NCBI GenBank assembly: GCA_010405405.1 | Contig: MU004230.1 | Coordinates: 902,627-966,626, forward strand | Origin: Microthyrium microscopicum | Taxonomy: Eukaryota | Direction: 5' to 3' | Length of the DNA: 64,000 nucleotides | Shown: positions 1 through 64,000 of the stretch, piece after piece | How positions within the stretch are numbered: position 1 is the first letter of the stretch | How the letters are laid out: every line of letters begins with the position of its first letter | The notes under the pieces: generated by a model | The model's database searches: none | What the model was told of the DNA's origin: nothing | Seen by the model: the letters and a program-made list of their open reading frames with translations, nothing else | Position numbers and translations under genes: made by a program

Positions 1-654
1 CAAGACTCGTGCTTCTCTCCATCGGGCACAGAGACCCCGGAACGCAATGGAGATGCTTTGAAGTCTGCAGCTGGGGGTCGAAACCAAAGCATCGACAGTC
101 TGCAGCAGTTTACTATGCCACTCAAACCGCAAGCAGTCATTCCTCCACGCAAAGACTCTCTTGCTGCTCCAAAATCTAATGGCGCCTCTCGTCATTCGTC
201 TAGACCTCCTTCTCGTGGTGCAACTAAATCACCCAATCCAGCACGTTACACCATAATCCCACCTCATCAGCGCACTCCCTCTCAACCCATTCTCACGAGC
301 CGCTCTGCAGCTTCCAGTGTAATCAATCTGCCGGCTCGTCCGGCTACCAGAGATGCTTCTAGCACCCCACAACGTAGCCACCTTCCGAGCCTCAGTACCA
401 TGTCCCAAGGAAGTGCCCATCCTCCACTACCAATCAACTTCAGTCGCAAGATTGAAGACGCGACTTCACGACCAACAACTTCAGCAGGCATCAAGACGCC
501 CCAGCCACATATCTCTTCTCTTGCACAACAAAGACCATCAGACGTCACAGCTTTACCAACTTTACCATCAAAGAAGCATAGCATACGTCGTGTTTTAAGC
601 TCACTGAGCATGCGACGGCCCAAAACATCTCATAGCATTTCTGCTCGCGGTTAG
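1..654 (+). CDS. 3' part of a Ser/Pro/Thr-rich, probably disordered hypothetical protein (5'-truncated by the window)
   Basis: Frame is open from base 1 (QDSCFSPSG...) to TAG at 652-654; low-complexity composition; no recognisable domain. Confidence 0.7.
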   Translation, partial: QDSCFSPSGTETPERNGDALKSAAGGRNQSIDSLQQFTMPLKPQAVIPPRKDSLAAPKSNGASRHSSRPPSRGATKSPNPARYTIIPPHQRTPSQPILTSRSAASSVINLPARPATRDASSTPQRSHLPSLSTMSQGSAHPPLPINFSRKIEDATSRPTTSAGIKTPQPHISSLAQQRPSDVTALPTLPSKKHSIRRVLSSLSMRRPKTSHSISARG

Positions 655-1317
655 AGCCCATGGCGTCTACGCACCACATGAGCGCGGCTTTTGATCATGC
701 ATATTAACAATCCATGCCGTTACAACTTCCTAATTTAATACTGTATATATATCTCTTAGCCTCCAGCATGCTGGAATCATTACTGTAGACTCAGTCGGGG
801 CGCTGCCGAGCAGCTAGAAAAGTTTCCAAGGCCTTGTTAAAGGACATCTTAGAGGAGGGCAGGTTGCCTTCTGGCATAGAGAATTTTCAAAATGGAAAGT
901 GTCCAATATCTGATGAACAGATGTCGATCCACACATACGTTGAATCCTATGTACAATCAAATCCATACCACCTCATGACTCTGATTTTGTGATTATTTGA
1001 TTATTTCACATTGGCTGGGAGCAAGTAAACAGGCCTTGATAAAGAGCATCATTGATATTCGTGATAAGTAAAGTTTGGAACAGACTCAATCTTCTATAAC
1101 CATCTCGGCGCCTGCTCTTCCCTTTTTTGTATGACTGAGGCCGAAGCGCACTCTGCAGGCCTAATTGTCGTCCTCAGGCGGGATGATCTCAAGACCTTGC
1201 CAAGCACTGTAAGCTCGGGAGTCCCTGCTCGTATAGATATATCTCCCCATAGTCTATGAGATCCAGTGACGCATATCACGCCAGTATCAGCATATCCCCA
1301 CTCTTTCCCAGCCTGCA

Positions 1318-1698
1318 TCATTGATTCCGAAAACTCTTCTTCTGATAAAACAGATCCGTCCGCGAACTTCCCAAGTTGATAATTTTGGGACATCCATCTC
1401 TATCCTTCTCCAGCCGCGTACACTCAAAGCAGTAGAACGCATCACTTATTCCTTCTCCGCCGCACACTACGCACTTGTTTTGGTAGTTTCCAAAGGAACA
1501 TTCGTCGCAGATGCGCACGAGGGTTGTGGGGCGCACGTATGAGTCGCAGACGGGGCATTTGCCGTCGCATTTGTCGCAGAGGCGGCCGATTGCAATGCCG
1601 GATTGCTTGCGGCACATTACTAGATCGCTACGAAGGGCGTTAGTATCAGACGCTGCGCGGGGAAAGAGGGAGGGAACTTACGGGTGGTGGCGGGACAT
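1318..1698 (-). CDS. RDS3: PHF5A/Rds3 (SF3b14b) U2 snRNP zinc-cluster splicing factor
   Basis: Exon 1 MSRHHP (1698-1682), GTAAGT..TAG intron 1628-1681, then [33 protein letters not shown]...[17 protein letters not shown], the near-invariant PHF5 sequence. Confidence 0.97.
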
Positions 1699-2127
1699 AT
1701 TTATGATGGAGAGGATCGCAGACTAGTGGTGAGAGTGGAGATGTGTTTGCTTGATCTTGGGCGAGAACGAAGTATTCGGGTAGTTCACTATGGGGGGTCT
1801 GGTGAAGTGAGGTAAATTTTGCAGTGATATTGTTGTTGTGAAGTTGGTGGTTGAAGATGGAACTTTTTGGTGTTGAAGTCTTGGGGTCTTGAAGATAGAA
1901 ATTATAGCGCTAGTTCAACGTGCACGTGCCAAGGCTCCAGGTCGCCCCAAATCTTCAATTTGATAATCTCGATTCTCGATGATCATCTATTTCCAATTCA
2001 CTAATTATCCAATTCTACCGCTTTCTACACATTCTTCCCTTCGAAGCTTCTGGGTCAACAAGTGCACCATCGTACAGGACTTTATCCACTGCTAAATCAA
2101 CGTCATATCTGATCAATTCATCACATC

Positions 2128-3233
2128 ATGCTGGCCTCCGCGGTAGTCGTCCCGGATGCACCCCAGCCTATCGACGATTCTCCCGCTCCCATATCCCTCA
2201 AACGCCGTCAATTAGACCTCTCCGAACCCGACACTAAGCGTACACGATTAAGTCCTGATGAAACCGCCATGAAAACCGAAAGCAGAACGCAGTCTCCAGC
2301 TCCACCAGTACGCCCGAATGTAGACACTCGACGCATAGAACGCCGCCAAGTAGGCAAAGAGGAAGAACGCAAGCGTGGAAAACGCATGTTTGGTGCGTTA
2401 CTTGGCACGTTGGCTGGCGCAGGTACAAGAACAGGAGCAAATGTGCAGAAGAGACGGGCGGACATTGAGAGGAGAGCACAGGAGAAGCTGCGAGAGCAGG
2501 AAGAGAGTGATATGAATAGGGTGCGGGAGAGCGTTGAGGTTATTCGGAGAAGGCGCATGAGACAGCAATGGACGTTTGATGAACAGGCGGTATGATGGTC
2601 ACACCTTCGTTGCATTTGGAGAAAATGCTAATTTGTGGCGCGTAGTTGAAGACTCGACATCAGAATATGCTTGCGATGGCTCAGTTTCTACAGACTCACG
2701 CGGAACCTCGATTGGTATGTACTCTCATAGGGGTCTTGCAGCAACTGGCTTGGCTCTTATACAACTATTTGGCAATGCCCAACTCATTCTCTGGAACCTC
2801 TTGCTAATCAACCCAACAGTATTTCAAGCCATGGAAAATTACAACAGCGGACGAAGACGAAATAGATCAACAACTTCGAGATGCAGAAAGCAAGATTGAA
2901 GAAGAAGTTGAAGAGTTTGAACATCGTCGACGTCAAGCTCTCGATGAACTAGACGCTCTCGAGAAACTTGAGACAAACAATGGTAACACGCCGCAAGGCT
3001 CTGACAACAGCAAAGAAGAACCCTCAACAGAGGTGGGTGCTGAGCCGATTACCAAGTCCGAAGAAACCCATTCTCCAAATGATAATGCTTCTAACCTAGC
3101 TTCTACTACCGATGTGCCAGCAGCAGAGCCTATTGAGAAGGAGGAAATGTCAATAGTTCCTAGAGAAGAACTGATGGATGAGCACCAAGGCGAAACCGTG
3201 GTCGAAGCAGACGAAGATACGGTAATATACTAA
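2128..3233 (+). CDS. Pinin/SDK/memA-domain protein
   Basis: EERKRGKRMFGALLGTL motif; introns at ~2590-2645 and ~2715-2819 join LKTRHQNMLAMAQFLQTHAEPRL/YFKPWK; acidic tail ends VEADEDTVIY. Confidence 0.85.
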
Positions 3234-4522
3234 CTTGGATCCAGTCAGTCAAACGGGCTATGATGTACGATAACGCCGGCATAGTTGACCAGCATGGTCA
3301 GACTGCATTAATAGTAGTACCATTTCCATTTCACGTGCGAGTTGACAAGGCTCGCCGTTCTTCCATTGTATGAATATCGTTCAAAAGATGGTTGTCAACA
3401 TACTCAACGACATGTCCTACCCCTGCAGGCTGTGGAGTTGGAGAATTTGACTGCAAATGATGAATGTGTCCATTTCGAGACTGACCAGCTCACGTCTTCA
3501 AACAACATTCGGGTATAGGAATTTCTAGAGCTACAGTATGAATGTTGACGGAGAAGTTGCCTCCAATGGAAAGCTTCCCATGGTGGGGTTCTGCATGATG
3601 CATGCTCTGCTTCAAATGTCTTGGAGCTTAGAACCCTGGAAGCTCGCAACTTGATACCAGGTTCATCTTGTTCAAAAGCTCCATGGTTCTGATTTGGAGC
3701 AAGCGGTGATATCTTGATCCAGCCATGCCAGCTCGTTTAAGAGAGGCGGAATGATACGACATCTAACCACGTTGGACTAGCTCCGGCCTCTTGCTGGAAA
3801 TGGTAACAGGTAGCTTTTTAGGAAGCAGAGACATGTCGTTGTTTGGTTGTGTTAGTACATACCGGTAGTACTCTCTAGCCTTAAAACTTTGGAACCAACC
3901 ATAGCGGTGACACCGAGGTTAAACGGAACGAAGCTTGTGCTCACTTCCGACCCTCAACCCTGCCCTGTCCTTCAGCGTTATGTTTTCGAGTCAAAGCGGA
4001 GAGAGCACTCGAAAGAGGAAGACTTTCGTCTTACCAGGTACTACTAGTATACATTCGCCTCGTATATCAATGCTGTTGTAACGTCGCCCAGCGCACAAAA
4101 CGTTGAGCGTCGCCTTTGACGTCGCCCGTTATTCGACAACCGCAGTCATCACTCATCACCAATTGACTACACGCCACTGCGACCTAGTAATATCGCGGTA
4201 TCAAAAGCCCCAGAAGCCGTCCGGGTACTTTCTTCCTCCCGCTGCAAAGTGCCGGCAGCGACACCCTCTTGGAGCCGCCTAGCAACCTACAGCAAGCTAA
4301 GCTAGCACCGCAGTGCCGACAGTCTGGGATAACTTCGACTGCCTAGTTTACAGCTCTCAGCGGCCGTATCGCCGACTACTTGAACCCAGTTTTGAATTTC
4401 AGCTTGGTTGTGTGCCCACAACTACGAGGCGACCGCCTTTTCAAACGAAAGCTCGCCCTGAGAATCAACCATCCCTCCAGGCTAATTATACCCTAGCATT
4501 TCTTTGCAAAGGTCAAAAGAAC

Positions 4523-6087
4523 ATGGCATCTGCAGTACCGAGACCGGCTGCGCTGGATTTTCCTAGCGATGAGCGCTTTGAGCATCGCTATGAGCAGGTA
4601 AATGGTGTTCGATATCACTACCTGTATGCCGAGCCCAAGGACGGCAATATCAAGGCTACCGTTGTCCTGGTAAGTTAGCCGCCTGCAAGCAGCTTGTGCA
4701 GAAAATAGAAAAGCTACCTTAGTTTTCCCCTTGCTTTGCTACGTACTGTTTTATCCGTAGATAACAAGAGGATTTTTGCTGAATGGGTTTATTTCCGCCC
4801 TGGTGTAGATTCATGGCTGGCCGGACATTTCTGCTGGTTGGCGCTATCAAATTCCCGTCTTCCTGGAACTAGGATGTCGAGTTATCGCCCCTGATATGAT
4901 GGGTTATGGAGGAACTGTAAGCTCACAACCTCCCCAGCTGTTACGCATGTGATTGTGCTCATGATAATTTCGTTAGGATGCTCCGACTGTTCCACCAAAT
5001 GACATCAGACTGTATTCCATGAAACGTGCTGCAGATGATATTCAACAGCTGCTACAACAGCTAGGTATCAACAGAATTATCCTGGGTGGCCATGATTGGT
5101 AGTTCTCTCTCTTCGCTTTTCTCCCCTGATAACTAACACCGAGTTTTATCATAGGGGTGGCATGGTAATATGGCGAACTGTTCTTTGGCATCCAGAACTG
5201 GTAAGTCGAGGAGTATGATATGGCGACTTCTTAGCATGCCTAATCATATCAGGTGTCGCATGTGTTCTCAGTTTGCACGCCATATACGACACCAACAAGT
5301 TCATACATCTCTACTGAAGATATGGTCAAGGGCCCTGCGCCCCAGTTTGGTTATCAAATTCACTTGGCAAGCGGTGAAGTAGAGAAAAAGCTTACCTCCA
5401 GAGAGGATATTCGCCAATTCCTTCGAGGAATGTACGGTGGCCGAGGACCCAATAGGGAAGTGGTTTTCTCACCCTTTACAGGGGTTTTGTTTGTAAGGCT
5501 GGGCAAACTCACCTCTATATCACCAAGTGCTCATGATTGTTTAGGAAAATATCTCTAAAGTTGGCCCATCGCCAATCATTACTGAGCGGGTATGTTCAGC
5601 CTAATAGCATTACGAAATTGGGAACTTGCGCTGACGGAGCTGTAGGAGTTGGACTACTATGCAGACCAATGGCATCGTACTGGAGTTCATGGTCCTCTGA
5701 ATTGGTATCGGACCAGAAAAGGTATGCGAGCCAAAGCAATGACGTGTTTCAGCGTGGGAGAGATCACTGACAATTGTTGATAGTGAATTATGAAGATGAG
5801 CTGGAACTTGATCCTACCACCAAGATCAAAATGCCAGCACTTATGATCAGCGCCAGCAAAGACGCAGTGTTGAAGCCCGAGATGGCAGCCAAGATGGGTA
5901 TGATTCAACTTTCGGATATACAGAGCTACTCGACTAATGAGTGGATGCAGGGCAACACTTTGAGAATCTAACCTCCTGCGAGGTAAACGCTGGACATTGG
6001 GCTCTCTGGGAAGCTGCTGAAGAAGTAAATGATGTTTTGAGGGAATGGTTTGCGGCCCAAATCTTCAAATCCAAGTCTACTTTGTGA
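4523..6087 (+). CDS. Soluble epoxide hydrolase-like alpha/beta hydrolase (about 8 introns)
   Basis: Spliced motifs HGWP, APDMMGYGGT, GGHDWGG (nucleophile Asp), GPLNWYR and GHWALWE; ends KSKSTL-TGA. Confidence 0.9.
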
Positions 6088-8217
6088 TTGAGGTGTAGTA
6101 TCAAAATAACACGAGTCGTAAAACGTAGACTCAACTCATCCACTCGGGTCCTTTGAATCAGAGCCTTCATACCTTACGTGCATTTGCTACCTCATGCAGT
6201 ATAATGATGCCCAAAAGGCCTTTGATATCGTGTCATCTGCACTGGGCGTAACTATCCGCGGTGCATTATCTTGCTTAACGCTTAGAAATGAGCAATCGGA
6301 GCGCCCGTAATCTTCCCTCAAGGCACAGAACACATATTTGGCAAGAAATCAAATAATGGAAATCATTGAGCGATGCGCTGGCAATAGCTCGGAATGAACT
6401 TATGATGCTGTTGGTCTAAACCAAGGCGACAAGGCCGTCAGTACCAGTGACTTTGATCCATGATGAATGCAAGCTATATCCAATGGGCTACCCGTCCGCG
6501 GAACTTGCATACGAAGTGTCCAATGGCGGCTTAGCGTACTGGGCATCTGCATAAGCTTCACCCGACAGCCTGGGTCGCCTGGAGCTTTGGATTGACATTG
6601 GCGCATGGTTCCAGACTTGGAAATAAACAGCTGCCTTTGAAGAGAACGTGCAAGTTTCATGCTGTCAAATATAGGATAAGAAGCTCTGACATAATCAAAT
6701 ATTGTCGTGAGTTCGGTGATTGCTGGCGCAGGGTGAGTTTCCGGCTCGACTGATAGAATGTGGAGAGGAATGATTTTGCTTAGTGATTGACTCACTCACT
6801 GGTGCCAGTGCCAGTGTAACTGCCCTCGACAGGCTGACCTAGAGATAGGTTTAGTGGAGCCTTGCCAATTTCCCAGAACCCTGGGAGATCTCGAAGCCCT
6901 GAGCTACTTCATGCAATGCGGTTCGATGTGAAAACTAGCGTGAGCTCACGCACAGGTGGACAAACGGAACCTTTTCCTGCCTCGCACTTCCGATCGTTTT
7001 CGTGCTGCCCAGTCTTGGAAGAAAAGAGAAGCGACTGGCTGGATCATCATTGACGAGCAACAAGATGTTGTTATTGAGCCTAAGCAAGCTCTATCCCGGG
7101 TATCATCCGTTTAGCCTGGCCTAGAACGTAGTCCAGTCCGAAAGTCAGAAGTTCAAACACGAGTTATTCAGAGCTCAAATCATTGTGCGTTCGTGAAATT
7201 AAGCCGTCAGGTCTCAAAAGAATTCCTATTCGAGATATGAAGCTGTCAAACTGACAGCTGAAAGATTAGTGTAGCTCCAGCTAGAAGGGAACGATGCCGG
7301 CATCTTCCTGCCTGTACCGAGGTGTTGGAAAAGGCGGCGTAGCTGTCCGTATTGTTGAATCTCTTCCAATAGAATATTCTTATACTCGAATTTGAGTGGC
7401 AACTGCACAGTTCTTGAGGTGCATAGTCAGCAAAAAGTACCCATTGTTCTACACCGGCTTAGAACGGCAAAGTGACGATATGCTTCCAAGCTCCAAGCTG
7501 ATCAAGGGTAATTGCTCCATGATATCATCCACATGTTCTACTTCTCTCACATCTTTGGCTCGCTAAGTAGCAGTGGTGGGGCTTTCTGCTGCAGCTCGAG
7601 TAGGATGAGCGGTGCAAGGCGACTAGAGAAAGTGAGAAACTGATCGCCATGGGCCTTTTGGTCCTATGAAAGATATGTTGAATCCAGGGCATGTCCCCAG
7701 TAGTTTGGGTGCACCTGGATCCTAACCGCATTGGTAGAACCGGCAAACAACCGATCGAAAGAACCGGCCCGTACCAGGTCTACCTGTGTAGTCGCCCGAC
7801 GCACGCTTTCCAGGCCGCGTTATCGCTGTTTCACAAGCAGTAAAGATAGACAGCCAGCCAATAGAGAAAGAAGCAGAGTCGTAAAGGCTGATAGTGGACC
7901 CAAGTTGAGACCTTTTGAGATCAACAACTGGCCATGACATCGGGTGCTTGGAAGTGACTGGGTTGTGTCTTGAACGAACTATTCCGAAAGGTGCATATCA
8001 AGTTCCAATCCAGGGGATTTCAACAGCCTCTAGACATATGCCGTGGTGATTGTGCCGCCACCACGCAATGGGTCAAAGATAAGGATTCTTGATGCTTTGG
8101 CGGTCCAGAATGATATAATTTCCCCCGCGACTCTCGTGGGGGAAGGTCATCTTTCATCGATATCTTGTGATAATTCTTCGTTTTGGCCCTTTGATCCTTG
8201 CTCAACTCTGTGATAAA

Positions 8218-9614
8218 ATGGCACCCGGAGCTTTCATTGACTTGTTCCAACCAATCGCGGTCCAGCATTCTGCTAAAAGCTCTTCAGTTCAGGCATCGGT
8301 CCTCGTTGGCCCTAGGAATTTGCAGCTGGTATGACGGTTCCTGCATATATTTCCCCCGTGTCATCTGATTTGTGACTGCATCGGACTGTTTTTGGCCAAT
8401 AGTGTCAGACGTTTGCTAACTTTCAGCCAGGAATATCGGCACCTTCCTGAGCCTGCGTCTGGTGAGCTCCAGATTGCTATCAAGTACACTGGCGTCTGTG
8501 GTAGTGATGTCTCGTACTACAAAAAGTTCTGCAATGGTGATCTCAAAGCCGTCGGACCATTGACTCTGGGCCATGAGTCTAGTGGAGTTGTAGAGGCCAT
8601 TGGCGAGGGTGTCACTGGCTTCCACGTTGGTGATAGAGTTGCCCTTGAGGTCGGAGTGCCTTGCGATTCCTGTCGAGCTTGCCAAAAAGGTCGATACAAC
8701 CTCTGTCCAAAAATGCGATTTCGTAGCAGTGCGAAATCGATCCCTCACTTCCAAGGTACTCTACAACAAAAACTCAACCATCCAGCCAAGTGGTGTCATA
8801 AGTATGAAAACATCTTATGCTGGGCTGAGCCAAAAGCTAATTTCTTATAGAATACCAGCTCATGTTTCCCTTGAGGCTGCAGCAATGTTGGAACCGCTGG
8901 CGGTTGCCATACATGCAACGCGGAGAGCATCAATCGAGCCAGGCGACACTGCAATAGTGTTCGGTGCTGGTACTGTTGGACTCCTCACTGCAGCCATGGC
9001 TCAAATCAGTGGTGCGAGTAATGTCCTCATTGCCGATCTGGATGCTGGCCGAGTAGCATATGCCCTCAACAACCGTTTCGCAACCAAAGGCTTCGTAGTG
9101 GAAGCACCAAATTACACAGGGTCAACAGAAGACAAGATTCGATTTGCTCAGGAGCTTGCCGATGACGTTGTGACAGAAGCATTTAAAGGTCGTGAAGCTT
9201 TTGATGATTTGCAAGGTGCTGATGTTGTCTTTGATTGCACTGGAAAAGAGATGTGTGTCCAAGCTGGTTTATTCGTAAGTTTTCTAGTAACACCCGTGTT
9301 TCATCGAAACTAATATTTCAAAGGCGGCAAGGCCTGGTGGTCAGTTAGTCATGGTCGGCATGGGCACACCAATTCAAACTCTTCAGATGTCCGCTGCTCA
9401 TTTGAAAGAAGTCGATATTATCGGCATATTCAGATATTGTGGCACCTATGCAACTGGAATAAGGCTCCTTTCGTCTGGTGTGCTTCCTGGGCTGGAAGAC
9501 ATGATCACACATCGATTCAAAGGCTTGGCTTCAACACAAGAGGCGATGGAGCTTGCCAGTCGAACAGTGGATGATAAGGGGAATCTGGTACTGAAGGTTC
9601 TGATTGAAGCTTAA
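8218..9614 (+). CDS. Zn-dependent polyol (sorbitol/xylitol-type) dehydrogenase, MDR family
   Basis: GVCGSD, GHE, CDSCRAC..C structural Zn site, EPLAVA, GAGTVG, GIFRY; three GT-AG introns. Confidence 0.9.
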
Positions 9615-10749
9615 TGATGGATTTTAATGCGTCTCAGCGGGATCTACCTTAGATATAGAAGGCGTCGGAGCATCCAGCATGGTGCGTGATTTTTTTGCAT
9701 TTAGATACCAAACCTTCGGAAATCCAGATAATTCCTGAATCTGACAAATGAAATTGAGTCAGTTCTCTTGTGCCCGATAACACAGCTGCAGGACGGTGTG
9801 GACAAACGCGAGCTTCCCGGTTTGCAGGCGTAAAGATCTGGGGTTTCAGCTGCAGCCATCCCATTGAAGAAGTCACAATGCACTTATACAACACCTTATA
9901 TGCTGCTTTGATCATGAGGACATGAATTCAAGGGCATTGATGGACCTTTCTCCACTTCTAGACCTGTAGGCAGAATGAGCGGTGTGCATAGCTTCGTTGA
10001 TTATACCTCAGATGCTGCCTTGCTCTCTACAGAAGGCGATGAGCATCCCGGAACGTACAGCGCTTCCAGAGCAACGATGATGCTTAGTTCTTGGAGTATG
10101 CGAACGGTATTATGCACCCCATAGTGCTTTGCCAATAGTCATGCTCAATGATACGTCTCGAAGTAGGTGCAGTCCTATACGCTGAGAGACATGAGTAAGG
10201 CCGCAGATAGCTTGCAAGCTGCAATAACGAATACCTGGAGACTCTTTCATTTCTCGGCAACAGTATCTGACGATTGCCGAGATGTATGATGGTAAGCTCC
10301 TCGTGCCTAGCTCCTGGCAAGCATCACAGCCAGTATTCCACATTTGCCTTGCTCTTGCATCGAAGTCTCCAGACGACATAATAGATAGACTCTTGTTTCT
10401 CGGTCATATCTCTAAATTTGAGATTTTAATAAATCAGACGTGTGTTGGTGTTGGATGGCTGTCAATTGCGTGTTTCGGCATCTGAAGTTAAGAAGTACTA
10501 GACGGTTATATATGATAAAGCGTCAGCTCATGGCGAAAGGGCCCTGTTAAAGTGCAGTGGTAGCCACGCCACAAGCGCCACGACACGCGGACATTGTGGA
10601 CTATTAACCCCTCGCCTTCTCTGATATCAAATCCAGAGACAACGATCCAACTGAGCAACGATTTCTCATTTATTGACTCTGACTGCCCTTCCAAATCAAA
10701 CCTATTCCCTCCATTCGAAACCTTTGATCCTATCCCAACATAATACGTC

Positions 10750-11364
10750 ATGTCAACAACCGCACGCCGCCGTCTCATGCGCGACTTCAAGGTACGCCAT
10801 CTTCAGGAAGCCTGGAAGAACGAGCTAACAGTGTGAAGCGCATGCAAATGGATCCTCCTGCTGGAATATCCGCCTCGCCAGTATCGGACAATGTAATGAC
10901 ATGGTGAGAAACCCGCTTAATACTCATCAACGCGGTCAGATCGCTTACATTGGTGTCTTGTAGGAATGCCGTCATCATCGGTCCAACCGACACACCTTTC
11001 GAAGACGGAACCTTTCGTCTGGTTATGACTTTCGAAGAAACATATCCAAACAAACCGCCAGGCGTCAAATTCGTATCGCAAATGTTCCATCCCAATGTTT
11101 ATGCCACCGGCGAACTGTGCTTGGACATCCTCCAGAACCGCTGGAGTCCGACATACGATGTGGCGGCTATATTGACCAGCATCCAAAGGTACAAGACCTG
11201 GTACTATACATCGATTTGTCTTCTAACACATTGGTTTTAGTTTGCTTAATGATCCAAACACGAACAGCCCGGCCAACGTAGAAGCCTCCAACCTATACAA
11301 AGATAACAAGAAGGAATACGAGAAGCGCGTACGAGAGATAGTAGAGAAGAGCTGGGAGGACTGA
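10750..11364 (+). CDS. RAD6: Ubiquitin-conjugating enzyme Rad6/Ubc2
   Basis: [14 protein letters not shown]...[26 protein letters not shown]...VEKSWED; three introns. Confidence 0.97.
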
Positions 11365-12353
11365 TGGCTTCTGAGCGTTAGATTGGTTTCTCATTGGCGT
11401 ATCGGAGCAGATCTGGTTTAATGTAGCTGCTCTCAGAATACCCATGCTTTTATTTGCATAGCCCGGAAAGGAGTTAGGCTTTCTCATTGAGATTCGACAA
11501 TCTGGTCTATGAGAGAGAATGATCAGGACGATTGTGTAGATAATATGGACCTTGAACTTCTACTATTTCACAAAGACTAGACACTCCCTGTAATCAACAG
11601 CTACACTTTTCTTGGGCCTATTACGATAGATAAGTCAATCTGGGGAATACAACCTTGGGTGGTCATGTATGACATAACCTCATCTGGTCATCCAGGATAG
11701 TTCTTGATTCTCAGCAATTTGAATCGCTCCGTCGCTGATTTATGTTCTTCACTCACAGCTAATGCTCTTTCTTGTCCCACTTATTAGAAACTTTGCACAA
11801 TAATGATTCAAATATCTTACCTTGAGCTTGGTACCATCCACGGAGTACAAACATTGAGCAGGATCGCTGTAAAACAATATCTAGGCTTGTGATATTGTAA
11901 GAAATCAAATATTGAAAGGATGAAATTTCTTTGCGTATGCTACTAATCGTCGAGAGTTATATGTTACCATAGCAGCATAAGAGACTTTATTACAAGATAG
12001 ATGCCCGTCTTGGAAGGATGACTGGCTTATCGCCCCTCTCAAGCTAGAGAGATCGAGAAGACTTGAATCTTTTGGGTGCGGTATCGGAATGTGTATGAAA
12101 ATGAACAGTCCACGAGGTTTGTGTAGTACGGACTCAAGCTTGGATTTACTGATCTTCTCAAGATGAAGCGACAACGACTGGAATGGATTACATGATCTAA
12201 AAAGAAACAGGATGTCGATAAACTCGTAATTCCAATGACTCCCAAGGTAAAAATGCTGGGGTATCTTTAAAATCTTAGATGCTATCATCCCTTATATACC
12301 AGCAACGCCAAGGCATGCAAAATGAAATCACACCAGTGCTATAATCCGCGTCA

Positions 12354-13139
12354 TTATGTGTCTGAGGAGTTATGTCTTGTGCGTTTAGCGGACTCTCTTC
12401 CCGGTGGTGAAGCTCGAGAGTGATGATCTGAGTGGGGCAGATGTCGCCGTTTGGCACCAGCTCCAGGTCCTAAATGTCCCGCGACTTTCGGTTTGGCAGG
12501 CAGTTTTGTGGAAGCTTCAAACATGAATGGTATTTCCCGGTTGGGCGTTGATGTAGAATATGTATTCGCAGGGGGTAGGTGGTTCTGGTGGGTATTATCG
12601 ACAACTGGTAAAGTTGGATGGGGCGCTGTGAATGTGAAGATGGGATGAATGAGTGAGCCACTTGTGGATGCAACACTCTTCGGTGCTGGTGGTGATTGTT
12701 GTCGCGCGTCGACTGGCTCAGTATCGAGGCTTCGGCTTTGTTGTTCTCGAGTTGTTGTTGGTTCGGTGATGGGTGGCATAGGAATTGGTGATGAAGATCC
12801 TCGCGGAGATACATCCTCTTGGGCTTTCTTCTCCACGCTTGCATTATTGCCCGATTCTGATTTTTCTGTGCCCTCCAATCCTTGGTAAAGCTGCATTACA
12901 AGCTGTCTCACTCGCCAGCCTTCGCCTTCCTGCAGTCCCAGATTCTCTCTGTCCATTTCGGCGAGCAGTTCTTCCAGCGCCTCCTTCGCTCCAGTAGAAT
13001 AAGCTCGGTCAACTTCGGCAGACGCATCCTTATAAAGAGTCGTGAGAGCACATGCTGTATCTCTGAAGGGTTGGAGGAGCTCGTTTCTGCGTGAAGAGGC
13101 GAGTGGGAGGGACCCACGGAGGCCTCGCATAGAATCCAT
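12354..13139 (-). CDS. Fungal hypothetical protein (helical N-terminus, disordered C-terminus)
   Basis: Intronless 261-aa ORF; MDSMRGL..SLP...ELLQPFRDTACALTTLYK start resembles a Pezizomycotina hypothetical family; basic KRR motifs near the C-terminus. Confidence 0.75.
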   Translation of the reverse strand: MDSMRGLRGSLPLASSRRNELLQPFRDTACALTTLYKDASAEVDRAYSTGAKEALEELLAEMDRENLGLQEGEGWRVRQLVMQLYQGLEGTEKSESGNNASVEKKAQEDVSPRGSSSPIPMPPITEPTTTREQQSRSLDTEPVDARQQSPPAPKSVASTSGSLIHPIFTFTAPHPTLPVVDNTHQNHLPPANTYSTSTPNREIPFMFEASTKLPAKPKVAGHLGPGAGAKRRHLPHSDHHSRASPPGRESAKRTRHNSSDT

Positions 13140-13661
13140 GTTGATGAGCGATGGTCACCAAATTGGCTATATTCGCGTTCTATATGTTCTTGATGATAGA
13201 AACAAGAGCGAGCGGAGCGAGCGGTAGTAAGGTAGGTTGATAGAGTGAAGTTGTAGTGTTAAAAGGTTGAAAGTTAATGGAGGCAACGTGAGCCTAGCAC
13301 GTCTTCAGGCATCTGGGCGGCACCTCGGGATCATGCATTTGTTGTCATTCAGCGTAGTCTGTGCGTTGCGCTAGTCTGAGCTTTCGTCGCCCGCCTATAA
13401 GGCTGACTACATCACATGAGAAGGCTGAAATGAGCAAAGAAATGTGACTTACTACTTAGGTATGTTAGTAGCTCATGTTTCTGACACTGAATTTCGTAAT
13501 CACCGCATAGGTATATAGTTTCAATATTATGCATAACTGGTGGACAAGTTTTGTCATCGTGACATTGTAGCACAACTAAAGTGTACCATTGCTAGTAACC
13601 AAAAATTATGAACACCCCCAAGTAAAACAAACCCTCCAGGAGTGTGGCCAACACCATTGAC

Positions 13662-13915
13662 CAAAATAGCAAAAACTCATGATACAGCCCCTACCCGATT
13701 GTAGGAGGTGTATCATGAGGAAAAGCCCGGTGGCTTTTATCTCGGTCGGGGGATCGGGGGATCGTGTTTTTCGAATGGTTTCCCTGAGGGAATTGAGCCG
13801 TCGCCTTACAAGGCTGGACTTGTCGCAATATCATTGCCCGTTAGGGCTAGTCCCGTATTATCCAATAAGCATACAAATTTGATCCAAACGAGGGCCTCAC
13901 TCGCACGCTATTTTG
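13662..13915 (+). ncRNA. Candidate structured RNA, family unidentified
   Basis: Closing stem CAAAATAGC(13662-70)/GCTATTTTG(13907-15); 11-bp stem CTCATGATACA/TGTATCATGAG; AAAAGCC/GGCTTTT hairpin; long-range GGATCGGG/TTTGATCC pairing uses G-U pairs on the + strand. Confidence 0.4.
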
Positions 13916-14235
13916 TATCTTGAAAAAACACTTTTATATTTTGTGTATATATACTGTAGTACAAGATTGACTCTGAGGCTGAACACTGAGCGCCCAGCAC
14001 GTAACGCTCTTTCGTCTATTATTGGACAGATCGTCAATTGGACCTAAAGAAGTCAAACAGTCGATTTTATTTGAAGTGTGTTACCTAAATCTAAAAATTT
14101 GCGCTCCCATTCATTTTTGCGGATGAACCACAGTGAATTAACGCTGCCTGTATAAATACTATGCTCCGACCTAAGAATAAATATAAGGGATCATTCAAAC
14201 AATATCGTCCATCATTAGGACCCCCTCTATGCAAG

Positions 14236-14642
14236 ATGCGTCTTTTGTCTCTCTTCCTTACTACTCTCATCGCTGGCATGACTGCGGCTAGTCCAAGTGT
14301 CTTAGGAGATTTGGGCACCCTCTGCGGTCCTATCAATGGGTAATGAATAAACCAGTGCTCCCCTAGTGATCTCGTGCTTATTAATATTGTACGTAGTAAC
14401 TGCGACGAAAATGGCTGCAACGGCATTCACGCCATTGATGGAATAACTTGCGTTGCCGTAAGTCGCACTGAAGCCTCTTAACCTCATATTTATATACTAA
14501 GCTCTAATTTTCCTAGGGTCCGTACGTTGGATGTCCTTGTGGTTGGAATTGTGGCCCAGATGTTGGCAAATGCAGCGATAACAATTGCGATGGAGATAAT
14601 GGACGATGCAAGAATAACTATCGTGGATGTACTTGCACTTGA
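14236..14642 (+). CDS. Small secreted cysteine-rich protein (96 aa, 12 Cys in two 6-Cys repeats); effector or antimicrobial candidate
   Basis: Exons 14236-14339, 14397-14457 and 14517-14642 with GT-AG introns give MRLLSLFLTTLIAGMTAASPSVLGDLGTLCGPINGNCDENGCNGIHAIDGITCVAGPYVGCPCGWNCGPDVGKCSDNNCDGDNGRCKNNYRGCTCT; TATA-like TATAAAT at ~14151. Confidence 0.85.
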
Positions 14643-14997
14643 GATGGCTTTAAGTACTGGTGAGAACCGTTTCTACAAGATCTTCCGTAGCAGCTTGTAT
14701 CGCCAACGAGAGTTGAGTTTAGCCGTTTAAATATATACCTTGATATGCTTTCAAATGTTGATGCCGACTAACTACGATTCTCAATGTTGCTAAAGTCCAC
14801 ACTTTGAGCTTGTAATGACCATTTGAAGGCTAGATAAGTGTAGTAAAGGTCGACCTCATCATATATACAATGGAACCCAGACTCGAGTCTAAAAATCTAA
14901 AGAAGAGCAGAATGAGAGAAGAACAAAATCCAAAGTATAACAGCCAAATTACAGATAGCATAATGGAACAGTAGGGCCCGTTGGCGGCCTTACTTTA

Positions 14998-15191
14998 ATG
15001 TCTATAACCACTTGCAGTGAAGTAAGATTCGCTGTTGTCTCTTAAAATCACGTTAATTTGCTAAAATTCACACGTAGGGCGGTTATGGCGGTCACGGCTG
15101 TCGCCTAACTTTAGGAGATTGCTGCAACCAATGTCGCAATAGGAGAGGCGGACGATGCACTAGTAACTATCGTGGATGCTCTTGTAAGTAG
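14998..15191 (+). pseudogene. Partial duplicate of the Cys-rich peptide gene (end of exon 2, intron, last exon); relic or alternative terminal exon
   Basis: ...ITTCSE|GTAAGA intron 15022-15077 TAG|GGYGGHGCRLTLGDCCNQCRNRRGGRCTSNYRGCSCK*; the end matches GRCKNNYRGCTCT* at DNA and protein level; no signal-peptide exon found. Confidence 0.65.
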
Positions 15192-16277
15192 GGTTTCTTC
15201 AAGCAGTTATAGGCTTGTTCCTAAAAGCAGAATTCCTTGGTAAACATTCCAGTGGCATGATCTGTTGCTACTTGAGGAATATTTGAGCTGGTACCATTTC
15301 AGGTAGTTAGTCTTTAGGACACGTCCAGCTAAAATAAATTGTCGACAGACCGCAATCGTATGTACTGTGTAAGTCTCAAGTGAGCCGCACTTGAAAGCTT
15401 ATATTGACTGCTTGGGAATAGGACATATAAGGCTTTGGGAAGCGGCTTGTTGAAGGGGCAGATAACTGAGTATACGTTCGCGCATACAATACATCTTTCA
15501 ATATGTTAACGACCTAGGTAAGCGGTATAACAATAGGATTGTGCTAAATATCCTATCAATATTAGTCCAATTTGGCTGCGTCGTCACCAACTCTAATATG
15601 TACCTTTTGACTGCTGGATATTTACTGTTCTACGGGGATTTAAGCTGTCTTCCCTTAGGACACAAAGCAATCTCCATACACACTTTATTTAGAAAGCATC
15701 AGTTATATTATGCAAGGGACTAGTAGCAAAATAACATGAGAGTTTGTGTAGAGTTTCATCTGTTATAATGGCTAATGAAGGTACCAGCCCTCGTTAATGA
15801 TGTTTTCTGTCCGGACTACTATGTGTTATAGCTTTAGTAAGATATAACGATCCCTATATGATGCTACAAAGGATAGGGATAGCACTGCTCATCTCAATGT
15901 TAATTGACCATTAGCGGCTGAAATCTTAGTGCTTTGTGTTATTCGTCCATTAGACGATTAGGTAGAGTAAAGTGAATATTGCTAGCTGAGCCCTCAGCCG
16001 GTGTTTGATATTCTTATAACGAGCGTTTAGGGTCTTCTGATATTCGTCGACTAGACGCGAAGAGTACGTAGGTCTATATTCCTCAAAACACGGTCTCTAC
16101 TCTTAGCACCTGGACAACTAGACCCGACTCAAGTGAACGGGAGTTCCGAATATTAACTTAAGCCTTCAATCCCATCTTATATATACTAATGGACGATGTC
16201 GGTTGCTCATCTTGGCTACATGCCAAAATTTCAAAAGCTTGCCGTTCAATAAAGTCTTTTTGAGTACAATTAACCCC

Positions 16278-17298
16278 ATGATGTTTACGAACGCACTTCT
16301 TGCCGTGCTTACCAGTGAGGTCTACTTCAATTAACTAGTGGTTAAGCTCAAACTGACAAATATGTTATAGTCAGCCCAGTGCTAGCATTGCCCTCCAATG
16401 CTCCTGTCAGCGCTGCTCATGTTCGGTCTACCTTGGACCTGCCAAAGGGAATAAAACTTCGTATTAATACTTTAGGAGATAGCATTACTTATGGTGAGAG
16501 CTTTCCCTTGAAACAGCTTTGGCCACGAAGCGAAGTATATGGAACGGGTCAATGCTGTGGTTTTCCATGGATTACGCATAGCATTGCCTCAACTTCCCAC
16601 CTTGCATTGGCTACCTACTTCGAGTATGATCGAACAAGGACTATATACTAATACTTCCAGGTGTAACTGGAAGTCCCGTGGGCAATAGCTACCGCCCTGA
16701 GCTTCTCAAGCTTTTGACCGCGGCTGGTGCTACGGTTGAGTATGTCGGCAACGCAAAGTCTGGTTCACCTCCACAGGCCCACGATGGATACCCTGGCGCG
16801 ACGATCGCAGAGATTGGCCAATATGGCCTCAAGGCGATGGCCCTGAAGCCAAATGTCATCACGCTCATGGCAGGAACGAATGACACACCAAAAGGGTATA
16901 GCTTTCCAGGAGATGGATTCCATGGTCCCGAGGGCGCCATCGACCGGATGGGAAAAGCAATTGATGCTTTGACCGCGAGGTCACCAGAAACAGTGGTACT
17001 AGTCGCGACACTCACACCAATGTTCTTCGAAGCGAACTTGAAAGATAAGGATAACCAGCCAAAGAAACGCTCAACTGAAATTTTCAACGAAGCGCTGCCA
17101 GCTATGATCAAGACTAGAGTCGATGGTGGAAAGAAGGTACATCTTGTGACCTTGCCAAAGATGGACTTTGCGAAGGGAGGAAAAGATACCCAAGAGGGAA
17201 TTCATCCCAGTAATGCGGGATATAAGAAGATGGCTGCTGCTTTTTTCACAGGTATTGAAGAGGCCGCTGCGAAGAACTGGATCAAAGACCCTGCCTAA
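16278..17298 (+). CDS. Secreted SGNH/GDSL hydrolase (carbohydrate esterase family 3-like)
   Basis: Signal peptide MMFTNALLAVLTISPVLA after splicing; GDSIT, HDGYPG, GTND and GIHP blocks; two introns. Confidence 0.88.
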
Positions 17299-17839
17299 GT
17301 GCACTAGATACCTACCTAGGTAATTGGATTCCTGATTGCTGAAGATTGCTAAGGTATCATGTGAATCAAAGTTGGTCTTGATCCTTTATTTAAACATCTC
17401 AGTAATGCTTAGGAGACTTTAGGCATGAAGTTAGGTTGTAAAAGCGCATAGCGGCCACATGGGTCACCAGGCCGCCAAATGGGTCGCCTTGAGGCTCCGT
17501 CCGTCCATAGTGTCTCTCAAACATGCACTTGAGTAGGTACTGTATACGGACACTCGTAGACACTCAAAGTTGAAATAGGCATAAGCGCTCCACCTGAATA
17601 GTACAAAACAGGCCCGTTACTCGGATTTAATTGAAGAGCGTGTATAAGTACCTCCTAACTCATGGCTTGAACTGCGCCACCGAAAAGTGTCCAAGCGGAC
17701 AAGACATAGACACGTACTTCTTGAGAGCCTCCTCAAGGAGAGAACTATGTCTGTTGCCTCTTGCGTGCGCTCAAGCCGTGGACGAAGATGACCACTCGAT
17801 TCTCGTGGTATTACCACCTAGGTACATTCACTCCACCCA

Positions 17840-20448
17840 TTATATCGTCGCTTTTACCACATGCATCACGCACAAAAATAAAGATGCTGCGAATACATTC
17901 CACTTCAGATCCACCGCTCTGACCACGCCACTCTTCTTCGATGCCTTAAGCAGCCGTTGCGTCTCCACCTGACTAGGACCATTCTCTTTCGTGGAAGTGG
18001 ATTTACCTTGGTCCAGATTCTCCAGTGCGCCTCTGCCTGCTTCGCCTGTGATTAATGATGGATAGAGCATCTGTCCATTAACAACCAGTTGGCCGCCTGT
18101 GCCCACATATATGATCGTCCCACTCTGAAGTGTATAGTTCTCGCCATCACTCCTGATATTGACACCGCCAATAGTGTAGCTTCCATCACCATTGAGTAAC
18201 GCCAGTACATTATTCCCATCTCTATCCATGAAAGCAACCCCGAAAGACCCTGGAACTGACCGGTAGAGGGGTTCGTGTTTGCCATTGATAAGTAATTCAC
18301 CTCTCGCGTCTACGATTATAACTGAACCACCTTGAATTGTAACAGGTGACGACTTGGGCGAGATCACTCGACCATTGACTTGTAAGGTGCCGTCGTTAAA
18401 GGCAAGGGCCGTCAGCATTCCTAAATCTTTGTCTTGCCATGTTGCAACCAAAGGTCCTGGTACCTCTGGGTGGGGCGTTCCTGTGAAGCTATGCGTGATT
18501 TGGCCTCCATCGGCTTCATTTTCTGGTCCTTGAGCTTGGATATCAGAACCTGCCGTGGGTCGAGGCAGGGACATAGGGCCATCGCTGAGCCCTTGGCCTG
18601 GTAGAGCCAGAGGCATGTTTAAGCCTTCCAAAGACGGAGCAGGTTTTGCTGAAGGCTGTAGCAAGAGGCCTGGGGGTCTGCTTCTGGCCGATGCTGGCAA
18701 GTTAACGGAGGCTGGGTTTACTCTGGTGATCGTTGGCGCGCCTAGGTCTTCCACGCCGTGCAATAAAGGGATTCCATCCAATTCACGGGGAGGATCCAGT
18801 AATCCTATCAAGAAATTCATTCAGCATTCTTCTGGTACTATATGTATGCCTACCTATCCTGGTGACATGAACTTGAGACTTACCAAATTCCACGGTCTTG
18901 CATTCAGACCATTTTGGAAAGAGTTTCGTCAGAGTCGAAGGGAACGCGAAGGTATTCTGAAATAAAGAAAACTCAAGCGCCACATTGTAGTCTCGTACGA
19001 TATATTGGCATCTTGGGTCTAACTGAGCCCCTAGTCCGCAGAATTGGGATGACCATACACTGACAGGTGGCGGCCAACGTAATCCAGCAAAATCGACCGA
19101 GAACGCCGAGATGGTATTCCAATTGGATCGTAGAGTTGACACATCGTGGGATTTCATTGTAAGCAACAGGTCGGTCACACACCAAGGATCTTTACTATCC
19201 CCTATCACATCGTGACGAAGTGTGCCATTGCTACTGCCAGGCTGGAAGTCTTGTAAATCGCCACGATGCGAGCCTTTGATCAAAGCCCCGTTGGCGCACA
19301 CAATGCGGCTTTCGGTCGGAACGCCCCAAAAATGGCCGTTTATACCCAAGCTTTTGATATGAAGGTAGACTCGATCCATTGGAACCGTTTCAGTTCTCCA
19401 TGTTGTAACGCTGAGAAAGTTCCCAGATACTTCGATCGGATTGGAGTTGTATGTGGTGGCAGTAAGTGTGATCTTTGCCAATTGGCCTGCTTTCTTTGAA
19501 GAAGACTGTGAAGCAGTGACGGGCGCACATAGATCTTCTGGGATAGGCACAGGAGAGAAGTATACATCCACCACGCCAAGGAGATCTGACGGAGGTACAA
19601 TTTCGCAGGTCGAGGGCCGAATCGCTGAATTGATGGCATATGCCTCTGACAGGAGACATGCTCCCTTGGCACCTGAGTATGCTAGCGTTCGATACGCATC
19701 CCAATCATCAGGATTAGGTGCATGGCTGGCTTGATATTTACTAGTTAACCTTTCAATGGCCTTGTCGTGACTTGAGCGAAGATTCCCGCAATCTTCAGGG
19801 CTTACTTTGCATGTAAGAGTTATTTCTGGGGTTGATGGCACTGACGGCGTTGGTGCATTCAGATGGGTCCTGCTCGAGTTATATGTATCTTCCCAGCTTA
19901 CGACTTCCAGATAGGTATGCCTCCCTTCGCAGGCGACGGAAACGGTAGAGTATATCTCCCTTTCGCCGATGCCATTAGGCCACCCACCTTTGATTCCGTT
20001 GTAGATGTTAGGATAAGTTCCTTCTTGCTTGTCAGCGCGAATAGCTTGGGCTACCAGCACCGACTGGCAACATGTGGCATAGTGATGGCCGCTTCCAGTT
20101 GTATCAGGAAAACTGCAATTCACAGACTCTACGCTGTGGATGGTGACATAGCTAAGGCTCTCAGTATCAGTGCCATTGATTTTGACCGAGTGCTTGATCC
20201 AGCCAGTAACATTATACGTCGAAGGGAGCAAAGCGGTTTGGACTGGAGGAGGCTGTGTGATAGTCGAAGGAGTTTCTGACGAGGTGGGGCGATTTTGCAA
20301 GTGATCATGGGTTTCATTCATGACACTTGTATCTGCGTTGCTTTAGCATAAGTTGAAGTCATCGTCAGAGTCTACCAAACTCGCCATTCGTGAACACCCT
20401 TCCTGTAACCAGTTCGCCCACTAAAAACAAGAGAGCAGCCAAATGCAT
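17840..20448 (-). CDS. Large secreted, probably GPI-anchored surface protein (Cys-containing N-domain, DPP linker, Gly-rich beta-type repeats)
   Basis: Signal exon MHLAALLFLVGELVTG from 20448; intron ending at 20333; a 79-nt GTAAGT..TAG intron (18805-18883) fuses the 512- and 326-aa ORFs (ECKTVEFG/LLDPPREL); hydrophobic C-terminal tail. Confidence 0.75.
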
Positions 20449-20935
20449 TAGTAACTGGCTTTTCAGGCAGATTCCTTAGCATCAAAACGCCATCGGCTTA
20501 GGTCTCATGTATGGATGGGGAGTAAACCCACTCGCGATTGGTGACCTTAGAGGTCGCAGAATGAGTTGAGATAGGATGCCGCCAGCAGACATATGGCTAT
20601 GCCTTCATCTTTTATCCGGTATCAAGGACTCATGGCGGCGCCTTGTCTGTTTTCCTTGACAATGGATATAGTAGTGAATCCTTCGAACCGAATAGATTAC
20701 CCGGTCAGCCAGTAGGGTTTCGTGGTATTTGAGCATTGCCTAAGAGCTTGATCGCTCCATTGAACACTGTTCATCAAATCAGAGTCTGATATACTGATTG
20801 TGGCGCGCGGTTGGCGAGGATAAATGTGGCAATCCACACAATCGCCTGAAATTGGCTTCAAGTTTATTTTTGAGTCTGAAGCTGCTAGCTGTGAGATCCC
20901 AAGTTATGTGAAGCACTTTTCCAATAGTCAAACTT

Positions 20936-20971
<36 letters not shown>

Positions 20972-20982
20972 AACAACAACAA
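20936..20982. repeat. (AAC)n microsatellite, about 15 units with one interruption
   Basis: Read directly from the sequence. Confidence 0.95.
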
Positions 20983-21593
20983 GATCGGGACATAAATCTC
21001 CAGTGGAAACACATGAGCTGTTCATCTTCAATAAGAAATGCCGACAGATACCCTATCACTAATGTTACCAAGATCAGGTAGTTATATAGTAGGTAGCGCT
21101 ATGAACATGGAAATCGAGATGATTCGAGTTCAGATTGTTTAGAACAAGTGCTAACAAGCTGGAGGTCCATAACGGGAGAAGCTATGGTAGCTTGGTCATC
21201 AATGTCTTGGGTGCGTACCGATGATACGAATCTGATCAAGTTTGAGGTTGGATGTGGTCGATCACGATGGTCTATGGTAGGCAAGAATGGATCAACATTT
21301 GAAATTGAAGTTGATTGGCAAGACAGAGATCCGATCCGATGGCAGTGATCCGAGCCCAGAAAAGCAAACAGATGACGCAGCGAGATTTTGCAGGGAAGCT
21401 TCAGCCAGCCAATGCAGCAGGAGACATTTGCGACCAGATCTAGTGCACATGTGGTACAGCATGTTGGCAGTTACAAGGCAGCTAGCTGGTGGAGCTCCTG
21501 AAGCATCATCGCCGCGGGGTACTCTCCAACCCAACTTCTTCTCTCATACTACAAACTTGTGCATACAACATTGACTTTTTACACAACGAAACC

Positions 21594-22519
21594 ATGTCTT
21601 ACAACAACGACGACCGATACGATGACCGCCGCCAGGACGGCGGAAGTGGTGGTGGATATGGCGACGACCGTCGTCAACAGCAGGGAGGTTATGGCGATGA
21701 CCGTCGTCAACAGGGAGGCAATGATGATGACCGCCGTCCCCAAGGAGGTTATGGCGATGAACGCCGTCAACAAGGAGGTTATGATGATGACAACCGCCAA
21801 CAGGGAGGCGAGGAACGACACCATAGCGGCGGTGGACATGGTGGCGGAAACCAACACTCCACTGGAACTTCATACGGCGATTTGGGTGCGTCCGGCGGAG
21901 GAAGACAGGACTATGATGGTGCTGCAAGCACTGCAAGCAACTATGCTGGTGACTCTGGCGACCACAGCTTCTTTAGTAGCATCCTGGGCAATCTCACGGG
22001 TCAACAAAGCCAAATTGGCAAGCAAGACATGAGCACTGAAGATGAAGAGCACATGGTTCAGCAACATAAGAACTTCTTCGGCAACAGTGGAGGCAATGCG
22101 CAGGCCACCCCAAGTAACATGGGCGTATGTATTCTCCGGTCTCAAGTAACAATGAGAAGTAGTACTTCAACTGACTTTGATTCTAAAGGCTGCTGCGGCT
22201 ATGCAGGCGTTGAAGAACTTCACTGGTGGAAATCCTCAAGCAGCACAAAGCCAATCTGGAAGTAGTCAAAATGATTTCATGGGCATGGCCATGGGCGAGG
22301 CTGCCAAATTATTTGACCAGCAGAGCGCTCAGGGCAATACCGTAAGCTCCACAATTCTTCCCAGGCACTAAATGACACCGACTGAATATCTCAACTTAGG
22401 GGGGGGCTTCCAAAAACGATGTCGTTCAGCAGGCTGGAGCCATGGCGCTCAAGATGTACATGAAGAGTCAAGGAGGCGGAGCTGGAGGGCTCATGTCGAT
22501 TGCCAGCAAGTTCATGTAG
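21594..22519 (+). CDS. Gly/Gln/Asp-rich protein of the fungal 'beta-flanking protein'-like family
   Basis: N-terminal GGYGDDRRQQ repeats; conserved-looking AAAAMQALK..F, MAMGEAAKLFDQQ and AGAMALKMYMKSQ blocks; two phase-0 introns. Confidence 0.8.
21651..21803 (+). repeat. Coding tandem repeat, five ~30-bp units (GGYGDDRRQQ)
   Basis: Units of the type GGAGGTTATGGCGATGACCGTCGTCAACAG. Confidence 0.9.
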
Positions 22520-22686
22520 AACATTCCTGAAAAGAGTTAGCACGATCGGGTTGTGCTATGCGTAGTTTCAGAGAAACAACGAAATGAGATTGTTACCCAG
22601 CTTCCGAATTGATGCGCGAGTTGCCTGGATCCCGTAGCATAGATCCAGGAGTCAAGACATGTTCTTCGAGGATTCGATATCCATGT

Positions 22687-23882
22687 TCAACCATCGATCC
22701 ATGAGGCAGCACCCCAAAGACCAAGGCCACCAAATAGTGCTGCCGCCCCAATCATTTGTTTTGTCCACCCGTCTTCCATTCGCACCTCTGAAGCTCGATC
22801 TGTACCAAGCATAGGTGAGTGAGAAGGTGTTTTATGAGAGAGAATATCGGAATCGATGGGGTTGGTAGCGTTGTTTCGTTTTCGCGCCTTTTCAACTAGT
22901 CGTCCTAAGCGAACCAAGTCTTCTCTCCAAGCAGTTTCGTTCCACGTAGTATCAACCTCAACATTTTGTACGTTGCCGAAGAAATCCATGACAAGCTTGT
23001 TCCTCGCGTTTTGTTCTTCGCCTGGGAATAAATCATATCGAAAGCCAGGATGTGAGTGAATCTTGTCAAAGTCATAACTGTCGAAAAGATCTCCCAGAGT
23101 AAGCTTGCTGAACTGATCCTTGACCTGAGTCTCTAGAAAGTCTAGGTTGAAGTATGTGTATCGATCAATGACAGCAACGCCAACGTCATTGTCGGCATGA
23201 TGCGAGTAGGAAGATTCGTCGAGGGCACTGGAACCAGTGGCAATAATATTTGGACTGTAGAACTTGGAGTACATGGTGTTTGCTTGGCATGTATCGATCA
23301 TAAACAACAACTCGTGATATCTGTTTCGCTGTTAGTACAAAACCATAAACTTGTGGGTCATGGATCGAACCTCTTCTTCTCCCACATTTGAGCAAAGGCA
23401 TCTGCTAGATCAAATGCGCTGATCTCTTCGGCATCTTGAAACTTGAGAAACTCGTTTCCTCCGTGCCCAGTCATGTACACCAGAATGTTACTTCGGTCGT
23501 CCGTTAACAATCTTTTACTCCTAGGCATATCTTCTCCAACACGATCCGTCAGGAGTCGAATGAAATTCTCTACGGTAACTTCATATCCTCTGTAGTCAAC
23601 TTCAATGTTGTCTCCGTAAAGATCAAGTGCGCGATCCGCATTGTTGTAGACTGTTCCGGGGAAAGCATTGCGGGGATTGCAAGCCATATCGTCCGGGAGC
23701 ATGAGAATGATTTGTGAGTCTGGGATACCAAGTCGCTTCACGGTGCGGTATAAGGAGAGTACATTTGCCAAGTGGCGGTAGTTGAACCAGAAACGCGAAG
23801 TTGACACCAGAACGGCCCAGTTGGAAGTATGCTCGGCCAAAGCAGTAGCCGCTAAAAGCAGCCCAAGAAGAAAGACGCGCAT
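22687..23882 (-). CDS. GPI8: GPI-anchor transamidase catalytic subunit (peptidase C13)
   Basis: [25 protein letters not shown] and IDTCQA catalytic motifs; intron 23321-23370; C-terminal TM helix. Confidence 0.97.
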
Positions 23883-24135
23883 TGCTAAGGAAAGACGTAT
23901 GATGGGAAGGAGGGCTGAAACTTAAGTCGACGTTGACAATGGAATTGAAGCCATCAAGCTATGGAGAGATCGTGAGATTCTGACAAATCAAGCTAGTCTA
24001 AGCAGCCCCTAAAGTACCCTTGCTTTCAGCCCCTCACGCTTTGACCATGACATTTTTACCTCCGCCAAGAGTTCGACGTCTAGAATTTTTGACTTTCTCA
24101 CCACATCCTCCTGACAACTTGTTACCTATGTGACA

Positions 24136-25147
24136 ATGTTGACACAAAAAGTGTAAGCTTATCTGGCTCTGGGTTTTGTAGATGTCCTGCTAATGTATTC
24201 CCAGAGTTCCGCGCAATGCGCGCTCAAAGCGAGCCCTCGAGAAGCGAGAACCACACATCGTCGAGAATCCTAAAAACACATTGATTCTTCGTGGAGAGAA
24301 ATGTAGCAAGATAGTACAATTGGCCTTGACTGATATCAACACCCTCAAAGAGCCATACACAGTCAAGTTCAGCAAGAAGAACAACGTACGACCCTTTGAA
24401 GATCCTTCATCACTTGAATTCTTTTCCGAGAAAAACGACGTTGCTCTCCTCCTCTTTGGACATCACTCCAAGAAGAGACCACACTGCCTGGTAGCTGTGC
24501 GCTGCTTCGAACATAAGATCTTGGATATGCTGGAGCTCTATATCGATCCCGAAACCTTTCGTACCATCAGCCAGTTCAAGACACAGAAGCCTACGGTTGG
24601 ACTCAAGCCAATGCTGGCATTCTCAGGGACCCTATTCGATAGTCCAACCCCCAACGCGTATACAATGGCCAAAAACCTTTTTACCGATATGTTTCGCGCC
24701 AACGATGTGCCAAGCATAGATGTTGAAGCGCTTCAATTCATGATTCACTTTGTTGCTGCCGAAGAACAGGACGGACAACCACCACCAGCCATCCAGATGA
24801 GAGTTTATCGCATCATCACAAAGAAGAGTGGACATAAACTTCCCAGAGTTGAAGTTGAAGAAATAGGGCCTCGCATAGATTTCAGAATCGGAAGAGTGAA
24901 GGAGGCGGACGACTCAGTGATGCGAGAAGCTCTTAAAAAGCCAAAGCAACTTCAACCAAAGACCAAAAAGAACGTTACTACAGATGATATGGGCGACAAG
25001 ATCGGTCGTATACACGTTGGGAAGCAAGATCTATCCACTATGCAGACAAGAAAGATCAAGGGTCTCAAACGACATCTTGATGTTCCGGATAATGACGATG
25101 AGATGGATCTTGACGAAGCTTCTGCGAAAGTACCACGACTTGAATGA
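24136..25147 (+). CDS. RPF2: Brix-domain 60S ribosome biogenesis factor Rpf2
   Basis: MLTQKV|VPRNARSKRALEKREP after one intron; HSKKRPH, PRVEVEEIGPRIDF, GRIHVGKQDL..MQTRKIKGLK. Confidence 0.95.
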
Positions 25148-25787
25148 TCCATTATGCACGGCGTTTAGGGGCATCGTATCAAAGGAATATTCCCATTGTT
25201 CCGGTCACTGGAGTTTTGAAGCTTGGACTCAGGTCGCTCCATGGCTAGCTTCCCTCACCAAAAATGTTCACTAGTAAGTAGTCAAATAAACGGATTCCAA
25301 GACACGATAGAAAAGCATGACACTGGAGGTTGGCAAGAGGCAGTTTATCGTTATTCTCGTCTTTTCAAGGTTATGCCTTCTAACTCCATGGCCCCTATCG
25401 AATATGCTGGCCAATATGCAAGGCCATAGAACCTTACAGTACGGTATGCTTGGGACGCAAGATACGCACTACAGCCGGACCTTTGGATCGTACTCTCAAC
25501 AAAGTTTTCACCTCAAAAGTCACAACATGTACCTCACTGTGCGAATGGCTCCATCTCGATATCACTGCCAAGATCTGCCTCAGAGAATGTTTACTGTCTT
25601 CATCTGCAACAGTGATCTCTGTTTGTGACCATTAGTCTGTTCTAAGTGACAGCACAATCGTCTTATATAACACGCTCCAAGGTCTTGATCCAGCCTTCTC
25701 AACACTCCCGTCAACACAAAGCACTTCAAGCCACCCCCAAACTGATTTACGTTTATTGTTCCTCGAATAGGCAAACTCACCATCGAA

Positions 25788-27512
25788 ATGGCTGATTCCC
25801 AGCATATTTCTACCGCGCCTGAGCTTGAACCAGGAAATTATGTCACATTTCAGCTTTCCGTCATTGACCAAACAATAATACGACAGTATAGTCGTTGTGT
25901 GGCCTGTATTCCGCTATCGCGCGCTCCTCTGCGTAAAGGAGATACCGTCAGGGAGCTTACATGGCCTGAATTAGAGCAAGTAGCGGCAGTTGTGGTTAAC
26001 AAGTTCAAAGTCGCCCTAGTCAAGACCTTCGAGCGCTATCCCGAGCTTGCGGGCCATATCACCTTGGACGACAAGGTAAAGACTGGAAAAAACGCACAAC
26101 TTCGGCTTCCCATAGACAAGGACGGACGAGCGGTGATCGATCTTGATCAACACATCTCACAGAGATTTCATCCCGAGTTCATCCCTTACAATGTCCAAGC
26201 CGACTTGGGTATGCCAAACAAAATCCTCAAAGAATCCGAACTTAGCAGCATTCTACAGAAGTCCGATTTGAGCAGCGATAAGCCTACTCTGGTCATCAAA
26301 ATGGAATTGAACTTCATATTTGGAGCCGTTCTGGCAGTCCTTAGTCTTCATCACGTTGTTGTTGATGGCACGGGCATCGGCTTGGTGGTTAGACACTTTG
26401 CAGATGCGTTCCGAAGCACTAATGGCATTAGTGCCACAGACGCTCTGAAAGACGTCGTTGGCACATTCCTTTACACTCGCAACATCCGAACCACAGCTGC
26501 TGCCGCCTCAAAGCAGTTTAAGAAAACTGTGAGAAACCTCAGAAATCCGAGAGAGAATGACGATCTCGACTTCTTGCTGAATAGAGCCCGAAACATCATG
26601 CCCCTGGAATTCAGACTCAAGGAGCATAACGCTCTTCGGGAGAAAGTCAATAGCAGCGCTGCCTCTTGGGCTATCGAGCCAGTTTGCCCTGAATTTGCTA
26701 CCGCAGAACAGCTGTCACGATTCTCCCTGACACAAGCTCGACGCACTCCCATGCCCATCACTGCTTTGATACTTGTCCTGAGCAAAGCAAGTGTAACAGC
26801 CGTCCAAGCCTCCCTTCAGCGAGAGGCTACCGAGTTGGGCATGCGTACGGCTTTCTCTACTTTCGACGTCCTCTGTGCCATAATCTGGGCAGCAGTCACT
26901 AAAGCTCGCCATTCCTTGGAAGCGAACGATGAATACCTCAAATCACTAGGGTTCAGTTCTGAGATAATTGAGGAAACGAAGAAGACAACCAAATTGGGCA
27001 TCCCCATCGACATCCGCAAGCGAATAGGTCTGGATCCATTCTATATTGGCAACGCAGCTCTGTACACTTTGGCCGAGTTGCGTCAATCAACAGTGATCAA
27101 GCCCGAAAATCTATTGACAGTTGCTCACGCCATTCGCCAAGCAAACAACGACTTTGACGAAACTGCAGTTCGAGCACGAATTCGTTACCTTCTCAATGCC
27201 AAAACCACAGTTAAACCAAGCGTTGACAGTGAGGGCAATGATATGTGGATCACAAGCTGGGCTGGACTAGGCCGTATGTTAGACTTTGGGCGGCTGAAAG
27301 CGCCAGAGCTAAAATTCGAGGTGGAAATGGGACATCCCAAGTTCTTCCGTAAGCTATGGGGCGCGTTTACGGATGGATCAGCAGTAGTATTGCCTCAAGA
27401 CGTCACAATCGAAGACGCTCCTTTCGAGGTGTTCTTGCAGCTTCGGGAAGACGTGATGGAAGCCCTGAAGGTGGATCAGGAACTTGCCAAGTATGTAATC
27501 AAATGGTCATAA
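25788..27512 (+). CDS. CoA-dependent acyltransferase (BAHD/Tri101-like transferase family)
   Basis: Intronless 574-aa ORF; YPELAG, HHVVVDG (HxxxD), YIGNA, ITSW and LDFG motifs. Confidence 0.85.
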   Translation: MADSQHISTAPELEPGNYVTFQLSVIDQTIIRQYSRCVACIPLSRAPLRKGDTVRELTWPELEQVAAVVVNKFKVALVKTFERYPELAGHITLDDKVKTGKNAQLRLPIDKDGRAVIDLDQHISQRFHPEFIPYNVQADLGMPNKILKESELSSILQKSDLSSDKPTLVIKMELNFIFGAVLAVLSLHHVVVDGTGIGLVVRHFADAFRSTNGISATDALKDVVGTFLYTRNIRTTAAAASKQFKKTVRNLRNPRENDDLDFLLNRARNIMPLEFRLKEHNALREKVNSSAASWAIEPVCPEFATAEQLSRFSLTQARRTPMPITALILVLSKASVTAVQASLQREATELGMRTAFSTFDVLCAIIWAAVTKARHSLEANDEYLKSLGFSSEIIEETKKTTKLGIPIDIRKRIGLDPFYIGNAALYTLAELRQSTVIKPENLLTVAHAIRQANNDFDETAVRARIRYLLNAKTTVKPSVDSEGNDMWITSWAGLGRMLDFGRLKAPELKFEVEMGHPKFFRKLWGAFTDGSAVVLPQDVTIEDAPFEVFLQLREDVMEALKVDQELAKYVIKWS

Positions 27513-27793
27513 CTGCCAGCTTGTGGAATGGTCGAATACTCTACAATGGTCATGTAATTGTGCTTGTTGCAACATATCAAACATGGTTAGCAGTCTAGAC
27601 AAGATCAGCCGGCTACTTCAAACCCGAATTTCGATAAGCGATTGATTGCCAAACCAACTCATGTACCAGCATTGCTGATCAGTTTTCGTAAGAAATAAGG
27701 TAAGGCATTGTCATCCAGGCTCATTAGCCCTTATTCGTATTCTCTTTTACATACCACACAATGGTACAGAGGAGCTTATCTCACGGTCTGATA

Positions 27794-28603
27794 TTACCAC
27801 TCGTACAGCCCATCTTTATGTACAAATTTGCCAGCATCGGCATCTCTTTTCCCTTCTGCAATACTGAGGATTGTTTGCCCACTAACAGTTGGATCTTGTG
27901 CATGCCCGCCTGCGGAGACCTTGTCTTCTGTTTTACCTCTCAAGTTACTCCTAACCAACCCAGGACACATGATGAAAACCTTTACGCCTTTGTCTTTCAA
28001 CTCCTTGTACTCTTGGATTGCCCACATGTTCAGCGCAGTTTTACTTAATCGATAGACAGTATACCCCGAATTGTATCGCAGGCTACTTGGATCTGCAGTT
28101 TGACTGATAGAGCCAAGGCCACTTGAGACATATATAGAGTAAGCGTTGCTTGACTTGAACAACAGATGTCGGAATGCAAGCGATACAATAGCTGGACCAG
28201 TGATGTTGGTGGTAAGTACAGCGTCTAGGCGCTTCTTGAACTCCGGGACTTCAGTGAGAGTGGTGTCACTAATGCCAGCATTGTTGATAAGCACATCCAG
28301 TCGTCCAAACTGCTTTTCGACCTCTGAAGCCGCTGTATCCACAGACTCTTGTGAGGTCACATCAAGTAGAAGTGTTGTGAGGTTTCCTTTGACTCCTGAA
28401 GCCTTGATTTCCGATACGGCTGTCTCACAGTTCTTGAGATTTCGACCCGCGACAATGATATGATAGTCAGATGACGATGAAGCGAAGACTTTGGCAGTTG
28501 CGCAGCCTATGCCTGAGTTGGCTCCTTCGGAACTGTTAGTACTCGGATATACCTTATGGTTTATGAGCGACATGCCTGTGATTAAGACAATAGTGGGAGA
28601 CAT
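27794..28603 (-). CDS. Short-chain dehydrogenase/reductase
   Basis: TG|ANSGIG restored by removing a 51-nt GC-AG intron (28525-28575); LINNAG, YRLSK (YxxxK), CPGLVRS. Confidence 0.92.
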   Translation of the reverse strand: MSPTIVLITGMSLINHKVYPSTNSSEGANSGIGCATAKVFASSSSDYHIIVAGRNLKNCETAVSEIKASGVKGNLTTLLLDVTSQESVDTAASEVEKQFGRLDVLINNAGISDTTLTEVPEFKKRLDAVLTTNITGPAIVSLAFRHLLFKSSNAYSIYVSSGLGSISQTADPSSLRYNSGYTVYRLSKTALNMWAIQEYKELKDKGVKVFIMCPGLVRSNLRGKTEDKVSAGGHAQDPTVSGQTILSIAEGKRDADAGKFVHKDGLYEW

Positions 28604-29107
28604 GACTGTTGTGAAGTTTCGACTTTGCTGAAAGGTTGAGAAGTTGAATTTGGGTTTTCATCTTTGCCAGTCCTTTATATGATCACCCTGTATGCTACGT
28701 ATGCACGAAAATCCTTGTCATTATGCTACGCTCAGCCTATACGAATCCACAATTGTCTTGAGATCAACGGATATACTGCTCAAAAAAGCGCAGTAAACTC
28801 CGGACGTTTCTTCGATTTGCACTAAGGTCCGGATTTACTTCAGTCGTGGCCCGGAGTTGTTCATGGTGACTGCCCCTAGGTATCTCCAGAGTTCTCATCA
28901 TCAAAACAGTAAAGTTCTGGATGGATATCTCCGAGTTGCTACCTCAACTGGTGAGGCACTCATGAGTCTGTACTAAGCATGCTCATCATTTTAAGCTTCC
29001 CTCATACCATTCGTGCATGTCAACTATCATGAGTGTGTCCTTTGTACATTGATTCAAACATTGCGTTAATACCCAGCCTTGACAGCCTGTCTACCTTGGC
29101 CTCCCCT

Positions 29108-30259
29108 TTACCGTTCCATTGCTTGATATGCCAGCTTTGCTGATAACTCCCGTACCTCTGGCGCACCATCAGGCTTTGTCCCATCAACCAACTGGATGAA
29201 GCCAATGACTATCATTTGATTCAAAGGATCAATCCAGAACCAAGTCCCAAAGAATCCTCCCCAATAGAAGCTTTGCACTCCCTGGCTAGTTTTTGCTGCT
29301 TGCGCATCCTCAATAACCGCAAAATCCATACCAAAGCCTAGCCCTCGAGTGTGTGGAGAGTATAAAGTGACATTAACGCCAGGCTCCAACACACTTTTAT
29401 GCATCAACTCCACTGTACTGGTCTTCAGATATCTTTGGCCATCCATCTCCCCACCATTGAGAAGCATTTGACAGAATCGCCAATAGTCCTCGATCTTGGA
29501 AACGAGTCCACCACCACCTGATAAGAATCTGGGCTTTTTGGTGTTGAGAACATTGGAATCTCCCGAAGCCATGAGTTTGCGACTGTCGTCATATTTATGT
29601 ATACGGGAGACGCGTGATCGTTTGGATTCATCAATCCAGAACCCAGTATCTGTCATCTTCAATGGACCAAACAGACGCTGTTGTAGAAACTCATCGAGCC
29701 CTTGTCCGGACAGTTTCTCGACGAGATAGCCTTGAATGTCAACCGATGGGCCATATCGCCAATCTTTTCCTGGTTGAAAGGCCAAAGGCTCTTTGGAAAG
29801 CTTATTGATCATACTTTGGAGATCTCCATCTCGCAAATTTAGATCAGAGTAGGCCGAAGACCGATCAAAACCAGCTGTGTGGCTCATCAACTGCTTCATG
29901 TTCATAGGAGAGTCTTGTGGAACAAGGACACCCTCTTGTTTGACTTGGAGGCCATCAAATTCTGGAATGTGTTTGGCAATTGGGTCTTCCATGGCCCATT
30001 TACCCTCTTCCCAAAGTATCATCATCGCTACACCAGCAACCGGCTTCGTCATTGAAGCAATCCGATAAATGCTGTCAATTTGGGCTGGTACGTCAGGCTG
30101 TGAGACGTCCAGCACTCCATAGGCTTCATGATTCACGATATGGCCATTTCGAGATATGAGAGTGACAACACTGGGCAGTTTTCCATCGTCCACGAGTTTG
30201 CGGAACTCTGTTTTGAACGTATCCAGTCCTTGTGAGCTAAAGCCTTGATTTGAAGCCAT
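29108..30259 (-). CDS. Beta-lactamase-family (class C / esterase VIII) serine hydrolase
   Basis: Intronless; IASMTK (SxxK), LMSHTAG, FQPGKDWRYG, SGGGGL, WGGFFGTWFWIDP; alternative ATG at 30280. Confidence 0.9.
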   Translation of the reverse strand: MASNQGFSSQGLDTFKTEFRKLVDDGKLPSVVTLISRNGHIVNHEAYGVLDVSQPDVPAQIDSIYRIASMTKPVAGVAMMILWEEGKWAMEDPIAKHIPEFDGLQVKQEGVLVPQDSPMNMKQLMSHTAGFDRSSAYSDLNLRDGDLQSMINKLSKEPLAFQPGKDWRYGPSVDIQGYLVEKLSGQGLDEFLQQRLFGPLKMTDTGFWIDESKRSRVSRIHKYDDSRKLMASGDSNVLNTKKPRFLSGGGGLVSKIEDYWRFCQMLLNGGEMDGQRYLKTSTVELMHKSVLEPGVNVTLYSPHTRGLGFGMDFAVIEDAQAAKTSQGVQSFYWGGFFGTWFWIDPLNQMIVIGFIQLVDGTKPDGAPEVRELSAKLAYQAMER

Positions 30260-30449
30260 GTCCAAAGTAGTGTATATCATTCAATTGTTTATGTGAGCGA
30301 AGGAGTCAACGTCCATGAACAAGGTTGAGTTGTGCTGGTTTATATAAATCTAGGCCCCCCGCACCTCGGTTACGATCTGAGATCCGTGGAGAACCCTGTC
30401 TTTACCAGGCTGTTATTGTTCGCGAGAATTGCCATATTCGGGGTAACAC

Positions 30450-32930
30450 AGCAGATAGAGTCGAAACTCTGTTTTCTGCCTGGATCAAATAGGTATTGTC
30501 TTGCAACAACTGGTACAAATAGTGCTACTTACAAGTTTGGTCCCAATTTCACCAACTGTGGTGAATATGAGTTGAATGATCGGTCAAGTTGGTAGCTTGA
30601 AACATCTACGAACTGGGGGTGATAAGAACGTAGGAAGATCAAAATGAAGATGGTGTCGCGCATTTGACTTGCATTTGCAACGCGAGACGTTTGCACCACC
30701 ACATGCAGACGAGATGGAGTAAGAAGTAAAGAACATGATTTTTCACGCGGTCTAGGAAGAGCTTGGTCAACCTGAAACACCCAACTTCATAATGTGCCGT
30801 CCACTGAAGCCTGCCCCCCAGCTTGACTGAATTCTAGTATCATCGATGAGCATTCCAAAGACTCTAATTTTTAGGCTATTTTGACTGTGATTGGCTAATT
30901 TTGTTCAAAATCAAGCTGAGGGGGGTCTCAGTGAACGGCAGATTATGAAGTTGAGTTTTATGGTGAGCATATTTACTTAGTGATGATTCGAAGTGAGACT
31001 GGGCAGTTGAAATAGGAGCACCGTAATCAAAAACACTGGACACGAAGAGCAGTTTGAACCGTTCAATTAGTCCCTGTGTTACTTCTTTTCGCAGTGTAGT
31101 GTATTGTGATTTAACGCGATCGAACTTCAACAATACCTATTAAGTTAAAGCTTTCTACTCCCGTTCGCGAATTGGTGAACTCCAACCCTCTACCCCATAC
31201 GTTCATTCTTGCCGAATCTACCAATCACATTGTGAATAGCTCATCACTTTGGGAGGCAAAGGCTCCGGCCTAGGTCCCAGACTTCAAAGCCAGTCCTTTT
31301 TTACATAGCGTGTCTAGTCTGTTTCTGCGAAACTTATATGCTTGTGGACACTAGGGGGGAGGGTCAGAATTCACGAAATTTCGCAAACGGGCGTAAACAA
31401 CAAGACTGGGAGTTAAAGTGGCAAACTACGGACTGGCACTTTGTTCCGGGGGAACAAAATTTGATGGTACAGGACACACATACTATGAGAAAGATTTCAA
31501 TGGGTGAGAAGAGGAAGAATTCCATGCTTATCAAATGATGTAGTTATCTGGAAAGGTGAATTGATGATAATAGCGAACGTCTGCAAGCTGAGATATAGGT
31601 TATTTATGTAGTGATGGGTCGATTTCCGCAAAAGCTTCAAGGTTAACTAACAGCTTGGGGGAGTTGCTGGATACTCCCCCGTTTTCTCGCTTAGTTCTAC
31701 TCGAATCTCAAATTGTAATTGGAATAGACATAGTAGAAGTTTAGTACCATAGAATTAGCGCCCCCAAGACTAAACTGTGGGCGTTCTTGACTGTAAATGG
31801 CTGATCCTGAAGAGATCAAACATTAAAGCTGAGATGAAGTTGGTGTAGGACTTTTCGTCTATCAATGTACATCTAGATGATCGTATTGTCATGGCTATCT
31901 AAGCTGGAATGGGTTGCAACGTTGTGAGTTTTCCGAAGGACAACATGGTCGGGCGGGACTTTGTGTACAGTATTCCTCATATATCAAGAAGTAGAATGTG
32001 GTGGCGGCAACCAAACTCCTTCGAGTATGGTAGTTTTCATATGGAACGATCATAACTCGTTCAATAGGAAAAATCGAAGTTTGGAGCTTAGGTGAGAACA
32101 GTATTGAACCTGTAGTTTATTCTTGGTGTGATTTATCCATTTATGCTGGTAGTACTGGGCAATACATAGAAGGGGTATCCTTCCATAAGCCTCGTCTACA
32201 TCTGGGAGTACAGTACTCCAATGTGCTGTTCCTCTGAAATGCTTGAGCCTGCCTTCCATGGGCTCTTTTGCCTAATTTGAGTTATACACAAAGAACATCT
32301 TAGAGAATGATCAAGCTGGATGTTGTGTGTCTTTCTACTTTCGCTGTGATTAATGGATATAGGAAGCACGGGAGGGTCGAGGAACAGTAATGTCGCGAAC
32401 CAGTGTGCGAGAGTAATATAGCACTGGACAAGCACAAGGCACAATTAACCTTGGGGTGAGTTGTCATGATCGTTGTGCATTGGAAGAAAACAAGGGCTGA
32501 TCGCTCATCAGCATCTGTGATATTTAACCAATAGATATTGCCACTACTGTAGCGTTTTGGCTGCAGCACTAAAGTCATCATAAGACAATAAAAGATTATG
32601 CCATTACCCAGCTCAAATATCAGCAACACCCGACTGCCAGGTGTGATTCTACGCAATCTTCCGGAACCTGTATGGGACTTTCGAAGATTCAAGCAAATGG
32701 ACATGGTAATGGGTGGTGATTCGAAGTGACTGTTCGACCGAAAAGTGTCTGTCTGGCACTACGTCCTTGAAAGTCCAGAACGAATATAAGGGAGAGATAG
32801 TTGTTGAATCTAATACTTTTGGTGTATATTGGAAAAGGTTGGGTCCACGAAAAACGTCTTTCTGGTCTGCAGATGCCTCGTAATGCTTGTGATAGAGAAA
32901 CATTGTTAAAAAAAAGTGCCATTTCATGCA
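30450..32930 (-). pseudogene. Probable decayed protein-coding sequence, unidentified, with a frameshifted C2H2-like zinc finger
   Basis: One frame runs from 32927 to ~32200 with protein-like text interrupted by TAG/TGA/TAA; CSLC...(frameshift)...KHFRGTAH near 32220-32300; intron-like acceptor at ~31138. Boundaries approximate. Confidence 0.35.
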
Positions 32931-33029
32931 TAGAGCATATAGCGTGGTATATCCTGCAGGATCTTAGCTAGGGACAAATAATAATTACTATCAAAGTCGT
33001 GGCGGCACATAAGACTTGGATTCCATATC

Positions 33030-33290
33030 AAATTCGATGGGGAAACTTAAACTCGATGGGTGATATTGCATTAGATGGTAATGACACACTTGGATGGAAT
33101 TATCACACTTGATGTTGAGCATCGCATTTGATATTAAGCATCAGAGTTGATGGTGAATATCGCACTTGATGGGAGCTATCGCACTTGATGGTGAATATCG
33201 CACTTGATGGTGGAGTTCGCACTTGATGGTCGAGTTCGCACTTGATGGTGAATATCGCACTTGATGGTCGAGTTCGCACTCGATGTCGCG
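33030..33290. repeat. 19-bp minisatellite, about 14 units, core TCGCACTTGATGG plus a variable 6-mer
   Basis: GAT(G) anchors at 33036, 33055, 33074, 33093, 33111, 33130, 33149, 33168, 33187, 33206, 33225, 33244, 33263 and 33282. Confidence 0.92.
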
Positions 33291-33978
33291 GGACCAATCG
33301 GGCCAGGATTGGCTAAAGAATCTCGTCCTCATTTTCAGAACACACCCCGAGGTTTACAGAACTCCGGAACAGGTCAACAAAAACTCGGACCGCTCAATGC
33401 TTAAACCCCGAAGATCTTCCTTGTCTCCTGGCTGTCACTACTTGGAAAGAATATCTTTTGACTTAGATGTGCATCTCAAAATTTCTCCAACTTCCGCATA
33501 GGTTGCTATGCGATTGGCAGGATGGAGCAGTTTCGAATTTTCTAGTACCATTCTTCTTGTTGGGTGATGGTATTCAAGAGCACCTACATAAAGTCGAGAC
33601 GATTTACAAGCTCTGGCCTGATCGATTTAGCGTTCCAAGCACATTGGTCGTATTGTGACCAAAGACCTAATGAAGTATAGGTCTAAGACGTCCAGAGGAA
33701 AAGTACCTTTCGCGAATCTGTGTAGATGATAGATATCCTGCTGGAGACACTCTCAAGCTCAAGTTTCCAGAAAAATCTCGCGAGAGCGCCCTGCGAATAA
33801 AGCCGCAGAGCAGTCGAAAGACGTTAGATTGTTTGGGTAGCATCCCATTCTCCTCTTCGATAGCGGTTTGCTTTGGTGTGGTGAGTATGCATCCAGGGGG
33901 TCGATCAGCGGCTGAAATCAAGGTGATGATAGCCAAGTATGGGACCCGGTTTGATTAGCGCTGCTCAACACAGTCCTA

Positions 33979-34207
33979 CCGTAGCTTTCGCATCAAATGC
34001 AGGTTTGATTAACCGCTTTTGGCAATCCCAAATTTGGGATGACCAATATCTTTCACCAATGATAAGTAGAGGATTAATTTCACGTGTGAACAAAAGTTAG
34101 CGCTAGGTAGGGTCCCCTAGGGTCCCCTAAAATTACTGAGTAGTAAGCCCAAATTTGGGATTGCCAAAAGCGGTTAATCAAACCTGCATTTGATGCGAAA
34201 GCTACGG
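33979..34207. mobile_element. 229-bp MITE with perfect 60-bp TIRs and TA target-site duplication (Tc1/mariner-pogo type)
   Basis: TA|CCGTAGCTTTCGCATC...CCCAAATTTGGG (33979-34038) is the exact reverse complement of 34148-34207, followed by TA. Confidence 0.9.
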
Positions 34208-35931
34208 TATCATACATTTATTCATCCAAAGGCTACGCTCGTCACCTTATATAATGTTTTCAACCGATCTCCTTCACTCACGGCCCATATCAGCATTTTC
34301 AGCTTCGGAATCATTGACTTAGCGGTCCAGATAAATACAATTTCTCACTATTCAGGTTGTGATCACTTTTTTGTAAGAGGTTCCCTATTCAAAGCATTCA
34401 TTACTATAGCCTGCTTTGTGTTTGAAAGCTACACCTAGATTTCAAAAGTGGTTGCGCGACCCTCCTCCCCCACAGGTTAGTTTTTATAGTATGCCACCAA
34501 TCATAGCTAAATGAGCCTACCATCTCGGTAGTTGATAATCGGTGTCATCGATTTAGCTTTCAAATTCTGGATTCATAGGCTATTTTGCGTGTCGTTAAGT
34601 GGAAAGGACATTTCGCACTTGGGTGTAGAAGCGGGTGTATGAAGTGCTTTGAACATTTTTAGGGTCATGAGGGGAATACTTATTGTGAATGCAGGCTGGC
34701 CGTAGTACTCAATCAGCCTCTACTCCCAGTTCCAATCCCTAGATTAAAAGATGCCTGGCGTACGATCCCAAAGTTCTCTGTCGAAGCAATTTTTGGATGA
34801 ACTAACTTCAAGTCAATCAAAACATTCACGAATGGTTGGCTAAGAAAGCTGCATTCGGCAGGCCCATTAGCCTGCAGTATTCTCAAGATTCGCCTGGATG
34901 CAGGTACTTGGGGATACCAGCTGAGCGGCAAAGGGCTCTATGTAGTGATATTTGAAGAGATATACCCATAATCGAATGTGAGATATTCACTAATCTGTTG
35001 TTGATCATTAGCAAATTCTTACTAGTTGTTTGAATTGCTAATGGATGGATTGTTTGGAGGGCTAGGTTGATAATACAATTACTAACTCTCTCCCTCCTGA
35101 ATGAACTATGCATATTTTTGCATACGAATTGGTAGATTTCTTTTGAATCTAATATACAACGGGAGGTCGATGCACATCACATTTGGATTATGGGTCTACA
35201 CTTGGTTGCGAAAGGTGCTGTTCCCCAAATCTCCCGTACCTCCTAACATATGCTAGTTTCGACGGAAATCCACCAATCATAGCTAGAATAAAAAAGGTAT
35301 AGATAGGAGCACGATAAATCTCTGCTCCGTGAAGGCCTGGAAGAACCGTGGCGAAAGGGCAATTCATCTACCTACCTAAATTCTGTTACTCTTAAGGAAC
35401 AATGGCTCAAGGTGCTTAGCGCTTAGCGCGCAAGCACCTCTCGCCATTAGCAGAGAGATCAAGGATGATAGAGGCCGGGCCGATAGAGGCCGATAGAGAA
35501 CGATAGAGCCAATTAGAGTGACGGAAACCTATCCCCAAATGAACCAATCAAAGACCTTACTTCAGGAACCAATCAGAGAGACGAAAGAATAATTAATTAA
35601 AGTATGACGTAGGGCAAATTCATTTCCAGGTGGAAAACTCACCAACCTCCCTTTTTCCTTTTTTTACTAATACCATCCCTTCCGAACCTATAGAGGTTCT
35701 TCCAGGCATAAGATTGGGCCTGATCAACTTAGCGTTCCAAGCATTACATTCCGTAGGATATTCTTAGTATGATTGGTTAGATTGAACAGAAAGAGCCAAT
35801 AAATGGTCAGCTCGAGAGATTCAGAAGGACAGCACTTTTCGCAAACCAGTGTAGAAGTAAGTCTAGAAGTTCTTCATTGAGGAAGCCCAATTATTCCAGC
35901 TCTATGTAGTCATTAAATCTTGCTCAGAACC

Positions 35932-38486
35932 CTATTTCTCTACTGGGAATCGATTCAAGAACCGGAAAGTCTTCAGACCTTGTCTTAAATTGGTTGCCAA
36001 ATCGACAGAGTTATCCTCTGCTTGAGCATCTCGCTTTTCGCGAGTTCGGTTGTTCATGCCACCATATGTGGAGTTAGAGACGAAACGGCCTTTTAGGTCT
36101 GAATACACACCAGGCCCAGAGGGAATCTGAATCGATTGTTGTGCGGCTTTAGCATTGCCCACGAACGCAATGGGCTTGCCATAGCGGTAAGCATCGAGCA
36201 CAATGGTATTGGGTCGTCCTGCTGGGTATAGAGAAGAAGCTTGGGTAATAGGATCATCGAAGAGCTTGCTTGAACCTGCAGCTACCACAATGGCATCGAA
36301 ATCGGTGGCATCAGCTGCAGAGTATGTGAGATCGATTCCGTTGGCCAATGATTCTCCGACTACTTTGACGTTTACGCCATCAGCCTTGAACGCGGATTTC
36401 AATGTAGAAACAGTAGCTGCATCAATGGACTTTGTAGAGGTAAGAACGCCAATGTTGAGCCCAGCTAGCTTCAGGAGAGGGGTGCCCAGCGTGGATATTC
36501 CCTTGGTGACCTTGTCGTGATAGAATTGCGAGTCTGGAGCAGGTGCGGTCATACCAAGGGCTTCTGCAACTTGTTTGGCAATCTTGTTGGAGATCTTGTT
36601 AAGTTGCTTCACTACATTCGTCTTGACGGTAGCACTCTTGATATGAGAAGTTTCGAATCGAATGGCGTTGATGAGAAATTGCTGTTCTTGTTCCACCAAT
36701 GAGTTGAAGATTAATCGAGGTTGAGACCAGTAATCTTTTTCGAATGTTGATCGAACTGCGCGTTGAAGCTTGCCTGATACACTTCGGTTGGGTGCAGTAA
36801 AGAATCCTCTACCTTCGGCTTGAGTTGCTTGCTTTGGGGAACCGTTGTTTAGAGTATTAGGACTATATGGCGCATTATTTGCATGGACGAGCATTTGGCC
36901 TGATGACTGTCAGTATGGGTATAAACAGTCAATACGAGCGATTGTGACATACCAGCACCATCGCGGTTGTTGTTATGAATGGGAACGACAGGTCTGTTGA
37001 TTGGAAGCTGTTCAAAGTTTGGCCCGCCGTTACGGTTCAATTGCGTGTCGAGGTAAGAGAAAATGCGCCCCTGTAACAGAGGATCCTCGCTGAAATCAAC
37101 ACCACGTACGATATGACCAGGTTGAAACTAGACGGAGGGAGTAAGCAAGAAAAGTACCGATCTGAGTCAGATTATCTTACCATGACTTGTTCAGTCTCTG
37201 CGAAATAGTTCGTTGGATTACGGTTAAGCGTCATCTTTCCAAGCTTAGTCACTGGAACAAGCTCTTCTGGAACGATCTTCGTAGGATCCATGAGATCAAA
37301 GCCAAATTTCAGAGCATCATCTTCCTCCATAATTTGAACGCCAAACTATGTCTGTCAGCTTGTTCGGTATCATTGGTTACGCCAAACTCACCTCCCATTC
37401 GGGACCGTGACCAGATTCAATGGCTTCCCATAGATCTTGCCTGTGGAAATCCGCATTCTTACCAGCAAGTGCTTGGGCTTCTTCCCAAACCACGCTGGCC
37501 TTTCCAATCAGAGTTTTCCAGTGAAACTTTACCAACTTGGTCTTCCCATCATCAGTCACAAATCGATATGTGTGTACACCAAATCCATCCATATGGCGAA
37601 ATGATCGAACAATTCCATGACCTGCCATAGCCCAGAAGAGCGTATGTAAGCAGCTCGGCTGTTGGCTGAAAAAGTCCCAAGCTGAATCATGTGCGGTTGC
37701 GGCTTGTGGGATTTCGCGATCTTGTTGCGGTTTGACTGAATGAATGAGGTCGGGGAAGAGAATGGCATCCTGGATGAAGAAGACTGGAATGTTGTTTCCA
37801 ACGAGATCTAATTTGTTAGAACAGCCAATCTGGGATTGAACACACATACCAAAGTTGCCCTCATCGGTATAAAACCTGGTTGCGAAACCATGTACATCTC
37901 GAGCAGTGTCTGCGCTGCCTCTGCTTCCAGCTACTGTGGAGAATCGAGTGAAGGTAGGGGTCTTCTTTCCAGCTTTACTTAGGAATGAAGCAGCTGTGAT
38001 GTTGGAAAAGTCGCCATAAGACTCGAATACTCCATGTGCACCTTGGGTTATGTTAGCTTAGCTGATATGATCCAATGATTTATATGGTAAGAGATATACC
38101 AGCTCCTCGCGCATGAACTGCTCTTTCGGGAACCTAGGCATGTTTAGAGCAGAGGTATTGATGTAGTCTTAGTTACGTACCCGCTCATGATCAAAATGTG
38201 TAATTTTTTGTCTGAATATGAAGTCTTCAAGTAAAGTTGGTCCTCTGTCTCCAGCAACCAAGCTATTTTGATCTTCCATTGGACCACCAACATCGCTCGT
38301 TAGATACACGTTTGTATCATTGACCACGAACTGATCTATAAAATGCTCGCCTGTTGGTGGAGGCGCTTCGCGTTTCTCCAAGGTTTCCGATTCGGATCTT
38401 GCGGAAGTATGTCCATATGGACATTGTGCTGCGGATAGTGCTCCAAGGGACGCGAAAAGGACTAGAAAAGAGCGTAAGCCAGCCAT
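35932..38486 (-). CDS. catB: Secreted large-subunit monofunctional catalase (catalase B / Cat-3 type)
   Basis: Signal peptide and [48 protein letters not shown]-1-like C-terminal domain; six introns. Confidence 0.93.
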
Positions 38487-40683
38487 GACTAGAAAGGGAC
38501 TGAAAGCAAAAGCAGGGTCTCAACAAGTTTTTATCACAAGCTACGAGCAGAAGACTGTTATAATAAGGACATGGTGACGGGAACCTGGATACGACAGCTG
38601 TACTAGCCGGGCCAAATCACAGAAATAATTGACAAGTGCGCGGCAAAGTACCACGGGCGAATAGCTACTAGTTGAACACCGAAGTCCGGCTACTAAAAAG
38701 AAATGTTGGACCACAGCGGTGATTGCGGCTCTTGGTGTCGGAATGTGACATGCAATAGCCCATCAGCATGGGACGAAATGTGAGCCATGACCTAACCTTG
38801 TCAGCATCACCCTGGCGTGGAACGTGGGAGATCGTAGGATTCTAGTGTAAGACGAAGCTAGCTACTTAGTTGAATAATCTAAAAAGTTCTGAACGGTGTG
38901 CCCTCATCGATAGACTTCAAAAAGAAATAAAGGGTTATAGTATTGGGAAATAGAGTCAGGTCTGCACTATGACTATCAATTTTCGCTCTTGGTATTGAGT
39001 ACGAAGACTACTGCTCTGTAATGGAATTGGACTGTTTTTCGTTCAATATATTTGTATAATCTTAGCAGGATAAAGTACTGTGTAGGAGAGATCATTGTCC
39101 TTGGAAAGGTTACCAACCTTCTGTATCACATGTCAACGTGACAAGTCAGTAGTGGCAGGGCTTTCGAGCCATCGGCGCTGTCATAGGCAGACAGGTAGCT
39201 TCAATAGCCAGTGGTGAGGATGAAAAGTCATAGTGTCTATACGTCGGTGCAGTAGAACCGAAAGCGAGGGTCAAGTGGTATGGATGGTGTTTCGCGATGA
39301 CGTTATAGGCATAGACTCGTTAAGGATGTTGTGATATTAACCTGTGATCTTTAAACAATAAGGTTACGGAACGGTGATCATAGACGAATGCGAACGTCAA
39401 GTCCAGCTCTTCAAGAAGTTATGAAGTGGGATCTAGTTGGTAATCAGTTTTTACATGAAGTGTCCGATTAAGCTCATTTAAGAGATTCACTAAGAGCGGG
39501 CGCTAAGCGGGCTGTACATACTCTATTTTGATTAGACCTTCACGTGTCCGAGCATATAGTAATACAAAGGCCGTAACAATTTCATGTTTTAGCAATGTCG
39601 TCTTTGCTATTTTATTTTTCTCATCTTTCGGTCATTGCTCGACCCCAAAGGCAAGACTGTCCAGCTTTATTGAGAATGGCACTTATTTCGAGTTGAGTAA
39701 ACATATTTTTTAAAGAAATTTGTAGATCGAGTCAAGCCTGAAGCAAAATAAGATACTGGAAGTCAAGAGTATTGAATGAGGTAGACGTGCTCACGTGCAT
39801 AACTACGAAGTTGACGGATCCACATGTGCGTATAGGATATGTTAGCTCACTATATGGTCGGCCATTGTATCAAAGCTTCTGCTACGCTTACAAGAGCCTC
39901 AAAACACCAGACGCAGGCTGACCTGCTGCTGGCTTGGAGCGGTCCCGAAGATACGTTTCGGAAGGATTTAGATATTGGACGGCCCGAGATTATATAACAA
40001 GGGCAAGCTATAACATGCCTAGGGCGAAATGGACACCGAGTTCAGAAGTATCCAACAGTATTAAACTTACACTTACTCTTTCTGTATCATACAAGTATTT
40101 GTTAGACGAGCATGTCCTGAAGCATACATGCTCAACTGCTGCACTGTGGTTAAGTAGTTGGATATGCGGCTATCTAATTGGTCGAATGGTTAGCAACTAG
40201 CGTCAAATGATCCTACTACTAGAGATCTGGTAATCTTAACATATAATGTACATACATGATGATCGATGTTTTTACCATTGAAATAATCAATTGGTTTTCA
40301 AATTCAAAGCACAAACTGCATGTGGTTCTCATAGACATGAGAAATGGCCCGAACTACAGACAGTCTAAACTGGTTTAAGCTGTTGATGGCACGGTGGATA
40401 CCTACCCAAAGGTTGTGCATGTGGTAGGTAACCACGAGAAGCAGGTCGTGCCGACCACGCGATATTGAACTCGTATCGCGTGGTCGATACTCTACGCGCG
40501 TGGGCCGTGGCTGGAATGGAGCTTATCGGCGGGGAATCTCAACCCCACCTTCCCTCTCTTCCGGCTTCACCCAATCTAGTATCACGGATCAGACATCAGA
40601 CATCAGACATAAAACTTGTTCTAAATAACTTCTCGACTCCTCAGACAAAGAAGAAGTATATACAGTGAATCAGTGCAAACATC

Positions 40684-42240
40684 ATGGGTGCCACACAGTC
40701 CAAGATGCCGGAGCCGGCCATCGTCGAGAAGCTTACTGAACGACTTAGAGCTATGCAACTAGAGCATGAAGGCGACTATATGCTAGTCGAAAAGATAGGT
40801 CTTGAGAAATCAACACTACACCAAAGCAACGTATCCGTTTCTGCTACGGAAAAATGGTTAGACGATTTGTTACAAGACCCAAAAGCAAGTTCCTTGATAT
40901 TCTCTTTCATGGTACACCATCCGCTAACCGTACCAAAGAACCGCCTTGCAATCTCAGCCTTATCGTCGAATCCACTCCCATCAATACTAACCAAGCAACC
41001 TACGGTCGTTGCAGATACACAAACTTTCAATGTCAACATTCCACTCGAAGGCAGTCCAGTGACTAATCAGCGTTCCTCTGGAAGATGCTGGCTCTTTGCC
41101 ACAACCAACGTAATGCGCGTTGCCATTATGAAGCGGTACAATATCGAGTCATTTGAACTCTCGCAGGCCTACCTCTTCTTTTGGGACAAACTTGAAAAAG
41201 CCAACTATTTCCTCGAAAATGTTCTGGACACGCTCGAAGAACCTCTCGATGGCCGTCTAATGCAGGCACTACTTGGTTCCCCTGTCTCTGATGGTGGTCA
41301 ATTCGACATGGCAGCAAACATCATCAAAAAATATGGACTAGTTCCCCAGAGCGTCTACCCAGACTCTTACAACGCGATGAACTCATCCGCCATGGATCGC
41401 CTGATCACAACAAAATTGCGAGAAGACTGCTTGCGCCTACGCAGTCTTGCCACCAGTACCACCAGTACAAGCACTGATATCAACGCCACCAAACACAAAA
41501 TGCTGCGTGAGATCCATCTGATTCTAACTCTGATGCTTGGCCCACCACCCTCGCCTACTGCACCGTTCACATGGGAATACTATGACAAACTAGGCGCCCT
41601 ACAAAGCACCTCGATGACTCCACAGGAACTTGCAGCCACGCTCTCTGACGCCAAAACTTTGCGTGCCACTGGAGGAACTGATGTAAAGAAGCTATTTTCA
41701 CTTGTCCACGATCCAAGACACGACTATCTTACACACCTGACAGTCAACCGCCTTGGCAATATATGGGACGGAAATCCAGTCAGCTATGTCAACGTCTCGA
41801 TGTCAACAATCAAGAAAGCCTGCATTTCCATGCTACGAGCTGGCATCCCCGTATTTTTTGGCAGTGACGTAGGACAGTCAAGTGACAGCAAGCTGGGAAT
41901 TATGGACACACGACTATTTGACTATGAAGCAGGATTCAATGTGACGCTAGGCATGAGCAAGGCCGAACGACTCGCAGTGGGAGAGAGCGCCATGACACAT
42001 GCGATGGTGTTGACAGGAGTTCATGTGGTTGATGGCAAGTCAGTCAGGTGGCGAGTGGAAAATAGTTGGAGTGAGACTGCGGGAACCAAGGGTTACTTCG
42101 TCATGCACGATGCCTGGATGGACGAATTCGTTTATCAGGCAGTTGTAGACCCAAAGTTTGTGGCTGAGGACGTAAAGAAGGTCTTGTCGAAGAAGCCTGT
42201 CGTATTACCTTTATGGGATCCAATGGGAGCACTAGCATAA
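40684..42240 (+). CDS. LAP3: Bleomycin hydrolase / cysteine aminopeptidase (peptidase C1B)
   Basis: NQRSSGRCWLFA, MTHAM, VENSW and terminal WDPMGALA; probable in-frame GC-AG intron 40885-40938. Confidence 0.95.
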   Translation: MGATQSKMPEPAIVEKLTERLRAMQLEHEGDYMLVEKIGLEKSTLHQSNVSVSATEKWLDDLLQDPKASSLIFSFMVHHPLTVPKNRLAISALSSNPLPSILTKQPTVVADTQTFNVNIPLEGSPVTNQRSSGRCWLFATTNVMRVAIMKRYNIESFELSQAYLFFWDKLEKANYFLENVLDTLEEPLDGRLMQALLGSPVSDGGQFDMAANIIKKYGLVPQSVYPDSYNAMNSSAMDRLITTKLREDCLRLRSLATSTTSTSTDINATKHKMLREIHLILTLMLGPPPSPTAPFTWEYYDKLGALQSTSMTPQELAATLSDAKTLRATGGTDVKKLFSLVHDPRHDYLTHLTVNRLGNIWDGNPVSYVNVSMSTIKKACISMLRAGIPVFFGSDVGQSSDSKLGIMDTRLFDYEAGFNVTLGMSKAERLAVGESAMTHAMVLTGVHVVDGKSVRWRVENSWSETAGTKGYFVMHDAWMDEFVYQAVVDPKFVAEDVKKVLSKKPVVLPLWDPMGALA

Positions 42241-42504
42241 CGGCCTGTGATTTGGCTGAAGCCTTGGTTTATGATTTACTGTCGGGGTTTGCCTGGTTTA
42301 TATTTGGTTATGGTTCAAGCGTATGTAGATATCGAATGCAATTTATATTCTTCTATGACATTCGCTTGCAGGCCTAAATCAAATGGCCATGATAGTATGG
42401 TGTGTCGCGACATGAAAACCAACATATGTCTCTTCCACTCAACGCGCAAGAACGCCAACCATGCACATGCCGCTAATGAGTATTCACATAATCTTTCATT
42501 TCCA

Positions 42505-43265
42505 CTAATCCATATTCTCCAAACTGTCATTGACACACTTGCGTGCTTCTCGCTTGAACAGTTTTGGATCCTCGCGGAACTGCTTGGCCGCATCCACGTT
42601 GGCAGGGCTATCAGGATTTGGACCAGAAAGCATGCTGATAACGGACAGCAAGATGGATGCAGGTGTTTGGACGGGTGACCAGCGTTCAGCAGCAGCTTCA
42701 TAACCTAGACTGTCTTCGCCGGGCGGATGGAGTATGGAGATGCAGACGTTGCCATCAGGGTAGACTAAAAGTAGCTTTGTTAGTAATGATCAATATTACA
42801 AAGCGAGAGGGAGGGCTGGTACCATTAGGATGCCATATGCGGGTGAGAAACTTGAGTTTCGGAGGTTGTAGAGGATACTCTTTGGGGAAGCTTAGTCTCG
42901 CACGGAAGAACCCGCCTACGTTTAATAGTGTCAGCATTGTATATATCCCAGTGTTGAATGACACGTACCGCCATAGAATTTGCAGTCGTCGTTGATCATA
43001 AGCATAACATCCCACTCGAAAACGTTACTGCTCTCCACTAAGCCGACACTGATGCCTATATTCAGTCAGTTCAAAGCCCCAAATAACAGGCTCCGTAAAG
43101 CACAAAGAAGATGACTCTAACCACTTGTTTAAGCAGGTAGAAACAATTTCAATGTGCCAATCATGACGGCGTGAACCTGTACGTACCGTCAATTTGATCT
43201 TCTTTCTGCATCCTCTTGAACTGCTTGGCTAGCACGATTGCTGCCGACGCGCCTGACGCAGCCAT
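42505..43265 (-). CDS. Ubiquitin-conjugating enzyme of the UBE2G/Ubc7/Cdc34 acidic-loop class (Ubc15-like)
   Basis: Spliced [67 protein letters not shown]; three introns. Confidence 0.9.
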
Positions 43266-44062
43266 GATGCTGATTCTATAAGACCTGAGGCGGCAGAAGG
43301 ATAGGTTGTCTGGAAAACTTGGCGAGCTCGCGATCAGAAGTTGGAGAGGAGGAAGCGGGAATCGGTGGTTTGTATCTCCAGAACTAGTGAAGTCGCGGTG
43401 GATGGGCGGGATAAAGGCGGATGCGGGCAGGTGGTGAAGCCGTGAGCCGGAGAATAAGTGACTGATGTGGTAGTGAGGGTATGACGGGTTGGCTCAAGGT
43501 GAAATCCTCACTATGTATGTGGTCGTAAGGAAGCAGTCAAAGTATGGAGAAGAGAAGGTGACAGGATGTAGATATAGAAGCGTGAGAAGGTAGAAGCGGC
43601 CAAACACATCACATCTGATTTGGTGGGGCAAAACTGCCGAAAGCGGAAATGCACTATTAAATCCAAGGTTCTGGAGCATTATTTAAGCCTTACTACTCTA
43701 GAGTGCAATTCAACATTGCATTTGAATCTCATTAGCAATTTTCGCTTTGTCCTATTGCCATGTCTTTGTTTGAGAGGTACGTCTCTTGCAAAGCGAACAT
43801 TCCATGGTCATTCGGGAAGATTTTAAGACAATGAACAAATAATCAAATTCGTCAGTGGCTGTGGCGTTTTGCTATTCCGGTACCGAGTTGTCTTATATCA
43901 ACCTACATCTCATGAGATCAGAGTAAGAGTAAAGTAATTCTGGCTTATTCAAGAACTACTGTGTATCTTTTCAGTGTTCCCCATCATGTCCTCGTACTCG
44001 TAAGTCGTGTATACTCATGGGGACAAAGCACAAAGCCCAATTCCATGCCAATGAAGATGCCT

Positions 44063-46639
44063 TCAGTTATTGGAATTACTTCTGCTATACGTGCCTTCCC
44101 AGGTCAGATTGATTCCACTGTTGCCCCCAAGATTGACTGCTTCATCCTCAAACTCGGAATCCGAGACTGCTTCTGGATTCAGATAAGCCAACTCTCCCAT
44201 TGCTTCGGAATGTATAGATGCTGTATCTGAACCAAAATCCATTTCTTCAAGATCGAGATTCTTTGCTTCTGAATGGGATCTGCCAGATCCATCAACCTTT
44301 CCTTTTGACTTATCATGAAGGTCTACGCCATGCGCTTCAAGAGGATCGTGAAATTCGGGGCTGTCTTTGGCTTCCTCAGCAATATCCTTCTTCTCTACTG
44401 TGATATTTGATTTGTGAGGCTGGGATTTTGGTTTTCGTGGCGGAAGTGATGGCGCTTTCTCTTCGTCCACTAAGCTTAGCAGATCGACTTGCTTCCCAAC
44501 ATCTTCTGCATCCTCATCAACTGCATGTGCTGACTTTTGGGTAGACTTTCGTTCGGCAGCTTTGGAGACTGTCCATTCCACAGCCTTGGCTTCTCTATCT
44601 GCATCATGCTGTTTGGTGACCACGGATTGCTTTTGGCCTTTTCTGTCGAAAGCTTCCCGCTCCTTGGTCTCCCTAATAACTCCCTGCTTGCTAATGTCCT
44701 CGAACTCGACCATATCAAGAATCTTACCAGTCAGATAGCGATACTTCATATGAGTGTCAACCTGATCAGTCATGTTCAGATTCTCAACTCCTTGAACTTC
44801 AGTGACAGCCTTCAGACCAGCAACGTCCATTTGAGCTGAGTTGGCACGGTAGAGAAATCCCAACAGAAGGTCCTTTTCACTGAAAACATTCACGAGTCGT
44901 CCAGTCACAACAGCTCGCAGTCTCGTCCATTCAGCCGAACTGCCAGGAACCGGGGCGCCTATCAAGACTGAATTTTCAACCAGTCCAAATGCGTTCTGCC
45001 TTGAAAGCTCCATGAGACAAGCGTATATTACACGAGCGCCAACTCCCCAGCCTACCAGGGTTACTGGGCGTTCTCCTTGCGCTTTAGCAATCAAAGTTGC
45101 AGCCAGCACTATGCCGGCCTTATCTGCTCTAGTCCGGGCAATATTGAATGGATTGTCCACGACGCGGCCTAATTTGAGGAGTCCCAGTGGCCATAAACCA
45201 GCAGCTATTGAAGCAAACAGTGTTCGACGAAGTAGTTCGAAACGAGCAGTCTCCCAGATATAAGTTCGAAGAACGGTATTGAGAGAGACACCAAGCTTGA
45301 GAAGGGCCGCCGTTTCCCATCTCAGAGAAAAGGTAGTTGTTCCAGGTACTGTAAAAAGTAAAGCTGGATAGAGGTAATCGTGCTCTATTGACAAAGGCCC
45401 AGGAACTCCAATTGCCACACGTAAAGTTTGCTGACCGGTATTCGATTCTTGCGATTTGCTTGGTTGAGTATGATCTGGAGGTATATGAGAGTGTCTTGTT
45501 ACATCCAACCCCGAGTCTGGAGTTTCGTGCTCAATTGGAATAAACTTGAAGTCCTCGACATCCTTCGCAAGCTCATCTACCATTTTCCCAGTCATTTTGG
45601 CTCCATATGCGCCGAACAGCCCTGTGATAAGCAACGTATTTCCGGCCAATGCACCTAGCAATCCGGAAACCGCACCTAAACCCACTGCGCCGAAGACGCT
45701 GCCAATTCCAGCTGCGATTAATGGTGCTGCTAGTCCTCCAGTGACAGCAATCAATGCACCTCCGGCTACCGTTGCAAGACCAACCTTCCATCGTCTTGAA
45801 GCCGCATTATTGGAGGCTTGCTTCTCTACATGCTCATCCCCATCAATTTTTGATGCCACTTGAACTAGCCCTTTTGCCATGGCGTTCTCCAGATTGACAA
45901 GCCCATCTCGGTCTATACCAAGACTTTGCGTGAGCCGTAACATGGTGATTCGCGCATAGGCACTGTAGGATTCCAGGCTCAGTAGAAGTGAAAGTGAAGC
46001 ATTCAAGATAGTTTGTCGTTTCTCTTGTTCCAGACTTGACAGTGATGTCACTACGGGATCATATTCCGTAAAACCGGTCCAGCCAGGAGATCTGTCTTTC
46101 GATGCTGAATCTGGACTCCTCTTACCAATCGCCCATTGGCGAAATTCATCTTCTCGCTTCTGATTGTCTCCTTGCTTTTTGTTCTCTAGATACTGCTTTC
46201 GTGCCTGCTTGACCTGCTCAGGAGAAGCTTTGAGCGCATCACATGTTCTACGAAGAAGCTTTGCTCGCCACGAATCGAAGTGGGTATTCGCAGCGTGCTT
46301 CAATCCAGAAATTGCGGGTGAAGCGAGCTCAATCTTACGAGATTCGCTCCGCTTTAGAGCAGCTTGTTTCAAGGCGGTGGAATTATTGGCAGGTTCGTTG
46401 TCTTGTGCTTTGTCAAGTGACACCAGATCATCGATTGCTGAGCCTGTTGACGGGTCCTGCAATTCGGGAACCTCAAAGCTTGCGTTGATTTCCTTCTTCA
46501 TGTCATCAGTACATAGTAGCAGTAACACGGCAAGCTCTATGCACTGAGATTTCGATAAAACCGATGTGATTGAATCATCGGCAGCTCGGGCGTCTTGTGA
46601 GCTCTCATCGCGAGGTCCTGCGAACACCTTGGAGAACAT
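44063..46639 (-). CDS. DUF726 (TMCO4/Mil1 family) protein, paralog A, with the nucleophile Ser replaced
   Basis: Intronless 858 aa; GLATVAGGALIAVTGGLAAP membrane hairpin, VDNPF, RPVTLVGWGVGARVI. Confidence 0.9.
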   Translation of the reverse strand: MFSKVFAGPRDESSQDARAADDSITSVLSKSQCIELAVLLLLCTDDMKKEINASFEVPELQDPSTGSAIDDLVSLDKAQDNEPANNSTALKQAALKRSESRKIELASPAISGLKHAANTHFDSWRAKLLRRTCDALKASPEQVKQARKQYLENKKQGDNQKREDEFRQWAIGKRSPDSASKDRSPGWTGFTEYDPVVTSLSSLEQEKRQTILNASLSLLLSLESYSAYARITMLRLTQSLGIDRDGLVNLENAMAKGLVQVASKIDGDEHVEKQASNNAASRRWKVGLATVAGGALIAVTGGLAAPLIAAGIGSVFGAVGLGAVSGLLGALAGNTLLITGLFGAYGAKMTGKMVDELAKDVEDFKFIPIEHETPDSGLDVTRHSHIPPDHTQPSKSQESNTGQQTLRVAIGVPGPLSIEHDYLYPALLFTVPGTTTFSLRWETAALLKLGVSLNTVLRTYIWETARFELLRRTLFASIAAGLWPLGLLKLGRVVDNPFNIARTRADKAGIVLAATLIAKAQGERPVTLVGWGVGARVIYACLMELSRQNAFGLVENSVLIGAPVPGSSAEWTRLRAVVTGRLVNVFSEKDLLLGFLYRANSAQMDVAGLKAVTEVQGVENLNMTDQVDTHMKYRYLTGKILDMVEFEDISKQGVIRETKEREAFDRKGQKQSVVTKQHDADREAKAVEWTVSKAAERKSTQKSAHAVDEDAEDVGKQVDLLSLVDEEKAPSLPPRKPKSQPHKSNITVEKKDIAEEAKDSPEFHDPLEAHGVDLHDKSKGKVDGSGRSHSEAKNLDLEEMDFGSDTASIHSEAMGELAYLNPEAVSDSEFEDEAVNLGGNSGINLTWEGTYSRSNSNN

Positions 46640-46998
46640 GACGTATGTATATGTTGTATTCAGTAGACAGACATAGATGATGGCAGTTCTGGACGTTATT
46701 CTCGTGATGATAATTTTGTAAGAACGGAGTAATGGGTCAAGAGGGATTGCTGCCTTATTGAAGGGATGTGGAAGACCCAGCGTCCACTGGTCGCTGTGCG
46801 GCGTGCCACCTCAAAGCCACCCGTGGACTGTCTCAACTGGGAAGGAGCACAACTCCAACTTCACTTTTGCATCTGTGATCTTGATCCTTCGGTTATTCCA
46901 TCCATCCCCATCAAACATACCAAACGGTAGTCAATTCATTGTTCTAGACGTCCGTTTCAGTCACGTACACATGAGGAATCAACATCTCTGATTTCAAC

Positions 46999-47982
46999 AT
47001 GACCACTAGTACAGGGCCCGTTATTGACACGACTACTGTCACGTCCCTTCTTGCAGCACTCAGTCTGTTTGTCATTGCTTACGCTTTGGGAAATGTTGTT
47101 CTTCCCAAACAATCGTCAAAGCGTACCAGAGTCCTATTCGTATGGCATCTCTTTGACTCTCTGATCCATTTTACATTCGAAGGATCTTTTCTATACAATT
47201 GCTTTTTCACATACATTGACCTTCCAGGACCACCAAGTTACCTCTCCCCATCTCATGCTATTCTAACCCCTCCGGGAGTTTACTTCCTGGGACAATCAAA
47301 CAGGCTCTATGGTAGCGCCTTTGGCAACAATCCAACCGCAAAATTATGGCAAGAATATACTAAAGCTGATAAACGATGGGGCGGAGCGGATCTGACAGTC
47401 ATATCACTTGAATTGCTCACAGTCTTGATTGGCGGACCCCTTGCCGCATACATTTGTTACCTCTTGTCAAAGGGCCATGGCGATACTACTTCCACCTCAT
47501 CCAAAATGAAAAGCTTGATGACAGGAAAACTTTCTTTCTGGTTGATCGTCCTGGCAACAGGTGAACTCTACGGCGGTAAGAAACATCTGGACGCTTGTTG
47601 ACCATATCGTATTTATGACTATATTAGGCTTCATGACTTTTGCACCCGAGTGGTTGAGCGGATCGACCGGTCTAGACACTTCAAACTGGATGTATCTGTG
47701 AGTCAATAGAATCAATCTATGCGTAAGGTGTCGACTAATGAGACATAGCTGGCTGTACCTGGTCTTCTTCAACGTACTCTGGTGAGTTCGGATTCCATTT
47801 TATATCATGCTCTGGACAGTATTTGCCAGTGAAATCGGCCTGATTGTGCTTTTGATATGTCTGGGAAGCAGCACTCTAACAAACTGTACAGGGTTTTCCT
47901 ACCTTTGTATGCTCTCGTCATGGCCTATAGGTCTCTAACAGGAGCGTCGCCTCTGAGAGATGTCGAAAAGAAGAAGATGTGA
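46999..47982 (+). CDS. Emopamil-binding protein (EBP/EXPERA) sterol isomerase-like ER membrane protein
   Basis: WHLFDSLIHFTFEG, LWQEYTKADKRW, ELYGG..F..EW and YLVFFN.LW motifs; three introns; C-terminal KKKM ER-retrieval signal. Confidence 0.9.
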
Positions 47983-48355
47983 ATATGGATTCCACTGCGC
48001 GAAGATCTCACGTGTGCGATAAATTCAAAACTATCGACTTCATTCTACTCGATATTAGCGAAAAGCAGCACCGTGAAGACGTATTTAGTGTATTAACACT
48101 GGGCAATATTAGAATTTAATTTGATTCGTCAATTGAAATTGTTGACTGGGGTACCAATATCACCAAGACTGGCATCCATCTAGCGAAGGTCGCTATCAAC
48201 GTCAAGAGGCTCCTCCCTCAATCATCTTGTCTATGAATGCAATGTGGTCGCTAATGATTTGAAAGAACCGAACCCGACTCCACTTATATGCAAGTCCGCG
48301 CAAAACGCGTCGGTCGAATGTGTGACAATGTACATCATGCTGCTGGCCAGTTCAT

Positions 48356-51300
48356 TCATTCGAATGTCATGGTCATTTCCTTTTCCTTGCCGAATTCATC
48401 ATCAAACTCATCGGCCCATGCATTGTGTTCCAGGTTCATGTTGACTGGAAGGGCGGAGCCAGCCGATATGGATGATGAGAAGGGAGATGACGAGGTGTTG
48501 ATACCAGGCGCTGTGTAGGATCTCTCTAAAGTGGAAGAGGGGTTTGCAGAACCTACTGCAGCTGCAGTTCCTGCACCAGCTGCAGCGGCAGGAGCTATAG
48601 CAGTCTTTGGTTTTGTAAATTGGGAAGTTTGTGGGGTCGAAGGTGATATGGAGCGAAGTGGTGGTGTAAAAGCAAGCTTGCTTGGAGGTGCAGATTGACT
48701 TCGTTCATCTGCTTTGATCATCCGATCAGGGGTTCCCAAACTTTCGTTGGATTTGATGTCCAGTTTCATGGGCGGTAAAGTGGATTCTGGTAATTCCTTC
48801 ACCACAATCCCTTGAGCAGCAAGTTCTGCAACTTCAGCTCGCAGTGCCTCGATATCAAACAAAACGCCGTTTGCTTTGCCCTCTAACACCTCTTTATCCT
48901 CGGTTCCTTCGCGAACCTTTTCATCATACATTTCCCAGTCTTTCTTTTCCACGGCTTCCTTCTTGCGGAACCAACCAAATCGGCTTGTCTTTGTTGGTTT
49001 GTCTTGAAGCTTTTTGCGAGCTTCTTCAATCTCGTTGATCAATTCGCGTTGCCGGCTTTCGTGATTCTCCGGATCTGGATCTTCAATTTCGGTGAATTCA
49101 TCTGATTCGACTTGCCATCCAACCTCGCGCAATAGTCGGGGCATTGCTTGACGGTAGGACATATGACCGGGCACAAATTCGGTGACATTGTAGTTCTCGA
49201 CACCGGGAGTCTCGACGGGTGCAAGCCCGGCAACACGGCTGATACCGCCACTGGTTGCACGGAAAAGATAGCCTTGCAGATGTTAGAATGTAACGTCAAA
49301 ACAGCAAGATAGAACACACCTAAAATCCAGTCATTTGTAGCATAGCCATTGACGAATCGACCGGATACAACCGACCGTAGTTTGACAAACTCATCCGCCT
49401 TCACTACGACAGGAGAGCCAAACATGTAGACGTTTTGGATGATGCCGAATTGACCTCTCTTGGCAAGTTCTCGTAAACACGCATAGATTACACGAGATCC
49501 AAGCGAGAAGCCCACGAGAGTTATTGGACGACTTCCGAGATTTCGGTCAATTAAGGAATCAGCAAGAATCAATCCAGCCAAGTCGCCTCTTGCCAAAGAC
49601 ACTGTCCAAGGGTTGTCGATGAGATAGGCTAGCTTTGTCAGCACGATTGGCAATTGTAATGCTGCCATAAGAGCCACCAGAATTGTGCTACCCAGTACTT
49701 GTTGTAGGGCCTGGGTGAGAGCCTCTGTCGCAAGAATGTTGATAGTGTCACCCATACTTTGGAGCATTTCTGGTTCCCAAAACACCGAGTATATATCACC
49801 CATGATCGGATCAACAGTACTGAAAGGTAGCCGAACGTCATCTACCTTGCCTGTGAGCCATCCTGCAACAGTGACAATAAGGTTTACACGCTTATTGTTA
49901 TGTAATGGCCTATACTCAAAGGTTTGGACAGCGCCAGTTCGTCGTTCTGATGCCTTGAAGCCAATATTTGATCCAGTTACAATTCCCGTTGTTGTGATTA
50001 TAGCCGCACCGCCTGCGCCGGCGAGGAAGCTGCCAGTACCGGCTACACCAAAGGTGGTAAACCCAGCTGCAAGACCAGCGCCGATAACAGGGGCAAGTAG
50101 TCCAGCGGAAAGACCAATGACGAGGCCACCTCCCACTGTGGCCAACCCCATCATGACGAGACGTTTGTTCCGGTTACGCTTTTTCCGATCCTCCATGTGT
50201 TCCTCTTCATTCCAGTTCTCTTTATTTGCTGCTTCTTGCATTTCAAGGGCATCTGTAACTCTCTTTTCGAATCGACAAATATCTTCGACCGAGACATCTA
50301 GATAGGATCCTATTAGTTCCAATAACCTTCTTGAGCGTGAGTCGTATATGGAATCGGCGATCAAAACAAGAAACAGGTCACAAAGAACAGTCCAGCGTAT
50401 ATCAACGTCAAGACTACGAGCTTCAGAGAACTCGGACGGATCTTGTACTCTTGAGACTTCTTCATCTGCCGGCTCTTGCTGTTCTTCTTCTAATGCCATA
50501 TTATTCTGATTGGGTTTGCTGTCGAGATCCTCATCATCGTCTCCGTATGAGTTCTCAAAGGTATTGGTCCGGGGACTTGAGCTACGACTTTTTTCAGATG
50601 TCGGGTATACAGAAAGCCCCTTGTCGGACAAGCCCTTTTCGGAACTTTTCCGGTCCTCTGACACGGCATCCACCGATAGACTGGACTCGGCAGCAGTCTC
50701 GGTCCTCATAGGATTTTTGACTCGAGCATTTTGCATCAATGAAGGTGTCATATCGGATGGCTGAACTCCGTGAGCAGCAAGTTGCTCGATCATGATCTGT
50801 TCTAAAATCATGTTAATTGAGAGCATAACTTGACTCCGACGATTACTTACCAGCGGATTCAATCTCCATATGGCTGTACAATCTAACCATGATCTTTTGA
50901 CTCCACATTGCCATGGCTTCTCTGGCAAGACTGAGGAACTTCTTCGTTTTGCGGCTTTTCTCAAACCTATCAAACTCCTTCATCATCTCAATCATCGCAA
51001 GACGCACGATACCAACATAAGCGATACGCTGTGTTTCGGTCATGATAGTTTTCGTAGTTTGCATTTGCGCAACCTGTATAATATTAGCTCATCAGTCTTG
51101 CACTAGGCCAGCCTGTATCTAAGTTGACCAAAACAGTTGCATCAAACAAGAGCAACATACCATGTCGCGTCCTTCCTCATCTTCATCCATCAGATTTGTA
51201 CTTGGTTCCTTGAATAAATAAGCTGTATTTTCGTCCATACTGGTGGCAGATTGAGCATCCTCGTCCAATTGTACTCGGGTATAACCCTTTCCAGCGCCAC

Positions 51301-52024
51301 CTAGTTGTCCGTATTGATTGGCCTCATCATCAGACTCTTCATGTTCTTTCGCCACAAGCTTTCCATCATCATTATATATGTTAAATGGCGCGAATGCCGG
51401 CATTGTTTGCCAATCTTCTTCCTTTTCCACTTCATCATCAACTTCTTTCATTGGTGCGAGCTGCTGATGAGACCATTCGGATGCGGTTTGTACGGTATGT
51501 TTTCCAGGTTGTATGGTAATTCCGTTTTCGACGTGAGGTGAAGCATCCTCAGGAATAACACCAGGGCCATCCTTCTCTTCAACGGGGGCCACCTTGTCTG
51601 CGACAGCATTTTGAGTTGGTGGTGTTTGAGACTTGGAGTCTGCCGTCTTGTCTGAGAGTTCTGATTTGGGTAATGCGCCCGTCGATGCCGGTGTCGCTGG
51701 GTTGATAATATTTGGTGATTTGGTCGTCGAAAGTGTATTCAATGCTTCGGCGGATGATGTTGATGTGTTTCTAGTAATTGGAGCATCAACTTTCCCTTTT
51801 GATTCTACAGGCGTCTCTGGCGCATCTTCAAAATTCCCCTCAGACGAACCATCATCATCTTCTTCCACTACCTTTTTAGGTATAGCTTTCTTGATCGGCA
51901 ATCCCCATTCGTCTATTTCCTGAAGGTTACTGGTGCTTTTGGGAGTGTCTTCAGCAATAACACCAGCCTTGGTGCCATTATCGTCAGATTTGTTGCTGTT
52001 AGCGGGTGGATCATCTGCGGGCAT
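48356..52024 (-). CDS. DUF726 protein, paralog B, Mil1/YFL034W-like putative lipase
   Basis: WQTMP motif, DIRWTVLCDLFL..DSIYDSRSR, GLATVGGGLVIGLSAGLLAP, GFSLG lipase motif, GHMSYR; three introns. Confidence 0.92.
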
Positions 52025-52672
52025 GACGAAAAGAGTCGGACCGGGTAGCGCAGGAAAACATATGAGAGGATGTGGGGATGCGGAGGAGGGTCGGAATGGA
52101 GATGATGGTTTTGTGATTAGAGAACAATGGTTGTAGAAGGAGTAGAGGAGTTGCTCAGGAGTAGCTCATGGTCTAGTGATCAATAGATTCTTGGCCGAGA
52201 GGGGTTTGCGAGTAAGATTGGAGTCTGTAGTGTCTTTGAAGATCATGGTAATAATAATCACTAGACACTAGGCTAGCGCATTCAACCATCTGCAGTATTT
52301 AATACCAAAAACGTCTGTGCAAGGTAGGGCCGGTTCCTGAATCTCCGTATCGGCTAGACTTTCAACCGACATCTCGGAACTTCGGCTGTTAATGCTCAAG
52401 CATTTTGACAAGGGTATCCCTGCTGATCTCAACATCGTGCCTGCTGGCCACTTTTTGACACAGCTTCAACACTGGCTGAAAGCTGCCATTCACTTGCACT
52501 GAAACTTCATATTTACTAGCCTTGTACAGAGATGTTTGTTTCTCTCTTACTCCTGTCTGTTTCTAGTTCTCTCAACATATGAAAGCGACCCTTTGCCTTC
52601 ATATAACCTATGTCCTGCGGTATCACTCCTTCATCCTATCCGAACACATACACGTCCATGAACGTATAAATC

Positions 52673-55600
52673 ATGTTGCGCATGTTGGAGGCGCAAGCGC
52701 CGAAACAGCAGACAGCAACCGACACCATATCCACTCTAAGTAGTCGCCTCAATAATGCCACCCTCCTTGAGGATCGTCGCGCCGCCATACTTGGTCTTCG
52801 CAGTTTCGCAAAGGAGTATCCTGCCTCCGTTGCCTCTGGATCCCTTCGAGGATTGATTGCATGCCTCACCAAAGACCTTGAAGATGTGGATACAATTAAA
52901 GTGGTTCTAGAGACTCTATTGATGCTCTTCAACCCAAATGCCGACAGTCCAGAAGCGAGCGAAGAGATTGCGCTTTGGCTGGCAGACGAGTTCACTCAAG
53001 TTCGTAGTAGTCTTGCTATCTCTGAGAGCTTTTGCTAACTCGCGCGCAGCGGCAAGATAATGTCAAAACCCTCCTAGATCTCCTCGAAACCTCCGATTTC
53101 TTTTCTCGATTATATGCCCTGAAACTCCTGGCAGCGTGCTTCGGAGCTCGACCAGAGAGAACCCAAGAATGCGTTCTGAATTCTGCTTTGGGAACGTCAC
53201 GGCTCGTCGCGACATTAGAGGACTCGAGGGAGGCGGTACGAAATGGTGGGCATCATGGACCTGTACCCAACAGCGAGTGTCTAATAACATTCACAGAGGC
53301 ACTCGAATTGCTAGGCAATCTAACCCAATCATCCACCGAGCTACAGAAGCTTGTTGCTTTCGCAGGGACTTATGATCATTTGTTTCAACTTTTAGAGCAA
53401 GAGGGAGGACTTCAAGATGGTGGCATAATCGTGCAAGATTGCTTGATCTTACTTGCCAACCTCGTTCGACAGGTCAGTTTAATGAGAAAGTGTAGCGATC
53501 AGAATAGCAACAGCTCTTACGCTCTGTTGTTGCTGTTGTCTTGCTTGGAATGGGATTAAAAGCTAATGAAGTGAGCTAGAATTCTTCTAATCAATCACTG
53601 TTCCGAGAAAGTGGTTGCGTCTCAAAACTATCCAATGTTATAAAATCCGCCTACACGAAACCAGCAAATGGCGAAAATGCGACCGAAGAGTTCCCGAATC
53701 CTCAACGAGATAGGAATGTTTGGGGCTTGCTGGCGGTAATCAGGCTCTTCCTGGTGAGTGGAAGCGTGGGGACCAATATCAATCAGCGGTCCTTTCAACA
53801 AAGTGGTATTTTACAACAGGTTTTGGATCTTGCATTTAGAGATGCAACTGATGCTCCAATAAGATCCGAAGCTCTATACACCTGTGCCGACATGATACGC
53901 GGGAATCCAGATCTACAGGCTGGCTTTGCTCAGTTTGTGGTCCCGGTAATAGGAGATTCAGAGCATGTTCCTCAGCAAAATGGAGCAACAAACGGTGTAC
54001 TCAAAGCACATGTTATTGATGCACTCCTGAATCTGGTAATTGCCGCTAACGACACGCCTTTTAATATTCGCCTCGCAGCATGCGAATGTATCAAGGGTTA
54101 TATAACAAACCATACAGAGATCCGACTACATTTTCTGAGCCATGCCATCAATGGTCACGTTTCCGGGGAAGACGAGACAGCAAACATTCTATCCGAACTT
54201 TTGGGGGAAAAGTCGGGTGCTTCAGGGGACCCATCTCGAACCTGGTTTGCTGCCGTCATTGCGCTTCATCTGATATGGGATGATGCACAGGCCAAGAAAG
54301 CACTCATGGATGTATCCGAGGGAGATGCAAGTCGCGGAGAGGAAGTTGTGACTTGTATCCAAACACTCTCAGGGCACCTCATTGCTGGAATCCAACGAGA
54401 TGATGATGAGCGGACGCTTATAGCGTATCTGATGCTCCTATGTGGACTGCTTTACGAAACACCGGCAGCTGTAGATGATTTCCTTGGAGAAGGCAGTTCG
54501 TTACAAGCGCTGATACAAGCTGTCTCACAACCATCATCTTCTGCCGTCCTTGTCAAAGGTCTTTGCGCTCTTTTGATAGGCATATTGTATGAATACTCGA
54601 CAAAAGACTCGCCGGTGCCTCGACGAAAGCTACAGTCTCTCTTAGTTTCCAGTATGGGCCGAGAGCGGTACTTACAGGCGTTGAACAGTTTTCGATCTCA
54701 CCCTTTTGTCCGCGATTACGAGGTCTTTATACAAGGAAGTGCAGCTCCAGGTACGTTTTGCTTCGAGGCATTGTCATTATGCCGTTCGTCCGTATAATTT
54801 TCGGAAAAAACAACCGCTAAGACTGATCAGGCCCGTCATCGGAACTACCTCCATACGCATATTTCGACTCAATGTTTGTTGAATTCTTGAAGGACAATTT
54901 TAGTCGATTCAGTAGGGCGATTGATCGCGATCCCGGTATTGAAATCCAGGTTGGATCCAAAGAAAACGGAGTCGATCGGGAACTCGTCGATTCACTGCGA
55001 TCCCAGATCGAGGAGGGCAATCAGTCTTTAGAGAAAGTCGAGTCTCAAATCTTAGACTTGGAGCAAAAGCTGGACCAGGCACAAGCAACACACCGTAGAG
55101 ACGTGGAAACCTCACAATCAGAGATACAGCGATTGACACAGATAAACAGTAGCATTCAACGAGAAAGCGAAGAGGCCTTGACTCAGAAAGACGCAGATCA
55201 TTCTGCAGCTCTGAACGAGTTGCAATTGACTTCCTCGCGTCAAATCCAAGATCTTCAATCTCAGCTGAACGCAGCTCGCAAGGCCGCTGCAGAGGAGTCG
55301 GAACGTACAAAACAATACTACGATCGACAGCTATCGCAGGCTCGAAGTGGGAAGACTAATATCGAAGCCAGACTTACCAATGTCCAAAAATCTCTGGATG
55401 ACATGACTAAAACGCATGGCGAATCACAAAAGACCATCGCTGATCTGCAGAGCGAGAACAAGTCATGGAAACGAGCCATTGATTCATTAAAGGCAGCCTC
55501 AGAAAAGAAGGATAAGCAACTTCAAGACCTGCGAGATGATATGAAGAAGCAAGTCAGTGAATTGCAGGCTGCTGTCAAGGCGCACAAGGAAACTGCGGAG

Positions 55601-55924
55601 GATGAAAGAACTAAAGTGTCCATGCTAGAGAAGGAAGTGTCCGAGCTTGAAGCAGCGTCAAAAAAGAGTAAGGAAGATCTCGCCAAGTCTAAGAAGGATT
55701 ATAGTTCGAAGGAGGAGGAACGCAAAGCTGCACAAACAGAACTGGACGATCTCTTCCTCATGTTACAAGATATTGAGGAGAAGAGATCAAAAGACAAAGT
55801 AGGTGGCTGTGCCGTGAGCTTTTATACCATGTACTAACCGACACAGAAACGACTAAAAGCGCTTGGCCAGGAAGTCTCAGATGATGAGGATGACGAGGAC
55901 GAAGAGGATGAAGATGAAGAATAA
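52673..55924 (+). CDS. USO1: Uso1/p115 ER-Golgi vesicle tether
   Basis: TLLEDRRAAILGLRSF armadillo head, long coiled coil, ELDDLFLMLQD..KRLKALGQEVSDDE acidic tail; five introns. Confidence 0.95.
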
Positions 55925-56439
55925 GGGTTGGAATCGACGGAGGTTCTCTTTCCAGTGGATCTAGACTGTCAAGTCAATCTTCGAACTCTTCGTTTCCGGC
56001 TGTGAGACCGGTCATCCATGGCATAGCTAGCGCTGGACGGACACATCGATGTATATGTTCTTTATTTGCTGCCTGTGGTTTCAGATACCGAAGCTTCATT
56101 CCGGTACTGCAATAATTCCGAAGCACTTTGCAGACCCTTTCTGGAGTTGTACCTAGGAAGGGCCGATGATATATCTATACAAAAAGCAGCGTTAGTAAGC
56201 TCTCCTCCTACAGTGGTGAAATGCAGTCAACAAGTGAAAAATTGCTTTCAGAGAGAAGATTATAGTCGCCAAATCTAACCAGCTTCAAGAGCGGCTATTG
56301 TCTGTCTAAGGATGACTAGTTTTCTTTCATCATGAAGGTCAAGTATAACAATAAGGAATGGCTGCGCAACGTACCTTGACCAAATGTTCTAAGCATCTGT
56401 AGAAGCTGATAGAGCAGTTTTCAGGATGGTAATATGAGC

Positions 56440-57024
56440 CTAGTAATCCAATTCGAGAGTCTCGGTTTTGATTTCATCCGCTTCCCGGCATATTCTTCGA
56501 AAAGTTCTTTCTTCTCCATCACCCTTGAAATTCTTTGCCTTGCGCTTGGGAGGTTTGTAAAATTGCTTCTGGCCGGATTTCTCTGGCAAGTCCGCTTCCG
56601 ACGTTACTGCAATCTTAGACTTTCCAGACCGCGCAGGGGCAGATCGAAGTAGGGTCTTTATGGGAGCTGATTTGAGCGCATTCACAGGCTTTTGAACCTT
56701 TTCTGAACCAGATTCTAGTGTAGATGGTGTTCCTTCTTCGCTCAGCTCGTCGTTTTCCATTGCGCGGCGGTGTTTCCGAAGTAATTCTTGAAGCTCGCTA
56801 TGCCGGAATATAGCGACCTGTTCGTCCGTCAAGGTGCGCTTCGTTCCATCTGGATAGTGACCCAGCCCGTCATCTTCATATGATTCGATTGCAGGCTCCG
56901 GTACGACAGCTGTAGGGAAGTGGTTTAGATGAAAGGATTGCAGATCAGCCTATGTTCTGTTAGCCAAGTTCGGTAAAACGTTGAATGAGGATGAACTGAC
57001 AAGTGTAACCGTTGGCGCGGTCAT
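56440..57024 (-). CDS. DUF3807-like fungal hypothetical protein
   Basis: MTAPTVTL|intron 56950-57000|ADLQSFHLNHF...DGLGHYPDGTKRTLTDEQVAIFRHSE...LDY. Confidence 0.85.
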
Positions 57025-57203
57025 TGCGCCAACTCTCAAGTGAGTATGAATAACTGGGCTTGCATGTCAAGCTGTGTTCATGCACGGATACCAGCTCCTG
57101 TGATAAATGGAGTTCAAAATTTCCGGCCAGCCAGTGATTTTTTGAATTGGAGGTAGCTGATCGATGGATCAAGATGCAGTTGAAACTTGAGGATTTGAAA
57201 ATA

Positions 57204-57677
57204 CAGTGCTGCCAGGGTTCTGTTGTCCCCCCCCTAAAAATATGAAATGGCGCTTCAGGGCCTGATTGGAGGGCGAGAAGATCTAAAGAGTGCGTTAGTA
57301 TGTAAATTTGTTAGCGTAGCCCCTTAGATTAATCTTGCCAACTCCATCTACTTCCTATGTTACAATGTTATCTGTTCTGAAGCTAAACCTTTATTAGATA
57401 CTGTTAATTCTACTGTTTTAATGCATCTTAAAGCTAGTAGCGAGTAGTAATTCAGGCTTAGAATTCACTTTCTACGTTGCTGGCACGGCTTCAATAGCGA
57501 GCCAAAATGTAGTATTTAGGAAGGATGGTTTGAAGGGGCTGCTAATGGGCCGCGACCGGGAGGCGCCCTACAAATTTGCACTGTAACGCCCATCCTGTCC
57601 CGCACATCTACCCAATTACGTCGTGTTCCCCAAACTTCTTAAATCGATGGGGGGACAACAGAACCCTGGCAGCACTG
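57204..57677. mobile_element. 474-bp MITE with perfect 29-bp TIRs (CAGTG start) and TA target-site duplication, Tc1/mariner type
   Basis: TA|CAGTGCTGCCAGGGTTCTGTTGTCCCCCC (57204-57232) and GGGGGGACAACAGAACCCTGGCAGCACTG|TA (57649-57677); AT-rich non-coding interior. Confidence 0.92.
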
Positions 57678-57862
57678 TAGCTCGCAGCAGGCAGCAAGGA
57701 TCGAGCTCTAGATCGCGCGGTAAATACGCTAGCACTATATAGGTTAGACTGACGTCAGGCTGTATCCCGTTCCCCTCTGCGCATGCGGCTTTAGTGCACA
57801 ATGCGAGTTCTAAGCAGTCGTGGCAGTGAGTAGCTTTACTTCCGCAACCTTGAAACACGATC

Positions 57863-58476
57863 ATGCATAGTATCGTCTATCTAGCTCTATTCATTTCGGT
57901 ACTCCCTGTCTCCAAAGCTCAGCTCATTGTGCCTGCCATCTTCCCAGCACAATTTCCAATGGATTCCCCAGACAGCACCCTCGCCGACCGCATACCCCGC
58001 GAGAATCGCATACAGATATTTTCTTCCCTTCTTCGCGATGTAGATTCGGCATGGGGCCAATTGTCTGATCCGGCGAAATACTGCGTTGTACTTGCGCCAA
58101 CCAATCCAGCTCTACATGCGTTACCAAGCAAACCGTGGAAAGAGGGGCCAGACGTTGAAGCGTACGGAGAACAGGCATATGAAGGAGAGGCTGGAATCAC
58201 ACGGGCAAATAATAATCTCAAGAGCTTCGTAGAGAGACATGTTGTTCTAGCCAAGGACTGGCGGGAAGGACAGAAGGCTAAGACTATTTCTGGTCTAGAG
58301 GTTTGGTGGGAACAGAAAGATTCAAGCAAAGTGGTGAGTTGAAACTTTGCTGTTCATCGTATGACTATGTTAACTGGTCTATGAAGATCCAACCTGGTGA
58401 TATAAAAGTTGTAGCTACTGCCGACGAGGCTAGTAACGGCGAGGTGTGGATTCTCGACAGCGTGGTAGGGAAGTAA
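57863..58476 (+). CDS. Secreted FAS1/fasciclin-domain protein (YDR262W-like)
   Basis: Signal peptide; VLAPTN.A...L..KPW, FVERHVV; after one intron ASNGEVWILDSV. Confidence 0.85.
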
Positions 58477-58650
58477 AAGTCCTGAAGCATGTACAGCAGG
58501 GAATAATGTTATGAATATACGAAGGTTTATCATTTTAGGGTGGTGATGAATCTAGGCATCTGATACCTTGGGCTATTTAAGGCGGTCTTCCATGCAGTAG
58601 AGGATCCTTCCTCGTCCAACCACATGCTCTTATGAAGCTTGCGATAGATA

Positions 58651-59321
58651 TCAATTGCGCAGGTCTTCAACATAATCGTACACCAAGCGAGCTCGGACGA
58701 CCTTATCTCCCTTTTTGACCACAACTCGACGGACGTTTTTGCGAACACCGTCAACAAGCGCGAATCCCCACACTTGACGAGCAGTCCAGCCGTTGCCCTG
58801 GCTCTCAACCGTACCGTCGATGAATGTCTCAGTGGCATCAATCCAGCCATCCTTGACAAACGTATTGTCTTCATCGTCCCCGAGGTCAGAAAGCTTGCGC
58901 CATTGCGTATAGCCTGGTTTCATGATTAGTAACAACCACCAATGATGTGTTCTCAACATACCCTTGACATGGCCGAATACGTGGTCTTCGTGATCTGTCC
59001 AGAGCTTTTCGTCGCCTTGAGGGATTGAGCGCTTCTCTTCTGTGCCTTTGATTCCAGCGGCGCCTGGCTGTACGATATCGATGTGTTCGATGCCCTCCTC
59101 ATCTGTGTATTGTTTGACGATCAGAGTGACAGTCATCATGCCAATGGCTTTGCGAATAATCCAGCCAATGCCTTGCTATGCCTTGTATGAGTTTCGAAGA
59201 GTAAGGGGCGCAGCTATGCACTTACAAGCTGCAGAATAGGATCGACGGGGTCGCTTTGGGTCTTGTTCATGGTCCATTTGCCGTTGAGGTCTTTGATGGT
59301 GCGCTTCTCTGGAGCAGCCAT
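58651..59321 (-). CDS. Fungal lipocalin/FABP-like beta-barrel protein (often annotated 'LCCL domain-containing')
   Basis: MAAPEKRTIKDLNGKWTMNKTQSD...QGIGWIIRKAI, DHVFG, WTARQVWGF, ARLVYDY; two introns. Confidence 0.8.
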
Positions 59322-60348
59322 GATGTCAGTCTGGTTTGTATGTTTACTGAAGGATGACTGTTCTGTATGGATATGAGATTGAGAAGTTCGTAAATGTTGG
59401 AGGTTGTGGTGAATTGATTGCTAGGCAACTGAGCAAGGCGACTGAAGATGATTTGACTGCCACTGTGAGCAGGTACCAACGGCAATGACGTGGAATAGTA
59501 TTGGGAAAGAACAGACAGTAGGAGCGGGCACGTCACATTTAAATTAAAGACCGACTTGACATTGAATAGCGACTACTGGACTCTGGAGCATGTGCCTGCG
59601 TGTCCCATATGAAAGCTGGGGCAAGATGACTGCGGGGGGTAGGGTAACGACCGAGGTGTCAAAAGTAAGAGCTTGCGGCCTTGTGAGCTTGTGAGCTGTA
59701 AGAGTAGCTCTCGTGCTTGCTTCGTCACTACCTAGTCACCACAGGCTTGAGGCTTCAGATACTACAGTAGTATCTGTAGTATCTCGATCTGGTCGGTACG
59801 GCCGAACTGTTACTGCTGGTGGGGACTTACTTCCTTGATCATCTAGCCATATCAAGGTATGGTGAGAATTTGAAAAGTCTCAACGATTGCATTCTGCTAG
59901 GCAGTAAAGGCAGTTCATTCGAATATTTAAACCAAGCACTTTTTGAAGCTGTTCTATTCAGGCCTGGCTTGAGGGAGCATCGAACACCAACCCTGATCCA
60001 CAATTCAGATCTGATGTATTGGAACCCATGAGCGATAGTGGTGGGCTCAACGAGTCAACGTTGAACGAGTTTCGGCTTTGTGTGAATCACTGAAGTTAGA
60101 GACCTGTGTAGGCGGGTCGTTCGTGGATCTTATGCTTCCATCAGTAAAAGGCTGCTCCAGATATCGTTCCCGCATGACAGTCTAATAGGACTACAAAGGG
60201 CACTCTGCATAGAGCCACAGTCGAGATCAGTAGTGAGAAACATTGAAGGAGGAATGGCGATTGAAAAGGAGTAACCAGCAGCCAGTTACATTACGATGTT
60301 GCAGATAAGATAAGATGAATTCTTGAGGAGGGGCAATAGAGCAATTAA

Positions 60349-60455
60349 GTCGCGTCTCCTGTACGCGTAAGTTCGCGTCCAACTGCAGTGCTGCACTGTC
60401 CGATCTCAAAGTTCAAGAAATCACCAACTGCACGAAAAGTTCAGAGCGCGCGTCG
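60349..60455. promoter_or_regulatory. Cluster of MCB/SCB-like G1/S elements upstream of RFC2
   Basis: ACGCGT at 60363-68, further CGCGT cores at ~60351, ~60374 and ~60449, and CACGAAA at 60431-37, all within 140 bp of the ATG. Confidence 0.6.
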
Positions 60456-60484
60456 ACTCTATATACGGGCTATCCAGGTCCGAG

Positions 60485-61707
60485 ATGTCAAATTTCTTCA
60501 ACCTCAAGGCGCGTCAGGCCGCCGCTGTGGCGGCAGGCTCCTCAAAAGACGCATCCCCTAAGGAAAATGCAATGCAACCATGGGTAGAAAAATAGTACGT
60601 ACTGCAAATGTTCGGGAATCTGCGTATTCTGATACATCTAGTCGACCCAAAACTCTATCCGATGTAGCCGCTCAAGATCACACCACCACAGTCCTTCAAC
60701 GAATGCTTCAATCCTCTAACCTTCCTCACTGCCTTATGTATGGTCCTCCAGGTACAGGCAAGACATCGACGCTGCTCGCCCTAGCGCGGCAACTATACGG
60801 CCCCGAGCTTATGCGATCTCGTGTTCTTGAACTCAATGCATCCGATGAGCGAGGTATCAACATTGTCAGAGAAAAGATCAAAGACTTTGCACGTCAACAA
60901 CTTTCAAATCCCCCAGCTGGTCCAGCAGGCATCGAATATCGCAAGAAGTACCCCGTTCCACCTTTCAAAATGATCATTCTCGACGAGGCCGACAGCATGA
61001 CACAAGATGCCCAAAGTGCGTTGCGGCGAACAATGGAAACATATTCGAAAATCACTAGATTTTGCCTAGTATGCAACTATGTTACCCGGATCATCGATCC
61101 ACTGGCAAGCAGATGTAGCAAATTTCGATTCAAGAGCTTGGACAAAAACAATGCTGCAAACAGATTGGAAGACATTGCAAAGCTTGAGAGTGTACCTCTG
61201 GAGGCAGGAGCGATCGATGCCTTGGTTCGCTGCAGCGAAGGTGACTTGCGAAAAGCAATAACATACCTGCAGAGCGCTGCTCGACTCGTGGGCGCTTTGG
61301 GATCGAAGAAAGACAAAGATGGAGACGAAGAGATGGAAATTGATGATGACCAGTCTGGTAGTGTGACGGTCAAGATCGTGGAGGAGATTGCAGGTGTTGT
61401 ACCCACTCAAGTCATTGACGAACTTCATGGCGCTATGCAAGCAGGAAAGGGCAAGAAAGCAGGGTCGTCATATGACAGTATTGCTAAAGCTGTGGAGAAT
61501 CTGGTTGCTGATGGCTGGAGCGGAACTCAAGTGATGACGCAGCTCTACGAACGACTTTTGTATGATGAAACTGTGCTTGACCCGCAAAAAGCTAAGATGG
61601 TCATGGTGTTTTCGGAAGTTGACAAGCGTCTTGTTGACGGAGTCGATGAGCAGCTTGCAATTCTTGACTTGTCGCTACGCGTTTCGACAATTATGGCTGC
61701 AGCATGA
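60485..61707 (+). CDS. RFC2: Replication factor C small subunit 2 (human RFC4 ortholog)
   Basis: QPWVEKY|RPKTL after one intron; [45 protein letters not shown]. Confidence 0.95.
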
Positions 61708-62108
61708 GTTTATGTCTCTAATCATGTATGAACATGTCAGGCATAGCATTGTAAATGTCAATGGATCGGCTAGTGTTCTATTGACTTAAGAGACAAACAT
61801 GCCTCCTCTGAGGACAACACTGTGCTATTTAGTCTAGGACGTCACAAAGTGCTAATTGTTATTTTCAGCTCCTGTATAATATCCGCTACAGAATACTAGC
61901 ATTTAATGGGAGAGGTTGATGTTGTCAACAAGGCTGGAGTTAGGCTGAACGTGCAGGGATGAGCTGACTTGCAGCTTTGACGCCATCAACATTTCCTTCC
62001 AACTTCCTGCACTCCCGACCAGCACAGCAAGCGATCTTCAGCCTAAAACCCAATCTTCTAAAACTTTACAGTCGCATTTAAATTTCCATTTCGACGCATC
62101 GCCCTATA

Positions 62109-62643
62109 ATGACAACTTTAGACGGCCAGCCATCTGCAGCCTCTGCATGGGCAGACAAATACCGCGGGGTATGCATTTTTAACCACCGGCGTACGCGGTT
62201 TTTTCTGACGCTATTGAATATAGGCTACAGTTGAAGATCTAGATCCACCACAAGCATTAAGCACAAATCCACACGAACCCATCGCGCATGCTCTCATGGT
62301 CGCTTTTGAGCGCGATTACACCCATCTGACTGTCGTCTCCAGCGAAAACCGTGCGCTGTTAGGATACCTCTCGATACCCCGGCTAAAACAGATGCTCAAA
62401 GAGGGCAAGGTGACGGAATCGGACAATGTCAAGAATGCCATGTTGAAGTTCAGGAGGGGCAAGGTCTACAAAGTCATTACCATGGATACACCGCTGGAAG
62501 AGCTGGAGGCCTTCTTCGAGGGTGGGGAAGACGGTTTGGGGAAGCAGGACTTTGCGGTTGTTACAGATTATACGAGACGATTCGTGCTGGGCGTCGCGAC
62601 AAGGGCGGATTTGGAAGAGTTTGTTAAACGACGGCCTGCGTAG
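62109..62643 (+). CDS. Small CBS-domain protein
   Basis: KYRG|ATVEDLDPPQA across one intron; AFERDYTHLTV, ITMDTPLEELE, FAVVTD..GVATRADLEEF. Confidence 0.85.
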
Positions 62644-63266
62644 GGGCGGGAGCTTTGGCGTAGCTCAACACAACTACCCACCGAGGCGACGTAGGTGCCA
62701 TGGCTGCAGTGGCAGTATCAGCATGATACTTAAATTCCGCCTTGCTCCGCATTGTTTGTATACTCATATCGCCATGAATTTTTCGGTCGATCCTTTCAAC
62801 ATGACACCAGCAGAGAGTTTTGCATTCACCAACGGTCACTGAGGCATAATCATCAAGGCCTGTGGACTCGGCTGCAAGTTTTGCCCACGAACAAGCTTTT
62901 CAACTTGCATGTTCCTCTTCAAAACTCACATCGCTTCGTTCAGCTTTCGCTATCATGCAGAGTGACTTGATAGTCGAGTCAACGTACTTCGAATTGTTTG
63001 ATCACGCCAAGTTGATGGATTGCCCGAAATTGGTTGTCGTTCTCCCTTCAAGTTACATGCTATCTCGGTTATGCTTCAATAAGGCGTTGGAGACTATTGG
63101 ATAATATATCTGCCAACCAAAGTAAGAGCACTAAGACTATACAGCGTTAGATACATCAAACTTGCAAAACCAACCATCAGAATCTATTCTGGCATTCTGT
63201 CGAACAAGAAGTGGCAGTGGTTATTTCTTGGATCCCAGTGTCTGTCTCATCAACAGTCCTTCCAGA

Positions 63267-64000
63267 TCACACAGACAGGATATTGCGGTGTACATTTTTG
63301 GTGTTGCTGCCTTCCATATCAGACCAAAGATCATAGACGCGATTGAATGTGCCATGAGGTAGGCCGCAGAGCGATGGCATCGCTTTCCAAAGTCGAACTG
63401 CATACTTTCTTTCGATTCGAATCTGTTCGACATCTCGCGCGTTCCATAATTCAATTAGTCGTTCTCGGACGTGATGGTCGGAAATGCGATCGCGTCCCCA
63501 TTGCAGCCAAAGCAACTTCGGACCTTCGTGGAGTAGACACCAATTTACCCAAGATTCTCCGTCCCGGAAGTCGTGCCACATGTACCATGGCAGTCTATCT
63601 CTTTCAGTCTGGTGAATCTTGTTGGTATTTGACCAGTCAAAAACATCATCACCTTCGAGATGGACACTGCGAGACGTGTTCCTCATAAAGCGATGAATGT
63701 GAGGCAGATCATATTTGGTCTTGAAAAGGGATCTGACAATCTCTTCGGTCAGGCAATAAAAGTTGCCACGTTCTTGGTTCGACATGAGGTATCTCCTGCG
63801 TCGTTTGAAGATTAACTCTTCTCTTCTTTCGATCATGTCTGCTGCTCGACTGCTTATGGACTTCTTTGGGAACTGAGGATCTATGTGTTGCAAAAGACGC
63901 TGGAGCCGTTTTTTCAAGGGCATGCGAGGAATATTGTTGTCCGGAAGTCTATAAGCGTCTTTCGAAATTTCAGATAGCATTTTCGCGACGTGTAATCCAA
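63267..64000 (-). CDS. Hypothetical protein, possibly 5'-truncated by the window
   Basis: At least 237 aa and open to the window edge; no recognisable motif; 3' end uncertain. Confidence 0.55.
   Translation of the reverse strand, partial: GLHVAKMLSEISKDAYRLPDNNIPRMPLKKRLQRLLQHIDPQFPKKSISSRAADMIERREELIFKRRRRYLMSNQERGNFYCLTEEIVRSLFKTKYDLPHIHRFMRNTSRSVHLEGDDVFDWSNTNKIHQTERDRLPWYMWHDFRDGESWVNWCLLHEGPKLLWLQWGRDRISDHHVRERLIELWNARDVEQIRIERKYAVRLWKAMPSLCGLPHGTFNRVYDLWSDMEGSNTKNVHRNILSV

Follow-up and report, generated by a model that had tools for sequence, protein, structure and literature searches.

What is the 254-nt stretch at positions 13662–13915, where several stems crowd together between two genes of a 64,000-nt window (the whole stretch of DNA analysed)? 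The original prediction put forward a candidate novel structured RNA loosely recalling RNase P/MRP, and kept a foldback mobile-element remnant as its fallback reading. The window itself looks eukaryotic and more precisely fungal, with short GT..AG introns and a G+C content of ~47%. The stretch lies between two divergently read genes whose RNA-covered parts are 887 bp apart. The left neighbour, a 261-aa ORF on the minus strand (12354–13139) for which no Pfam family was found, reads away from the element, and an RNA-derived contig (record 17 of sequencing run X5) spans 12300–13241. The right neighbour, on the plus strand, runs from an ATG at 14236 to a stop at 14642 and is interrupted by two GT..AG introns, as seen in a spliced X5 contig with exons 14128–14338, 14396–14457, and 14517–14723. 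Because of this spliced contig, X5, at first taken as RNA by guess, is regarded as carrying RNA-derived contigs. The right gene product, of 96 aa, is small, harbors 12 cysteines, and has a signal-peptide-like start (judged by eye), and for these reasons it is labelled a putative effector-like secreted protein. The element precedes the ATG of this gene by ~320 bp and position 14128, where RNA cover begins, by 172 bp. Elsewhere in the window, DUF726 is found in two neighbouring ORFs of the minus strand (44066–46810, E 1e-106, and 49042–50979, E 1e-110), which, sharing strand and domain, correspond to a local paralogue pair.

The three main stems that had been described are present and go beyond chance. 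At the ends, the left arm of a 9-bp terminal inverted repeat, CAAAATAGC (13662–13670), is 100% complementary to the right arm, GCTATTTTG (13907–13915), and a weaker second copy of the right-arm motif (83%) is found at 13932–13943. A first subterminal palindrome (13676–13719) is composed of an 11-bp perfect stem (13676–13686 / 13709–13719), a 5-bp inner stem, and a 6-nt loop; lengthened by CCTAC/GTAGG, its stem has 19-nt arms that are 89% complementary and form 16 pairs. A second subterminal palindrome (13721–13738) pairs AAAAGCC (13721–13727) with GGCTTTT (13732–13738) in a 7-bp stem around a 4-nt loop. It is followed on the plus strand by a tandem duplication of the 8-mer TCGGGGGA (13746–13761). 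A search of the 64 kb for perfect hairpin stems of at least 11 bp, with loops no longer than 40 nt, located 3 places (5 overlapping 11-mer hits), where 30 dinucleotide shuffles averaged 0.57 11-mer hits. As a rough estimate, ~0.1 inverted repeats of 9 bp are expected per stretch of ~250 nt, so that such a repeat alone is not rare; it acquires meaning here solely through the agreement of its left arm with the left border of a repeat family, described below.

How far does the folding of the stretch exceed what such stems would bring by themselves? Taken whole, the 254 nt fold better than shuffles on both strands, with z values of -3.46 (plus) and -3.15 (minus) and with 0/200 and 1/200 shuffles, respectively, folding as well. 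Folded with DNA parameters, they give a z of -3.03, and the stretch ranks 11th–15th among 1994 composition-corrected 254-nt windows. The source of this excess is the two left hairpins plus the end stem alone. The two hairpins (13674–13740) reach z values of -7.0 (plus) and -6.6 (minus), with no shuffle as good among 200 on either strand, whereas the remaining 166 nt (13741–13906) give +0.56 and +0.81, shuffles being at least as good in 137/200 and 159/200 cases. The expectation that the fold would surpass shuffles on both strands therefore holds for the stretch as a whole and fails for this 166-nt part. Because 13741–13906 folds at shuffle level, the long-range helix and the four small hairpins (GCCTT, GCAAT, GCCC, and GGACT) that had been proposed there are as expected of any sequence of like composition. 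As regards the helix, GGATCG/TGATCC is retained in the minimum-energy fold, the rest is absent, and CTCG pairs locally. It had further been suggested that G–U pairs on the plus strand betray selection at the RNA level, but the minimum-energy fold has 6 such pairs on the plus strand versus 9 on the minus strand. Since the fold is as good on one strand as on the other and with DNA parameters, its excess comes only from Watson-Crick palindromes, and G–U pairs are no commoner on the plus strand, the stems reflect DNA-level palindromy and not selection on an RNA strand.

A second line of evidence comes from other copies of the sequence. Of five sequencing runs that contain the stretch, three were analysed. 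Contigs of two DNA runs, X1 and X3, which represent one sample that is possibly the window's source, and of the RNA-derived run X5 were aligned to 12300–15300 (3001 bases). On these 3001 bases, 67 contigs aligned in X1 and 33 in X3. Sorted by likeness (99% or more, 95–99%, 90–95%, and under 90%), the counts are 25/18/13/11 for X1 and 11/9/6/7 for X3. Among the pieces listed, the unique flanks are each represented by one or two long exact contigs in X1 and X3, and dozens of short diverged contigs (80–99% alike) are confined to 13659–13956. Only four bins, together 13613–14016, have a raised summed contig depth: against ~930–1105 in the flanks, X1 reaches 6795, 10762, 17771, and 2814 there, and X3 rises from ~113–119 to 680, 574, 1274, and 300. 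The depth maximum lies at 13720, adjoining the second palindrome, in both runs (30216 in X1, 2035 in X3). Summed contig depth is not equivalent to copy number, and the depth ratios suggest roughly 5–30 copies, varying by segment. Neither a second copy nor an autonomous partner is found in the 64-kb window, where blastn of 13640–13960 returned the sequence itself, its own hairpin, and matches of 11–17 nt with E values of at least 1.9.

The limits of the contig matches define a wide-sense element of ~298 bp (13659–13956), and the flanks provide evidence that does not depend on depth. On the left, the matches of other copies start at 13659, 13661, or 13664, with differing letters before, and none of these breakpoints is more than 3 nt away from the start of the left arm (13662). 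Loose ends on this side are provided by three X5 contigs, one for each of three different flanks, by 3 contigs in X1 (0.58 agreement), and by 2 in X3. On the right, the matches end at 13922, 13923, or 13953, with one piece continuing to 13956, and again the letters that follow differ. The loose ends given for the two sides are those listed, with 30 further ones besides. Homology with some copies thus runs ~40 nt beyond the right arm. This common tail (13916–13956), seen in record 16 of X3, which aligns over 13897–13956, holds GTATATATA; the flanks behind 13922/13923 resemble 13938–13952 again (TTTG, one base, GTATATAT; by eye). Given that the diverged contigs are restricted to the element and break into different flanks, we are dealing with a dispersed repeat family and not with a single RNA gene. 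It is the fallback reading, that of a foldback mobile-element remnant, that these many diverged contigs with their different flanks favour.

Across the copies, conservation is found at the ends and variability in the centre. Differences cluster in the loop and the inner stem of the first hairpin (13695–13705), where other copies carry insertions of 1–2 nt, and in the centre (13766–13859), within the variable central and right body of the element (13741–13906). A 1-nt deletion in one other copy affects 13761, at the end of the TCGGGGGA tandem. At the places listed within 13766–13821, a single other contig aligns (depth 909.7 of 1907.5 in X1). A deletion form lacking 57 nt (13765–13821) is represented by a single contig in each of the two DNA runs. 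The copy differences in X1, 14 transitions versus 11 transversions, display no clear bias, and a signature of RIP was thus not retained.

Does any of this leave room for a structured RNA? At the gathering cut-off, Rfam gave 0 hits in the whole window, a strong hit being what had been named as making this a known RNA. Relaxed scans with E values up to 10 returned 4 rows for 1.1 kb and 3 rows for 316 nt, with no RNase P, MRP, tRNA, 5S, SRP, or spliceosomal RNA among them. The best row, mir-3118, scored 20.2 bits against a cut-off of 89 bits (E 0.19–0.64). This model and its companions (mir-4012, RefB11, and bxd_7 in the 1.1-kb scan; BMV3_UPD-PK1 and ceN40 in the 316-nt scan) were set aside as chance matches, their scores lying far under the cut-offs. 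ARAGORN found no tRNA-like structure. A metagenome scan for an exact 19-mer from the first hairpin retrieved 0 loci; three gapped-palindrome matches (L001–L003) were all unrelated hairpins, without a blastn match at E <=1e-3. The likeness to RNase P/MRP comes down to a multi-helix look with a closing end stem. Unlike those RNAs, the element matches no covariance model, is multi-copy with diverged copies, folds at chance in the region where the core helices would lie, and, as the original prediction had already remarked, lacks P4 and P2. An undescribed gene for a structured RNA, present in single copy and distantly resembling RNase P/MRP, would account for the whole-stretch fold surpassing shuffles, but it is very hard to reconcile with a sequence that is multi-copy in the DNA runs, with the empty RNase P/MRP search, with a would-be catalytic core at chance, and with a strand-symmetric fold. 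This explanation is accordingly considered highly improbable, and the headline of a novel structured RNA finds no support, given the lack of a gathering-level Rfam match, the strand symmetry, and the chance level of most of the claimed architecture.

A different RNA-based explanation would retain the multi-copy nature of the element. The hairpins could be small-RNA precursors (miRNA-like or siRNA), or the unit could be a mobile structured ncRNA. Hairpin RNAs derived from MITEs are found in plants, and the 16 pairs of hairpin 13676–13719, with a z of about -7 together with its neighbour, speak for such an explanation. RNA-derived data also bear on it. Within X5, pieces of other copies are found in contigs of 659, 2326, and 2570 nt, so that copies sit in several transcribed contexts. 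One X5 contig of depth ~2510 carries 13664–13701 of a diverged copy and is then unlike the window; as the depth of the neighbouring gene is 616, a highly expressed transcript may include one or more copies of the family. X5 has no cover in the bins 13310–13612 and 14017–14117, and 0 of its 8 contigs match the element region at 95% or more, from which no conclusion on the expression of this copy follows. Against RNA production as the nature of the family, however, stand the lack of strand preference, the miRNA match at chance level, and the fact that the element pieces in RNA are embedded in much longer contigs. The base changes between copies argue in the same direction. Record 6 of X1 corresponds to one diverged contig that spans the centre, with 21 differences and 4 gaps over 179 nt. 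Six changes fall within the four small stems, and none is compensated (by eye): four turn a Watson-Crick pair into a G–U pair on the plus strand (13804, 13826, 13833, and 13852), and two give mismatches (13819 and 13834). Read by eye, these changes offer no hint of covariation, their number being too small for statistics. In other contigs, G>A changes at 13704 and 13705 disrupt the inner stem of the first palindrome on the plus strand (by eye). An RNA-producing element is, on balance, quite improbable, and a miRNA precursor in particular is at odds with the 20.2-bit score and the strand-symmetric hairpin.

If the stretch is a copy of a repeat, to which class does it belong? The element measures 254–298 bp. 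Its only ORFs, of 67 and 71 aa, have no Pfam matches, and the search of the 71-aa ORF against a protein collection returned 1 candidate, with none at E <=0.01. Short, non-coding, and present in many dispersed copies, it resembles MITEs in these respects. It starts with CAA, and the inverted repeat ends with TTG. This repeat does not extend beyond 9 bp: only 10 matches are found over the first 20 positions and 15 over the first 45, with an alignment score identical to the shuffle mean. When right ends at 13915, 13943, 13955, and 13965 were considered, the extension scores ranged from 3.0 (13915, the shuffle mean) to 7.0 (13965), none exceeding the shuffle maximum. Next to 13662/13915 there is no target-site duplication, and the single candidate consists of two ATTGAC 6-mers on the plus strand (13656–13661 and 13966–13971), a pair that needs an end at 13965 that is not seen among the contig breakpoints. 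Dispersed copies flanked by target-site duplications had been named as the mark of a transposon; the dispersed copies are present, and the duplications are represented only by this candidate pair. Helitron termini (TC...CTRR), a Tc1/mariner TA, and a PIF TWA were also considered at 13662/13915, and none fit the usual definitions (by eye).

The main rival at this point is another class of repeat, namely a solo LTR, a SINE-like retroposon, or some other element without terminal inverted repeats, in which case the 9-bp repeat would be incidental. The asymmetry of the unit, whose homology passes the right arm by ~40 nt to reach ~13953–13956, is atypical for a MITE and speaks for this possibility, as do the very short inverted repeat, the lack of a flanking duplication, and the A-rich character of two of the three long flank strings at left breakpoints. 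Solo LTRs are defined by TG...CA ends with a duplication of 4–6 bp, and their usual size is about 300 bp, which is also that of the element; a TG at 13658–13659 lies near the left edge and a CA at 13962–13963 on the right. Yet the adjacent 5-mers, ACCAT (13653–13657) and AGATT (13964–13968), differ (by eye), so that this TG...CA reading lacks a matching duplication. A SINE is disfavoured by the absence of tRNA-like structure (ARAGORN) and of tRNA, 5S, or 7SL/SRP similarity in the Rfam rows, and by the lack of an A/B-box pair and of a poly-A or simple-repeat tail, as judged by eye against the usual consensus. For the whole group of alternatives, moreover, perfect subterminal palindromes and conserved ends around a variable centre belong more typically to class II non-autonomous elements. 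A repeat without terminal inverted repeats is hence held to be unlikely. The same low weight is given to the more specific idea that the family represents an unclassified non-autonomous kind fitting no usual superfamily, which would be characterized by 9-bp CAA...TTG repeats, two subterminal hairpins, an asymmetric TATA-bearing tail, and a 6-bp footprint.

Several other palindromic features were observed in the window. A 233-bp foldback element at 33977–34209, with 67-nt arms that are 97% complementary and TA adjoining both ends, is the strongest in structure among the 254-nt stretches of the window (z of about -9.4 on either strand); to judge from its sequence, it looks like a young Tc1/mariner-type MITE. 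Two further inverted-repeat units, at 30776–30959 (32-nt arms, 88%) and 34961–35198 (16-nt arms, 88%), are candidate older MITE copies. By blastn within the window, none of the three has sequence similarity to the 13659–13956 element. A 13-bp perfect hairpin with an 11-nt loop (40452–40486) is located ~180 bp upstream of a Peptidase_C1_2 ORF that is bleomycin-hydrolase-like (40669–42237), and is followed at ~40590–40610 by three tandem copies of the 7-mer CAGACAT. Finally, a short palindrome and near-tandem unit, AGATACTACAG / CTGTAGTATCT, forms an 11-bp perfect stem at 59757–59784.

The position of the element in front of a gene raises another question, that of a link with promoters. One possible explanation is a promoter module that has been duplicated among paralogous genes, for example those of small secreted proteins, by segmental duplication, the GTATATATA tail being a TATA element. 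The distances of this copy to the ATG and to the first RNA-covered base of the 12-cysteine gene would suit such a module, and so would the TATA-like run of the common tail. On the other hand, the flanks of the copies become different a few nt at most from fixed points, on the left as on the right, and pieces of other copies lie inside long RNA contigs in both orientations (X5 records 18, 19, and 21), which does not agree with a fixed upstream position. A duplicated promoter module is thus viewed as quite improbable. A parallel for the location is provided by Fusarium oxysporum, in which the available text of PMC3599309 places mimp (miniature impala) elements in the promoters of SIX effector genes, within 1.5–2 kb upstream. 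As with mimps, a small non-autonomous element precedes the gene of a small secreted protein (~320 bp upstream in our case), this being one copy only and the likeness one of position. According to the same text, deletion of the mimp left the expression of SIX1 and of SIX3/SIX5 unchanged, and an upstream position alone therefore implies no regulatory role, as far as that account goes.

Taken together, the stretch is probably one copy of a dispersed non-coding repeat, either a MITE-like or foldback non-autonomous DNA element or the decaying relic of one. This assignment follows from its small size and non-coding nature, its conserved ends and variable centre, the existence of a deletion form, a left edge that corresponds to the arm of the inverted repeat, and the perfect subterminal palindromes. 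The presence of other foldback elements in the window, such as that at 33977–34209, speaks for it as well. The conspicuous stems would then be DNA palindromes of the element, i.e. the 9-bp terminal inverted repeat and the two subterminal hairpins, and the other stems that had been claimed would be chance pairings. As usual in such elements, the terminal and subterminal palindromes may be the parts recognised by a transposase or able to fold back, mobility would be of the cut-and-paste type with the transposase supplied in trans, and insertion might have an effect on neighbouring promoters.

The closest described analogues, as far as the excerpted text of PMC3227409 allows the comparison, appear to be the EFT families of Epichloe festucae. 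This text reports 13 degenerate MITE families with mean lengths of 83–524 bp, represented by 5–97 full copies plus deleted forms, with a mean pairwise identity of 62–83% and a bias to the 5' regions of genes. In the rows shown of Table 2 of that paper, the inverted repeats measure 25–61 bp and mostly have recognisable duplications (TA, AT, and TWY). Like the EFT families as there described, the present element is short (254–298 bp) and non-coding, has contigs that are 80–99% alike and a 57-nt deletion form, and lies between two gene starts. By contrast with them, it has an inverted repeat of 9 bp only, two subterminal hairpins, an asymmetric tail, and no established duplication. The papers found for the source fungus together with transposable elements do not, to judge by titles and the openings of abstracts, deal with the repeats of this fungus.

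What the element means for the genome that carries it is probably modest, since the feature is an ordinary one, of little importance past annotation. As the palindromes of this apparently unannotated repeat family mimic the folds of an RNA, the family should be masked before structured RNAs or regulatory motifs are searched for in this genome. Two aspects are nevertheless worth a look. First, the short ends, the asymmetric tail, and the possible 6-bp footprint may define an unclassified group of transposons. If this were true, such elements could bring a portable promoter piece or a source of hairpin RNA in front of genes, such as that of the secreted cysteine-rich protein. Second, the copies are perhaps enriched before genes for secreted proteins, as are the mimps in Fusarium.
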